Part shown: one piece after another, positions 1-64,000 of the stretch
Numbering within the stretch: the first letter of the stretch is position 1
Layout of the letters: the number at the start of each line of letters is the position of its first letter
Assembly: GCA_963709345.1 (NCBI GenBank)
Contig: CAVPVX010000011.1
Span: forward strand, 64,001-128,000
DNA: 64,000 nucleotides
Direction of reading: 5' to 3'
From: an uncultured Actinomycetes bacterium
GTDB lineage: Bacteria; Actinomycetota; Thermoleophilia; UBA2241
Made by a program: the position numbers and the translations under genes
The notes under the pieces: model-generated
What the model was told of the DNA's origin: nothing
The model's database searches: none
The model's input: only the letters and a program-made list of their open reading frames with translations

Positions 1-600
1 TGGGGTGGCCGCCTCGAGCCCTTCAACGTGTGCGACCTGCTGCTGCACCCGGGCCGGTCGCTGTACACGGTCACGCAAGCCCAGCTCGTCGACGTCTTCT
101 CGCGTCTGCGCGACGATCGCGAGGCGCTGACGGCGGCGGCGGTGGTCTGCGAGGCCGCCGCCGGTCTCACTCCGGAGCACGAACCCGAGGAGCGCGTGTT
201 CGCACTGCTGCGCAACACGTTGCGGGAGCTCGACCGCGGCCTGTGCGGCCCGGCCACCCAGGCGCCTCTCGTGCTCGGCGCGCTGCTCAAGCTGCTGTAC
301 GAGGCCGGCTACCTGCCCGTGCTGGACCAGTGCGCCGCCTGCGGCGCCGGGGACAGAGCGCTTGGCTTCTCCTCCGCCAGGGGAGGGCTCGTGTGCGGCC
401 GGTGCCTCGGCGACGCTCTGCCGATCACCCCGGAGGCCGTCGCCGTCCTTCGCTCGGCCGTCGGGGGGTCGCTCGCCGAGCTGCGCGCGGAGCCTCCGTC
501 GGAGGCCGCCGCCGAGGCTCTGCGCGATGTGCACGCCCTCTACGCGTACCACACGGGCTCGCAGCTGCGGGCGCTGCGTTTCGCGGGCAGAGCCGGCTGA
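1..600 (+). CDS. recO: DNA repair protein RecO (5' end outside window)
   Basis: Frame open from base 1 (WGGRLEPFNVC...); C-terminal CAAC...CGRC zinc motif; immediately upstream of glyQ-glyS as in the conserved locus. Confidence 0.9.
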   Translation, partial: WGGRLEPFNVCDLLLHPGRSLYTVTQAQLVDVFSRLRDDREALTAAAVVCEAAAGLTPEHEPEERVFALLRNTLRELDRGLCGPATQAPLVLGALLKLLYEAGYLPVLDQCAACGAGDRALGFSSARGGLVCGRCLGDALPITPEAVAVLRSAVGGSLAELRAEPPSEAAAEALRDVHALYAYHTGSQLRALRFAGRAG

Positions 601-861
601 GAGGCGGCTGCCCGTCACGCCGCCGCCGCCCATGAGCGGCTCGAGAGGCGCGAGTGAGCCGCCGGCGAACGGGTGCGGTGCTCGCGTCGCCGTCGCGTTC
701 GTCCCGTCAACGCTCGCGTCGCCGTCGCACGCGCACCCTCACGCCCCAACCGCCTTCCGACGGGTGGTGACCCGGAGTGTACCCACTGCAGACAACGGGT
801 CCATGGAACATCCGTCGTCACCGGCGCGCGCCCCGCTCCGGCGTCCGCGCGGCGGCCGCCG

Positions 862-891
862 TTGTCGCGCCGGCGCTCACCCTGCTAGAAT
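862..891 (+). promoter_or_regulatory. Putative sigma70 promoter of glyQS
   Basis: TTGTCG (862-867), 18-bp spacer, TG-C-TAGAAT extended -10 (883-891), 25 bp upstream of the glyQ GTG. Confidence 0.5.
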
Positions 892-915
892 CGGCGCTCC
901 GACTCGAAAGGACAC

Positions 916-1902
916 GTGACCGACCACGCCCCGGGTGCAGCCGTCTCACGCGAGCTCCCCACGTTCCAGCAGATCATCGCCCGCTTGCAGGCCTTCTGGG
1001 AACAGCAAGGTTGTGTCGTCGTCCAGCCGTACCACACCGAGGTCGGCGCCGGTACTTTCAACCCCGCCACCTTCCTGCGCTGCCTCGACGCGCGACCCTG
1101 GCGGGCCGCCTACGTGGAGCCTTCCATGCGCCCGACCGACGGGCGCTATGGCGAGAACCCGTACCGCCTCGGCCACTACTACCAGTACCAGGTGGTCATC
1201 AAGCCGTCGCCGCCGGACATCCAGGACGTGTACCTGCGCTCGCTCGAGGCTCTCGGCATCGTCCTCGCCGAACACGACGTGCGCTTCGTCGAGGACAACT
1301 GGGAGGGCCCCACGCTCGGCGCGTGGGGCCAGGGCTGGGAGGTATGGGTCGACGGTATGGAGGCCACGCAGTTCACGTACTTCCAGCAGCTCGGCGGCTT
1401 CGACCTGGATCCGATCACGATCGAGATCACCTACGGTCTTGAACGGCTCGCCATGTATCTGCAGGGCGTCGACAGCGTGTACGACCTCGTGTGGTCGCGC
1501 TGGGACGAGGGCGGGGAAGAGGTCACCGTCACCTACGGCGACGTCTATCGCGAGAACGAGCGGCAGTTCAGCCGCTACAACTTCGAGGTCGCCGACACCG
1601 AGATGCTCTACCGGCACTTCCGCGAGCACGAGGCCGAGGCGCTGCGGTGTATCGAGGCGCGCCTGCCGATCCCGGCGTACGACCACGTGCTCAAGTGCAG
1701 CCACGCCTTCAACATGCTCGACGCCCGCGGCGTCATCAGCGTGACCGACCGCACGATGCACATCGGCCGCGTGCGCGACCTTGCGCGCAAGGTGGCCGGG
1801 CTGTACCTCGAGGTCGTCGCCGACGGTCGCGAGGCTGCGGACGATGCGGCGGCGGAGGCCGGCGGCGAAGCCGCTCCGGCCGGCGGCAGGGCGGACGCTT
1901 GA
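916..1902 (+). CDS. glyQ: Glycine--tRNA ligase alpha subunit
   Basis: [42 protein letters not shown] motifs. Confidence 0.97.
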
Positions 1903-4067
1903 GAACCCTGCTGGTCGAGATCGGCTGCGAGGAGCTCCCGTACAAGGTCTGCGAATCGGTGATCCGGCAGCTCGACGACAAGCCGGACACGCCGGGGCTG
2001 GCGCGCGTGCTCCTCGAGGAGGAGCGCCTGCTCGAGGCCGGCGCCACGGTCCGCGCCCTCGTCTCGCCGCGGCGCATCGCCGTGCTCGTCGAGGGCGTCC
2101 CCGAGCGGCAGACCGCGAAGACCGACGACTACCGCGGCCCCAAGGCCGAGTTCGCCTACGACGCCGACGGCGGCCTGACCAGGGCCGGGCTGGGGTTCGC
2201 GCGTTCGCGCGGCGCCCAGCCCGAAGACGTGCGCCGTGAGGTCGTCGACGGCACGGAGTTCGCCGTCGTCCGCGTCGAGTCGGAGCGACGGGCGGCCGGC
2301 GAGGTCCTCCCGGGGGTCGTCTCACGGCTCGTGACGGGCCTGCAGATCCCGCGCGGCATGCGCTGGGGCGCGCGGCCGGTCGACGAGGCCGACCACCTGC
2401 GCTTCTCGCGGCCCATCCGCTGGCTTGTGTGCAAGCTCGGCGACGCCACACTGAGCGGGGAGTTCTACGGCCTCCCGCTCGGCGACGCCTCCCGCGGGCA
2501 CCGCGTGCTCGGCGGCCCGGTCGCCGTGACGACCGCCGACCGCTACGAGGAGCTGCTCGCCGCGCAGAAGGTCATCGTCTCGCAGGCCGAGCGCCGACGT
2601 CTCATCGTCGAAGGGCTCGACGCCGGCGCTGCGGAGTCGGGCGGCGAGTGGTCCGATCCCGGCGGGGTGCTCCCGGAGACCGTCTATCTTGCCGAGTGGC
2701 CGAGCGTCGCGCGCGGCGGGTTCGCCGAGCGGCACCTGCGTCTGCCCGTCGAGGTGCTGGTCACGGCCATGCAGAGCCACCAGCGCTACTTCCCGGTGCG
2801 CGACGCCGGCGGCAAGCTGCTGCCCGCCTTCCTCTACGTCTCCAATGGCGACCCGGCCGCGGCGGAACTGGTCACCCGCGGCAACGAGCGCGTGCTCGAC
2901 GGCCGCCTCGACGACGCCGAGTTCGCCTACGACCGCGACATCGCCGAGGGCCTCGACACCATGGCCGACAGGCTGGGCAGCGTCGTGTTCCACGAGAAGC
3001 TCGGTTCGCTGGCCGACAAGGCGCAGCGGCTTGGAGGCCTCGTCGCGGGCCTTGCCGCCGCGCCCGGCGTGTCCACGGCCGCCGGCGACAACGGCTCGGC
3101 GGCGCCCCTCGGCGAGGCGGTCCGGCTCGCCGCCCGCCTCGCCAAGGCGGATCTGGTGAGCCAGGTCGTCATCGAGTTCCCCGTCCTGCAGGGCGTCATG
3201 GGTGGTCTGTACGCGGAGGCCGGCGGCCTCGGCGCGGGGGTCGCCCGGGCCGTGGGCGAGCACTACCGGCCGCTGTCCGCGACGGCGCCGCTTCCGGACA
3301 CCGTCGCCGGCGCGCTGCTGGCGACCGCCGACAAAGCCGACAATATCGTCGGCGCCTGGGTGGCGGGCCAGAAGCCCTCCGGCTCCCGCGACCCTTATGG
3401 GCTTCGCCGGGCCGCGATGGGCATCGTGCGCGTCGCGCTGGAGTACGGCCTGCGCTTCTCCCTCACGGGTCTGCTGACGTCCGCCGTCGACCAGTTCGAG
3501 CTCCAGGGCATCGAAGGCCTCGACGACACGCGCCGCGCGGCGATCGTCGCCGAGACGGCTGCGTTCGTTCGCGAGCGCCTGCAGGCGCTGTTGCTCGACG
3601 AGGGATTGTCCTTCCCGAGTGTGGAGGCGGCGCTGGGCTCGTCGGCCGGCGACCTCCCGGCGCTGGCGGCGCGAGCCCGTACCTTTGCCGCGATGGCCGG
3701 GCGAGACCACTTCGAGGACGCGGTCACCGCCTTCAACCGCTGCGCCGCGCTGGCCGCGAAGGACCCCGAGGCCGGATCGCGCCACGTCGATCCGGCGCTC
3801 TTCGCCGACGATGCCGAGCGGGAGCTCGCGACCGCGTGCGACGCCGCACGCGGTCCGCTGCTCGACGCGCTCGACCACCTCGAGCTGGAGAGCGCCATCG
3901 CCGCCGCCGCCGCCCTGCGGCCGGCAGTCGACCGGTACTTCGACGCCGTCCTCGTCATGGACCCCGACGACGCCGTGCGCGCCAACCGACTGGCGCAGCT
4001 CGCCGCCGTCACCGGCCTGATCGGCCGCATCGGGGAGTTCAGCCGCCTGCCTCTCACGCAGGCGTGA
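1899..4067 (+). CDS. glyS: Glycine--tRNA ligase beta subunit
   Basis: TTG start overlapping the glyQ stop (TTGA); [36 protein letters not shown] motifs. Confidence 0.95.
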
Positions 4068-4142
4068 ACCACACCACTTCACAGAGTACGTTCCAGGCGC
4101 CCGCCGCGACACGACGGATCAAGATCCCAGGGGGAGGCACCA

Positions 4143-6866
<2,724 letters not shown>

Positions 6867-6965
6867 CGGGACGCGAAGCACCGACCACCGGCGCCGGCCC
6901 GGGCTTGCCGAAGGGTGGCCCGGGCCGGAGTGCCGCGCCCGCCGGTCGAGGGGGGAGGTCGCTCG

Positions 6966-7523
6966 GTGGCAAGACTCGGACGTGAGATCGTGACGACGCT
7001 CGCCGGCGGGCGCGCGCTGAGCGTGCGTGACGCACGCACGAGGGACGCGCGCGCCGTCACCCGTCTGCTCGACGCGGTCGCCCGCGAGCCGGAGGTCACG
7101 CTGCTGCTGCTCCCCGGCGAGACGAAGGCCGGGGACTGGCGACGTCGCATCGCTGACGCCGCGGAGGCCGCGCGCGGGCTGTTTCTGCTCGCCGAGCTCG
7201 ACGGCGAGATCTCCGGTACTCTGGGCTTGTGGCCGGACGCCCACCCGGCCTCGGCGCACGTCGCCTGGGTCGGCATGTCGGTGGCCGCGGACCGCCGCGG
7301 CGTTGGAATCGGCGGCGCACTGCTCGAGGCGGCGCTCGCCTGGGCGGCCGGCCACGAGTTCACGCGCGCCGCGCTCGGCGTCTTCCCGGACAACCCCCGC
7401 GCGATCGGCTTCTACGAGCGACACGGCTTCGTGCGCGAGGGCCTCCGGCGCGCGCAGTACCGCCGCGGCGACGAGTATCATGACGAAGTGCTCATGGCCC
7501 GAAATCTCACGCCGACCTCCTGA
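6966..7523 (+). CDS. GNAT family N-acetyltransferase
   Basis: MSVAADRRGVGIGGALL acetyl-CoA motif A, VFPDNPRAIGFYERHGF; GGAGGT RBS before GTG 6966. Confidence 0.85.
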   Translation: MARLGREIVTTLAGGRALSVRDARTRDARAVTRLLDAVAREPEVTLLLLPGETKAGDWRRRIADAAEAARGLFLLAELDGEISGTLGLWPDAHPASAHVAWVGMSVAADRRGVGIGGALLEAALAWAAGHEFTRAALGVFPDNPRAIGFYERHGFVREGLRRAQYRRGDEYHDEVLMARNLTPTS

Positions 7524-7524
7524 G

Positions 7525-7980
7525 GTGGCCGTGGATCGCCGACACCTCCTCACCATCGCGCCCACGGTGGCCGCCGTCGCGCTGGCCGTGCTGCCCGCCG
7601 TCGTCGTCTTCGGCTTCGGCTGGCTGTCGCCGGCCGGTTCGCCCTCGGCGGGTTCCGTCACCGATCGCGCGCCCGAGGCCTGGGTCCTCTTCGCGCTCTT
7701 CTACCTCATGTGGATGGGCGGGCTCATGGCGCTGCTGATCGTCGCCAACGACCGGCTCGGCCGCCACTGGCGCAGCTGGGACCGCCATCCGCGACCCGAG
7801 AAGAGGCAGCGCCGCCGCCTCGCCGCCGGCATGAGGTACCTCGAGGGTCAGCAACGGGCTCGCGCCGCGGAGGCGCGGGGTGGACGGCCGCGCGCCGCGC
7901 GGGCTCACGACGCGGATCCGCGCGCCGCCTCGTCCACCGGGCCGGACGGCCGGCCTCCGCGCGACGAGGATGACGGCTGA
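7525..7980 (+). CDS. Hypothetical membrane protein (two hydrophobic helices)
   Basis: Hydrophobic segments VAAVALAVLPAVVVFGFGWL and WVLFALFYLMWMGGLMALLIV; stop overlaps the dnaG start (TGATG). Confidence 0.6.
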   Translation: MAVDRRHLLTIAPTVAAVALAVLPAVVVFGFGWLSPAGSPSAGSVTDRAPEAWVLFALFYLMWMGGLMALLIVANDRLGRHWRSWDRHPRPEKRQRRRLAAGMRYLEGQQRARAAEARGGRPRAARAHDADPRAASSTGPDGRPPRDEDDG

Positions 7981-9817
7981 TGCCGCGGATCGCCCAATCG
8001 AGCGTCGACCAGGTGGTGGCCACCGCCGACATGGTCGAGGTCGTCGGCCAGTACACCGAGTTGCGCAAGGCCGGCGCCAACTTCAGCGGCCGATGCCCCT
8101 TCCACGACGAGCGCACGCCGTCGTTCTCCGTCAACCCCGGCGAGAAGCTCTACTACTGCTTCGGCTGCGGCGCCGGCGGCAACCTCATCGGCTTCGTCAT
8201 GGCCAAGGAGAGCCTCGACTTCCCGGCCGCCGTCGAGTACCTGGCGGACAAGTACGGCATCCAACTCGAGTACGAGGAGTCCACGGCTCGCGGCGACGCG
8301 GAGCGCCGCCGCCGCGAGCGCCTGCGGGCGCTCCTCGAGCAGGCGACCGCCTACTATGAGCGCGTGTACCACGACGCGCAGGCGGCCGCGCCGGCCCGCG
8401 AGTACCTCGAGCGGCGCGGCCTCGGCGACGAGGTCTGCCGGACCTTCCGCCTGGGCTACAGCTTGCCCGGCTGGGACAAGCTGCGCGATGCTGCGCGCGG
8501 CAAGGGCTTCAGCGAGCAGGACCTGCTCGACGCCGGCCTCGTCATTCCCGGCAAGAGCGGCCGCCCGTACGACCGCTTCCGCGGCCGCATCATGTTCCCC
8601 CTCGCCGACGAGCGCGGGCGCACCCTGGGCTTCGGTGCGCGCACGCTCGGCGACGAGAAGCCCAAGTACCTGAACTCGCCGGAGACGCCCTTGTACCACA
8701 AGAGCGAGGCGCTGTTCGGCCTCGACAAGGCGAAGACGGCGGCCGCCCAGGAGGATCGCGTCTACGTCGTCGAGGGCTACACGGACGTCATGGCTCTCGC
8801 GCAGGCCGGCATCGCCAACGTCGTCGCGAGCATGGGCACGGCCCTGACCGAGCAACAACTCGGCCGTCTGTCGCGCCTGACGAAGAACCTCTACCTGTGC
8901 TTCGATGCCGACGCTGCCGGCATCGGCGCCATGCAGCGTGCCCTCACGCTCGGCCGCCGCATGGAACTGTCGCTGCACGTCGTGCGCATCCCCGACGGCC
9001 TCGACCCGGCCGACTACGTGCTCTCGGGCGCCGGCGGCGACGGTTTCCGCGCGCTTGCCGAGAGCGCCCAATCGCTGCTACAATTTCATGTCCGCTTGGC
9101 GCTCGCTACTCACGACCTCGACAAGCCCGACGGACGGGCTCGCGCAGTGGCGCGACTCAGGGAGGTCCTCTCGGAGGCAGCGACGCCGATGGAGCGCGAC
9201 GACGAGTTGCGATACGTCGCCGATCGCCTGCGACTCTCGGACGAGAGCGTGCGCTACATGCTCGCCGGCAGCGGACGACCCACGAGTGGAGCCGCCGCGA
9301 GTGAGCACGCCGCGCAGGCGGCCGGTCCTGCGCCCCACGCTCTGGGTGGCGTTCACGAGCTCGAGGTCCGTTTTCTGGCGGGGTGCCTGGCGCAGCCGGA
9401 TGCCGGACGCGAGACGCTCGCCGGCGTGGACGAAGGCTTCTTCGCCACTGCCGAGACGCGCGCCGCGTTCCGCCGCGTCAAGCAACGATTGGCGGCCGAA
9501 ACGGCAGGGAATACCCTGCAAACGACGGCTGAGGCCGGCGGTTCGGACGGAGACGGAGACGAGGCGTTCGCGGAGGCCGTCGTGCGTGCCGGACGCGAGC
9601 GCTTCACGGCGGCTGTCGTCGAGGAGTTGTTCCTGCGCCTTCAGGAGGCACAGGTGAGCCGCATCATCGCGCGGCTCAAGGTGGTCATGCGGACTGACGA
9701 GAGTGGGAAGCAGAGCGCGGAGCTTGCGCGCTTCACGGCGGCGCGACGGACGTTGCGGGACGCACTGCGCGCGCTCCCGGTGGACGAAGAGCCCGAGGAA
9801 GGACCAGGACGACACAC

Positions 9818-9821
<4 letters not shown>
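7980..9821 (+). CDS. dnaG: DNA primase
   Basis: [11 protein letters not shown]...YYCFGCG zinc finger, [26 protein letters not shown] and FDADAAG TOPRIM motifs. Confidence 0.97.
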
Positions 9822-10936
<1,115 letters not shown>

Positions 10937-10968
10937 GAGAATCGGACCAAGGAGCACTGAACAAGTAC

Positions 10969-12087
<1,119 letters not shown>

Positions 12088-12122
12088 GCAGGGGCCGGCG
12101 CCGCCGGCGCTCAGGAGGCGAC

Positions 12123-13572
12123 ATGCAGGAGACGCGGGTGCTGCTCGTGTTCCCCGGCTCGCTGTACGGCGGCCCGTGGGCCGACGGGCCGCGGGTCAAG
12201 CCCGAGCTCGTGCAGCTCTTCACCGAGGTACGCCGGGCCGGCTTCTCCGCCGGCGTGCTCGATCTCGAGACGGAGCTCGGCAACCCGGCTGACGAGGCGG
12301 CGCGGGAGTCCTTTCTCCAGCTGGCCGGCGGATTGCTCGCGGAGCGCCGCGCCGACCTCGTTGTGATCTCGTGCTGGTCCGCCCTGCAGTACACCGCCGC
12401 GGTGGCGGTGGCCGGGCGCGTGCGCGAGCATCACCCCGACGCGGTGATCGCCGTCGAGGGCCACCACGTCTCGGTGCGCCCCGACGACTTCAACGACCCG
12501 GGCGCGCCCTTCGACTGGCTCGTCGCCGGCGAGGCGGAGAGCGCCGTCGTCACGATCGCCCGCGCGGTCGCCGCCGGAGAGCGCGAGACCGGCGCCTGCC
12601 ACTCGCTGGAGGGCACGCTGCTGCCGCTCGACGCCGCGCACCTGCCCGACTACGCGGCGTACCCGTATGCGGACGAGGGGCTACCGGAGCTCGGCCTTTT
12701 CCTCAGCCGCGGCTGCCCTTACAACGCGCCGGCGTGTCTGCTGCGCCCCGGGGGCGGCGGGTGGCACGCCTACCCGCCGGACGTGGCCGTGCGGGCTATT
12801 GCCCGCGTCGCCGCGCTCCGCCCGGCGCGCATCCTCGTCCTGGACCCGGCCTTCGGGTACGAGGCCGGCTGGCGCCGGGCCGTGCTCGAGCGCCTGGCGG
12901 CGGCCGATCGGCGCGACCTCGCGATCGGCATCGCCGGCCGCCCGGACGCGCTGGCGCGCCTCGACGTCGACAAGATCTACGCGGCGCGCCTCGGCCTGCG
13001 GCTCGAGGTGGGGGCGCTCTCGCGCCGCCTGCTCTCGCGAACGGGGCAGGCCCCGAACGCCGAGAAGGCCGTCGCGCACACGCTGGACCTGCTCGAGTAT
13101 CTGAACGCCAAAGGCGTGGTGACCGTCGCAGGGTTCACCTTCAACCAGCCCGGCGAGACGCGTGAGACGGCGGAGGAGACGCTCGACGCTCTTGAGCGCT
13201 TCGTCGCCGGCGTACCGAACACCTCGGTGAGCCTGCAGGCGCAGCCGTGGGCCTTTCTGCCAGCCGGGGAGGAGGACGCCGACGTGGAGGCGCCGGCTTC
13301 GCGGTACGGCACGCGGATCGAGCATGCGGAGTGGTGGAAGGAGCGCCGGGACTCGGTACGCGGCCGCGACGGCCGTGGTCGCCGGCCACGAGCTGGCCGG
13401 TCTGGCGCCCGGCGACGAGAGCTACTGGCGGCCGCGGTTCGAGGAGCTTCGTGAGCGGCTCGCGGCCAAGCTCACAGCCGACGCCCGCCGTGGCCTGCGC
13501 AGTCACGAGACCGTCGGGTCGGAGGCGTACGGGGTGCCGCATGGCTGGCTGCTGGAGCCTCGCTGGCACTGA
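12123..13572 (+). CDS. Cobalamin-binding/radical-SAM-like protein with degenerate Cys motif; apparent frameshift near 13350
   Basis: GGAGG RBS; N-terminal B12-binding-like fold (ADLVVISCW...[14 protein letters not shown]...GEAE); [11 protein letters not shown]; [11 protein letters not shown]; reading continues in the 13324..13572 frame. Confidence 0.7.
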
Positions 13573-13627
13573 CCCGTTCGCCTGCTCCGCCGGCGTACCG
13601 CGAGCGTACCGCCCGCCTCGCGCGTGT

Positions 13628-13656
13628 TTGTCCGGCCGTCGCGAATCGCCTATACT
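13628..13656 (+). promoter_or_regulatory. Sigma70 promoter for tRNA-Asn
   Basis: TTGTCC-17 bp-TATACT, 16 bp upstream of the tRNA. Confidence 0.65.
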
Positions 13657-13672
13657 CTGCCGGCCGGAGCGG

Positions 13673-13747
<75 letters not shown>

Positions 13748-13811
13748 AGTCATCAGCGGGGCGCCGCGGCCTACGGGCCGCGGCGCCCCTTCTGCCTTGG
13801 GGGTAGAGGGC

Positions 13812-14369
13812 ATGTCGGGCGGTCTCTTTGTTGCGATCCTCGTGCTCCTCGGGATGATGGCCGTGATCTTCGCGGCGGTCGTGCTCCTGACCCGGCGGCT
13901 CGGATCCGGGGCCGAGCGACGCGCCGACGAGCTGCGCGACGAGGTCGAGCGACTCGGCGAGGCGTGGTCGATCCCCCTCGAGGGAGCCACCTACTACGGA
14001 GCCACTCACTCCGGCGCCGGCAACGAAGGCGCCACCCACACCTACAGCCGCGTCAAGGGCAACGGCGTGTTGGGGCTGACCGGGCGGCGAGTCGTGTTCG
14101 CTCCCATCTCCGGTGAGCGACTCAGCGTGCCTCTGGTGCGCGTCTCGGGCGCGCGGCTCAAGGGCTGGCGCCGCAGCGGCGCCGGCGGCCGGCGCCGTCA
14201 CCTGGTGCTCGAGCTCGACGACGGCGGCAAGGTGAGCTTTCTGGTCGGCGACCCGGCGGTGTGGATGCGGCGGCTCGCGGAGGCCGGGGTCGAGGTCCTG
14301 GGATTCGACGCCGCCGCGGACGAGCACGATGGTGCGCCGCCGCGTGAGGAAGTGCCGCCGGGAGGCTGA
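13812..14369 (+). CDS. Hypothetical protein with N-terminal membrane anchor
   Basis: Hydrophobic N-terminus followed by a beta-rich domain (KGNGVLGLTGRRVVF), possibly PH-like. Confidence 0.6.
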   Translation: MSGGLFVAILVLLGMMAVIFAAVVLLTRRLGSGAERRADELRDEVERLGEAWSIPLEGATYYGATHSGAGNEGATHTYSRVKGNGVLGLTGRRVVFAPISGERLSVPLVRVSGARLKGWRRSGAGGRRRHLVLELDDGGKVSFLVGDPAVWMRRLAEAGVEVLGFDAAADEHDGAPPREEVPPGG

Positions 14370-14459
14370 AGGTCTCTGCGCCGGACCTCGCCTCGGCGAC
14401 ACCTCAAGGGGCAGACGGCGCCGAATGAGACCTCACGCGCCTATGGTACTCTCGGCTCC

Positions 14460-15848
14460 ATGCTCTCCCATTGTTCCGGAACATCGCCCGCCTCGTCCGT
14501 ATCCGGCGCACTTCCGACAGGCCCGCTACGTCACCGGCACCGTCTCGCGGGGGCCTTCCGGGCCACGCTCTATATCGCTCTGGCGATTGCTCCGTTGCTC
14601 GTGGCTCTCGTGCCTCCGGCGCCGCCGGGGCGGGACTTCTGGACTGAGTTGGCGGTGGCCATCGGCTTCATCGGGCTCTCCACCATGTGCCTGCAGTTCG
14701 CCGTGTCCGCTCGCTTCCGCCACGTCGCGGCGCCGTTCGGTATCGATGTCGTGATCCAGTTCCACCGGCAGATCGCGATCTTCGCCGCGTGCCTGGTCGC
14801 TGCGCATCCCGTCATTCTGATCATCGCCGACCCCGAGCGACTGGGCTTGCTCAACCCGCTTTCGGCTCCTTGGCGGGCACGTGCCGGTCTCCTTGGCCTT
14901 GTCGCGGCCATCCTCCTGACGGCTCTGGCCCTCGGACGCCGACGGCTGCATCTCCGCTACGGGATCTGGCAAGCCAGCCACGGGGTCTTGGCGCTGCTCG
15001 CCGTTACCGGCACCCTGGTCCACATCGAACTCGTCGGCCACTACGTGGACACACCGTGGAAACGCATCCTCTGGGTCGCCTACACAGCGTCTGTCATCGC
15101 CCTGCTGGTCCACGTGCGCCTCGTGCGGCCGCTGCTGCAGCGGCGACGCCCCTACAAGGTCGTCGCCGTCCATCAGGAAAGGGGCAACGCCTGGACGCTG
15201 GAGCTGAGTCCGCAGGGGCATCCCGGCCTGAGGTTTCTGCCCGGTCAGTTCGCTTGGCTGACCCTGGGCAGCTCGCCGTTCGCCATCGAGCAACACCCCT
15301 TCTCGTTCTCATCGAGCGCGCTCGACCCCGCGCACCTTGCGCAGACCATCAAGGAGCGCGGGGACTTCACGTCCGGCGTCGGCAGTGTGGAGCTCGGTAC
15401 CGTCGCCTATCTGGAGGGACCGCACGGCGCCTTCAGCATCGACCGCTACGATGGGCCCGGATACGTGTTCGTCGCCGGCGGCATCGGCATCACTCCGATG
15501 ATGAGCATGCTACGCACGCTTGCCGACCGACACGACGACCGTCACCACGAACTCGTGTACGCTGCTGAGGGCGTCGAGGACCTGACGTTCCGTGACGAGA
15601 TCGAACGGCTCACGGAGGTGCTCGACCTGGAGGTCGTCTACGTGCTCTCCCGCCCTCCCGAGGACTGGCAGGGTGAAAGCGGCCGAGTGACGAGAGAGCT
15701 GCTGAGCCGGCACGTCGTCGACGACTGGCCGCGACACGCCTACTTCGTCTGCGGGCCTGAGCCGATGATGGATGCGGTCGAGCGTGCCCTCGTTGCCGGC
15801 GGTGTACCCCTCGACCAGATCTTCACAGAGCGTTTCGCGTTCGTCTGA
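14460..15848 (+). CDS. Ferric-reductase-like transmembrane protein with FAD/NAD(P)-binding domain (start uncertain)
   Basis: His-containing TM helices (FHRQ, AAHP, SHG, VHI); FLPGQFAWL, HPFSFSS, EGPHGAF, AGGIGITPM, FVCGPEPMM motifs. Confidence 0.88.
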   Translation: MLSHCSGTSPASSVSGALPTGPLRHRHRLAGAFRATLYIALAIAPLLVALVPPAPPGRDFWTELAVAIGFIGLSTMCLQFAVSARFRHVAAPFGIDVVIQFHRQIAIFAACLVAAHPVILIIADPERLGLLNPLSAPWRARAGLLGLVAAILLTALALGRRRLHLRYGIWQASHGVLALLAVTGTLVHIELVGHYVDTPWKRILWVAYTASVIALLVHVRLVRPLLQRRRPYKVVAVHQERGNAWTLELSPQGHPGLRFLPGQFAWLTLGSSPFAIEQHPFSFSSSALDPAHLAQTIKERGDFTSGVGSVELGTVAYLEGPHGAFSIDRYDGPGYVFVAGGIGITPMMSMLRTLADRHDDRHHELVYAAEGVEDLTFRDEIERLTEVLDLEVVYVLSRPPEDWQGESGRVTRELLSRHVVDDWPRHAYFVCGPEPMMDAVERALVAGGVPLDQIFTERFAFV

Positions 15849-15863
15849 ACGGACGGAGACCGG

Positions 15864-15956
15864 ATGCGACACAGATATGCCACGCTCTTCATGATCGCGA
15901 CGACGGTTCTCACGTTGCTGGCGGCGGTGCTCTTCGCAGCGCTGCGGAGCATCTGA
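15864..15956 (+). CDS. 30-aa single-helix membrane peptide (MRHRYATLFMIATTVLTLLAAVLFAALRSI)
   Basis: GGAG RBS 5 nt upstream, 15 nt after the oxidoreductase stop; fully hydrophobic core. Confidence 0.5.
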   Translation: MRHRYATLFMIATTVLTLLAAVLFAALRSI

Positions 15957-16069
15957 GCGTCGCAGATGCCGACCGCCGCCTCGTCTTTCTGCCCATCGGC
16001 GGCGACCGCCTGAGCGTGTCGCTCGCGCGCTTCACGGGGGCGCGGGTGGAGGACCGCCGCCGCGCCGCC

Positions 16070-16425
16070 GCCGCCGCGCAGGATCCGTGGCTCCTGGGCG
16101 GTCGGCGGCACGCTCACCGTCGAGTGGGAGACGTCGAGCGCGAACCCGGTGTGTTCCTGACCACCTGCTCCGGCGTCACGCCCTTAGTGCTCAGCGAGGT
16201 ACATCTCGTGCGACTCCTCGGCGAACTTGAGCACGCAGTAGGTCGGTGACCACGGCGATGGGACCCCCGCGCCGGTAGCCGGCGTAGCGGCGCGAGTCGC
16301 CGCCCTGGAGCCAGCTGGGCGTCGTGAAGTAGTCGAGCTTCTCGACGTACTCCTCCACGCCGTGCTGCATGAACACGATGTGGCCGCTCGCCAGCGAACC
16401 GGTGTCGCAGCCGCCGCCGCTCCTG
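16070..16425 (-). pseudogene. Frameshifted 3' fragment of CoA-transferase beta subunit, diverged copy of ~19600-19955
   Basis: GGGCDTGSLASGHIVFMQHGVEEYVEKLDYFTTPSWL aligns by eye to GGACDAGSLASGYIVFMQHGVQKFVEKLDYLTTPGWL. Confidence 0.8.
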
Positions 16426-16479
16426 ACGCTTCGGTCGTGGTGCGGGCGCGTCTCGCGGCCCCCGGCGCCGGTCATCCGC

Positions 16480-16801
16480 TCAGTCAAACGCGTACGCAGT
16501 TTCCCCGTGCAGCGCGCCGTCAAGGCCCTTGTCCTGGATCTCGTCGGGTACCCGTACCGGCTGGAAGTGGTTGATCGTCTTGAGGATCAGCCAGGTGACG
16601 ACGAACGCGTAGGCGCCGACGATGAGTACCGACGGGACCTGTACGCCGAAAACGCTTGGGTTGCCGCGGAGAAGACCATCGGCGCCCGCGGCGTTGATGG
16701 CCGTGCTCGCGAACACGCCGAGCAGGATCGAGCCCATGATGCCGCCAACGCCGTGGGCGGCCCACACGTCAAGAGCGTCGTCCCAGTTCGTGAAGGTCTT
16801 G
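16480..16801 (-). pseudogene. 3' fragment duplicate of amt
   Basis: WDDALDVWAAHGVGGIMGSILLGVFASTAINAAG identical to the intact amt; also ends ..AYAFD; no amt N-terminus. Confidence 0.85.
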
Positions 16802-16850
16802 AGCCTGACCGACGCCGGCGTGGATGTACACGGGAGCGGTAGCGACGCCG

Positions 16851-16900
16851 GCACTTGAACGGGCGGGGTCGCTCCCTTTCGACCCCGCCCGTTCAAGTGC
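16851..16900. terminator. Perfect 21-bp inverted repeat downstream of amt (probable terminator)
   Basis: GCACTTGAACGGGCGGGGTCG-ctcccttt-CGACCCCGCCCGTTCAAGTGC. Confidence 0.7.
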
Positions 16901-16945
16901 GGCTGCTGAGCGCCGGCCGCGTCTCGCGGCCGGCGCCCAGCCTGC

Positions 16946-18175
<1,230 letters not shown>

Positions 18176-18455
18176 GCGAAATCCTCCTATGAACGTGTCC
18201 GGCACCCCAGGCTCGGAACCCTCAAGGGAGTACGTCGGCGAACCGCACCCGTGAACCAGACTCTGGCCGGGCGTCAATGGGGATACCCTCCAGCCATCTA
18301 GCCCGATTGGCGCGATTCTCACAGCTCGTCAACCGGCTGGCAAGAGGCCGCCGCGCCAGACCGCGCGCATGGGTCGCGGTCGTCTTCGGCGTGGACGCGC
18401 CACGCGTCAGGTGCGCATCACCTCAGGTGGGACGCGGCCCTCCGGTCGCGCCGCG

Positions 18456-19394
18456 TCACGTGAGGTCGAGGATGTGGTTCTCGAGGATCTGGTTCTTGTA
18501 GTCCCACGGCCCGTTGATCCCCTCGAGCTGCAGGTACCACTCGGCGCATTGCACAAGCACCTCGGCCTCGATCGTGCCGCAGATCTGTCCTGCGATGACG
18601 TTCACGCCGTACCGGGCGGCTTCGGCCTTGACCAGGTTGAAGACGCGGTGGAGTGGCGTCTGCAAAGGGTTGCTGATCTCGATGGACACCTCGACGACCT
18701 TCTTGCCCGTGCGGCGGTGCGTCTGCGGGAGGCCGATCGTGCCCTGGATGTTCGTGAACCCTCCGGTCGTGCCGCGCACCGCGTTGGCGCACTTCCGGGC
18801 GATCTCCAGATCGTCGGTGTCGAGCACGACGTTGAAGTACGCGTCGTGTTCCTCGACGGCGCCGACGATCGTGGCCCCGGCCGTCGGATGCAGCTTTGCG
18901 GGCCCGAGGTCGGGGGCCCGCAGCGGATCTACGAGGACGGCCTCTTTGAGCCCCTCGTAGTTGCCCTTGCGGATGAAGGTCAGGCCCTCGTTCTCAGGGC
19001 GGCGCGCGTTCTTCCCGGTGAAGTAGATGGGCACGTCGTAGCGATTGTAGAGCTCCTCGCCGAGATCCTCCGCGAAGTCCTTCGCCTCCTCGATGGTGAT
19101 GTTCTTGGCGGGGTAGACCTCGATGGTGTCCACGGCTCCCACGCGCGGGTGGCGACCGTGCTGTTTCTCCATGTCGATGAGCTCGTAGGCTTTGCCGGCC
19201 ATGGCGAGCAGCGCCTCCTTCATCGCCTCGGGGCGACCCAGCACCTCGGCGGGCAGGCGGTCGAACTCAGGATCGGGCTCGTAGCCGATGAGCTTGACGC
19301 CCTCGCGGCCGCGGAGCTGGTCCATGATCGCCTCGATGACTTCCGGCCGGGTGCCGTCGCTCATGTTCGGGTCTGAAAGGATGTAACGCGCCAT
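18456..19394 (-). CDS. Glutamate formimidoyltransferase (FtcD-like)
   Basis: PNMSDG N-terminus, IDMEKQHGRHPRVGAVD, IRKGNYEGL, PDLGPAKLHPTAGATIVG. Confidence 0.88.
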   Translation of the reverse strand: MARYILSDPNMSDGTRPEVIEAIMDQLRGREGVKLIGYEPDPEFDRLPAEVLGRPEAMKEALLAMAGKAYELIDMEKQHGRHPRVGAVDTIEVYPAKNITIEEAKDFAEDLGEELYNRYDVPIYFTGKNARRPENEGLTFIRKGNYEGLKEAVLVDPLRAPDLGPAKLHPTAGATIVGAVEEHDAYFNVVLDTDDLEIARKCANAVRGTTGGFTNIQGTIGLPQTHRRTGKKVVEVSIEISNPLQTPLHRVFNLVKAEAARYGVNVIAGQICGTIEAEVLVQCAEWYLQLEGINGPWDYKNQILENHILDLT

Positions 19395-19555
19395 CAGATC
19401 ACCTCTTGCTGCCGATTCATGCGTGCGCTCACGCGCCGCGGGGATTCATGCGTCACGACGGTTGTCCGCCTCTTCGCCGGGTGTGCAGCTGCCCCCAAGC
19501 CTGCGGCAGAAGTGTACACCGGCGGGGCACCACGGCATCGCACCTGCGGCCAGCC

Positions 19556-20374
19556 TCAGCCGGAGGCTGAGCCCAGGATCAGGCGCTGCGGATCGACCTC
19601 GTCGCGCAGGATGCGCAGCTCCTCCGCGCTCGGCGGCACGGTGACGGCGGCGCGTGAGACATCGAGCGCGAAGCCCGTGTTCTGCCGCACCTGCTCCGCC
19701 GTGACGCCCGCGAAGTGCTCGGCAAGGTACATCTCGTGCGTCGCCTCGTCGAACTTGAGCACGCAGAGGTCGCTGACCACGGCGATGGGGCCGCCGCGCC
19801 GGTAGCCGGCGCGGCGGCGCGAGTCGCCGCCGCTGAGCCAGCCCGGCGTGGTCAGGTAGTCGAGCTTCTCGACGAACTTCTGTACGCCGTGCTGCATGAA
19901 CACGATGTAGCCGCTGGCCAGTGAACCGGCGTCGCAGGCGCCGCCGCTGCCGCTGAAGCGGACCTTCGGCGCCAGGTAGTCGCCGATCACCGTCGAGTTC
20001 ATGTTGCCGTAGCGGTCGATCTGCGCGGCGCCGAGAAAGGCGATCGTGTTCAGGCGCGGGTTGGCGACGTAGCTGAACGCCTCCACCAGGCCGGCGTTGA
20101 GGTTGGCGAACGCCATCACCCGCGGGTCCGCCACCGCCATCGGCAGCTCTTCCAGCGTCGGCCCGATGCCACCGGTCTCGAAGAAGATGTGGGCGTGCGG
20201 GGCGTGGATGCGCTTGGCGACAGTCGCCGCCAGCATCGCCACGCCGGTGCCGGCGAAGAGCACGTCGCCGTCCTTGATGAACCGTCCGGCGGCGATCGCC
20301 ATCATCTCGCGCGCGGAGTAGGCGTCGGCGGCGGGCGGCGCCAGGGCCTCAGGGTTTCTCGTTGACTCGGGCAT
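19556..20374 (-). CDS. Family I CoA-transferase beta subunit (glutaconate CoA-transferase GctB-like)
   Basis: FAGTG, FFETG catalytic Glu, FLGAAQIDRYGNMNST, GSGGACD. Confidence 0.88.
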   Translation of the reverse strand: MPESTRNPEALAPPAADAYSAREMMAIAAGRFIKDGDVLFAGTGVAMLAATVAKRIHAPHAHIFFETGGIGPTLEELPMAVADPRVMAFANLNAGLVEAFSYVANPRLNTIAFLGAAQIDRYGNMNSTVIGDYLAPKVRFSGSGGACDAGSLASGYIVFMQHGVQKFVEKLDYLTTPGWLSGGDSRRRAGYRRGGPIAVVSDLCVLKFDEATHEMYLAEHFAGVTAEQVRQNTGFALDVSRAAVTVPPSAEELRILRDEVDPQRLILGSASG

Positions 20375-20379
20375 CTGTC

Positions 20380-21357
20380 CTACCTCCGGTCGAGACCGGG
20401 CGCGTAGCCGGCCACCGTGTTCGCCCTGATCCTCGCCAGCTGCGCGCCGCCGACCTTGTCGAGGTAGCCGTCCCAGCTCTGGACTTCGTCGACCCACTCG
20501 CGCAGGTAGGCGGCCCATGTCCCGTCGTCCTTGGCCGCCGCCTTGTAGTGGTTCAGGTGCGCCGGGTCGTAGTCGTAGAAATAGGGAACGGCGGTGGGGT
20601 GCGCCCCGTAGGGCACCGGCACCACGGCGTCCACGAGGAACGGGGGCAGGGAGTTCTGGCCGGGGTCGAGTCGCAGGTAGCCGTCGGGAACGATCTCCTC
20701 GCAGGTGACGACGACGGCCCTCGCCGCCTTGCACTGCTCGAGGTCGGCAAAGGTCAGGCCTTTGATGCGCACCGTCCCGTCGGTGCTGACCTGCTGGGCA
20801 TGGATGATGGACACGTCGGGCGTCAGCGCCGGCACGAGGACCACCTCGTCGTCGCCGTCGCCGAAGGGATTGTCGATGACGACGACCTTCTTGGACGGCA
20901 CGCCGTCCGTGCCGCGCAGTTCGGGCGGGAAGCCCTCGCGGGCGATGATGTCGGTGCCGAGCGCGGACTTGCTGGGGATGAACGGTAGGCTCAGCGACCC
21001 GGCGAGGAAGCGCAGGCTCATCATGTTGTTGCTGTAGTCCTCGACCTGCAGCTCGCCCCGCTCGATCGCCTTGCGGAAGCGGATGCAGGTGGGCGCGAAG
21101 CGGCCGTTGCCGCCGTAGGCGATCTCCAGGCGGCGCACGCAGCCGGCGCCGACGAGCACGTCCAGCGCCTGGCCGTTGGAGTGGGCGACTAGGTGCAGGT
21201 CCTTGATGCGGCGGCGGACGATCTCGTAGACCGCCGCCATCGGGTTGCGGGTGATGGTGAAGCCGCCGACGGCGATCTGGCAGCCGCCGGGGACGAAGCG
21301 CTCGACCGCTTCGCTGACGGTCATCAGCTTGCCGTCGAGACCGTTGTGTTTGGCCAC
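20380..21357 (-). CDS. Family I CoA-transferase alpha subunit (GctA-like)
   Basis: GGFTITRNPMA, VPALTPDVSIIHAQ, VPYGAHPT, YDYD motifs; adjacent to the beta gene. Confidence 0.88.
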   Translation of the reverse strand: MAKHNGLDGKLMTVSEAVERFVPGGCQIAVGGFTITRNPMAAVYEIVRRRIKDLHLVAHSNGQALDVLVGAGCVRRLEIAYGGNGRFAPTCIRFRKAIERGELQVEDYSNNMMSLRFLAGSLSLPFIPSKSALGTDIIAREGFPPELRGTDGVPSKKVVVIDNPFGDGDDEVVLVPALTPDVSIIHAQQVSTDGTVRIKGLTFADLEQCKAARAVVVTCEEIVPDGYLRLDPGQNSLPPFLVDAVVPVPYGAHPTAVPYFYDYDPAHLNHYKAAAKDDGTWAAYLREWVDEVQSWDGYLDKVGGAQLARIRANTVAGYAPGLDRR

Positions 21358-21592
21358 TGCTGCCCCCTTCTCGAGTCTGCGGGAGGTCCCTTAACGCGGA
21401 AACCCCAGCGAGCACGCTTCGTCTCAGCTGGGGAACAGGGCCTGCTGGAGGGGCCGGTGGGAACGCCGCCGGCCCGGGCCTTGCGGCAGCGGGATAATGA
21501 TACACGGGGGCGGCGGCGGTGCAACTGTTCCGCCGTGACGAGGGGCGCCGGCGGGTCGGGACGGTGCGCGCCTGTGCTAGCATTCGGGCACG

Positions 21593-21973
21593 ATGGATGA
21601 GCCGACCACCTTTCTCTTCTCAGGCTACGCGCGCCTGCCGCAGGACGTGAGCCACCAGGCGATGTACAAGCGCGTCGGCGTGGTGCTTGAGGTCGCCGCG
21701 AACGGGGAAGTGGTGGCCTGCAGCACGACGCTGATGATGGTCACCGCCGTGGGGTTCTTCGAGCGCCTCCTGGTGGGGCGCAACGTGCTCACCGAGCGAC
21801 GCGAGATCGAGGCGTTGGTGCGCTACCGCTACCGCGGCCACTCGCAGGGCGCGCTGATCAGCGCTCTGCACAAGGCGTTCGAGGCCGTCGACCAGAGCCC
21901 GCTGGTGCTGGGCGAGGCCGCCGGTCCGCTGCCGAGCGCTCGCCCCGACGCCGAGGCCGAGCCGCGCGGGTAG
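21593..21973 (+). CDS. DUF3870-like small protein
   Basis: FSGYARLPQ N-terminus, RYRGHSQGALISAL C-terminal pattern. Confidence 0.6.
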   Translation: MDEPTTFLFSGYARLPQDVSHQAMYKRVGVVLEVAANGEVVACSTTLMMVTAVGFFERLLVGRNVLTERREIEALVRYRYRGHSQGALISALHKAFEAVDQSPLVLGEAAGPLPSARPDAEAEPRG

Positions 21974-22012
21974 GCCGGCCCGCGTGGGCAGGTGACGGTC
22001 GCGGGACCCGGG

Positions 22013-22648
22013 CTAGAGCCCGCGGATCCCCTTGACTCCCAGGTACACGGCGATCACGAAGCAGACGACCGCGACGATCTTGTCGCCATGCTTCGTGAGC
22101 GCGTGGCGCAGCGGGTCGAGCACGCGGGCGGCGGCCTGCGGCGCGCCGTACGCGAGGCCCACCGGCACGAGCATCGGAGAGAGGCAGATGATGAGGAAGA
22201 CGGCCAAGGCCGTCCACAAGGCGGCCGCCCCGAGGCCGGAGATCGCCATCTCCTTGAGTGCCACCAGGTAGGGCACGATCGACGAGAAGTCGGTGGCGGC
22301 GAGCGCGAGGCCGGCGGCGAAGCCGCCGGCCGGGCCGAGCCGCCGCTTCTTCTTGGTCTCGTCGACCTTCTTCGGCTTCCTGCGCAGAGCGCGCACGCCG
22401 AGGTAGACGATCACCACGGCGGCGACGATGTCGATGATTGCCGAGGTCGTCGACGGTCTGAGCTCGAGACGCAGGCCGAAGGCGAGCACGACGACGCCGA
22501 AGCCGATGAACACCACGCAGAAGCCCGCGCTCAGGAAGAGCGCCGCGCGCTTCGAGGTCGCAAGCAGCGCGACCAGCACGAGCACCCCGGTCGGATTGAC
22601 GGCGGCGGCGATCGCCAGCGGCAGGATCTTGAGGATGAGATCGGTCAT
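22013..22648 (-). CDS. GAP/Sap (LysE-superfamily) membrane protein
   Basis: ILPLAIAAAVNP start, multiple TM helices, GAP-type C-terminus. Confidence 0.7.
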   Translation of the reverse strand: MTDLILKILPLAIAAAVNPTGVLVLVALLATSKRAALFLSAGFCVVFIGFGVVVLAFGLRLELRPSTTSAIIDIVAAVVIVYLGVRALRRKPKKVDETKKKRRLGPAGGFAAGLALAATDFSSIVPYLVALKEMAISGLGAAALWTALAVFLIICLSPMLVPVGLAYGAPQAAARVLDPLRHALTKHGDKIVAVVCFVIAVYLGVKGIRGL

Positions 22649-22796
22649 CGATGTGGAGTTCTGACCCCGGGCTCGTCCCCCTGCCACGGGGGCGGTCGTC
22701 GGTCGTGGATCGGCTTGAGCGCGGGGCCGGTCGGCGAAGGGCCGCCGGGTCGTACTTCCATCCGGATCTTGGGCCAGCCTGTCGAACGGGGCGGGC

Positions 22797-22936
22797 TTGC
22801 GCGCCGATGCCGCCCCATCCTATGATGCATCTGCTGCACACATGATCACAGTCGGGCGCCGTCTCCGCCCGCTGTGCCACAGATCATGGACCCCCAGCGA
22901 ACGCTTCGGCGTCCCCTGGGGGTCTCCGTCGTTTCC
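22797..22936 (+). promoter_or_regulatory. Promoter plus structured 5' leader of the acyl-CoA dehydrogenase operon
   Basis: TTGCGC-18-TATGAT; nested stem 22841-22888; hairpin 22889-22924 with C(UUCG)G loop and a short pyrimidine-rich tail. Confidence 0.45.
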
Positions 22937-23031
22937 GGGGGTAAGCTGAGGTGCTGGGCCGGGCCCGCCGCTTCGCGGCTTCGCCGGCCCTCATGCCATG
23001 GGAAACAACGGTCCCCTGAGGAGGGAGCTGC

Positions 23032-24264
23032 ATGGACTTCCGTTACACCACCGAGCAGGAGATGTACCGCCAGGCCATCCGCGAGTGGCTGACGAAGAAC
23101 CTCGAGCCGCGTGCCCGCGGCATCGACGAGGCTGAAGACGGGATCCCCGACGACATCACCGCCGGCATGGCCGAGATGGGGATGTTCGGCGTGACGATCC
23201 CCGAGGAGTACGGCGGTATGCCGCTCCCCGACGACGAGCGCCTCATCTACGCGATGATCACGGTGCACGAGATCGCCCGCGCCGACCTCAGCATGAGCAC
23301 CCCTGTGTACACGCTGCTCACGATCGGCTGGTCGTACATCATCAATCGCTACGGCACCGACGAGTTGAAGCAGGAAGTCCTTCCGGCCGTGGCCGCCGGC
23401 AAGGCGTTCGCCGGCATCAACACCACCGAGCCCGGCGGCGGCTCCGACCTCGGCGCGATCAAGACCATCGCGCCGTGGAGCGAGGAGAAGCAGGCCTTCG
23501 TCATGACCGGCGAGAAGGCCTACGTTTCCGGTCCCAAGGAGTGCGAGAAGTGGGGCGCTCCGAGCGGCCACTGCACCCTGGTCAAGACCGATCCGAGCCA
23601 GGGACACAAGGGCATGACCTTCATCTGGGTGCCGGCACACCTCCCCGGCATCACCTACACGACCTACAAGGACATGGGCCGCATGGGCCTCAGCACCGGC
23701 GGCTGGATCTACAAGGACGTCGAACTGCCGCGCAAGTACGTCCTGGGCGAAGAGGGCAAGGGCTTCTACGTGAACATGGACGGCTTCAACGCCGCCCGCG
23801 TGCTCGTGGCTGCCGCCTGTCTCGGCGGCGCCGAGAAGGCGCTCGAGATCAGCGGTGAGTACACGGCGCAGCGCACCACCTTCGGCAAGCCCCTGGGCAA
23901 GAACGAAGGCATCTCCTTCGAGATGGCCGGCGACTGGATGCAGCTCGACATGCTCAAGCTGAACCTGCTGCGCGGCGCCTGGATGATCGGCCAGGAGCAC
24001 ACCGACCCCGGCCAGTTCAGCCGCAAAGACATCAACAAGGTCATCAGCACGGTCAAGTGCCTGAGCCCGACGCTCTGCCACGACATCGCCCGTCACGGGA
24101 TGATGTACCACGGCGCGTTCGGCTACACGAAGGAGACCCCGCTCGAGATGCTGCTGCGCGGCGTCATGAGCTACGAGGTCGGCGCCGAGGGCGGCCTGAT
24201 GATCATGCGCGGCATCATCGCCCGCGACGTGTGGGGCGAGACGCACAACCCGTTCAAGGACTGA
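23032..24264 (+). CDS. Acyl-CoA dehydrogenase
   Basis: IPEEYGG, TEPGGGSD, GEKAYVS, RTTFGKPL, HGAFGY, EVGAEG motifs. Confidence 0.93.
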   Translation: MDFRYTTEQEMYRQAIREWLTKNLEPRARGIDEAEDGIPDDITAGMAEMGMFGVTIPEEYGGMPLPDDERLIYAMITVHEIARADLSMSTPVYTLLTIGWSYIINRYGTDELKQEVLPAVAAGKAFAGINTTEPGGGSDLGAIKTIAPWSEEKQAFVMTGEKAYVSGPKECEKWGAPSGHCTLVKTDPSQGHKGMTFIWVPAHLPGITYTTYKDMGRMGLSTGGWIYKDVELPRKYVLGEEGKGFYVNMDGFNAARVLVAAACLGGAEKALEISGEYTAQRTTFGKPLGKNEGISFEMAGDWMQLDMLKLNLLRGAWMIGQEHTDPGQFSRKDINKVISTVKCLSPTLCHDIARHGMMYHGAFGYTKETPLEMLLRGVMSYEVGAEGGLMIMRGIIARDVWGETHNPFKD

Positions 24265-24358
24265 CCAACGCAGTCTGAGGCCCCCGGGCCGGGTCGCCTG
24301 ACGGCGCCCGGCCCGTGGCGGCCAGGGCCGCCGGTCCCGATCAGCCGGGAGAGGTGAT

Positions 24359-25648
24359 ATGGAAACAGTCGAATGCATCGTCGTCGGTGGCGGCCTCGCC
24401 GGCCTCTCCGCTGCGTATGGGCTGGCGTCGGCCGGGGTCGAGGTCATGGTCCTCGAGCGCGGCGACTACTCGGGCGCCAAGAACGTCACCGGCGGGCGCC
24501 TCTACGTGAAGCCCATCCGCGGCTTCTACCCGGAGCTGTGGGATGAGGCGCCCTATGAGCGCCCCGTGGCGCGCGAACTGGTCACGATGATGGCCGAGGG
24601 CGCCCACACGACCATCGAGATCGCCTCGGACCGGTTCGCCGGCGACAAGCCGCAGAGCTACACCATCGTGCGCGCGAAGCTCGACCAGTGGCTTGCCGAG
24701 AAGGTCATGGAGAAGGGCGCGATGGTGGTGCCCAACATGAAGGTCGACGAGCTGCTGCGCAAGGACGGCCGCATCATCGGCATCCGCGCCGGCGGCGACG
24801 AGATCGGCGCGAACGTCGTCGTCGTGGCCGAGGGCGTGCTGCGGCTGCTCAGCAGCGAGGCGGGCCTCGCGGCAGAGCCGCAGGCGAAGCATCACGCGCT
24901 CGGCTACAAAGAGGTCATCGAGCTGCCCGCCGGCGTGATCGAGGACCGTTGGCACCTGAACCCCGGCGAGGGCGCCGCCCAGTTCTTCATGGGCGAGTGC
25001 ACCAGGGGCATGATGGGCGGCGGCTTCCTCTACACCAACAAGGACAGCATCTCGCTGGGCATGGTCGTCGGCATGGACGCCATGCGCACGCGGCGCGACG
25101 GCACCGAGAGCTGGCAGCTGCTCGACGAGTTCAAGGAGCTGCCCCAGATCAGGCCGCTGGTCGCCGGGGGCGCCGTCGCCGAGTACTCGGCGCACGTGGT
25201 GCCGGAGGGCGGCATCAGCCAGGTGCCCAGGCTCGCCGGCGACGGCTATCTGGTCGCCGGCGACACCGCCGGACTCAGCCTCAACGCGCTCGTGACCGTG
25301 CGCGGCATGGACTTCGCCATCGCCTCGGGCTACTTCGCCGCCGAGGCGGTCAAGAGGGCGAAGAAGGCCGGGGACTTCTCGGCCGCCGGCCTCGCGAGCT
25401 ACGAGTCGTCGCTGCGCGACAGCTTCGTGCTCAAAGACCTCGAGACGGCGCGCGCGATCCCCGGCTTCATGGAGAACCCGCGCCTCTTCACCCACTACCC
25501 CAAGGCCGTCTCGCAGCTGCTCGAGGACATCTACACCGTGGGCGAGCGGCCGCAGGCCGGCCTCTTCAAGAAGGCCTGGCGGGGAGTCCGGCGCGACTTC
25601 ATGAACGCGGCGACCGTCAAGGACGCCTGGTCGATGCGGAAGATCTGA
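24359..25648 (+). CDS. fixC: ETF:quinone oxidoreductase FixC-type flavoprotein
   Basis: VVGGGLAG, ERGDYSGAKNVTGG, GGGFLYTNKDSISLG, EYSAHVVPEGG, RGMDFAIASG. Confidence 0.92.
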   Translation: METVECIVVGGGLAGLSAAYGLASAGVEVMVLERGDYSGAKNVTGGRLYVKPIRGFYPELWDEAPYERPVARELVTMMAEGAHTTIEIASDRFAGDKPQSYTIVRAKLDQWLAEKVMEKGAMVVPNMKVDELLRKDGRIIGIRAGGDEIGANVVVVAEGVLRLLSSEAGLAAEPQAKHHALGYKEVIELPAGVIEDRWHLNPGEGAAQFFMGECTRGMMGGGFLYTNKDSISLGMVVGMDAMRTRRDGTESWQLLDEFKELPQIRPLVAGGAVAEYSAHVVPEGGISQVPRLAGDGYLVAGDTAGLSLNALVTVRGMDFAIASGYFAAEAVKRAKKAGDFSAAGLASYESSLRDSFVLKDLETARAIPGFMENPRLFTHYPKAVSQLLEDIYTVGERPQAGLFKKAWRGVRRDFMNAATVKDAWSMRKI

Positions 25649-25660
25649 AGGGGAGGAGCC

Positions 25661-25942
25661 ATGCCGATGAAGATCGACGCCAAGCTCGGCCTCGACGTCT
25701 TCAAGCTCGATAAGGAGCCGCACATCGTCATCGACACCGAGATCTGCAAGACGGTGTGCACCGACGAGGCATGCGTCTACGTGTGCCCGGCCGATCTGTA
25801 CGAGAAGGACGACCAGGGCCGCATGACCGTCAACTGGGAGGGCTGCCTGGAGTGCGGCACCTGCCTGATCTGCTGCGACCCGCGCGCCCTCACCTGGAAG
25901 TACCCGAGTGGTCCGTTCGGGGTCCAGTACAGGATGAGCTGA
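25661..25942 (+). CDS. fixX: Ferredoxin FixX
   Basis: CxxxCPAxLY...WEGCLECGTC...WKYP.G..GVQY. Confidence 0.92.
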   Translation: MPMKIDAKLGLDVFKLDKEPHIVIDTEICKTVCTDEACVYVCPADLYEKDDQGRMTVNWEGCLECGTCLICCDPRALTWKYPSGPFGVQYRMS

Positions 25943-25973
25943 GCGGGCGACCGCGACGAAAGGGGATGACGTT

Positions 25974-26747
25974 GTGGACATCGTCGTCTGCGTGAAGACC
26001 AACCCGGATCTGCAGATGGTCCGCATCAAGAACCGCGAGGCAGTGACCGAGGCCGTGCCGTACAAGATCGGCGACCTCGAGAAGAACGCCCTGCAGGCCG
26101 CCGTCGACCTGCGCGCCGCCGTCGGCGGCAAGATCACGGCGCTCTGTCTGGCCGAGGGCAACCGCAAGGCCGCCGAGGACATCAAGGTCGCTCTGGCGAT
26201 GGGCGCCGACGAGGCCGTCGTCGTCGACGACCCGGCGCTGGCCGCGCCGGACCAGGCGGCCGTGGCCGCCGCCCTCGCGGCCGCCGTCGGAAAGATCGAC
26301 TCGTGCGACCTTCTGCTGTTCGGGGAGGGCTCGACCGACAACTACACCGGCCAGGTCGGCGCCCGCGTCGCCGAGCTGCTAGGCCTGCCGCAGATCGGCT
26401 ACGCGCGCAAGGTCGAGGCCGCGGACGGCGTCGTGTGCTGCGAGCGCAGCATGGACGACATGATCGAGACGCTCGAGGCGCCGCTGCCTGCCGTCGTCAC
26501 CGTGGTCAGCGAGCTCAACGAACCGACGATCCCCGGCCTCATGCAGATCATGAAGGCCAAGAGCAAGCCGCTGCAGGTGTGGTCGCTTGCCGACCTCGGC
26601 CTGGAGGTTCCCGCGCCGGTGCGCGAGATCGTCAGCAACCTGGCGGAGGTGCAGGACCGCAAGCACGTCATCTTCGAGGGCACGGTGGCCGAGCAGGCCG
26701 ACGCGTTCGTCAATGCCCTCATCAAAGAAGGCGTCCTGGGGAGGTAG
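25974..26747 (+). CDS. etfB: Electron transfer flavoprotein beta subunit (FixA)
   Basis: IVVCVK, ALAMGADEA, GEGSTDNYTGQVG, LPAVVTV..ELNEP. Confidence 0.93.
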   Translation: MDIVVCVKTNPDLQMVRIKNREAVTEAVPYKIGDLEKNALQAAVDLRAAVGGKITALCLAEGNRKAAEDIKVALAMGADEAVVVDDPALAAPDQAAVAAALAAAVGKIDSCDLLLFGEGSTDNYTGQVGARVAELLGLPQIGYARKVEAADGVVCCERSMDDMIETLEAPLPAVVTVVSELNEPTIPGLMQIMKAKSKPLQVWSLADLGLEVPAPVREIVSNLAEVQDRKHVIFEGTVAEQADAFVNALIKEGVLGR

Positions 26748-26749
26748 TG

Positions 26750-27697
26750 ATGACTGAACTGCTCGTCTACAGCGAGAGAGTCGATACCGCCCGCGAGTTG
26801 GTTGCCGGCGGCAGGGGGTTGGCGGCGGCCCTCGGTCTCGGCGTGGGCGCCGTGGCCCTGGGGCCGGGCGCCGGAGCCGCGGCGAGCGAGCTCGCCGCGG
26901 CCGGCGCCGACACCGTGTACGTGAGCGAGGACGCCGCGTTCGAGGGCTGGCCGGCCGACGCCGTGGCCGCCGGCCTCGCGCAGATCGCGGAGCAGGCCGG
27001 CGCGGGCGTCGTGCTCGTCGGCTCAACGCGCCGCGGCAAGGAGACGGCGCCGCGCCTGGCGCAGAAGCTCGGCGCCGGCTGCGTCACCGACGTGAACGAT
27101 CTCATCGTCGAAGGTGGCGGGCTTGTCGCCGGGCGCTACGCGTTCGGCGGCGCCACCGTGGCGCGCGAGAAGGTCGGCACGCCGGTCAAGGTCTTCGCCG
27201 TGATGCCCAAGACGTTTGACGCCGAGGGCGCGAGCGCCGGGGCCGGCAACGTCGTCAGCCCGGCCCTGACCGTGAGCACCGCCGTCAAGGTCGTCGATCG
27301 CCGCGCCAAGGAGGGCGACCACGTCAACCTCGACGCCGCGCCGCTTATCGTCGGCGTCGGTCGCGGCTTCAACGCGCGCGAGGACCTCGCCCTTGGCGAC
27401 GAGCTCGCGGCCGCTCTTGGCGCCGTGGTCGGCTGCACCAAGAGCCTCGCCGACTTCGAGTGGCTCGACGAGGACCGCATCATCGGTCTCTCCGGCGCCA
27501 AGACGGGCCCGGACCTGTATCTCTGCGTCGGCGTTTCGGGCCAGATCCAGCACACGGTGGGGGTGGCCGGCGCCAAGCTCATCGCCGCCGTGAACAAGGA
27601 CAAGGAGGCGCCGATCTTCGCCATGGCCGACTACGGCCTGGTCGGCGACCTCTACGAAGTGGTGCCGACGCTCGTCGAGCGCCTCAAGAGCGTGTGA
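26750..27697 (+). CDS. etfA: Electron transfer flavoprotein alpha subunit (FixB)
   Basis: IVGVGRG, IGLSG, LYLCVGVSGQIQHTVG, AVNKDKEAPIF..ADYGLVGDL. Confidence 0.93.
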   Translation: MTELLVYSERVDTARELVAGGRGLAAALGLGVGAVALGPGAGAAASELAAAGADTVYVSEDAAFEGWPADAVAAGLAQIAEQAGAGVVLVGSTRRGKETAPRLAQKLGAGCVTDVNDLIVEGGGLVAGRYAFGGATVAREKVGTPVKVFAVMPKTFDAEGASAGAGNVVSPALTVSTAVKVVDRRAKEGDHVNLDAAPLIVGVGRGFNAREDLALGDELAAALGAVVGCTKSLADFEWLDEDRIIGLSGAKTGPDLYLCVGVSGQIQHTVGVAGAKLIAAVNKDKEAPIFAMADYGLVGDLYEVVPTLVERLKSV

Positions 27698-27908
27698 CAG
27701 TCAGCCGGGCACGGCCACCTGAGCCTGGCCGGCCGCGCCGCAAGCTGGTCACACCACAGTTGCTCCGGTAGAGAGAGACGGCTCCGCCGGAGCGACACGG
27801 GCCGGGACCACTTCGGTGGCCCCGGCTCTCCTGTGCCAGGCACGTTCACCGTGGCGGCCGGCGAGTGTCTGGATCCGTGGCTGCGCCCGCGGCGCCGGTC
27901 CCAGGGGC

Positions 27909-29093
27909 TCAGCCGGGAGCCGGACCCCCGGGCACGCCTGCGTCGGCAGGCGGCGGGCGCAGGAGGAGCGCCTCGTCTTCGTCGCAGCCCGTCGTCTCCC
28001 TGCGCGCCGCGCGCCGCGCATGTCGCAGCGCGATCAGGTCTCCGGCCAAGACCCAGCAGGCGGACGTGAGCGGGATCGCCAGCAGCACCCCGACGATCCC
28101 GGCGAGCACCGCTCCGACGAGCGCCGCGATGAAGACGATGAGAGGGCTGAGCGACACCGTCTTGCTGTACACGAGGTTCTGCAGGACGTTGTTCTCGAAC
28201 TGCTGGTACACGATGAAGAACACCACGAGCACGATGCCGGCGGTGACGCCTCCGGTGGCGAAGCCGACGATGGAGACGATCACCGCGCCGATGGTCGCGC
28301 CGACCAGCGGGATGATGTCGAGGACGGCGACGAGCACCGCGAGCGTCTCGGGATAGGGGATCCCGAGGATCCGGAGCACGATGTACGAGGTGATGCCTGC
28401 GACGAAGCTGATCGCGAGGTTGCCGCGCACGTATCCGCCGACGGCGCGCAGGAAATTCTCGCCGATGCGCTCCGCCCACACGCGTTCGCCGTCGATCATC
28501 ACGCCGAGCACGGAGCGCCAGGCCTTGGGACCTTCGATGAGCAACATGACCATGATCGTGAGGATGGTGATCACAGCGAACACGATGGACGCCGCCTTGC
28601 TCACGGCGCTGACGATGGTGTCCTGGTTGCCGAGCACGACCTTGGTGACCTCCTCGGGTGTCACCTCGGCGATGGTCTCGAGCACGTGGAACCTGGTCTC
28701 GAGGAAGTTGAGCTGCCCGCCCGTCCCGAGCAGGCTGTCGAGGAGGCCGGGGAGGGCGCGGATGAAGTCGTCTGACTGGAAGATGACGGGTAGCGCGACG
28801 GCGACGATGATCGCGATCAGCAGGGCGACCGTCGTCAGCGACACGACCAGCGCGGCGACGATGCGGTTCCACCGGTGACGCACCAGCCACCCTACGGCGG
28901 GCTGGAGCGCGATCGCGAGGATCACGCCGATGAGGACCCAGAGCAGGATGCTGCGGATCTGCTGGAGGACGAGAAGAAGGCCGATGATGGCGAGGACCGT
29001 CAGGGTGACGATGGCCGTGCGCCTGATGAGCTCGCCGGTGCGGATCTCGGGCGCGAAGACCGACTCCCTTGGCGGCGGGCTCTGGTCGCCCAT
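27909..29093 (-). CDS. AI-2E (PerM) family transporter
   Basis: GGYVRGNL, IIPLVGA, YQQFENNVLQ, GIVGVLLAIP motifs; many TM helices. Confidence 0.9.
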   Translation of the reverse strand: MGDQSPPPRESVFAPEIRTGELIRRTAIVTLTVLAIIGLLLVLQQIRSILLWVLIGVILAIALQPAVGWLVRHRWNRIVAALVVSLTTVALLIAIIVAVALPVIFQSDDFIRALPGLLDSLLGTGGQLNFLETRFHVLETIAEVTPEEVTKVVLGNQDTIVSAVSKAASIVFAVITILTIMVMLLIEGPKAWRSVLGVMIDGERVWAERIGENFLRAVGGYVRGNLAISFVAGITSYIVLRILGIPYPETLAVLVAVLDIIPLVGATIGAVIVSIVGFATGGVTAGIVLVVFFIVYQQFENNVLQNLVYSKTVSLSPLIVFIAALVGAVLAGIVGVLLAIPLTSACWVLAGDLIALRHARRAARRETTGCDEDEALLLRPPPADAGVPGGPAPG

Positions 29094-29175
29094 GTCGTCG
29101 TCACCTCCCGGATGTCGCCCTGCACGAACTACGTCGCACAGCGTATCATTGACGGGCCGCGCCGTCGGCGAGCGT

Positions 29176-29252
29176 GGGCCTATAGCTCAGTTGGTTAGAG
29201 CAGCCGACTCATAATCGGCCGGTCGCAGGTTCGAGTCCTGCTGGGCCCACCA
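29176..29252 (+). tRNA. tRNA with CAT anticodon, most likely tRNA-Ile2 (lysidine-modified)
   Basis: Cloverleaf GGGCCTATAGCTCAG...GACTCATAATCG...GGTTCGAGTCC...CCA; GGGCC acceptor and CTCATAA loop as in Ile2, lacks initiator features. Confidence 0.9.
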
Positions 29253-29424
29253 CGTTGCCATTTCGACAACGATTCTTCCCGCACGCGCAGTCTTCTGCCT
29301 ACCCGGTCGCGCTCCCCTGTGAATCGATGCCAGGCGGGTATGCCTCGCGGATCACGCCGGCTACCCCGGGCTTGAGCGCGAAGGGGGTGCTTGGTCGAGG
29401 GTCCACATGGCGCGTGCTCCACGA

Positions 29425-29700
29425 TCATCCGACGCTGTTGACCGGCGCGTCCAGGCGGGTGTGCGCGTCGGGTACGGCCGCGGCGCGGGAGCGAACGTCG
29501 GCCTGGGCCGACAGATCGGCGGTGAGGACATCGATCTCGCTGTCCGGGGAGGGGCGGCGCAGGAGCGCCGCCGCCGACTCAGCGCGGCCAGGTTCCTGGC
29601 CGATCATGCCGACGCGGGCGACGACCTGGGCAAGGGCCGCGGCCGTGGCCCTTGCAGTCTCGCCGCTGCCATCGGTCACGAGGACGGTCTTCCCGCTCAT
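29425..29700 (-). pseudogene. Truncated short-chain dehydrogenase fragment
   Basis: MSGKTVLVTDGSGE (degenerate TGxxxG), ADLSAQADVR, RLDAPVNSVG then stop. Confidence 0.6.
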
Positions 29701-29749
29701 GAGACTTCGGGCGGCCGGGGGTGCAGGGTACTCCGATGCTCACGCCAGG

Positions 29750-30712
29750 CTAGATCGTGATCACGACGTTCCCGGTCTTCTGCCCCGTCTCGACGTATCG
29801 AAAGGCCTCGACGATCCGGTCCAGGGGGTAGCGCCTGTCGATGACCGCCTCATACCTCCCTGCGTCGACGAGCTCCTTGACGAGGGACACGGCCTTCTTG
29901 TTCACCTCGGGGTTCGGGAAACTGACCCGCTTGCCGCCGATCTTCCACGGCCAGAGTGCCAGCAGGGTGTTCTGCCAGAGGAAACCGAACTCCGACGAGA
30001 GGAACACCCCATCGTCCTTGAGGAGCTTCCGGCAGCGCCCGAACGAGCTCTTGCCGACCGTGTCGAAGACGGCGTCGTACTCCTGACCCCGCCGTGTGAA
30101 GTCCTCCACGGTGTAGTCGATGACGGCGTCGGCGCCCAGGGACCTCACGAGGTCCAGGTGCCTGGTGTCGCACACAGCCGTCACCTCCGCCGCGTAGTAC
30201 TTGGCGAGCTGTACCGCGGCGGAGCCGATGGATCCGGAGGCGCCGTTGATGAGGACGCGCTGTCCGGCGCGCAGGCCGGCAGTCCTGATGAACCCCATGG
30301 CGAGCGTCGCCCCATCGCAGATCGCCGCGGCCTCCTCGTAGCCCATGGTCGCCGGCTTCTGCGTGATGGGCGCTGCCTCAGGCAGGCACACGTACTCGGC
30401 GTGGGCTCCGAGGTGAAGCTTGGTCAGCCCGAACACCTGGTCGCCCGGCTTGAATGACCGGACGTCCTTGCCTACCGCCTCCACTTCTCCAGCCAGCTCA
30501 TTGCCGAGGATGGTCGCCCTGGGCCGGAGGAGGCCGGTGAAGAACCGGTTGATGAGCGGCTGCGCCCGGAGGAAGGCGGTGTCGGTGCGGTTCACGGTCG
30601 TCGCGTGAATCCGTATCAGGACCTCGTCCTCCTTCGGCACAGGCTTTGCCACCTCCACAAGACGGAGAACGACGTCCGGTGGGCCGTACCTTGAGTGCAC
30701 GCCTGCTTTCAT
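29750..30712 (-). CDS. NAD(P)-dependent medium-chain dehydrogenase/reductase (quinone-reductase type)
   Basis: YGPPDV, LGNELAGEVEAVG, VLINGASGSIG, LGADAVIDY, VIDRRYPL, GNVVI. Confidence 0.9.
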   Translation of the reverse strand: MKAGVHSRYGPPDVVLRLVEVAKPVPKEDEVLIRIHATTVNRTDTAFLRAQPLINRFFTGLLRPRATILGNELAGEVEAVGKDVRSFKPGDQVFGLTKLHLGAHAEYVCLPEAAPITQKPATMGYEEAAAICDGATLAMGFIRTAGLRAGQRVLINGASGSIGSAAVQLAKYYAAEVTAVCDTRHLDLVRSLGADAVIDYTVEDFTRRGQEYDAVFDTVGKSSFGRCRKLLKDDGVFLSSEFGFLWQNTLLALWPWKIGGKRVSFPNPEVNKKAVSLVKELVDAGRYEAVIDRRYPLDRIVEAFRYVETGQKTGNVVITI

Positions 30713-30768
30713 GGGTCACCTATGGGCCGATGTAGTGAAGCCCTCGCGTCGGCTGTTCTTGAGTCTGA

Positions 30769-31470
30769 TCAACGTGAGCCTAAGTCCAGCAGACCCTGCA
30801 GTCCATCGAGGATGAGGCCGAGGCCGAACTGGAAGTCGGCGCTCTCGTCGTAGCCGACCTGCATGGCGTGGTCGGTGATCACCTCGGTGAGGTACGGGTA
30901 CTGGTCGGCGGGGACTGCGCTAAGGAACGCTTCGGTCGTCTCCTCCGGCGGAGCATCGCCGCCGGGTGACATGTGGAACTGCTGGCGTCCAAAGCCGTAG
31001 ATGTAGCTGTCGAGCACGGAGAACGCGCGGACGGCCAGCTCGAGCGAGAACCCCGCTCGCCGCAGAGTCCCGATCACCCAGTCGAAGTACCTCAGCCTCT
31101 CAGGACCGCTGCTCGCGCGCGAGTCGATCAGGGCGCTTGCCCACGGGTGACGTGAGAAGACGTCGTGGGCGGAGGTGGCTCTCCTGCGCATGGCCTCCCG
31201 CCAGTCCACCTCGTACGAGGGGAGATCGATCTCGCTCACAACGAGGTCGATCATGCCGTCGAGGATGTCATCCTTGTTGGCGACGTGGTTGTACAGAGAC
31301 ATCGCCTCGACCCCAAGCCGCTGACCGAGCTCGCGCATGGTGAGTGCGTCGATGCCGCCTTCGTCCGCGACGCCTATGGCCGCACGCAACACCCGTTCCC
31401 TGCTGAGTGGGGTCCGCGGCTCCGGGTTCGGTTTCGAGGATGTCTTCATGGGCCTTTCTGCGGTTGACAT
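30769..31470 (-). CDS. TetR family regulator (TetR_C type)
   Basis: LSRERVLRAA...LTMRELGQRLGVEAMSLYNHVANKDDIL HTH; FQFGLGLILDGL. Confidence 0.92.
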   Translation of the reverse strand: MSTAERPMKTSSKPNPEPRTPLSRERVLRAAIGVADEGGIDALTMRELGQRLGVEAMSLYNHVANKDDILDGMIDLVVSEIDLPSYEVDWREAMRRRATSAHDVFSRHPWASALIDSRASSGPERLRYFDWVIGTLRRAGFSLELAVRAFSVLDSYIYGFGRQQFHMSPGGDAPPEETTEAFLSAVPADQYPYLTEVITDHAMQVGYDESADFQFGLGLILDGLQGLLDLGSR

Positions 31471-31506
31471 ACTTACGGCGTAAGTCTATGATGCTTACAA
31501 CGTAAG
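31464..31506 (+). promoter_or_regulatory. Sigma70 promoter with two TetR-type operators
   Basis: TTGACA(31464)-17-TATGAT(31487); palindromes ACTTACggcGTAAGT (31471-31485) and CTTACaacGTAAG (31494-31506) between divergent tetR and target. Confidence 0.8.
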
Positions 31507-31534
31507 TCAGTCTACCACAGAATAGGAGAGCAAG

Positions 31535-32272
31535 ATGAAGACGCTCAGTCAGGGCACTTCGGGTCAGCAGAAGGCGGGCGGCCTCGCCGCACTCTACCTG
31601 GCGCTGGCCTACCTGGTCGCGATGCCCTATTTCCTGGTCGTGGTCAACTACCCCAGCGTCGTCGACCCTCTCAAGAAGGTGGCCCTCCTCGCGGACAACC
31701 GGGGCAGCATGCACGTCATGCACCTCATCACCTATGTGATCTTCGGACTCGTCCTTGCCGTCCTCGCATTGGCGCTCTACAACCGATTGAAGGACGGGAT
31801 GCCGGCGACCATGCAGATCGCGACCGCCGTGGGGCTCATCTGGGCGGTCGCTCTCGTCGCCAGTGGCTTGGTCTTCAACTCCGGCATGGGGACGGTAGCC
31901 GAGCTCTATCACTCACACCCGGCTCAGGCCGTATCGGCCTGGCAGGCGATCGAGCCCGTGACGGATGGCCTCAGCGGCTCCGGCGGAGAGATTCTCGGCG
32001 GCGCGTGGGTCCTGCTCGTGAGCTGGGCGGCTCTGCGCACGGGCGGGCTGCCCAAGATGCTGAGCTGGCTGGGACTGGGAATCGGCGCGATAGGCATTCT
32101 CTCGGTCGTCCCGGTCCTGAAGGACGCGGCTTACGGCTTCGGGCTGCTTCAGATCGTCTGGCTCACGTGGCTCGGGATCGCGATGCTGCGCACGGCCACG
32201 AGCCGGGCGGAGCAGACCGTACCGGACGCCAAGGTGGCGCAGACCCAGGAAGTTGCACCCAGCAGCTGCTAG
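31535..32272 (+). CDS. DUF4386-like membrane protein
   Basis: About six TM helices, GGEILGGAWVLLVS motif; AGGAG RBS; divergent from tetR. Confidence 0.7.
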   Translation: MKTLSQGTSGQQKAGGLAALYLALAYLVAMPYFLVVVNYPSVVDPLKKVALLADNRGSMHVMHLITYVIFGLVLAVLALALYNRLKDGMPATMQIATAVGLIWAVALVASGLVFNSGMGTVAELYHSHPAQAVSAWQAIEPVTDGLSGSGGEILGGAWVLLVSWAALRTGGLPKMLSWLGLGIGAIGILSVVPVLKDAAYGFGLLQIVWLTWLGIAMLRTATSRAEQTVPDAKVAQTQEVAPSSC

Positions 32273-32483
32273 CTCGCGGCCTATCCAGGGCTTCCAGCAG
32301 AAAGCACGCCCCCCGCGTATCCACGGGGGCGTGCTTGTCCTTGAAGCCGAGTCTGCCGTGCCGTTTCAGCACGAACCCAAGCGCCATGGCGTCATTGTCA
32401 CGGCGCTTCAGCCCGCGCCAAGAAACCAGCTGCCAAGTAGGCCTCGCAGCTTGATGCGTATGCTCGAGAGCTGTCCAGTCAGG

Positions 32484-33816
32484 TTAGCGTCCATAGCGCT
32501 TTGCGACCTCGATCATCTTCTTGACGTTCTCTCGTTTGGCCTCGTCGAGGAAGGCCGAGAAGTCCATCATGAAGCCGCCGCCCTTGCCGCAGACCTCGGC
32601 GAGCTTCACGCAGTAGGCTTCGACTTCGTCTACAGACGCCGTGGCCAGCAGCGCGCTGGACACGTTGCCCTCGATGCACTGCGAGCCCTCGAGCACTTCT
32701 TTCGCAAGGAAGGCGTCGCTGCCGCTCTCGAGGTGGATCAGGCACGTCCCCGCGGGGATCTCCTTGAAGTGGTGCAGGCGCGAGTCGTACTTGCCCTGCG
32801 TGAAGACCCACACGAGCAGACCCTCTTCCACCAGGCCGAGGATGAGTTTCTTGAGCGTCGGCCAGTAGAACTCCTCGTACTGCGCCTCGGACATGAGGCC
32901 GTCGGCGCCTTTGTAGAGGTAGAGGGTGACGATCGGGTGCCCGAGGGCCTTGGCCCCGTCGATGCCATACTGCAGTTGCCAGGGGAGCAGACGCTCCATG
33001 AGAGCGGTCATCTTCTCCGGCCTGGTGTACATGTCGACGATCGTGCCGCGCCAGCCGCGGTAGTAGTTGCTGATGATGTCGAACGGCGCGTGGGCCATGG
33101 GACCCAAGAGGTGCGGGAGGGCCAGCCGGCCACCCAGTTCCTGGTCGATGCGCCCAAGGTAGTCGTACCACTCCTGCACGGCCTCGCCGGACGCTTGAAG
33201 CGCCTTCATGGCATCGACCACACCGGGGTTCTCGGCCGCGGCCAGGACCAGGTCGGGCAGGCCCTGGAAGAATGCGACCATGTTGCGGAGCGGCGGCAAT
33301 TGTGCCAGCGGCTCGAGCTTGGGAGAGAGCCGGGGCAGGTACTTGCGCAGGATCCAGTCCGACGGGTCGTCCAGATACTCGTCGTACTCATCGGCCTTCA
33401 TGTACTCGGCTTCCACGAACTGGAACGACGTGTCGTCGGGCAGGTGGATGCCGGGCAGGCGCATGCGCTTCCAGTCCAGTGCCTCGAACATGCCTGCCGG
33501 AAAGATGAACTCGGGCCCGGTGTAGGCGTCGAAGTCCGTGTCCTCGTACTGCCGCACGTAGGCAGCGAACGCCTTGTCGAACTCGGTCATCGCCTCCCTG
33601 AACGTCACGGGAACGTAGTCGAAGGCGAACTTCTGGATGGCGGCGGGGATGACCGGGATCTTGCCGGTGTCCTTGAGCCGGATGGTGTCGATGATGAGCT
33701 GGGCTCTGGCCTGGTAGCTCTTCCTGGCCTCGTCGTTCGCGAAGTGCAGATGCGCGCCGCTCACCCAGCTGGGCGATGAGGCGATCGCCGAGCTTCTCTT
33801 CTGCTGCGTGCTGCAT
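32484..33816 (-). CDS. Uroporphyrinogen-decarboxylase-family (corrinoid methyltransferase-like) protein; probable 5' frameshift near 33765
   Basis: FQFVEAEYMKADEYD, APFDIIS..RG, KGADGLMSEAQYEEFYWPTLKK, CIEGNV, GGGFMM; RBS+ATG at 33816 is out of frame with the main ORF (33764). Confidence 0.8.
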
Positions 33817-34454
33817 CAGGCGCCTCCGTCGGTCCACTCGGCGGCGAGCTTGATGGCGTGACTCACGTCGTGCGCCCCAGCCGTCGGCCCCCGTGTACGC
33901 GCGCACGTTCTCGTCGACCGGGGCGCCGCCGATCATGATCTTGACCTTGTCGCGGAGGCCGGCGGCCGCGATGCCGTCGACGGTACTCTTCATGGCGTCG
34001 AAGGCCAACGTGAGCAGCCCGCTCAGCCCCACGATGTCGGCGTCGTGCTCCTTGATGGCGGCGACGAAGTCCTCGACCGGCACGTCCGTGCCGAGATCGT
34101 GAACGGTGTAGCCTTCCGATGCCCGAGCATGAGCGCCACGATGTCTTTGCCGATGTCGTGGATGTCGCCGCGGACCGTGCCGATGACGACCGTGCCCTTT
34201 GGGCTCTGCGTGTCGGGATCGCTTCCCTCCGGCATCACTTCTTGCGAGATGCTCTTCATGATCTCGCCGCCCATGATGAGCTCGGGGATGAACGCCTCAC
34301 CATCGGCGAAGCGGCGACCGATCACCTGCATCGCCTCGCTGCTCTCCGCGATGATGGTCAGCGGGTCCGTTCCGCCGGCCAACATGCGCCTGGCGAGCGT
34401 CAGCGCCTCGTCCATGCGCAAGCTCACGATCGCGTCCGTCAACCCTTGAGGCAT
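33816..34454 (-). pseudogene. Corrinoid (B12-binding) protein, frameshifted twice
   Basis: Cap domain (FIPELIMGGEIM), GTVRGDIHDIGKDIV DxHxxG motif, continues in another frame as GLSGLLT..IMIGGAP..GADGWG. Confidence 0.85.
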
Positions 34455-34509
34455 GCTTCCCCCTCGATCCGCCGGTGGTGCGGACAGCACTGTAGCAGAC
34501 AGACCGCCA

Positions 34510-34546
34510 TACCTGTCTAGACAGGTAATGCGAATCATGCTACAAT
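34510..34546. promoter_or_regulatory. GntR/HutC-type operator overlapping a promoter
   Basis: Perfect 18-bp palindrome TACCTGTCTAGACAGGTA (34510-34527) with GTCTAGAC core; TAGACA-17-TACAAT with TG extension. Confidence 0.75.
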
Positions 34547-34589
34547 CCAGCCTCGACAAGGCGGCGTCGAGCCCCAAGCTGGAGAGCGT

Positions 34590-35352
34590 GTGAGCAAGCT
34601 CAGGCCCATCGATCGTTCGTCGTTCGAGCCCCCCTACGCACAGGTGGCGCGCGGCATGCGCGAGCGCATCAGGAACGGGGAGTATCGGGCCGGCGACCGC
34701 CTCCCTTCCGAGGCGGAGCTCTGCGCGCTGTACGGCGTCAGCCGCATGACGGTCCGCCGGGCGGTGACTCTCCTGGCGCAGGATGGCGTCGTGTTCACGG
34801 AGAACGGACGCGGGACCTTCGTCAGGGCCCCGGAACTCGGGGCGGCGACGTTCGACCTCGGCAGCCTGCGGCGCCTCGTCGACGACGCCGCCACGACGGT
34901 GAAGATCAGCGAGGCACGGATCGTGCCGCCCTCCCCGCGGGTGTGCCGCAAGCTCGCGGTCGACGCCGAGTCTCCCGTGGTCGCCATCAAGCGCGTCCTC
35001 AGCAGCGCCGGCAGACCGGTCTTCTACCACAGCGAGTATCTCGTCTTTGACCCACGGCGTCCGCTCGTCGAAGCCGAATACGGCGTGACCGCGCTCCGCG
35101 ACCTCCTTGCGAACGCCGGGAAGTCGGGCTTCAAGTACGGCCGCCTCGAGCTGCACGCCTCCACGCTCACGGAGACCGAGGCCTCGTACCTCGGCGAAGA
35201 GCCGGGCCTGTCGGCGTGGGTGATCGAGCATCTCTTCTTCGACTTCGAGAACCGACCGGTGAGCTGGGGCCGGTTCGTCGGCAGGTCCGACCGCCTCGAC
35301 TTCTCGACGACGGTCGGCGTTCCCGGACGTCGGGAAGGGGGCAAGCGAATGA
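34590..35352 (+). CDS. GntR (HutC/UTRA) transcriptional regulator; as sequenced it runs in frame into the next gene
   Basis: GDRLPSEAELCALYGVSRMTVRRA...GRGTFV winged HTH followed by a UTRA-like domain. Confidence 0.88.
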
Positions 35353-35994
35353 CTCCTTCGTCCGCAGCCGACCTGACGGGACTGATCGTGGGGATGGACC
35401 AGCGCGGCAGCCTCGACGCCATCCGCGAGCGGCTCGCCACCGGCGAGGACCCGCGCAGGCTGATGGAGGAGTGCCGCGCGGGGATGGAAGCAGGTCGGCA
35501 AGATGTACGAGAGCGGCGAGTACTTCGTCTCCGCGCTCATCATGGCCGGGGAGATCTTCCGCCAGGCCGCGGACATGCTGCTTCCTCTGATGACGGCCGC
35601 GGAGTGTCCACAGGATTCGCGCAAGGTCGTCATCGCGACGGTCAAGGGCGACATCCACGACATCGGCAAGAACATCGCGGTGACGCTGCTCGAGGCTCGA
35701 GGCTTCACGGTCGTCGACCTGGGTGTCGACGTCGATCCGGAGCTGATCGCGGACGCGGTCGTTGCGGAGCGCCCCGACGTGCTCGGGCTCTCGTGCCTCC
35801 TGACCACGGGGTTCGAGACCTTGCGCGAGACGATCGCGTTCGCGCGCGAGCGCACCGCCGACTGGGAGCAGCGCCTGCCGGTGGTGATCGGCGGAACGAC
35901 CGTCGACCAGCACACGGCGGACTACGCGGATGCGGACGGCTGGTGTACCGACGCAGCCGACGGGATCGCCGTGGTGCACTCCTTGCTGGGCTGA
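35349..35994 (+). CDS. Second corrinoid (B12-binding) protein, frameshift near 35490
   Basis: Cap domain in the GntR frame, then EYFVSALIMAGEIF, ATVKGDIHDIGKNI, GLSCLLT, VIGG, ADGWCTDA in the 35503 frame. Confidence 0.82.
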
Positions 35995-36029
35995 CACCGG
36001 GCAAGCTCTGCCATCGGCGAGTGGATTCC

Positions 36030-36700
36030 CTGATCACGGGAGGTCAAGGACGACGACGGGCCGAGGAACGCCTCAATGCGCCGACGACGCCGCCGTCAAG
36101 CTCGCCCGGAAGGTCACCGGCCGGGAGACCGTGGTGTCCACGAACGGCAGCTTCCACGGGCGCACGATCAGCATGGTGTCCGCGACCGGCCAGGCCAGAC
36201 ACCGCGACACGTTCCGGCCGCCGGCTATCTGCGCGGTGTCTCCGACCTCTGCCACGCCAACGGCTCGTTGCTGATCGTCGACGAGGTGCAGACCGGGTTC
36301 TGCCGCACCGGTCCGGTGTTCGCCGTGAGCGCCTCCGGAGCCAGAGCCGACTTCATGACCATGGCCAAGGGCATCGCCGGCGGGTTCCCGCTCGGCGCGT
36401 TCGCGATGAGCGAAGACGTGGCGGCGAGGGTGGAGCCGGGCGACCACGGTGGCACGTACTGCGGCAACCTGCTCGGTTGCGCGGTGGCGCACGCTGTTCT
36501 CCGTCACCTGCTGGTCGAGTTCGCCGACGACGCGACTGCTGCGGCGGTCGCCGCCGAGTGCCGCTCGCGGCGGGTCTTCGTACGCCAGACGCAGGGCAAC
36601 GGCGTCCGCGTGTTCCCGGCGCTCACCATCACGCGCGAGGAGCTTGTAGGCGGCCTGGCGACGATGCGCGAGGCCGTCGGGGCGGCGGGCGGTCGTGACC
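36030..36700 (+). pseudogene. Class III (ArgD-like) aminotransferase remnant with deletions and frameshifts
   Basis: AAVKLARK...SFHGRT in one frame; LLIVDEVQTGFCRTG, AKGIAGGFPLG, HGGTYCGN in another; central and C-terminal parts missing. Confidence 0.8.
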
Positions 36701-36845
36701 CGGGTCACCGTGATCGGGCCGAGGGCGATGGGGAGCACCCTTGCGAGGGCGCGGCTCGAGCTCGGGCACGAGGTGACGGTGTGGAACCGGAGCTTGACGG
36801 ACGGTTGGCGAGATCCTCGGCCGCGCCCGACCCGACGGGTCGCCG

Positions 36846-37820
36846 TCAGAGCACGTTCGTGAGGATCAGCGCCGTGACGACCACCGCGAGGCCGATGCGG
36901 TAGTAGCCGAAGATCGCGAGGCTGTGGCGGTTCAGGTAGCCCACCATCCACTTGATCGAGAGCGCGGCGGCGACGAACGCCACGACGACCCCGACGATCG
37001 GCGCCATGATCCCCAGCGTGTCGACGATGAGCTGACCCTCCTGCACGGTCTGCACCAGAGTGGCTCCCGTGAGGGTGACGAGGCCGAGGAGGAAGCTGTA
37101 CTCCACCGACGCCTGGGTGCTCAGGCCGACGAGGCGGCCGCCGAGGATCGTCGTCAGGCTGCGGCTGACCCCAGGCCACATGGCGACGCACTGGAGCAGG
37201 CCGACGATGAAGGCCCGGCCCAGCGTGAGCTCCTCCAGCGTCGCGCCTTCGGAGGGCGTGTGCCCGGTGCGCCGGTCGTGGCGCGCCACGACGAGGATCA
37301 CGAGCCCGCCGACGACCCAGGCCGCGGTGATGGGCCAGAGGTGGAACAGGTAGTCCTTGAGGAGTTGCTCGGCGAGCAGGCCGATGACCACGGCCGGGAC
37401 GACGGACGCGACCAGGGCCACCGCTATGCGGCGGCCGCCCGGGTCGCGGCCCACGATGCCGCGCAGCATGCTCCAGATGCGCCGCGCGTACAGGACGAGG
37501 ACGGCGAGGATCGCTCCGAACTGGATGACGATCACGTAGGCGTCGGCGGCGCGCTTGGCCTCCTCGCTGTCGTTCAGGCCAAGAGCATGAGCCGCCAGCA
37601 GCAGGTGCCCGGTCGAGCTGACGGGGAGGTACTCGGTAACGCCCTCCACGACGCCGAGGACGACCGCGTCCGTCAGCGAGAGGCCGTCGCCCTGCGTCGC
37701 GGCGTTGGTCGCCGTCCCGACGGGCGGCGCCGCGGCGGTGGACGGCTGGGCGAAGCCGAGTGCGGCCGCGAGCAGCAGGACCGCGACGAGCGTCACGTAG
37801 TGGCGGGGAGCGAGTCGCAT
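36846..37820 (-). CDS. uppP: Undecaprenyl-diphosphatase
   Basis: GVVEGVTEYLPVSSTGHL, IQFGAILAV, PGVSRS, FGYYRI. Confidence 0.93.
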   Translation of the reverse strand: MRLAPRHYVTLVAVLLLAAALGFAQPSTAAAPPVGTATNAATQGDGLSLTDAVVLGVVEGVTEYLPVSSTGHLLLAAHALGLNDSEEAKRAADAYVIVIQFGAILAVLVLYARRIWSMLRGIVGRDPGGRRIAVALVASVVPAVVIGLLAEQLLKDYLFHLWPITAAWVVGGLVILVVARHDRRTGHTPSEGATLEELTLGRAFIVGLLQCVAMWPGVSRSLTTILGGRLVGLSTQASVEYSFLLGLVTLTGATLVQTVQEGQLIVDTLGIMAPIVGVVVAFVAAALSIKWMVGYLNRHSLAIFGYYRIGLAVVVTALILTNVL

Positions 37821-37893
37821 GGTGGCAGAGTATATGCGGAGACGATCCGCGCCGCGCCCCGGCGGGTGTGCGTCCTGCGTCGCGCCCGGAGCC

Positions 37894-39093
37894 TCAGGCC
37901 CGGCTGCGCTGGGCGGCGGCGGCGCGCGCCCGCCGCCGCCGCGTGATCCACAGCCCGAGGGTGCCGGCGTAGCGCGTCAGCAGCGGGCTGCTCACGGCGG
38001 TCAGCAGCACGTAGGTGGCCGCCAGGGGCGCCAGCAGGCTCTCCGTGCCGGCGGCGACGCCGAGGCCGGCGATGACTATCGAGAACTCGCCGCGCGCTAT
38101 GAGTACCGTGCCCGCCCGGAGGCGGCCGGGCAGCGCGCTGACCTTGCGCGCCGCAATCCAACCGGTGAGCAGCTTGGTGCCCGACGTCACCATCCAGAGG
38201 ATGACGGCGACGCCGAGCACGCCCGGGATCGAGCGCACGTCGATCTGCAGGCCGAACGAGACGAAGAAGATGGCGGCGAACAGGTCGCGCAGGGGGCTCA
38301 GCAGCTCACGTGAGCGGTTGGCGATGGTGCCCGAGATGGCGAGCCCGACGAGGAACGCGACGACGCCCGCCGAGACGCTGATCAACTCCGCCGCGCCGCC
38401 GGCGATCAGCAGGAGTCCGACGACGGTGAGCAGTACCACCTCGCTCTTGGGGTGCGAGATGCGGCGGCTGAGGAAGTGCCCGTGCTTGTGCGCGAGGACG
38501 AGGGCGGCGACGGCCAGGGCGCTTGCCGCGAGCGCCAGAGCCACCGCCCGGGGCAGCCCTCCGCCGGCCAGTAGCACGGCCACGAGCGGCAGATAGGGCG
38601 CCATGGCGAGGTCCTCCATCACGAGCACCGAGAGCACCGAGGGCGTCTCGAGGTTGCCGAGCCGGCTGAAGTCGTCGAGGACCTTGGCGACGATGCTCGA
38701 CGAGGAGATGTACGTGACGCCGCCGAGCAGCATGGCGGGCAGGACGTCCCAGCCCAGCGCCAGTCCCATCAGCAGACCGGGTGGGAAGTTGAGCACCATG
38801 TCGGCGACTCCTGCGCCCAGCCCCGTGCGCAAGCTGCCCACGACGTCGTCGATCGTGTACTCCAGCCCCAGCATGAAGAGGAGGAGGATCACCGCGATCT
38901 GCGACTCGATGACGATGATGTCGGGGTCGATGTTGGGCGGCGCGACGACTCCGATGACGAGCCCCGCGAGCAGGTAGAGAGGGATGGGGGAGAAGCCGGT
39001 GCGGGCCGCCAGGCGCGCGAGCGCGGCCAGCGCCAGCAGCACGGCGCCGACCTCGAGCAGGAAGGCCGCGCCGCCTGCCGTTATGGCGAGCAC
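37894..39093 (-). CDS. CPA2 cation:proton antiporter (KhtU-like)
   Basis: SPIPLYLLAGL, LLFMLGLE, TYISSSSIVAK, LVMEDL, PLRDLFAAIFF, RGEFSIVIA. Confidence 0.9.
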   Translation of the reverse strand: MLAITAGGAAFLLEVGAVLLALAALARLAARTGFSPIPLYLLAGLVIGVVAPPNIDPDIIVIESQIAVILLLFMLGLEYTIDDVVGSLRTGLGAGVADMVLNFPPGLLMGLALGWDVLPAMLLGGVTYISSSSIVAKVLDDFSRLGNLETPSVLSVLVMEDLAMAPYLPLVAVLLAGGGLPRAVALALAASALAVAALVLAHKHGHFLSRRISHPKSEVVLLTVVGLLLIAGGAAELISVSAGVVAFLVGLAISGTIANRSRELLSPLRDLFAAIFFVSFGLQIDVRSIPGVLGVAVILWMVTSGTKLLTGWIAARKVSALPGRLRAGTVLIARGEFSIVIAGLGVAAGTESLLAPLAATYVLLTAVSSPLLTRYAGTLGLWITRRRRARAAAAQRSRA

Positions 39094-39106
39094 TCCCGCT
39101 GCTCCG

Positions 39107-39592
39107 TCAGAGGCCGCGCAACAGGGTGGCCATGGCCTCCACGCCCTTGGGGGTGCCGACGACCACGGCGACGTCGCCGGGTTGCAGGCTGAACGTGGAC
39201 GGTGGCGCCGGGACCGTCGTCTTGCCGCGGATCACGGCGACGATGGAGGCCGGCTCTTCGTCCTGGTGTTCGATGTTGTAGAGCGAGCAGCCGGAGCACT
39301 GGGAGCCTTCGCCGACCGGCAGCCAGTCGATGGCCAGGCCCTGCGTCGAGAGGCGCATCGACGTGACCTCCTCGGTCACGTGCGACTGGCCGAGGACTTC
39401 GGCCAGCGACCGCGCATCCTCTTTGGCCAGCCTGAGGATCTCGTGGCAGGCGTCGGGGTCCTCCTCGCTGCAGACGAGGACCTCGCAGCGGCCGCTGTGG
39501 TGGTTGACCACGACGACGCGTGCGCCGTCGCGGGTGGTGAAGTCGAAGCGGATGCCGACGCCGGGGAGGCGTGTCTCGTTGATGTCGCCCAT
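39107..39592 (-). CDS. K+/H+ antiporter regulatory subunit (KhtT-like, RCK_C)
   Basis: ETRLPGVGIRF N-terminus; ASIVAVIRG...PGDVAVVVGT. Confidence 0.88.
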   Translation of the reverse strand: MGDINETRLPGVGIRFDFTTRDGARVVVVNHHSGRCEVLVCSEEDPDACHEILRLAKEDARSLAEVLGQSHVTEEVTSMRLSTQGLAIDWLPVGEGSQCSGCSLYNIEHQDEEPASIVAVIRGKTTVPAPPSTFSLQPGDVAVVVGTPKGVEAMATLLRGL

Positions 39593-39695
39593 AGGTGGAG
39601 TGTACCCCAGCGGGCGCGGTCCGGGTGAGTCAGCGCAGGGTGAAGCGGCCTCGGTTGCAGGTGTCGCGCGGGGGATGCCGCCGCGGCCGCAGGCG

Positions 39696-41369
39696 CTACG
39701 GCTCCCGGCGCGGCAGGCGCCGCGGCAGCAGGGCGCCCGCCAGGGCGCCCAAAATCGCGGCGATGGCCGCCGTGTAGAAGGGCCATCTGAACGCCCCCGA
39801 GACCTCGTCCCAGAGCAGGTTCTCGAGGCGGTCCTTGAGCTCGAGCAGGGCGAGACCCTCGAGGAGGCCGACGTCGCCGCCGATGTCCTCGGCGATCGGG
39901 TGCGCCACCTTGCGCATCTCGCTCATGCCGGCGGTGGCGTCGATGGTCCGCGCCTGGTCGAGCGCCTCGATGAGGCGGTCCTTGATCGGCTGACTGACGC
40001 CCTCCTGCGCGCGCGTGAGCGCCTGGCCTTCATCCGCCGACCGGTTCACGGCGGCGCCCATCGTGTGGGCGAACACGGCCACGAGGATCGCGACGCCGAG
40101 CAGAAAGCCGAGCTGCCGCGCCGTGTTCAGCATGCCGGAGCCCGCACCCTTGACCCCGCCGGGCACGGCGCTCATTCCGGCCGCGAGGAGCGCCGGCAGG
40201 GAGAGCCCGAGGCCGGCGCCGACGAGCGCGCTGCGCCAGAGCACCGAGCTCACCGGGTCCGTGCGCGCCAGGTGCCCGAGCGCTACGAGGCCGGCGGCGG
40301 TGATCAGGGCCCCGGCGACGGCGAGCAGCCGCGGCCCGAGCCGGTCCGTGAGCCAGCCGGAGAGCGGGGTGAGGACGAGGACGGCGGCCGGCAGCACGGC
40401 GATCGCCAGGCCGGCCTTGAGCTCCGTGTAGTCCATCATCGCGACCATGTAGATGACGAGCATGAACGAGGTGCCCATCATCGCGATGTCGACGGTCATG
40501 ATGGCCGTGCTCGCGGCCGAGAAGGTGCGACCGCCGAAGAGGCGCAGGTCGAAGAGCGGGGAGGCGGCGCGCAGCTCCCACCAGACCCAGGCGGAGAGGA
40601 TGGCGGCGCCGGCGACGAACAGGCCGAGGATGGCGGCCGACGTCCAGCCCCAGTCGTTGCCCTGGATGATGGCGAGGGTGACGCAGAAGAGGCCGCCGGT
40701 GACGAGGCCGACGCCGGGCCAGTCGAGTGGCTCGTCGCCGCGCGCCTCGCCGCTTCTGCGCACCAGCGAGAGCGCGAGGATCACCCCGAGCGTCCCGACC
40801 GGCAGGTTGAACCAGAAGATCGCCGGCCAGTCCCAGCGCTCGATGAGCACGCCGCCGAGCATCGGGCCTGCGGCGGCGGCGGCCGAGCTGAGCGCGCCGA
40901 AGAGGCCGGCGGCGAAGCCCTTGCGGCCCTCCGGGAACGCCTGCAGCAGCAGGGTCAGGGCGGTGGGTACCACAGCCGCCGCCCCCACTGCCTGCACGAC
41001 GCGCCAGGCGATCAGCGCGTCGATGCCGCCGGCGCGGGCGCAGAAGTAGGAGGCGCCGGTGAAGAGCGCGAGTCCCAGCGCGAACAGCAGCCGGTGGCCG
41101 TAGCGGTCGGCGAGCCGCCCCATGGTCAGGAACAGCACGGTGAGCACCAGGTTGTAGCCGTTCATGATCCACGAGACGGAGAGCACGGAGACGCCGAAGT
41201 CCTGGATGATGCGCGGGACGGCGACGCTCATCGCGGTCGCGTCGGCGAGCGTGAGCAGGATGCCCGGCGCGAGCGCGAGGACGACGAGCCAGGGGCGCGG
41301 CGCGGCGGGGCCGGCCGGGGCGGCCGGTAGAGGAGCTCCTGGGAGCCGAGGTTCCGTACCCGATTTCAT
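39696..41369 (-). CDS. MFS transporter, DHA2/EmrB-QacA family
   Basis: GRLADRYGHR motif A, WRVVQAVGAA, GPMLGG, WPAIFWFNLPVG; about 14 TM helices. Confidence 0.9.
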   Translation of the reverse strand: MKSGTEPRLPGAPLPAAPAGPAAPRPWLVVLALAPGILLTLADATAMSVAVPRIIQDFGVSVLSVSWIMNGYNLVLTVLFLTMGRLADRYGHRLLFALGLALFTGASYFCARAGGIDALIAWRVVQAVGAAAVVPTALTLLLQAFPEGRKGFAAGLFGALSSAAAAAGPMLGGVLIERWDWPAIFWFNLPVGTLGVILALSLVRRSGEARGDEPLDWPGVGLVTGGLFCVTLAIIQGNDWGWTSAAILGLFVAGAAILSAWVWWELRAASPLFDLRLFGGRTFSAASTAIMTVDIAMMGTSFMLVIYMVAMMDYTELKAGLAIAVLPAAVLVLTPLSGWLTDRLGPRLLAVAGALITAAGLVALGHLARTDPVSSVLWRSALVGAGLGLSLPALLAAGMSAVPGGVKGAGSGMLNTARQLGFLLGVAILVAVFAHTMGAAVNRSADEGQALTRAQEGVSQPIKDRLIEALDQARTIDATAGMSEMRKVAHPIAEDIGGDVGLLEGLALLELKDRLENLLWDEVSGAFRWPFYTAAIAAILGALAGALLPRRLPRREP

Positions 41370-41395
41370 GGGCGGAGTCTACATGGTGCGCTAAG

Positions 41396-43054
41396 ATGAC
41401 CTTCATGCAGGTACGAGACGTCATGGGGGCGGTCGACCGCCTCGCCCCGTTCGTCCTCGCCGAGCCCTGGGACCATGTAGGGCTGCAGGTGGGGGCGCCG
41501 GGCGACGAGCTGGCGCCGCCGGGCGCTCCCGGCGCCGTGCCCGTCGTGCTCGTCACCCTCGAGGTGGACGACGCCGCGCTGGACGAGGCCGCGCGCCTCG
41601 GCTGCCGGCTCATCGTCGGCCACCACCCGCTCATCTTCGACCCGCTCGAGCGGCTCTCGGACGACAGCCTCGCCGGCCGCCTCGCGCTGCGCGCGGCGCG
41701 CGAGGGCGTCGCCGTGATCGCCGCGCACACCAACCTCGACAAGGCTCGCGGAGGCATCGCCGACGTGGTCGCGGCGATGCTGGGGCTCGAGGCGGCGGCG
41801 CCGCTGGCGCCGGCCGCCGCCGACTCCCTCAAGCTCGTCGGCTTCGTCCCTGCCGACGACGCCGACCTCGTGCGCAAGGCGCTCTTCGCCGCGGGCGCCG
41901 GCGTCATCGGCGAGTACGAGCACTGCTCGTGGTCGGTCGCGGGTCAGGGCACCTTCTTCGGCCGCGAGGGCACCGACCCCGCGCTCGGACGGGCCGGCCG
42001 CGACGAGAGCGTCGACGAGCTGCGCCTCGAGGTCGTGTTCCCGAGGGGGCTGCGCCGCCGCGTCACCGGCGCCTACGTGGCCGCGCACCCGTACGAGGAG
42101 CCGGCCTTCGACGTCGTGCCGCTCGAGAACGAGGTCGCGACGCTCGGCCTCGGCCGCCTCGGCGCGCTCCCGGCCGCGAGGCCGCTGGCGGCGTTCGCCG
42201 CCGAGGTCGCGGCCGTGCTGCGTCTGCCGTCTGTCCGCTTCGCCGGGGAGTCGGAGCGGCCCGTCCGGCGTGTCGCCGTGCTGCCCGGCTCGGGGGCCGA
42301 GGCCATCGCCCGCGGCGTCGCCCAGGTCGCCGACGTGCTCGTCACCGGCGACGTCAAGTACCACGAGGCGCGCGCTGCGCAGGCGCAGGGCCTGGCCCTC
42401 ATCGACGCGCCTCACGGCGTCTGCGAGCAGGAGGGCGTGCTGCGCTGGGCCGAGAAGCTGGCAGACGCGCTCGGCCCCGCCGCGAACGTCGAGACCTACA
42501 GGAATCCATTCGTGCGCCTGTGGGCGGATGCCGCCGTGACGGGCAGCGAGCCGATGCCCGAGCCGGCCGGCGCTCCTCCCGCAGCCGCCGCGGGCGCGCC
42601 GGCGAGCCCGGCGCCCGAGCCGTCCGCCGTCCGCTCCGTCAATCGCGACGACGACCGCCACCACCTCTACACGGACGGCGGCGCGCGCGGCAATCCCGGC
42701 CCTGCCGGGATCGGGGCGCGCCTTCTCACCGCCGCCGGTGACGTGGTGGAGGATCTCGCCGACTCCATCGGCACGGCGACCAACAACGTGGCCGAGTACG
42801 AGGCGCTCATCGCCGGGCTCGAGATGGCTCTGGATCGCGGCGTCGAACGCCTCGACGTGTTCCTCGACAGCGAGCTCGTCGTGCGTCAGGTGAGCGGCCA
42901 GTACAAGGTCAAGGACGCAGGCCTGAAGCCGCTGCACGCGCAGGCCTGCGCGCTCCTCAGCAAGTTCCACGAAGTCGACGTCAAGCACGTGCGGCGCGAG
43001 CAGAACGCCGCCGCCGACGCCCTCGTCAACCAGGCGATCGACGCCGCGCGCTGA
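41396..43054 (+). CDS. Nif3/YqfO-like dinuclear metal protein fused to ribonuclease HI
   Basis: WDHVGL, HHPLIF, HTNLD, PII-like insert HPYEEPAFD, TGDVKYH; C-terminal YTDGGARGNPGPAG, TNNVAEY, DSELVVRQ, REQNAAAD. Confidence 0.9.
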   Translation: MTFMQVRDVMGAVDRLAPFVLAEPWDHVGLQVGAPGDELAPPGAPGAVPVVLVTLEVDDAALDEAARLGCRLIVGHHPLIFDPLERLSDDSLAGRLALRAAREGVAVIAAHTNLDKARGGIADVVAAMLGLEAAAPLAPAAADSLKLVGFVPADDADLVRKALFAAGAGVIGEYEHCSWSVAGQGTFFGREGTDPALGRAGRDESVDELRLEVVFPRGLRRRVTGAYVAAHPYEEPAFDVVPLENEVATLGLGRLGALPAARPLAAFAAEVAAVLRLPSVRFAGESERPVRRVAVLPGSGAEAIARGVAQVADVLVTGDVKYHEARAAQAQGLALIDAPHGVCEQEGVLRWAEKLADALGPAANVETYRNPFVRLWADAAVTGSEPMPEPAGAPPAAAAGAPASPAPEPSAVRSVNRDDDRHHLYTDGGARGNPGPAGIGARLLTAAGDVVEDLADSIGTATNNVAEYEALIAGLEMALDRGVERLDVFLDSELVVRQVSGQYKVKDAGLKPLHAQACALLSKFHEVDVKHVRREQNAAADALVNQAIDAAR

Positions 43055-43088
43055 GGCGCGTCGCGGTGGGTCACCCGGACGCGCGGAC

Positions 43089-44216
43089 CTACAGCACCGT
43101 GTCGAGCGCCTCCTCGAGGTAGGCCACGGTACGGTCGGCGTCGTGGAGCTTGTCGAGGCCGAAGAGGCCCAGGCGGAAGCTCTTGTAGTCCGCCGGCTCA
43201 TCGCATTGCAGCGGCACGCCGGCGGCGATCTGGAGCCCGGCGGCGGCGAAGCGGGCGCCGCTGCGCAGGTCGTCGTCCTCGGTGTAGACGACGACCACGC
43301 TCGGCGCCTCGAAGCCGGGTGCCGCCACGCTGTTCACGCCCCTGTCGGCGAGGAGAGCACGCACCCTCGCGCCGAGCTCGGCCTGCTCGTCGCGCACCTT
43401 GGCGTATCCGTAGTCGCGGGTCTCGTGCATGACGTCGCGCAGGCGCAGCAGGCCGTCGGTGGGCATGGTCGCGTGGTAGGCGTGGCCGCCCTGCTCGTAG
43501 GCCTGCATGATCTCGAGCCACTTGCGCAGGTCGCAGGCGAAGCTGGTGCTCGTCGTCGAGCCGATCGCCGCCAGCGCCCGCTCACCCAGCATCACGAGCC
43601 CGCAGCAGGGCGACGACGTCCAGCCCTTCTGTGGGGCGCTGATCAGCACGTCGACGTCGCTGGTCTGCATGTCGACCCACATCGCTCCCGAGGCGATGCA
43701 GTCGAGCACGAACAGGCCGCCGACCTCGTGGACGGCGTCGGCGACGGCGCGCATGTAGGCGTCGGGCAGCATCATGCCCGACGACGTCTCCACGTGCGGG
43801 GCGAACACGACATCGGGGCGCTGCGCGCGGATCGCGGCGACGACCTCATCGACCGGCGCAGGCGCAAACGGCGCCTGCGGCCCTTCGTGGACGCGCCGGG
43901 CCTTCAGCACGGTCGCCTCCGACGGGATGTCGCCGGCGGCGAAGATCTGGGTCCAGCGATAGCTGAACCAGCCGTTGCGCACGACGAGACACGACCGGCC
44001 GGTCGCGAACTGGCGGGCGACCGCCTCCATGGCGAAGGTGCCGCTCCCCGGCACGATGGCCACCGCCGCGGCGCCGTAGACGGCCTTGAGCGCCGTCGAG
44101 AGGTCGTTCATGGCCGTCTGGAAGCGCGCCGACATGTGGTTCACGGAGCGGTCGGTGTAGACGACCGAGTACTCGAGAAGCCCTTCGGGATCGGTCTCGG
44201 GCAGCAGGCTGGGCAT
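43089..44216 (-). CDS. Class V PLP aminotransferase (serine/alanine-glyoxylate-like)
   Basis: LLEYSVVYTDRS, PGSGTFAMEA, HVETSSG, LDCIASG, ISAPQKGW (PLP lysine). Confidence 0.9.
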   Translation of the reverse strand: MPSLLPETDPEGLLEYSVVYTDRSVNHMSARFQTAMNDLSTALKAVYGAAAVAIVPGSGTFAMEAVARQFATGRSCLVVRNGWFSYRWTQIFAAGDIPSEATVLKARRVHEGPQAPFAPAPVDEVVAAIRAQRPDVVFAPHVETSSGMMLPDAYMRAVADAVHEVGGLFVLDCIASGAMWVDMQTSDVDVLISAPQKGWTSSPCCGLVMLGERALAAIGSTTSTSFACDLRKWLEIMQAYEQGGHAYHATMPTDGLLRLRDVMHETRDYGYAKVRDEQAELGARVRALLADRGVNSVAAPGFEAPSVVVVYTEDDDLRSGARFAAAGLQIAAGVPLQCDEPADYKSFRLGLFGLDKLHDADRTVAYLEEALDTVL

Positions 44217-44444
44217 CGGTGTCCTCCTCGGTGGACCGCGGATGAGAGCGGGCGCGGTGTCGGTCATCTGGTATGTACCAGGTGAGTGTAGAGGTTTCGT
44301 CGCGGCGAGTCCACTCGAGATCGCCGCCGTGCCGCTGCGCCGCCGCGCCCACCGGGAGGTCCGCGTGCGGCCCCGCGCCCTCACACGCCCTCGCCCGGAG
44401 GAATTGCGCGCTCCAGCCGCCCTCTGATATCATCCGCGCTTGCT

Positions 44445-44521
44445 GCGGGTGTAGCTCAGTTGGCTAGAGCGTCTGCTTGCCATGCAGAAGGTCGAGGGTT
44501 CGAGTCCCTTCACCCGCTCCA
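44445..44521 (+). tRNA. tRNA-Gly(GCC)
   Basis: GCGGGTG/CACCCGC acceptor stem, TCTGC-TTGCCAT-GCAGA anticodon arm, CCA. Confidence 0.95.
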
Positions 44522-44603
44522 ATCCCCCCTCGCGGGGCGAGGCAGAGGACAGAAGCCATGTGCTCTGTCGTCTGCCTTTCGTCGTGAGGGGCCGCGCTCG
44601 CCG

Positions 44604-44678
<75 letters not shown>

Positions 44679-44773
44679 ATGAATCTCCTGCAAATGGGCA
44701 TGTTCTCCTCTGGGCCCATTCTCGGATGTCACCGAATGCTGCCATGTGCGCCGACATGCGGCGCCCCTTGGCG

Positions 44774-45278
44774 TCATTTGATCGCGAACACCAGCTCCGC
44801 GATTCGCACCGCTGCCTCCTCCTGCATCGCCGGGATGGCATGTGAGTAGGTGTCGAGCGTGATGGCAATGGTGGCATGCCCGAGGCGCTCGGAGACGACC
44901 TTGGGGTGGATGCTGGCGCGCAGCGCCAGGGTGGCGTGCGTGTGACGCAGGTCGTGGAGGCGGATCACCGGCAGCCGTGAGCGCTTCACCGCCGCGCGGA
45001 AGAAGCGGCTCACGACCTCGGGGTGCCAGGCCTCTCCGTTCTCCTTGGTGAACACCAGCCTGGTGTCCGTCCACTTGTCGCCCTTCTCCACCTGATCGGC
45101 GAGCTGCTGGCCCGCCTGGCGCTTGAGGACCTTGACGGTCTCGGGGTCGAGAGCCACAGACCGGCGGCCTCTCGCCGTCTTCGGCTCGGAGACGACCACG
45201 ACGGCGCCGTTCGGGATCAGGGCGCGTCTCACCGAGATCCGCTCGGCCTCGAGGTCGACGTCTTCCCATCGCAGTCCC
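44774..45278 (-). pseudogene. Tyrosine integrase, C-terminal fragment
   Basis: GLRWEDVD, PKT, RLHDLRHTHAT, LGHA, LDTYSH; N-terminal domains and the first catalytic Arg are absent. Confidence 0.88.
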
Positions 45279-45294
45279 GTTCGCGCTTCAGTCT

Positions 45295-46494
45295 TCAATT
45301 CAGCATCGTGATGATCGTCGCGACTATCTCCCCATCGCGCACGACGTGGATCCCGGCGCGGCCGGCAAGCGCATCCCACGACTCTTGGTCGGTCGAGAAC
45401 TCGTACAGCTCGTCGCCAGGCTGCAGCAGGCTCTTCAGTACCTGCCAAAAAGCATGGGTGTCCGATTGGGTGACCCAAATGTGGGCGTCGACGCCCTCGG
45501 TGCCGCTTCCCGGGGCGCGCTGACTCTTCTCCGCCTCGACAACGGTGGTGCGGCGCCAGCGCGAGTAACCCGGGGGAACCGCTTCCTCCCTCGGCAGGCC
45601 GCTTTGGCTCACGTAGGAGGGCGGAAGCGGCGGGAAGGTTTCCCAGCCATCGCCTTCACCGGCGGTCCTCTGCTTGCGCTGTGAGAGTGGCGGCGCAGGA
45701 TGCCCTCCCCACCTGGCCGGCCATTCCCGCTCCCAGGCATCGCACGCGGCGTGGTGCAAAGCTTCTAGAGGGCCAAGTAGGCGGAGCACGGCGTAGTCCT
45801 CTGAGTGCCCCCACACGACGGTGCCGTTCTCGTGCCGCTCCCCGATGGAGTCGCCTCTAGCGATGATCCCTCGCCAGGTCAGGTAGTCCAGGAAGAGCCA
45901 GAGACGCAGGTCGACGAACGTCGCCATGCGCGGGAAGATTGACCGCCGGTGCAGTTCGTCGGTCATATCGGCGAGGTCGCAGCCGAGAACGACGCGGGCA
46001 TACGCCTCGCCGTCAACCGTGCTCGCATACCTCAGCAGGTCATCCAGTGAGGCCAGGTCGCGGTTGGGGCGGATCCACATGTCACGCTCGAGCTCAGCAC
46101 TGGTTCCAGACCCGGGCCCGGGGGCGAACAGGGGTAGTTCATCATTCGGAAAGAACGGGCTCGGCACGGGCACAGCGGGCGGCGCGACCGCCGGTGACGG
46201 CGGCGGAACGTGATGCTCCCAGATGAGCGTCGACAAGCAGTGGAACGGAAGCGGACTTCGGTCCACTCGGCGGACCTCACCGGCGCCGTAGCTGCGCCCC
46301 TTGCGCATGACAACTCGGCAGTCGAGGCACTTCCAGGCCGGACCGACGAGGTGGCAATAGTCGACATTCATGACGAGCCCCGGTGGATCGCCGGGTCGCC
46401 TGGCGTCGTCCGACATGCTGATCACATCGGCTACGCGCGATGAACCGCACGTGGGGCACACGCTCGGTCTGGTCTCGTGCACGTCACTCCTCAC
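45295..46494 (-). CDS. Hypothetical multidomain protein with N-terminal Cys-pair (zinc ribbon-like) motif
   Basis: CPTC...WKCLDC; GAGGAG RBS; 399-aa ORF inside the island. Confidence 0.55.
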   Translation of the reverse strand: MRSDVHETRPSVCPTCGSSRVADVISMSDDARRPGDPPGLVMNVDYCHLVGPAWKCLDCRVVMRKGRSYGAGEVRRVDRSPLPFHCLSTLIWEHHVPPPSPAVAPPAVPVPSPFFPNDELPLFAPGPGSGTSAELERDMWIRPNRDLASLDDLLRYASTVDGEAYARVVLGCDLADMTDELHRRSIFPRMATFVDLRLWLFLDYLTWRGIIARGDSIGERHENGTVVWGHSEDYAVLRLLGPLEALHHAACDAWEREWPARWGGHPAPPLSQRKQRTAGEGDGWETFPPLPPSYVSQSGLPREEAVPPGYSRWRRTTVVEAEKSQRAPGSGTEGVDAHIWVTQSDTHAFWQVLKSLLQPGDELYEFSTDQESWDALAGRAGIHVVRDGEIVATIITMLN

Positions 46495-46694
46495 GTGGGA
46501 TGGCTCGGATCGGCGCCGGGACTACTCCTCGCCGCACCACGCCAGCCACCTTGTCATCGTGGTCTTGGTCGGAAGCGACACCCCTGCGGTGACCTTGTCC
46601 GGCTCCGCAGAAGCACGCTTGCAACTCGTGGAGGCGCGAGAGAAGCCCGCATGGCCGAAGACTAGGCTGCGACGAGGTCGGGGCGCACGAGGAG

Positions 46695-47408
46695 CTAGCT
46701 CGCCATGGCTGCGGCGGCGGCCGGGGCGTCCCCAGGATCCCAAGGCAGCTCGCCGAAGAAGCGGCTTGCCGCCATCGCCATCGCCCCCACCGTGAGGTAA
46801 TTGCCTCCTGCGCCGATGCATGCACCTACCCCGAAGGGGAGAACGTTGCCGAGTGCCACGACGCCGCGGACAGTGCCGTACTTGGAGACCACCGTGCGAC
46901 CGACGGTCCCGTTGACGGCGTGCAGGACCTGCATCGGGATCCGGCGCGTCGCCTTCCTGCCCAAGCCCTTTCCGACCTCGGACGCCATTCGGTCGACGCC
47001 GGTCACGGCGCCGTTGCCGAAGACCAGCATGGCGAACAGCCAAGCCCTCCGCTCCTCGATCGAGGCCTCCCCGTGGCCGTGGATTGCTGCGATCGTCAGT
47101 AGCAGATCGACCATTCTCACGTTGATCCAGCTGAACTCCGCGACTGCCGTCGCCACGGTAGCCGGCACCATGCCAGGAGCGGCGGCGACTCCGCCGCTCA
47201 CTGCTCCGAGCGCCGCCAGCTCGCGCGCGAAAGCCCTGCGTACCTCGGCGACCCGATCTTCAGTAGTTGCTCCATCGGCCGACTCAGCGCGGGCCCTGGC
47301 CGGCTCCCATCGCGCCTCGACGCCCCAGTCGATCGCCTGGATGAGGCTGCGTCGGACAAGCTCGAGCGGTCCGCCGCTGTCCTCAGTCCCGCTGTACTCA
47401 GTAGCCAT
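46695..47408 (-). CDS. EcsC-like protein
   Basis: GGAGGT RBS; GAVSGGVAAAPG, IAAIHGH, LPFGVGACIGAGGN pattern. Confidence 0.6.
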   Translation of the reverse strand: MATEYSGTEDSGGPLELVRRSLIQAIDWGVEARWEPARARAESADGATTEDRVAEVRRAFARELAALGAVSGGVAAAPGMVPATVATAVAEFSWINVRMVDLLLTIAAIHGHGEASIEERRAWLFAMLVFGNGAVTGVDRMASEVGKGLGRKATRRIPMQVLHAVNGTVGRTVVSKYGTVRGVVALGNVLPFGVGACIGAGGNYLTVGAMAMAASRFFGELPWDPGDAPAAAAAMAS

Positions 47409-47845
47409 CGGGTACCTCCACCCGTCGGTCATTCTCAGCTCCTATGCCCAGAAGGTCGACTGTTGGATCTGGCATGCGCTGACCATGCGCCGCGCATACG
47501 CCGCATCGCGCTGGAGTGGCCTTTGTTCAGGTCGTCGGCAGCGGCCGGCTCTTGCCCTTCAACCGGACGTGCACGTGACCGTGAAGCCATCCGTCGTCGC
47601 CTTCGCTGACGGCTGGACATGCTCCTTGGCGAACCTGCTCGCGGTCTTGGCTGCTGTGAGGACGAACTCCTTGGATGGTCCGAATGGGTTGGTCATCGGG
47701 CTGCCTTTCCCTCTCTAGACGTCAGCGACAGTGCCATGTAGTATGGTGCCGCAGCGGAGAGAATGTCAAACGCGCCACTGTCACTGACATTTACCCAGAC
47801 AAGACCACATCGAGCCGGCATGGACGTGTCTGTCCGGGAGGCGCC

Positions 47846-48530
47846 ATGACAGAGAGCAACTACAGCATCAGGGAGCTCACGGACCTCGCCGACGTGAGTG
47901 AGCGCACCGTGCGGTACTACGTCACGCTCGAGCTGCTTCCGAAACCGGAGGGCCGCGGCCGCTGGAGTCACTATACGGAGGAGCATCTGAGCCGATTGAA
48001 GCTGATCCGCAGGCTTCAGGAAGGACACATGCCTCTCAGCGAGATCGGCGAGTTCATCGAGGCGCTGGATGCTCAGGAAGCCGAGGCGAAGGCCGCCCAG
48101 CGCCGCGGCTTCAGCGAGAAGCTCCGTAGAGGGAAGGGCAAGGACGAGAAGCCCAGGCAGGCGGCACCGGAGCACGAGAAGGACGAAGAGGCGCCGGAGT
48201 CCGTCAGATGAAGAGGCGCAGGAGTCCCCTTGGTGGTCGGTGGACCCGCAGGCGCTCGCCGATTCGCTGCTCCAACAAGTCAGAGGAGCCGCGGCGGGCG
48301 CAGCCGAGTTCCCTTCGCACTTCGTGCCCAAGCGGGAGCGACCCGTCCAGAGCGAGACGGCCGACGTCGGGCAGCGCACGCGGTGGGAGCACATCGTCCT
48401 CGCCCCAGGTGTGGAGCTCAACGTCAAGGTGACCCGGTCGGGCAAACAGAAGGCTGCGGTCGAGGCGCTCGTCGAGCGCGCGCGAGAGCTCTTTCCCGAG
48501 AAGGCGCCGTCGTCCGATGACCGTACGTAG
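47846..48530 (+). CDS. MerR-type HTH regulator; probable frameshift near 48200
   Basis: YSIRELTDLADVSERTVRYYVTLELLPKP...Y..EHL.RL.LIRRLQ; plausible C-terminus RWEHIVLAPGVELNV in the next frame. Confidence 0.75.
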
Positions 48531-48618
48531 GGGACTTTCGTCGTCGCGCGGCAGCACTCGACTGACCATCCCATAGGGCGGCAGAGTGGAGGGGTCTGTG
48601 AAACGGGAGCAGCATGTG

Positions 48619-49233
48619 ATGGACGACTCAGATGAGAACAGCTTGGCGCTACTACTGAGAGCTGCGGCCTTCGCGGCCAAGCAGCATCGCTCACAGCGCC
48701 GCAAGAACGCCGAGGAGTCGCCCTACGTCAACCACCCGATCGAAGTCGCCCACGTCCTCGCAAGTACGGGCGGCATCACGGACGTCGTCACTCTCGTTGC
48801 CGCTCTCCTCCACGACACGATTGAGGACACACCGGCGTCAGCGGGCGATCTTGAGAGGGAGTTCGGCGCGCAGGTGCGCAGCCTCGTCGAAGAGGTGACC
48901 GACGACAAGAGTCTCGAGAAGGACAAGCGCAAGGAGCTGCAGATCCTTCACGCTCCTTCTCTGACCACTCGCGCCAAGCAGATCAAGCTCGGCGACAGGA
49001 TCTGCAACGTCGGGGACGTCTTGGACGATCCGCCGGCCGGCTGGGATCTGCAGCGGCGACTTACGTATCTCAGCTGGTCGGCTGCCGTGGCAGAGGGCTG
49101 TCGTGGGGCGAACGAAGCCTTAGAAAGGCGCCTCGACGAGCTGCTGGTCGAGGGTCGCGAGGCGCTCGTCGAGGAGGGAGGCGCAGGATGGGAGAGGAGC
49201 GTCAATCGAGCAGGTCGACCCCGACTGGGTTAG
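48619..49233 (+). CDS. Stand-alone HD-domain (p)ppGpp hydrolase, Mesh1/SAH-like
   Basis: FAAKQHRSQRRK, PYVNHPIEVA, ALLHDTIEDT, EVTDDKSL, KLGDRICN. Confidence 0.88.
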   Translation: MDDSDENSLALLLRAAAFAAKQHRSQRRKNAEESPYVNHPIEVAHVLASTGGITDVVTLVAALLHDTIEDTPASAGDLEREFGAQVRSLVEEVTDDKSLEKDKRKELQILHAPSLTTRAKQIKLGDRICNVGDVLDDPPAGWDLQRRLTYLSWSAAVAEGCRGANEALERRLDELLVEGREALVEEGGAGWERSVNRAGRPRLG

Positions 49234-49401
49234 GGCAGCGGGCTGCCCTGATTGACCGCGCTGTCGCCGACGGAGTGCCGACGAGACGCCTCACGACCGC
49301 TCATCACCAACGAGAACCGCCCGGCATCGCGTCTCCTCGGAAACCTGGACCGTGCAGCACAATCGCGTCTAGGTGACTACCGGCGCGCACGGCCGCCTGA
49401 C

Positions 49402-49448
49402 GTCTGCAAAACCTCCATCATCGGTTCAACTCCGATCGCCGCCTCCAA
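49402..49448 (+). repeat. att site: duplicate of the tRNA-Cys 3' half
   Basis: GTCTGCAAAACCTCCATCATCGGTTCAACTCCGATCGCCGCCTCCAA identical to 44633-44679. Confidence 0.95.
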
Positions 49449-49588
49449 CGATGTCCCTGCATCTGGGCCCTTTCTGGTTCTCACCGTGCGCTCATTTTCT
49501 TCCGAATCGGCAGGACTGCCGTCATTCGGCCGACGAGACTCCGGACTACGCGCGGATATGGGACGGGACGCGCCACTACGCGAAGCTG

Positions 49589-49779
49589 CGTGGCTCGATC
49601 ATCCTCACGAGCAACAAGACCTTCGCCGGGATGGGTCAGGTCTTCGGCGACGAGGTGCTCGCCTCGGCGATCCTCGACCGTCTGCTGCACCACGCCGAGG
49701 TGATCTCGATCAACGGACCGTCCTACCGGCTCAAGAGACTGCATGCTCGAGCAGAGAGAAGGAGGTGATGGCCGCCTGA
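49589..49779 (+). pseudogene. IS21-family IstB ATPase C-terminal remnant
   Basis: RGSIILTSNK.F...GQVFGDEVLASAILDRLLHHAEVISINGPSYRLK. Confidence 0.85.
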
Positions 49780-50167
49780 GCTGAACCCGTACGCACCTGC
49801 TCTCAAGCGACACGCTTTGTCGTACGCGGAGCGACATGATTGCTTGACCGCCGACACGTGGCGATGGACACCGAATGATGTCCCTCCATGAACAGCGAAT
49901 CATGCAGGGAGGCGAGGCCTCGCTGCTCTGCCATAAGGTGTGTCTCTTGGAGGACATCGCCGTCGCCGGGACCCTGGTCTACGCCGTGGGCCCCCAGACG
50001 ATGGATCACGGCGTCGTCGTCGACTTCCTCACGCTCGCCGTCGAGCGCTCAGTCGGAGGGGCGCCGCGGCCGGCACTGGATGCGGCGCCCCGCCCGCCCG
50101 GGCAGCCGCACGGCTGCTTTCCTCCCGCTCCGCGTTCATCTTCTTGTCACAGAGTCCTCACCGGACC

Positions 50168-50203
50168 TTGACAAGAAGGCACATGATCATAAGATGTGAT
50201 CAT
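50168..50203 (+). promoter_or_regulatory. Promoter of the DeoR operon with candidate operator repeats
   Basis: TTGACA(50168)-16-TAAGAT(50190); TGATCAT occurs twice around the -10. Confidence 0.5.
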
Positions 50204-50215
50204 CTCTGACCGAGC

Positions 50216-51052
50216 GTGTCTGTTCATGATCGGTCAGGCACGAGGGAGAACGCCGGGGAGGCTTCGCTGATCGTGTCGGACGTTCGAGAGATGCTACCCG
50301 CCGAGAGGCGCTCGCGCATCGTTGCCGCGCTCAAGGCGCGCCGCGCCGTGCGCGTCAACGACCTGAGCGAAGACCTGGGCGTCTCCGAGATCACCATTCG
50401 TCGCGACCTCGTGCTGCTGGAGAAGGAAGGCGTACTCAAGCGCACCTACGGGGGCGCCGTGACGCGGCGGCAGGTGACGACGGAGCCGGACTACGAAGAG
50501 AGCGTCGCGACGAACGCGCCGGAGAAGGACCGCATCGCCAGGATCGCCGCGGCCATGATCGAGCCGCGCGACACCGTGTTTCTCGGCTCGGGCACCACCG
50601 TGGCGCAGATGCTGCGCCACCTCGACCTGGATCTCGAGGCGCGCATCGTGACGCATAACCTGGCCGCGGCTCTCGAGGCGCGCGGGCCCCGTCTCGAGTT
50701 CGTCTTCCTCGGCGGTCTGTACCGGCCGCATCTGGGAGCCGTCGAGGGTTCGTGGTCGCTGGACATGCTCGCGCAGTTCAACGCCGACAGGACGTTCCTC
50801 GGGGCGGATTGCCTGGACGTGAGCGCCGGTCTCACGACGCCGGGCCTCGCCGTCGCCGATCTGGAGTTGGCCATGATCCGGCGCACGCGCGGTGAGGTCA
50901 TCGTGCTGGCCGACAGCAGCAAGATCGGGCTGGTCGGCCCGGTCGTCATCTGCCCGCTCGACCAGATCGACGTCGTCGTGGTCGACGCCGGGGTCAGTCC
51001 GGAGATCTGCCATGAGATCGAGCGCGCCGGGCCGCAGTGCGAGGTGGTCTGA
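50216..51052 (+). CDS. DeoR/GlpR family transcriptional regulator (true start may be 50291)
   Basis: ERRSRI...LGVSEITIRRDL...RTYGGA HTH; FLGSGTT, LADSSK sensor motifs. Confidence 0.93.
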   Translation: MSVHDRSGTRENAGEASLIVSDVREMLPAERRSRIVAALKARRAVRVNDLSEDLGVSEITIRRDLVLLEKEGVLKRTYGGAVTRRQVTTEPDYEESVATNAPEKDRIARIAAAMIEPRDTVFLGSGTTVAQMLRHLDLDLEARIVTHNLAAALEARGPRLEFVFLGGLYRPHLGAVEGSWSLDMLAQFNADRTFLGADCLDVSAGLTTPGLAVADLELAMIRRTRGEVIVLADSSKIGLVGPVVICPLDQIDVVVVDAGVSPEICHEIERAGPQCEVV

Positions 51053-51154
51053 GCACCCCATGAGTACAGCGAACGCCATAGAACACGGCAGGCGTGCGCG
51101 GCGGAGCCGCGCCGGCCGCGCGCCGGCCGTGACGACCTCATCGTCGACGAAAGG

Positions 51155-52096
51155 GTGAACGACGTGGCAGCAGACGCACACCTCACTCCCGAGGCGATCA
51201 TCGCCCGCATAGAAGACTGGAAGGGTCTCGACGTCGCCTGGGAGGCCCTCGGCGGAGGGATCACCAATCACAATTACGTGCTCACGGTCAGCGGGCGTCC
51301 CGACATCCCGTGGGGCGGCAAGTACGTCCTGCGCATCCCGGGCGACGGCACCGAGACCTTCATCGATCGCGAGCGGGAGCACAAGAACCACGTTGCCGCC
51401 GCCGAGGCCGGCGTGACGCCGCCGATCCTCCACATGCTCGAGCCCGAGAAGTGCACGGTCGTGCCGTTCATCGAGGGCGAGACCATGCATCCGGAGTCGC
51501 TCGCCGGCCATCCGGAGCGCCTCGCCAAGGTCGTCGACGTCATGCGTACGTACCACGACACGGCGACGTTCGCCAACGAGATCGACGTGTTCGCCATGAT
51601 CCGCCAGTACATGGTGATGGCCCGCGACGTCGACGCCCCGCTGCCGGACGACATCGACTGGATGCTCGAACTCGGAGAGCGGATCGAGAAGGCGATGGGG
51701 CGGGACGCGCCGAGCCCGGCGGCCTGCCACAACGACCTGCTCTCCGAGAACTTCATTCTCGCCGCCGACGGCAAGATGTGGGTCATCGATTGGGAGTACG
51801 GCGGGATGTCCGACCCGTACTTCGACCTCGGCGACTTCTGCATCGAGCACCCCTTGTCCGACGACGAAGAGCGGTTCATCATCACTCGATACTGTGGAGA
51901 GATGAGAGAGGACCGCTACTCGCGCATGATGCTGCACAAGATCGTCGCGGACCTCTGGTGGAGCATCTGGGCGATGATCCAGGTCAAGCTCTCCAAGATC
52001 GACTTCGACTTCTACGCGTACGGCGAGAACAGGGTCGCCCGCTTGCATGCGAACGCCGGGAAGCCCGAGCTCGCCACGTGGTTCGCGGAGGTGTAG
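51155..52096 (+). CDS. Choline/ethanolamine kinase-like (LicA/APH-fold) phosphotransferase
   Basis: LGGGITNHNY, YVLRIPG, IDRERE, CHNDLLSENF Brenner motif, IDWEYGGM.D..FDLG choline-kinase motif. Confidence 0.88.
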   Translation: MNDVAADAHLTPEAIIARIEDWKGLDVAWEALGGGITNHNYVLTVSGRPDIPWGGKYVLRIPGDGTETFIDREREHKNHVAAAEAGVTPPILHMLEPEKCTVVPFIEGETMHPESLAGHPERLAKVVDVMRTYHDTATFANEIDVFAMIRQYMVMARDVDAPLPDDIDWMLELGERIEKAMGRDAPSPAACHNDLLSENFILAADGKMWVIDWEYGGMSDPYFDLGDFCIEHPLSDDEERFIITRYCGEMREDRYSRMMLHKIVADLWWSIWAMIQVKLSKIDFDFYAYGENRVARLHANAGKPELATWFAEV

Positions 52097-52173
52097 AGGC
52101 ATGTTCGCGGCACGCACGACGCACGGGGGTCCGCTCGCCGGACCGGGTCCAGACAACGAATCGGGAGCACGAC

Positions 52174-52986
52174 ATGAGCGATGACGCAACGCGGCCGGCC
52201 GGCGAAGTAGGGCCGGACGTCGGCATGGGCAAGGTCGATCCCGACCTCGCCAAGGTCTTTCAGGACGAGGCGCTGCGCGTCGTCGAGGCCGGCGAGAAGC
52301 AGGGTGTCGTGCTGCGCGTCATCGGCGCGCTCGCCTTCTTCCATCACTGCCCGGAGTTCGGCTTCATCCAGGAGAAGCTGAACCGGGTGTACACGGACAT
52401 CGACTTCGCCGCCTACGGCAAGCAGTCCCAGCAGATCCGCGAGTTCTTCGCCTCGATCGGCTACGAGGACGACGTCGAGATCAACGCCTTCCACTCCGAG
52501 GGCGGGCGACTCATCTTCAACAACCCGACCAACCACATCCACGTCGACGTGTTCATGGACAAGCTCGACTTCTGCCATCCCATCCCGTGGAAGGGCAGAC
52601 TCGAGGTCGACTCGCCGACGATCCCGCTCGCCGAGATGATGCTCGAGAAGATGCAGATCGTGAAGATCAACGAGAAGGACATCATCGACACGATCATGCT
52701 GCTGCGCGAGCATGAGATCGACGCCAACGACGAGGACCGCATCAACGGGCAGCGCGTGGCCAAGCTGTGCGCCGGCGAGTGGGGTCTGTGGCGCACGGTG
52801 AGCATGAACCTGGAGAAGGTGCGCGACTACCTGCCTCACGTAGACCTCGACGATGCCGACAAGCAGGTCGTCGCCAAGCGGGCTTCCGAGCTCCTGAGCG
52901 TCATGGATGACTACCCCAAGGGCACCAGGTGGAAGCTGCGCGCCAAGGTCGGCGACAAGGTCCGCTGGTACAACGTGGTCGACTGA
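52174..52986 (+). CDS. Uncharacterised nucleotidyltransferase-like protein (Pol-beta superfamily, AbiEii-like signature)
   Basis: LRVIGALA...RVYTDIDF, HVDVF, EKMQI...KDIID; GGAG RBS. Confidence 0.7.
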   Translation: MSDDATRPAGEVGPDVGMGKVDPDLAKVFQDEALRVVEAGEKQGVVLRVIGALAFFHHCPEFGFIQEKLNRVYTDIDFAAYGKQSQQIREFFASIGYEDDVEINAFHSEGGRLIFNNPTNHIHVDVFMDKLDFCHPIPWKGRLEVDSPTIPLAEMMLEKMQIVKINEKDIIDTIMLLREHEIDANDEDRINGQRVAKLCAGEWGLWRTVSMNLEKVRDYLPHVDLDDADKQVVAKRASELLSVMDDYPKGTRWKLRAKVGDKVRWYNVVD

Positions 52987-53013
52987 CCCCGCGATCTGAG
53001 AGGCAGCTGAGAT

Positions 53014-54015
53014 ATGGCATTCTGGAACAAGAAGGGCGGCTCGGACGACAAGCGCGTGCGGATCTTCTACGCCACCGACATCCACGGTTCCGAGCGCACC
53101 TACCGCAAGTTCATCAACTCCGGCAAGTTCTACAAGGTCGACCACCTCATCATGGGCGGCGACATCGAGGGCAAGTTCCTCGTGCCGATCGTCGACGAGG
53201 GCGGCGGGCACTACCGCGTCACGCTGCAAGAGGAACTCTCCAACCTGAGCGGCCCCGACGAGCTCCAGGCCGTCAAAGAGCGCATCGAGACGCTGGGCTT
53301 CTATCACGTGACCGTGAGTGAAGACGAGATCCGCGCCATGCAGGCCGACCAGAGTCTCGTCGACGCGGCCTTCAAGAAGGAGGCACACCGGCGCCTTCAG
53401 GACTGGATCGCTCTGGCCGACGAGCGGCTGGCCGACACGAACATCACGTGCTACGTGACGGGCGGCAACGACGACCCGCAGGAGCTCATCGACCTGCTCG
53501 AGGCCTCCCAGAGCGACCGCGTCATCAACTGCGAGGGACGCGTCATCCAGCTGGACGGCACGTTCCCGATGGCCAACTGCGGCTACAGCAACCCGACGCC
53601 GTGGGATACCCCGCGCGAGACGGACGAAGAGACGCTGGAGAAGTACCTGATGGAGTCGGTCGAGGGCATCGACGACTTCACGAACGCGATCTTCAACTTC
53701 CACGTGCCGCCATACGACTCCACGCTCGACGATTGTCCCAAGCTCGACTGGTCCACGGACCCGCCGGCGCCGATCGTCGTCGCCGGCGTGGCGCAGTCGG
53801 CGCCGGCCGGCAGCCACGCCGTCCGCAACATGGTCGAGCGCCACCAGCCGCTCCTCATGCTCACAGGGCACATCCACGAAGCGCGTGGCCTGGTCAAGGT
53901 CAAGCGCACGACCGTGGTCAATCCGGGTAGCGAATACGGCGAGGGGATCCTGAGGGGGTGCATACTGACACTCGAGCCGGGCAAGGTGGTCGGTTACCAG
54001 ATGACGTCGGGGTGA
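53014..54015 (+). CDS. Calcineurin-like metallophosphoesterase (Icc-related)
   Basis: TDIHGS, GGDIEGK, GGNDD, FHVPP, GHIHE, VNPGS. Confidence 0.9.
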   Translation: MAFWNKKGGSDDKRVRIFYATDIHGSERTYRKFINSGKFYKVDHLIMGGDIEGKFLVPIVDEGGGHYRVTLQEELSNLSGPDELQAVKERIETLGFYHVTVSEDEIRAMQADQSLVDAAFKKEAHRRLQDWIALADERLADTNITCYVTGGNDDPQELIDLLEASQSDRVINCEGRVIQLDGTFPMANCGYSNPTPWDTPRETDEETLEKYLMESVEGIDDFTNAIFNFHVPPYDSTLDDCPKLDWSTDPPAPIVVAGVAQSAPAGSHAVRNMVERHQPLLMLTGHIHEARGLVKVKRTTVVNPGSEYGEGILRGCILTLEPGKVVGYQMTSG

Positions 54016-54078
54016 AGCTGCCGCGCGCAGTGATGACGCATCTGTCACAAGTCTCAAGCGACTGACAGGGGGAACAAG

Positions 54079-55713
54079 ATGGCTACAGCCGCAGCAAAAC
54101 CCGAAGTCTTCAGCCGGAAGGCCTCGGGGCTCTCCAGGGTGATGTCGCCCTGGTCGGCATTCATGTACAACTTCCTGACCATGGGCGTGATCTTCCCATG
54201 GACGTTCGTGTGGGCGCCCGCGGCGTTCCCGGGCGTCTCCGTGTGGAGAGCGTGCCTGCTCGCGATCCTGCTGGAGCTCCCGATCGCGCTGGCCTACGTG
54301 TGGATGGCGACCGCCATGCCGCGCAGCGGTGGCGACTACGTGTTCCAGAGCCGCGTGTTCGGCGGGGCGATCGGGTTCCCGGTCGTCATGAGCGGGTTCG
54401 TGATCTGGATCCTGCAGTGGGTCGCGCTCGCCGGCTGGCTGCTGGCCACCCTCGGCGTGGCGCCTCTCTTGCTGGGGCTCGGGGTGAACTACGAGAGCAA
54501 GGGCCTCATCGACGCGGCCGTCTGGGCGCAGGGCAGCCAGGGCGTCGTGACCATCAGCATCATCGGGGCTGCCGCCATGGCGCTCCTTCTGGTCACGGGC
54601 TTCAAGAACTACGTCCGCCTGCAGTACTTCATGTTCGCGGCCACCGCGATCCTGGTCGCCGTCATGCTCATCCAGTTCCTGCGCACGTCGCCGGAGCAGT
54701 TCGCGACCGCGATGAACAGCTTCGCCAACATCGTGGACGGCCGGGCCGACTACTACACCTGGATCCAGGCCGACGTGACGGATGCCGGCGTCAATCTGCT
54801 GCCCAAGTTCGCGCTGGGCGCCACGCTGCTGGCTCTGCCGATCGTCTGGACCAGCCTCCAGTGGGCCACCTACAGCGTGCAGCAGGGCGGCGAGATCAAG
54901 GGCGCCCGCGTCTTCAAGAACCAGCTGCTCATCATCGTCGGCTCGATGGTCGCCGTGGGCTGCACGCTCGCGGTCATCGCCTGGGCCCTCGAAGGCGCAG
55001 TCGGTACGGCCTTCTTCAACGCCGTTTCGCACTCGTACTACTACGGAGTGAGCGCTTCCGGCGACGGGGTCGGCAGTGTGTTGCCCTTCCCCGGCATGTT
55101 CGCGATCGTGATCTCGCCGAACCCGATCATCGTCGTCCTGACGGCGGTCAGCTTCATGCTCGCTTCGCTGCAGATCACCTGCAACTGCTACATCGGCATG
55201 ACGCGCATCATGGTCGGCATGTCGCTCGACCGCACGCTGCCGACCTGGGTCTCCAAGGTCAACCCGCGCTTCCGCTCGCCGGTGAACGCGCACCTCATCT
55301 ACTTCGTCCTCGGTTGCGCCGTCATCATCGGCTACAACTATCTCGGTTGGTGGTACAGCATGACCCTGGGCGTGACCTTCGCCTGTGGCTACGTGTTCGT
55401 GGTCAGTTGTCTGGCGGCCGCGCTGCTGCCCTTCCGCGCCAAGTCGCTGTATGAGGCGTCCCCGGGCGCCAAGTACACGATCGGCGGGTTCCCGTTGGTC
55501 ACCATCTTCGGGTTCCTCGGGTTCTTCTTCGGGCTGGCCGCGCTCATCGCGTTCCTCACCCAGGACGCCTACGGCCTCAAGGGCACGACCCCGTACCTCG
55601 TCGTGGCCGGGATCTTCCTGGTGTCGCTCGTCGGGTACTGGATCGGCCGCGCCTACAACAAGAGCAAGGGCATCGACGTCAACTACGCCTTCCTCGAAGT
55701 GCCGCCGGAGTGA
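54079..55713 (+). CDS. APC family permease
   Basis: FSRKASGLSR, AMPRSGGDYVFQSR, GGEIK, DRTLP.W.SKVNPRFRSP, C-terminal EVPPE; about 12-14 TM helices. Confidence 0.9.
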   Translation: MATAAAKPEVFSRKASGLSRVMSPWSAFMYNFLTMGVIFPWTFVWAPAAFPGVSVWRACLLAILLELPIALAYVWMATAMPRSGGDYVFQSRVFGGAIGFPVVMSGFVIWILQWVALAGWLLATLGVAPLLLGLGVNYESKGLIDAAVWAQGSQGVVTISIIGAAAMALLLVTGFKNYVRLQYFMFAATAILVAVMLIQFLRTSPEQFATAMNSFANIVDGRADYYTWIQADVTDAGVNLLPKFALGATLLALPIVWTSLQWATYSVQQGGEIKGARVFKNQLLIIVGSMVAVGCTLAVIAWALEGAVGTAFFNAVSHSYYYGVSASGDGVGSVLPFPGMFAIVISPNPIIVVLTAVSFMLASLQITCNCYIGMTRIMVGMSLDRTLPTWVSKVNPRFRSPVNAHLIYFVLGCAVIIGYNYLGWWYSMTLGVTFACGYVFVVSCLAAALLPFRAKSLYEASPGAKYTIGGFPLVTIFGFLGFFFGLAALIAFLTQDAYGLKGTTPYLVVAGIFLVSLVGYWIGRAYNKSKGIDVNYAFLEVPPE

Positions 55714-55932
55714 TCTGAGCCACAAGCGGCAGCTCTCTGCGGGAGCGCGGGGCCCTCGGGCCCGGCGCTCCCGCGCCGTTCCGGGCCCGGACGCCGCTGC
55801 GGGCCGAAGGCCTTTCTGCTCCCGCGCCGCTGCGGGCCCGCAGGGGCCCGGGGCTCGCACGTGGGCCCCGGCCCTGTAGAATCGACGTGGCGGCCGCGGC
55901 CGCCTGCCGGTCAACCAGCTCGGAGGGCCCAC

Positions 55933-56202
55933 GTGCGCGGAATCTTCAATCTCCTCTACCTGGCCGTCGTCATCTACGCCTGGCTCATCGTGGGCCGCGC
56001 CCTGCTCTCGTGGATGCGGATCCAGCCGGGCACCACGCTCTTCCGCGTGAATGCCGGGCTGGTCAGGCTCACCGAGCCGTACCTGGTCCTGTTCCGCAAG
56101 GTGGTGCCGACGTGGCGCATCCGCGGCGTCGAGATCGACTGGAGCTCGGTGGTGGCGCTCGTCGTGCTCTTCATCGTCGCCCGCATCCTGCTCATCCTCT
56201 GA
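55933..56202 (+). CDS. YggT family membrane protein
   Basis: RALLSW, RLTEPYL..FRKVVP, IDWS. Confidence 0.85.
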   Translation: MRGIFNLLYLAVVIYAWLIVGRALLSWMRIQPGTTLFRVNAGLVRLTEPYLVLFRKVVPTWRIRGVEIDWSSVVALVVLFIVARILLIL

Positions 56203-56332
56203 GGGCGGACGACTGCGGGTCGCGGCCTCGCCCGGCACTTGCACTGTCGTAGCCGATTCGTAACTATTGTGGCGTAAGCTTTCAAAAGTCTCCTGAGCTT
56301 GAGGGACCTTCGACGAAAGCGAGGCAGGCGCC

Positions 56333-58408
56333 ATGGATCCGAGCGAGTTCCGCGCTTCACATGCAGGCGCGGTCGTCAGCTGCCCTGAGGGCTACGCCGC
56401 CTTCGTGCCGGCGCCGCTGCCTCCTCGCCTGACGTACACGCGAGACCTCGTGCTCGCCCTCTCTCGCGCCGACGCCGCGCTCGGAGAGCTCTCGGGCGTC
56501 GGCGGCGAGATGCCCGAACCACACCTCCTGGACGCCTCGTTCAAACGTCAGGAGGCTCTCTGCTCCTCGCGCATCGAGGGCGCAGACGTGAGTCTCTCGG
56601 ATCTCTACCTCGACCAGGTGGGCGCCGCTCGCCCGAGCGTGTCGCGCGAGCACCTTCGCGAGGTGCGCAGCTGCATCTCGACCCTGCGCTTCGGCGTCGA
56701 GCTGCTCCGCGAAGAGCCGCTGTCGCTCGACTTCATCCGCGCGCTGCACGAGCGGCTGCTGCGCGGCGAAGTCGGCGGCGCACGCACTCCCGGCGAGTTC
56801 CGGCGCTCGCAGAACTGGGTCGGTCCTCCCGGCGCCACGCTGGCCACCGCCACCTACGTGCCGGCGCCGATGTCGGAGCTGCCCGAGGCGCTCGCGGCCT
56901 TCGAGGAGTTCATGCAGGAGCGCGGTCGCCTCCCGGACCTCATCCAGTGTGCGATGCTGCACGCCCAGTTCGAGAGCATCCACCCGTTCGTCGGGGGCAA
57001 CGGCCGCCTGGGCCGGCTCCTCATCACGCTCTTCCTTATCGAGCGGCAGCGGCTGACGCGCCCGCTGCTGTACCTCTCCGCCTTTCTCGAGGGGCACCGC
57101 GACGAGTACTACACGCTCCTGCAACGCGTGCGCACGCACAGTGAGTGGGTGCCGTGGCTGACGTTCTTCGCGGTCGGCGTCCGCGAGACCGCCGAGCGCG
57201 CGGCACGCCAGACGCGCGCGCTGATCGCTCACTACGGGCGCGACAGCGAGAAGGTCAAGGGACACGCGCTCACGCTGGCCGACGAGCTCTTTCGCACACC
57301 CTGCATGACGGTCCCCGAGGCGCAGCGCGTGCTCGAGGTGACCAACCCGACCGCGCGCCGCGCGGTGCGCGAGCTCGAGGCCAAGGGGCTGCTCGACGAG
57401 TGGGCCGAGAAGAGCTGGCCGCGGGTCTACCTCGCGCGGCACGTCCTCGATACCGTGCTCAACCCCGTCGAGGATCTGCGTCGCCTGCCGGGCGCCGAGG
57501 CGCAGGGCGCGGTGCTCAAGTCGGGGGCCGAGGACCAGCGTGGCCCTCTTCGTCGCGCCGACCGGCTCATGAACGAGGCGATGGCGATGGTCGACGCGGC
57601 CAGGATGCGGGGAGCCCGGCTCCGCCTCACGGGCGGGCTCGCCATCCGCCGCTACTGCACCGACCTCGACTTCATGGACCGCGAGTACTCCGACATCGAC
57701 TTCATCGGGCTCTCCGCTGAGAGGAAGGAGATCCACGAGGTCTTCGACGGCCTCGGCTACGTCGAGAACCGGTACGTCTCCCAGGCGACCGACTCCGGAC
57801 AGCTCCAGTTCATCAACCGCGAGGCGCTGGAGGGCAGGCGGACGGGCGCCGCCGAGAACGCCTCCGAGACGGGGTCGCCGTACGAGCCGCCGCTGGTCGA
57901 CCATATCGACGTCTTCCTGGACGTCATGCGCATGGACCACGACATCGACGTGAGCGAGCGGCTCGACATCGACGACTACGCGATATCGCCTGCCGATGCG
58001 TTCATCGCCAAGATGCAGATCGGGAAGATCAACCAGAAGGATGTCCACGACGTCATAGCTCTGGTCAAGGATGTGCCTCTTCGCGACATGGACGACGACG
58101 CCTCGATCGACCTGCTCCACATCGCCGCGGAGTGCTCTGACGACTGGGGGCTGTACCAGGACATCACGACCAACCTCGACATGGCTCTGGCGATGGTCGA
58201 CGATTACGGTCTGACGGAGTCGCAGCAGGACCGTGTCTACGCGCGGCTGGCCGCCATCAAGGAATCGGTGGAGGACGCGAGCAAGAGCATCCGCTGGCGC
58301 CTGCGCGCAACGGTGGGCGAGCGCGTTGCCTGGCGCCGCGAGATCGAGGAAACGGAGGGGACGCAGGTCATCGCGCCGGAGTGGGACTGGCGCCGCGATC
58401 TGGGGTGA
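56333..58408 (+). CDS. Fic-domain protein (Fic + winged helix) fused to a nucleotidyltransferase-like domain, copy 1
   Basis: SSRIEG inhibitory helix, PGEFRRSQNWVG, HPFVGGNGRLGR; from ~57560 LTGGLAIRRYC...REYSDIDF, homologous to 52174..52986. Confidence 0.88.
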   Translation: MDPSEFRASHAGAVVSCPEGYAAFVPAPLPPRLTYTRDLVLALSRADAALGELSGVGGEMPEPHLLDASFKRQEALCSSRIEGADVSLSDLYLDQVGAARPSVSREHLREVRSCISTLRFGVELLREEPLSLDFIRALHERLLRGEVGGARTPGEFRRSQNWVGPPGATLATATYVPAPMSELPEALAAFEEFMQERGRLPDLIQCAMLHAQFESIHPFVGGNGRLGRLLITLFLIERQRLTRPLLYLSAFLEGHRDEYYTLLQRVRTHSEWVPWLTFFAVGVRETAERAARQTRALIAHYGRDSEKVKGHALTLADELFRTPCMTVPEAQRVLEVTNPTARRAVRELEAKGLLDEWAEKSWPRVYLARHVLDTVLNPVEDLRRLPGAEAQGAVLKSGAEDQRGPLRRADRLMNEAMAMVDAARMRGARLRLTGGLAIRRYCTDLDFMDREYSDIDFIGLSAERKEIHEVFDGLGYVENRYVSQATDSGQLQFINREALEGRRTGAAENASETGSPYEPPLVDHIDVFLDVMRMDHDIDVSERLDIDDYAISPADAFIAKMQIGKINQKDVHDVIALVKDVPLRDMDDDASIDLLHIAAECSDDWGLYQDITTNLDMALAMVDDYGLTESQQDRVYARLAAIKESVEDASKSIRWRLRATVGERVAWRREIEETEGTQVIAPEWDWRRDLG

Positions 58409-58462
58409 GCCGGCGAGGGCGCCGGGCTCGGGCAGCGGGGACACGAGAGAAGGGGGCGGCGG

Positions 58463-60439
58463 ATGACCGGCATGGTCCCGCGGGATGTGTACGAGCTGAC
58501 GGGGGCCGCCGATCCGCGGCTCTCGCCGGACGGTGCCCGGGTGGCGTTCGTGGTCGGCGCCGTCGACGAGAAGGCGAATGCGTACAGGGCGGCGATCTGG
58601 CTGGCGGCGGCCGACGGGTCGGAGCCGCCGCGCCGGTTCACGAGCGGCGAGAAGGCGGACGCCGACCCGCGCTGGTCGCCGGACGGGGCGCACCTGGCCT
58701 TCATCTCGAACCGCGCCGGCAAGGCGTCGCAGTTGTACGTGCTGCCGGTGGCGGGAGGCGAGCCGCGCAAGCTCACGAGCCTCAAGGAGGACGTCTCGCA
58801 GGCCGTCTGGTCGCCGGACGGGGCGAGCATCGCCTTCGTCGCGCGTGTGCGCGACGCGGCCTACGAGGAAGAGGACGACAAGAAGCGGGCGCCGCGCCGC
58901 ATCACGCGCCTGCACTACAAGCTGGACAGCGTGGGGTGGACGGCCGACCGGCCGCAGCACCTCTTCGTCGTGCCGGTCGACGGGTCGGCCGAGCCGGTCC
59001 AGCTCACGGGCGGCGACTACGAGGACCACTCGCCGTGCTGGTCGCCGGACGGCGGGACGATCGCCTTCGTCTCCGCCCGTCATGAGGACTGGGACCTCTC
59101 GATGGCCGACGACGTGTACCTGGTCGACGCCGCCGGCGGGGAGCCGCGGCGTCTCACGCAGGGCGGCGGCAGCATCGGCGGCGTCTCCTGGTCGCCGGAC
59201 GGGTCGCGCCTCGCCGCGCACCGGTACGAGGGCGTGTTCGACGACCCCAAGCACAGCCAGGTCGCGCTGGTCGACCCGGAGAACGGCGCGTTCACACTCC
59301 TCACCAAGTCGCTCGACCTCAACTGCACGACGTATCCCGGGATGCGTGAGCCGCTCTGGGACGGCGACGGCCTCGTCTTCGTCGTCGAGGATCACGGGCG
59401 CGTGCACGTCTACCGCGTCCCGGCCGGCGGCTCCGGCGAGCCGCTTCTCGTCGTCGGCGGTGAGCGCGTCGTGACCGGCCTCGACGTGGCGGCCGGCCGG
59501 CTCGTGTTCACGGCGAGCGAGCCGGCGCGGCTGAGCGAGCTCTACGACGGCGGTCCGGCCGCCGGGCCGGACGACCCGGCGTCCGCGGGGCGTCGCCTCT
59601 CGTCTGTCGGTGAAGCGTTCGCCGCCGGGCGGGAGCTCGTGCTGCCGGAGCGCTTCACCGCCGTCTCGACGGACGGCAGCGAGGTCGACGCCTGGATCAT
59701 GCGGCCCGCCGGCAGCGAGCAGGGCAAGAAGTACCCCACCCTGCTCAACATCCACGGCGGGCCCTACGGCCAGTACGACGTCGGCTTCTTCGACGAGTTC
59801 CAGGTGTACTGCGGTGCCGGCTACGCCGTCGTCTTCAGCAATCCTCGCGGCTCCTCGGGGGGCACCGAGGAGTGGGCGCGGGCCATCCGCGGCCCCGGCG
59901 ACGACGGCGACGGCTGGGGCTCCGTCGACTACGACGACTGCATGGCCGTCGTGGACGAGGCGGTCCGCCGGTTCGACTTCGTCGACGCGGACCGCCTCGG
60001 CGTCATCGGCGGCTCGTACGGCGGCTACATGACGTCGTGGATCGTCGGCCACACGGACAGGTTCAAGGCTGCCGTCTCCGAGCGCGCCGTCAACAACTTC
60101 GACTCGCAGTGGGGCTCCAGCGACTACGGCTGGGACTTCAAAGGCTACATGGGCGCGTTCCTGTTCGAGGACGTGGAGACGTATCTGAAGGTTTCGCCTT
60201 CCAGCTACGCGACGGACATTCACACGCCGCTGCTCATCCTGCACTCGGAGGACGACCTGCGTTGTCCGGTCGAGCAGGCGGAGCACCTCTTCGTGACCCT
60301 CCGCCTGCTCAAGCGCCCGGTCGAGATGGTGCGTTTCCCGGCCGAGTCCCACGAGCTGACCCGGTCCGGCAACCCCGTCCACCGCGTGCAGCGGTTCGAG
60401 ATCGTGCTGGAATGGTTCGACCGGTACCTCAAGTCCTGA
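58463..60439 (+). CDS. S9 family (acylaminoacyl/dipeptidyl) peptidase
   Basis: Repeated WSPDG beta-propeller blades, IHGGP, GGSYGG nucleophile, HSEDDLRC, ESHEL. Confidence 0.93.
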   Translation: MTGMVPRDVYELTGAADPRLSPDGARVAFVVGAVDEKANAYRAAIWLAAADGSEPPRRFTSGEKADADPRWSPDGAHLAFISNRAGKASQLYVLPVAGGEPRKLTSLKEDVSQAVWSPDGASIAFVARVRDAAYEEEDDKKRAPRRITRLHYKLDSVGWTADRPQHLFVVPVDGSAEPVQLTGGDYEDHSPCWSPDGGTIAFVSARHEDWDLSMADDVYLVDAAGGEPRRLTQGGGSIGGVSWSPDGSRLAAHRYEGVFDDPKHSQVALVDPENGAFTLLTKSLDLNCTTYPGMREPLWDGDGLVFVVEDHGRVHVYRVPAGGSGEPLLVVGGERVVTGLDVAAGRLVFTASEPARLSELYDGGPAAGPDDPASAGRRLSSVGEAFAAGRELVLPERFTAVSTDGSEVDAWIMRPAGSEQGKKYPTLLNIHGGPYGQYDVGFFDEFQVYCGAGYAVVFSNPRGSSGGTEEWARAIRGPGDDGDGWGSVDYDDCMAVVDEAVRRFDFVDADRLGVIGGSYGGYMTSWIVGHTDRFKAAVSERAVNNFDSQWGSSDYGWDFKGYMGAFLFEDVETYLKVSPSSYATDIHTPLLILHSEDDLRCPVEQAEHLFVTLRLLKRPVEMVRFPAESHELTRSGNPVHRVQRFEIVLEWFDRYLKS

Positions 60440-61455
60440 AGCCGGTCGCGATCGTCGCGCTTGCGCTGATCGTCGCGGCGGCCGCCGCCGCGGTGGTACG
60501 GCCGGCGGCGGCCGCGTCCGCCGGCGCCCGCGTACCGGCCTCGGCGGCGCGGCCCCCGGCCCGTTGGGTCGCCGTCTCCGTCGCGACCCTGTGGGTGGCG
60601 CCCGGTAGCACGCGGGCCGTGGACGCTCCCTCGACCGCGTCTCCCGCGGACCCGCGCGCCTGGGTCGCGGGCATGACGACGACGCAGAAGCGCTGGCTCG
60701 TCGGCAAGCTCGAGACGCAAGCGCTCTACGGCGACAAGGTGTACCTGCTCGAGACGTCCGGCGCCTGGTCCCGGGTCGCCGTCGCCGGCCAGCCGACGCC
60801 GCGGAGCCGCTGGGGCTACCCCGGCTGGCTGCCGACGAGGCAGCTCACGCGCACCACCCCGGCGGCCGCGCCGCGGATCGCCGTGGTGCGGCGGCCTACG
60901 GCGTGGCTGTGGGCGTCGCCCGGTCTGTCCGGGCGCGTGCTCGAGCTCTCCTACGGCACGCGCCTCCAGGCGCTCAGCTGGACGGCGGCCGCCGTCGAGG
61001 TCGCGCGCCTCGACGGCGGCCGCGCCTTCGTGCGGCGCGCGGCGGTGGCGCTGCGCGAGCCCGGCTCCGCGTGGCCGCCGCTCACGGGCGCGAAGCTGAC
61101 GACCGAAGCACGGCGCTTTCTCGGTCGGCAGTACCTGTGGGCGGGCACATCCGGCTTCGGCTTCGACTGCTCCGGCTTCACGCACGCCGTGTACCGCGCC
61201 CTCGGCACGACGATCCCGCGGGACGGCGCGCCGCAGGCCGGGGCGGGGCGCAGGATCGCGTCTCGCGGCGCCCTGCTGCCCGGCGACCTGGTCTTCTTCC
61301 GCGCCGCCGGCGGCGCTATCCACCACGTCGGCATGTGCGTCGGCGGCGGCCGGATGATCCACGCGCCGTCCACCGGCCGCCCGGTCGCGATCGTCTCGCT
61401 CGCCGCCGAGCCGTATCGCAGCGAGTTCGCCGGCGGTCGCCGGCTCGTCCCGTGA
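60436..61455 (+). CDS. Secreted NlpC/P60 peptidase, YkfC-like (gamma-D-glutamyl endopeptidase); start uncertain
   Basis: Signal-like N-terminus, VSVATLW, ETQALYG, GYPGW, YLWAGTSGFGFDCSGF, HHVG, MIHAP. Confidence 0.88.
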   Translation: MKPVAIVALALIVAAAAAAVVRPAAAASAGARVPASAARPPARWVAVSVATLWVAPGSTRAVDAPSTASPADPRAWVAGMTTTQKRWLVGKLETQALYGDKVYLLETSGAWSRVAVAGQPTPRSRWGYPGWLPTRQLTRTTPAAAPRIAVVRRPTAWLWASPGLSGRVLELSYGTRLQALSWTAAAVEVARLDGGRAFVRRAAVALREPGSAWPPLTGAKLTTEARRFLGRQYLWAGTSGFGFDCSGFTHAVYRALGTTIPRDGAPQAGAGRRIASRGALLPGDLVFFRAAGGAIHHVGMCVGGGRMIHAPSTGRPVAIVSLAAEPYRSEFAGGRRLVP

Positions 61456-61522
61456 CGGTCCCGTGCGGATGATACGACCACTGCCGGCGCACGCAGACTC
61501 TCGAACCAGCGGGAGGTAGCCA

Positions 61523-63598
61523 ATGGACGCGACGGATTTCCAGGCCCCCGAGGCAGGCCACCTGGTCGCCACGGAGGACGGCTGTGAGGCGTTCATGCCC
61601 GCCCCGCTGCCGCCCCGGCTGACCTACGGCGGCGAGCTCGTGGAGGCGATGTCGGCCGCCGACGCCGCGCTGGGCGAGCTCTCCGGCCTCGCCGGCGGGC
61701 GGCGCGATCCGCAGATACTCGTCGCGCCGTTCCTCCGCCAGGAGGCCGTCCTCTCGTCGCGCATCGAGGGCACGCCGGCGACGCTCGTCGACCTGCTCTT
61801 CGACGAAGTCGCGGCGGCTCCCGACCTCGCGCTGCGCGAGAACCTGCGCGAGGTGCGCAACTACGTCGCCGCGCTCATGTACGGTGTCGACCGCCTCGCC
61901 GAGCTGCCGCTCTCCAGTCGGCTCGTCCTCGAGTTGCACGAACGGTTGCTGAAGGGCGTGGGCGACGCCAGCTGGACGCCCGGGGAGTTCCGTAGCGGCC
62001 AGAACTGGATCGGCCCGCCGGGTTCGACGCTCGAGACCGCCGTCTACGTGCCGCCGCCGGTCCCCGAGATGCATGCCGCTCTCTCCGAGTGGGACCGCTT
62101 CCTCGCAGGAGCGCACGGGTCTGCCGCCGCTCGTCCAGTGCGCCCTCGTGCACGAGCAGTTCGAGGCGATCCACCCGTTCCTGGAGGGCAACGGCCGCCT
62201 CGGACGGCTCCTGATCACGCTCTTCCTGATCGACCGCGGGCGCCTCTCGCATCCGCTCCTCTATCCCTCCGCCTACATCGAGGCGCACCGCGACGACTAC
62301 TACGGACTGCTGCAGCACATGCGCACGCGCGGGGAGTGGGAGCCGTGGCTGCTCTTCTTCATGGACGCGATCCGAGAGACTGCCGAGCGCGCCGCCGAGC
62401 AGGTACGCGCGCTCATGAAGCTCCGCGAGCTGTACCGCTCAAGGGTCACGGGCCACGCGCGCCGCCTGGTCGACGACCTCTTCCGGACACCCTTCGTCAC
62501 CGTGCCGGAGGCTCAGCAGGCGCTCTCCGTCAGCAACGCGACGGCGCGCAAGGCCGTCCGCGATCTGGAGGAGTGGGGCATGCTCGAGGAGCTGGCCGAG
62601 CGGCGCTGGCCGCGCGCGTACATCGCGCGGCCCATCCTCGACGCCATCCAGGAGCCGCTCGAGAGCCTGCGCCTGACGTCGGAGACCAAGACCAAGGGCG
62701 CGCCGCTGAAGACGGGGACCGCGCTCGAGGAGACGCCGGACCGCCCGGCCGATCTGCTCATGGCCGAGGCGATGCGCATCATCGACGAGGCGCGTCGGTA
62801 CGGGGTCCAGGTCCGCCTCATGGGCGGCCTCGCCGTGCGTCGCTACTGCACCGACCTCGACTTCATGGACCGGGAGTACTCGGACATCGACCTCGTCGGC
62901 CTCTCCATCCAGAACCGCGAGCTGCACCAGGTCTTCACCCGCCTCGGCTACGTCGAGAACCGCGTCGTGACCGAGGCGACCGGCGCCGGGCAGCTGCAGT
63001 ACGTCAAGACGGAGGCGCTGCGCGATGCCGGGGGGCGTACCGCATCGGCGTCAGCAAGAGGCAGGCCGACGGACCCGCGAGCCTCGTCGACCACATCGAC
63101 CTCTTCATGGACGTCATGCGCATGGACCACGACCTCGACGTCCGCGGCCGCCTGCTCGTCGACGAGTACGCGATCTCGCCGGCCGACGCCTTCATCGGCA
63201 AGGTCCAGATCGGCCAGATCAACGCCAAGGATGCGCACGACGTCATCGCGCTGGTCAAAGATGTGCCGCTCCGCGAGGCCGACGACGAGTCGTCGATCTG
63301 CCTGCCGTACCTGGCCGAGACCTGCGCCGACGATTGGGGCCTCTACCAGGACGTCGTGACCAACATCGACGTCGTGCTGGCCACGGTCGACGACTTCGAC
63401 CTCTCCAGGGAGGAGGCGGCGTGGGTCTACGGGCGGCTCACGGCGATCCGTGAGGCCATCCGGAGCGAGGAGAAGACGGTACGCTGGAAACTGCGCGCGA
63501 GGGTCGGGAAGCGGGTCGCGTGGCGTCGCGAGATCGAGGACACGGACGGGACCGACGTGGTCGCGCCGGAGTGGGACTGGAGGCGCGACCTCGGCTGA
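61523..63598 (+). CDS. Fic-nucleotidyltransferase fusion, copy 2; two compensating frameshifts (~62106 and ~63030)
   Basis: GGAGGT RBS; N- and C-termini in the 61523 frame; middle (HPFLEGNGRLGR, LMGGLAVRRYC..REYSDIDL) in the 62073 frame; ends APEWDWRRDLG like copy 1. Confidence 0.85.
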   Translation: MDATDFQAPEAGHLVATEDGCEAFMPAPLPPRLTYGGELVEAMSAADAALGELSGLAGGRRDPQILVAPFLRQEAVLSSRIEGTPATLVDLLFDEVAAAPDLALRENLREVRNYVAALMYGVDRLAELPLSSRLVLELHERLLKGVGDASWTPGEFRSGQNWIGPPGSTLETAVYVPPPVPEMHAALSEWDRFLAGAHGSAAARPVRPRARAVRGDPPVPGGQRPPRTAPDHALPDRPRAPLASAPLSLRLHRGAPRRLLRTAAAHAHARGVGAVAALLHGRDPRDCRARRRAGTRAHEAPRAVPLKGHGPRAPPGRRPLPDTLRHRAGGSAGALRQQRDGAQGRPRSGGVGHARGAGRAALAARVHRAAHPRRHPGAAREPAPDVGDQDQGRAAEDGDRARGDAGPPGRSAHGRGDAHHRRGASVRGPGPPHGRPRRASLLHRPRLHGPGVLGHRPRRPLHPEPRAAPGLHPPRLRREPRRDRGDRRRAAAVRQDGGAARCRGAYRIGVSKRQADGPASLVDHIDLFMDVMRMDHDLDVRGRLLVDEYAISPADAFIGKVQIGQINAKDAHDVIALVKDVPLREADDESSICLPYLAETCADDWGLYQDVVTNIDVVLATVDDFDLSREEAAWVYGRLTAIREAIRSEEKTVRWKLRARVGKRVAWRREIEDTDGTDVVAPEWDWRRDLG

Positions 63599-63699
63599 CC
63601 CCGGCCGCGCCGTTTCCACTTCGCCCTTGCGTGAAATGACGGGGGCGAGGGCGCAGCCGCCGCGCGCCGCACAGGAGTGGCGATCCCGGGAGGGACATC

Positions 63700-64000
63700 A
63701 TGGCCGACGACCATCTGCCCAACGTGTATGTGGGGTTCCGCGAGAGCTACCCCGGCGTCGCCGAGGCCCTTGACGGGCTGGGCGAGGCCACCGACGGCGC
63801 CGGCCCGCTCGACGAGCGCACCGCGCGGCTGGTCAAGCTGGGCCTCGCGGTCGGGGCGCTCGCCGAGGGCTCCGTGCGCTCGAACGCGCGCAAGGCCCTC
63901 GCGGCCGGCGCGTCCCCGGACGAGGTGCGTCAGGTCGCCATGCTGGCGATCACGACCTGCGGGTTCCCCGCGGCCATCGCCGGCCTCGGCTGGATCGACG
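63700..64000 (+). CDS. Carboxymuconolactone decarboxylase/AhpD family protein (3' end outside window)
   Basis: MADDHLPNVY..FRESYP...AGPLDERTARLVKLGLAVGA..EGSVRS..RKAL.AGAS..EV...TTCGFP. Confidence 0.8.
   Translation, partial: MADDHLPNVYVGFRESYPGVAEALDGLGEATDGAGPLDERTARLVKLGLAVGALAEGSVRSNARKALAAGASPDEVRQVAMLAITTCGFPAAIAGLGWID

Follow-up and report, generated by a model that had tools for sequence, protein, structure and literature searches.

Organization of the locus

The window, by which we mean the whole 64,000 nucleotides of DNA analysed here, contains a gene from an uncultured soil and water actinobacterium whose product consists, in order, of a Fic_N region, a Fic core, a winged helix, a linker, a nucleotidyltransferase (NTase)-like domain and a conserved tail (Table 1). 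Its N-terminus agrees with those of its homologues, which likewise start MDPSEF. An S9 peptidase gene separates this gene (copy 1) from a second Fic-winged helix-NTase paralogue (copy 2), the middle part of which, at about 62105..63030, is in another frame in this assembly. The sequence strings quoted in a first-pass annotation are all present in the 691-aa protein: SSRIEG at residues 78-83, HPFVGGNGRLGR at 217-228, GGLA...REYSDIDF at 434-457 and AKMQIGKINQKDVHD at 559-573, with DDWGLYQDITTNL and RWRLRATVGERVAW near the C-terminus.

Table 1. Features of the fused gene and its surroundings, with positions in the window
Feature	Position	Strand	Basis or remark
Cluster DeoR / kinase / NTase-like (P0002) / metallophosphoesterase / APC permease	50216..55713		
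P0002, free-standing NTase-like paralogue, 270 aa	52174..52986	+	BLASTP homology
Fused gene, whole (copy 1)	56333..58408	+	691 codons open, then stop
Inhibitory-helix motif S78-S-R-I-E82-G83	56564..56581	+	Inside Pfam Fic_N match 42-123
Fic core, residues 129-235	56717..57037	+	Pfam PF02661, E 6.3e-18
Fic signature H217-P-F-V-G221-G-N-G-R-L-G-R228	56981..57016	+	Gly at consensus Asp/Glu position
Winged helix-turn-helix, SoFic-type C-terminal, ~residues 290-375	57200..57457	+	Boundaries approximate
Linker, residues 376-408	57458..57556	+	Low model confidence; conserved K396-S397
Pol-beta-type NTase domain, residues 409-672	57557..58348	+	Homology to P0002, invariant columns
NTase motifs G434-G435, R450-x3-D454-I-D456, H524-x-D526, K560, K569-D570-x-x-D573	within 57557..58348	+	
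Tail, 19 residues, ending ...IAPEWDWRRDLG	58349..58405	+	Nearly invariant in fused proteins
S9 peptidase, PD40 repeats, between both fused paralogues	58463..60439	+	Pfam
Second Fic-winged helix-NTase paralogue (copy 2)	61523..63598	+	Canonical HPFLEGNGRLGR (Glu kept)

The fusion is real. Orthologues are collinear over residues 1-691 in 16 genomes of the same genus, and because these genomes retain a single frame over that span, an artefact joining two genes is ruled out. A homologue search gave 265 matches of fused length, with Fic present in 119 of 120 among the matches listed. Within the genus the fused gene is ~80% identical and occurs in 21 of 24 genomes, 16 of these in one piece; both halves together were found in none of 16 genomes from other families of the class. 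The annotation had reached the same conclusion from a junction said to be in frame in two paralogues, but this argument was mis-aimed: the paralogue that it named is P0002, which is free-standing and therefore has no junction, while the true second fusion, copy 2, was not the gene that its coordinates picked out. On its reservation that the architecture might already be a characterised common family, a literature search found no paper describing a Fic, winged helix and NTase combination.

The Fic half and winged helix

The assignment of the N-terminal ~375 aa to a class II Fic protein with a winged helix is supported. Pfam Fic (PF02661) scores 65.8 bits (cut-off 24) and Fic_N (PF13784, residues 42-123) 54.2 bits (cut-off 26.7); the PADLOC SoFic model, which carries no curated cut-off, matches residues 20-374 with an E value of 1.7e-96, and solved SoFic chains match the fused protein at E 1e-32. 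The winged helix is placed by the PADLOC profile, of which positions 5-357 of 361 cover these residues, and the Pfam HTH_20/MarR matches at 319-355 are below threshold. The NCBIfam SoFic equivalog NF046030 gave 130.8 bits, short of its cut-off of 550. The protein is collinear with SoFic of Shewanella oneidensis (SO_4266) over residues 20-374, through the N-terminal helix, the S-x-x-I-E-[GN] motif, the Fic core and the winged helix, but SoFic, with 372-374 aa, ends after the winged helix, whereas the 691-aa protein extends 316 residues further.

The inhibitory-helix motif conforms to (S/T)xxxE(G/N), the motif of class II Fic proteins; it aligns with SSEIEN of SoFic and is conserved as S[SA]RIEG in 11 of 11 relatives' loci. 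Class II Fic proteins are described as being defined by such an inhibitory motif N-terminal of the Fic core (PMC3667792). The Fic signature HPFVGGNGRLGR keeps the His, Phe, GNGR and both Arg residues, but does not match the strict AMP-transfer signature HxFx(D/E)GNGRxxR, since Gly221 replaces the Asp/Glu. The motif had been given as HPFxxGNGRxxR, which is correct as far as it goes but hides this loss, apparent when SoFic HPFIDGNGRTGR, with Asp, is set against the Gly of copy 1. All 31 aligned orthologues have Gly221, as do all of the 11 relatives' loci. Goepfert et al. (2013) consider Fic motifs that are off consensus to have other activities (PMC3667792). With Gly where the metal-binding residue is expected, copy 1 seems not to be an AMP transferase of the standard Mg-dependent kind; its neighbour, the Glu-keeping copy 2, may still be one. 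A Fic-motif pattern search of copy 2 from one relative (L124) gave no match.

The NTase-like domain

Residues 409-672 align with residues 26-270 of P0002 by BLASTP (77/269 identities, 29%, E 8e-35), so that an alignment previously made by eye holds. Nine residues are invariant over 53 fused and free sequences (G434, D454, D456, H524, D526, K560, K569, D570 and D573), and so are the motifs G-G, R-x3-D-x-D, KDxxD and the third Asp. The domain has a variable insert at ~496-520, and the 19-residue tail is absent from aligned free-standing P0002-type relatives.

The fold was read from a model of P0002 (pLDDT 85.2), with which the top Foldseek matches are NTases only. VIA-align Z scores are 13.0 for MenT1 (Rv0078A, 8an5; 172 residues, rmsd 3.3), 12.7 for ANT(2'')-Ia (4xje), 11.5 for JHP933, 10.9 for MenT3/TglT and 10.8 for LnuA (4fo1), with another match at 12.1. 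The full-length AlphaFold model has a mean pLDDT of 60.7 and a pTM of 0.44; its NTase region is mostly at 80-94 and has its secondary-structure elements in the order found in P0002, and its Fic half is mostly <50, too poor for inter-domain contacts to be read. A complex prediction of residues 1-380 against 400-691 scored 0.00, which counts neither for nor against binding. With hG[GS], DhD, a third carboxylate (D526) and an alpha/beta NTase fold, the domain falls in the Pol-beta NTase superfamily; the model, Foldseek and VIA-align agree on the C-terminal Pol-beta fold, the point on which the first-pass annotation had staked its proposal. To judge from these residues, the domain is apparently catalytically intact.

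The NTase-like domain is assigned to no family by Pfam or NCBIfam, P0002 has no family match in NCBIfam or PADLOC, and when P0002 or its profile was searched by sequence against solved structures, the only matches were at chance level (haemoglobin, filaggrin). The domain belongs to a large unnamed family that comprises 1454 clusters when grouped at 50% identity and has AbiEii/MenT and ANT(2'')/LnuA as distant relatives. The commonest sub-threshold Pfam match is PF14907 (NTP_transf_5, an uncharacterised NTase), found in 7 of 25 family members with a best E value of 0.0005; it never attains its 31.2-bit cut-off, also matches several relatives, and labels one Atlas cluster, 15% of whose members carry it.

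The description of the domain as AbiEii/MenT-type is correct for its signature motifs but not for its membership. For DUF1814, Dy et al. (2014) describe a long motif I-II spacer, an Arg four residues before DxD within motif II, a Lys in motif III and, as motif IV, a +DxxD pentad (PMC3985639); the fused domain shares with AbiEii/MenT the long spacer, R450, a Lys-centred motif III (K560) and K569-D570-V-H-D573. The motif I-II spacer has 18 residues in the fused protein, 22 in P0002 and 15 in AbiEii, and hhalign places the motifs in register with AbiEii but as a weak match (probability 19.4%). The PF08843 profile (AbiEii/MenT, DUF1814) has no match to the fused protein or P0002 at E values up to 1, matches only 3 of 25 family members, at best with E 0.083, and in a six-frame search of the organism's own genome found only a gene on contig 1. 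Unlike the fused domain, AbiEii/MenT proteins are much less acidic and patchily distributed, true AbiEii (PF08843) occurring in 7 of 24 genus genomes, and the free-standing relatives of the fused domain belong to transporter/phosphoesterase clusters. The fused domain resembles AbiEii without being a member of that family.

The small-molecule O-nucleotidyltransferases ANT(2'')-Ia and LnuA are only ~10-16% identical to P0002, and they are shorter, their aligned ranges ending near residue 204 with no counterpart to the C-terminal helical half (KDxxD, W-x-L-R). The fused domain is acidic, as ANT-type enzymes are, and its relatives lie near APH/choline-kinase-like kinases and amine permeases. In structural score ANT(2'')-Ia is tied with MenT1, a tRNA-modifying toxin, and the fold alone is therefore not decisive.

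Paralogues and free-standing relatives

There are at least six NTase-like copies in the genome. In a quick tree all 12 fused domains fall together (SH-aLRT 93) and arise from within the free-standing domains, the nearest of which are paired NTase-like genes beside a DUF362 and an ABC-F gene. Free-standing relatives adjoin a metallophosphoesterase and an APC permease on contig 3 as well as in the window. Of the Thermoleophilia-type loci, 44 of 47 have the metallophosphoesterase as an adjacent gene, as do 18 of 33 loci from Chloroflexota, and both neighbours also occur in Halobellus limi. This setting spans three phyla (Actinomycetota, Chloroflexota and that of a haloarchaeon). In the tree it goes with the second main branch, which includes P0002 and the contig-3 copy, and not with the branch of the fused domains. 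Another protein, P0332, likewise joins a winged helix, in its case of MarR type, to an NTase-like domain.

The near-constant pairing of free-standing NTase-like genes with a phosphoesterase would be expected if the fusion were a writer and eraser in one chain, like GlnE/GlnD, in which the NTase nucleotidylylates a protein and the Fic half mainly deAMPylates, or the reverse, the adjacent metallophosphoesterase being the eraser in the free-standing relatives. SoFic is reported to deAMPylate constitutively (bioRxiv 10.64898/2026.07.09.737422), and copy 1 keeps the inhibitory Glu while its AMP-transfer consensus is broken. We nevertheless find this arrangement distinctly unlikely, as it is deduced purely from gene pairing, and the free-standing genes have a permease, a kinase and a dehydrogenase as partners, which suggests a metabolic role and not signalling.

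Some antitoxins act by modifying their toxin, and the Fic and winged-helix half could similarly keep the attached NTase domain in check as its antitoxin or regulator, by AMPylation or contact; alternatively the NTase could be the ligand sensor of a DNA-binding regulator. The architecture of P0332, the conserved C-terminal tail peculiar to fused forms and the reported binding of SoFic to its own promoter (bioRxiv 10.64898/2026.07.09.737422) are consistent with such control in cis. We consider it improbable, given that no modification site can be named and that the invariance of all the NTase catalytic residues argues against a mere sensor.

Genomic setting and mobility

The upstream neighbour of the fused gene is a YGGT gene, the S9 peptidase adjoins it in 10 of 11 relatives' loci, and its surroundings are ordinary metabolic genes. 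Neither an antitoxin-like or small ORF beside the gene, nor a two-gene AbiEi/MenA-type operon, nor a defence island around it was found; this context speaks against a classical toxin-antitoxin pair, and the locus looks chromosomal and syntenic, unlike a mobile toxin-antitoxin module. Among 50,697 phage records none matched the NTase domain, and among 72,556 plasmid records one did, although these collections hold few records from uncultured Thermoleophilia and missing matches are therefore weak evidence. A classical AbiE/MenAT module was set aside, there being neither a PF08843 match nor an antitoxin-type partner. Upstream of the two fused genes a search for inverted repeats found none, promoter and terminator scans were likewise negative, and no operator is therefore proposed. 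A search of sequencing runs listed no RNA holder, and the DNA holders all have small shares (<=0.19), from which neither expression nor habitat can be read.

These observations bear on a reading of the fusion as a double translation toxin or abortive-infection effector, in which the SoFic half would AMPylate EF-Tu, the MenT/AbiEii-like half would extend tRNA 3' ends, and the inhibitory Glu together with the fusion itself would restrain both until, for example, phage infection or stress triggers them. PADLOC treats SoFic as a defence gene, and its model matches the fused protein (see above); SoFic is reported to target EF-Tu and inhibit translation (bioRxiv 10.64898/2026.07.09.737422), and Sofic has been reported to be toxic and to act in abortive infection (PMC12249575). 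MenT1 is the top structural match, with MenT3 also among the matches, the AbiEii-specific motif II Arg and +DxxD pentad are present, and there are several paralogues per genome. We still think this reading unlikely, though not negligible: the fused gene sits at a syntenic chromosomal site, free of a defence island and of an antitoxin-like neighbour, and is near-universal and ~80% identical in a genus where true AbiEii is patchy; its Fic motif lacks the acidic residue; the family is nearly missing from the plasmid and phage collections; and the strong acidity of the fused NTase domain (median net charge -20, pI 4.7), a crude proxy for the type of substrate, is a poor fit to RNA binding.

Proposed function

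What we observe directly is the domain anatomy, the conservation of the two active sites and the placement of the gene at a chromosomal site with synteny; from these we infer a function. The explanation that we prefer, to which we give a probability of roughly 45%, is that the fusion, passed on vertically in a single lineage, is a housekeeping regulator or enzyme and not a mobile toxin-antitoxin or abortive-infection module. A self-inhibited SoFic-type Fic protein with a DNA-binding winged helix would have captured a Pol-beta NTase domain at its C-terminus. The Fic and winged-helix half would probably add or remove a nucleotide-derived group on a protein, and the NTase domain would probably transfer an NMP to the hydroxyl of a cationic small molecule or protein. 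SoFic is reported both to AMPylate and to deAMPylate EF-Tu and to bind its own promoter (bioRxiv 10.64898/2026.07.09.737422), and by analogy the foremost candidate for the target is EF-Tu; the Fic half may also bind its own promoter.

That the fusion would not be mobile is argued from the retention of the S9 peptidase, the metabolic surroundings, the near-absence from phages and plasmids, and the patchiness of true AbiEii. The small-molecule substrate is suggested by the metallophosphoesterase and APC permease neighbours and by the net charge, a lead weakened by the fact that the branch with these neighbours differs from that of the fused domain. Toxin families often occur in several copies per genome, and the NTase-like copy number, together with the listing of the SoFic family among phage-defence systems, counts against the housekeeping interpretation.

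AnkX is a Fic protein that uses CDP-choline, and provides a model for phospho-amine transfer. The off-consensus Fic motif, the choline/ethanolamine-kinase-like and APC permease neighbours and the net charge lead to a further proposal, that the acidic NTase turns an amino alcohol phosphate, or a similar cationic metabolite, into an activated NDP-linked donor resembling CDP-choline, from which the non-canonical Fic would transfer a phospho-amine, rather than AMP, to a protein such as EF-Tu. We regard this as a long shot; if true, it would be a new post-translational modification system in one chain, tied to transcription by the winged helix.

Among the enzyme folds by which nucleotides are attached to proteins, RNA and metabolites, Fic and Pol-beta NTase are the two main ones, and a conserved natural fusion of the two offers a direct test of whether both serve one target or pathway. 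The ties of free-standing members to metallophosphoesterases and amine-type permeases in Actinomycetota, Chloroflexota and a haloarchaeon are a starting point for the substrate. New here are this context of the free relatives, the chromosomal syntenic locus, and the Gly-substituted Fic motif beside a Glu-keeping paralogue; two neighbouring paralogues that differ at the Fic metal-binding residue are a natural experiment on the role of that residue.

A conserved Fic–nucleotidyltransferase fusion

Copy 1 of the fused gene, which the first-pass annotation described as a class II Fic protein with a winged helix and a nucleotidyltransferase (NTase) domain, holds two nucleotide-transfer folds within one conserved chain. 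All strings quoted in that annotation are present in the ORF. The fusion is confirmed as real, and the analysis supports the structural interpretation. The likeness noted by eye to the NTase-like paralogue P0002 is borne out by BLASTP (residues 409–672 against 26–270 of P0002, 29% identity, E 8e-35), and the claim of an in-frame junction in that paralogue is inapplicable, the gene being free-standing and preceded by a kinase gene in another frame. We found no description of a Fic–NTase fusion in the literature, with paper supplements and InterPro architectures outside the scope of the search.

Features around the fused genes and the P0002 cluster
Feature	Position	Strand	Remarks
P0002 cluster	50216..55713	+	DeoR regulator, choline/ethanolamine-kinase-like gene, NTase-like gene, metallophosphoesterase, APC permease
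P0002	52174..52986	+	Free-standing NTase-like paralogue, 270 aa
YGGT gene			Upstream of copy 1
Copy 1, fused gene	56333..58408	+	ORF open over 691 codons
S9 peptidase with PD40 repeats	58463..60439	+	Downstream of copy 1, between the fused paralogues
SH3b-NlpC/P60 peptidase	60430..61455	+	After the S9 gene, before copy 2
Copy 2, Fic–winged helix–NTase	61523..63598	+	Second fused paralogue

The Fic and winged-helix half

Fic_N (residues 42–123) and Fic (129–235) both exceed their Pfam cut-offs, the PADLOC SoFic model spans residues 20–374 (E 1.7e-96) and solved SoFic chains match this half with E 1e-32; the NCBIfam SoFic equivalog threshold is not reached by copy 1 (130.8 bits against a cut-off of 550). 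The inhibitory motif SSRIEG (78–83) pairs with SSEIEN of SoFic, and the Fic signature HPFVGGNGRLGR pairs with HPFIDGNGRTGR, which places Gly at the acidic position of the consensus; this Gly is invariant in 31/31 aligned orthologues and in 11/11 relatives' loci. In passages of Goepfert et al. (2013, PMC3667792), HxFx(D/E)GNGRxxR is the motif of adenylylating Fic proteins, and centres that deviate from it are considered to have other activities. Judged by its motifs, the Fic centre of copy 1 is gated and off consensus. Three relatives (G019, G024 and G018) have proteins 51–60% identical to the Fic–winged helix half, in open frames of 404–439 aa, that stop right after residue ~384–391; the same genus therefore also contains free-standing SoFic-like proteins closely related to the fused gene.

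The Fic motif of copy 2 is the canonical HPF[LV]EGNGRLGR in the window and in five of six relatives' loci, the sixth giving no pattern match, and the paralogues thus differ consistently, Glu against Gly, at the metal-binding position. Both ends of copy 2 lie in one frame here and its middle (about 62105–63030) in another. Four relatives carry intact counterparts (~58% identity), 2–3 kb away from copy 1. In three of the four related runs, the short-read contigs are one base shorter at 62104 and one G longer in the G-run at 63029. Relatives therefore show neither frame break, and the two breaks may have arisen as assembly indels or as lesions of recent date. Several assemblies with few contigs (relatives G001, G008, G010, G012 and G021) break copies of one or the other fused paralogue into two or three adjacent frames, which suggests indel errors of the kind usual in such assemblies, not repeated decay of the gene.

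The nucleotidyltransferase-like half

No model from Pfam, NCBIfam or PADLOC reaches the C-terminal half of copy 1. In a set of 25 family members, matches below threshold are most often to NTP_transf_5 (7/25, best E 0.0005) and MdcG (7/25), with AbiEii matched below threshold in three (best E 0.083). The AlphaFold model of P0002, built with 25 sequences as input, is confident (mean pLDDT 85.2, pTM 0.81), and its best Foldseek matches are all nucleotidyltransferases, namely JHP933, TglT/MenT3, MenT1, CCA-adding enzymes, LnuA and ANT(2''). VIA-align gives Z 13.0 for MenT1 (172 residues, rmsd 3.3), 12.7 for ANT(2'')-Ia, 12.1 for 5uvd, 11.5 for JHP933, 10.9 for MenT3 and 10.8 for LnuA; toxin and small-molecule enzymes are therefore tied as structural matches.

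G434, D454, D456, H524, D526, K560, K569, D570 and D573 are invariant in 53 fused and free sequences, and the NTase centre of copy 1 is intact. As features of AbiEii/DUF1814, Dy et al. (2014, PMC3985639) name a long spacer between motifs I and II, an Arg within motif II, a motif III centred on Lys and +DxxD as motif IV; all four patterns also occur in the NTase-like domain. Comparing profiles, with 11 true AbiEii sequences taken from relatives on the other side, brings the motifs into register, albeit with a probability of only 19.4% and a pairwise E of 0.0012. The AbiEii set is less acidic (median net charge −5, pI 5.4) than the fused NTase domain, which is very acidic (−20, pI 4.7). We therefore regard the domain as an NTase that bears an AbiEii-like signature without belonging to PF08843. 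The NTase family attached to the Fic half is uncharacterised.

Distribution and descent

A search with the C-terminal part of copy 1, limited to proteins of 380–1210 aa, gave 265 matches, with Fic in 119/120 among the matches listed. Orthologues of copy 1 are >70% identical over the full length, and their tail, ...IAPEWDWRRDLG, is nearly invariant. Among 40 relatives' genomes, the full fused protein is present in 21 of 24 from the same genus (16 in one piece, 5 in pieces); it was not found in the other three, which are 93–100% complete, nor in any of 16 from other families of the class, where only one half or the other occurs. Database copies and related contigs are named as uncultured Thermoleophilia or Actinomycetota. 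In a quick maximum-likelihood tree of NTase domains (93 rows, 4 of 97 candidates having been dropped for short coverage), all 12 fused domains fall in one group of 15 (SH-aLRT 93), the other three rows (290–351 aa) perhaps being cut gene calls; the sister group is the free-standing pair P0243/P0245 (SH-aLRT 94). The fusion is real and lineage-specific.

The S9 peptidase gene is syntenic with copy 1 in 10 of 11 relatives' loci, and the fused gene is inherited vertically at a fixed site. Beyond copy 2 lie CMD, CbiZ, MTHFR-like, EamA and nitroreductase genes. Next to the copy 1 locus there is no ORF resembling an antitoxin, no defence gene and no mobile element. The NTase domain matches none of 50,697 phage records and one of 72,556 plasmid records (Halobellus limi); true AbiEii genes are patchy (7/24 genus genomes). 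We infer that the fused protein is more probably a housekeeping regulator or enzyme than a toxin–antitoxin module. On this view a protein would be the target of its SoFic-like half, which might also bind DNA, and the substrate of its NTase domain would be either a cationic metabolite or a protein. According to a preprint (bioRxiv 10.64898/2026.07.09.737422), SoFic both adds a modification to EF-Tu and removes it, and also binds its own promoter. Among the rival readings of the fused protein, a double translation toxin is unlikely, a writer/eraser pair quite unlikely, and control in cis of a toxin within the protein itself very improbable.

Free-standing relatives

Near-length homologues of P0002 number 4352, every one unnamed, and the NTase-like domain forms 1454 representative clusters at 50% identity; rare architectures join it to a MarR-type winged helix, an AhpC domain or a phosphoribosyltransferase domain. 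Neighbours were counted, where at least half of the query was covered, at 47 Thermoleophilia-type and 33 Chloroflexota loci, many cut by contig ends and those of Chloroflexota rearranged in gene order: metallophosphoesterase (44/47 and 18/33, respectively), APC permease (35/47 and 17/33), kinase (34/47 and 18/33) and DeoR regulator (33/47 and 24/33). These cluster neighbours point to the handling of small molecules, probably amines. The metallophosphoesterase/permease context, however, is that of a main branch of the tree other than the one holding the fused domain.

The set of NTase-like protein, metallophosphoesterase and APC permease recurs and is conserved in Actinomycetota, Chloroflexota and a haloarchaeon. 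Its frequent companions are a DeoR/AsnC/IclR regulator, a choline/ethanolamine-kinase-like gene and either a class III aminotransferase or an aldehyde dehydrogenase, and the whole resembles a module, so far undescribed, for using amines or amino alcohols. The H. limi plasmid match is flanked by metallophosphoesterase and APC permease genes, with aldehyde and alcohol dehydrogenases adjoining. The genome itself has at least six NTase-like copies. That on contig 3 again lies with a phosphoesterase and an APC permease, and also with an AsnC regulator and a class III aminotransferase. On contig 7 two NTase-like genes with intact motifs face each other (5161..6087, +; about 6131..7000, −). They adjoin an ABC-F ATPase and a DUF362 gene with a TAT signal, and the same two NTase-like genes are paired again in several of the genus genomes.
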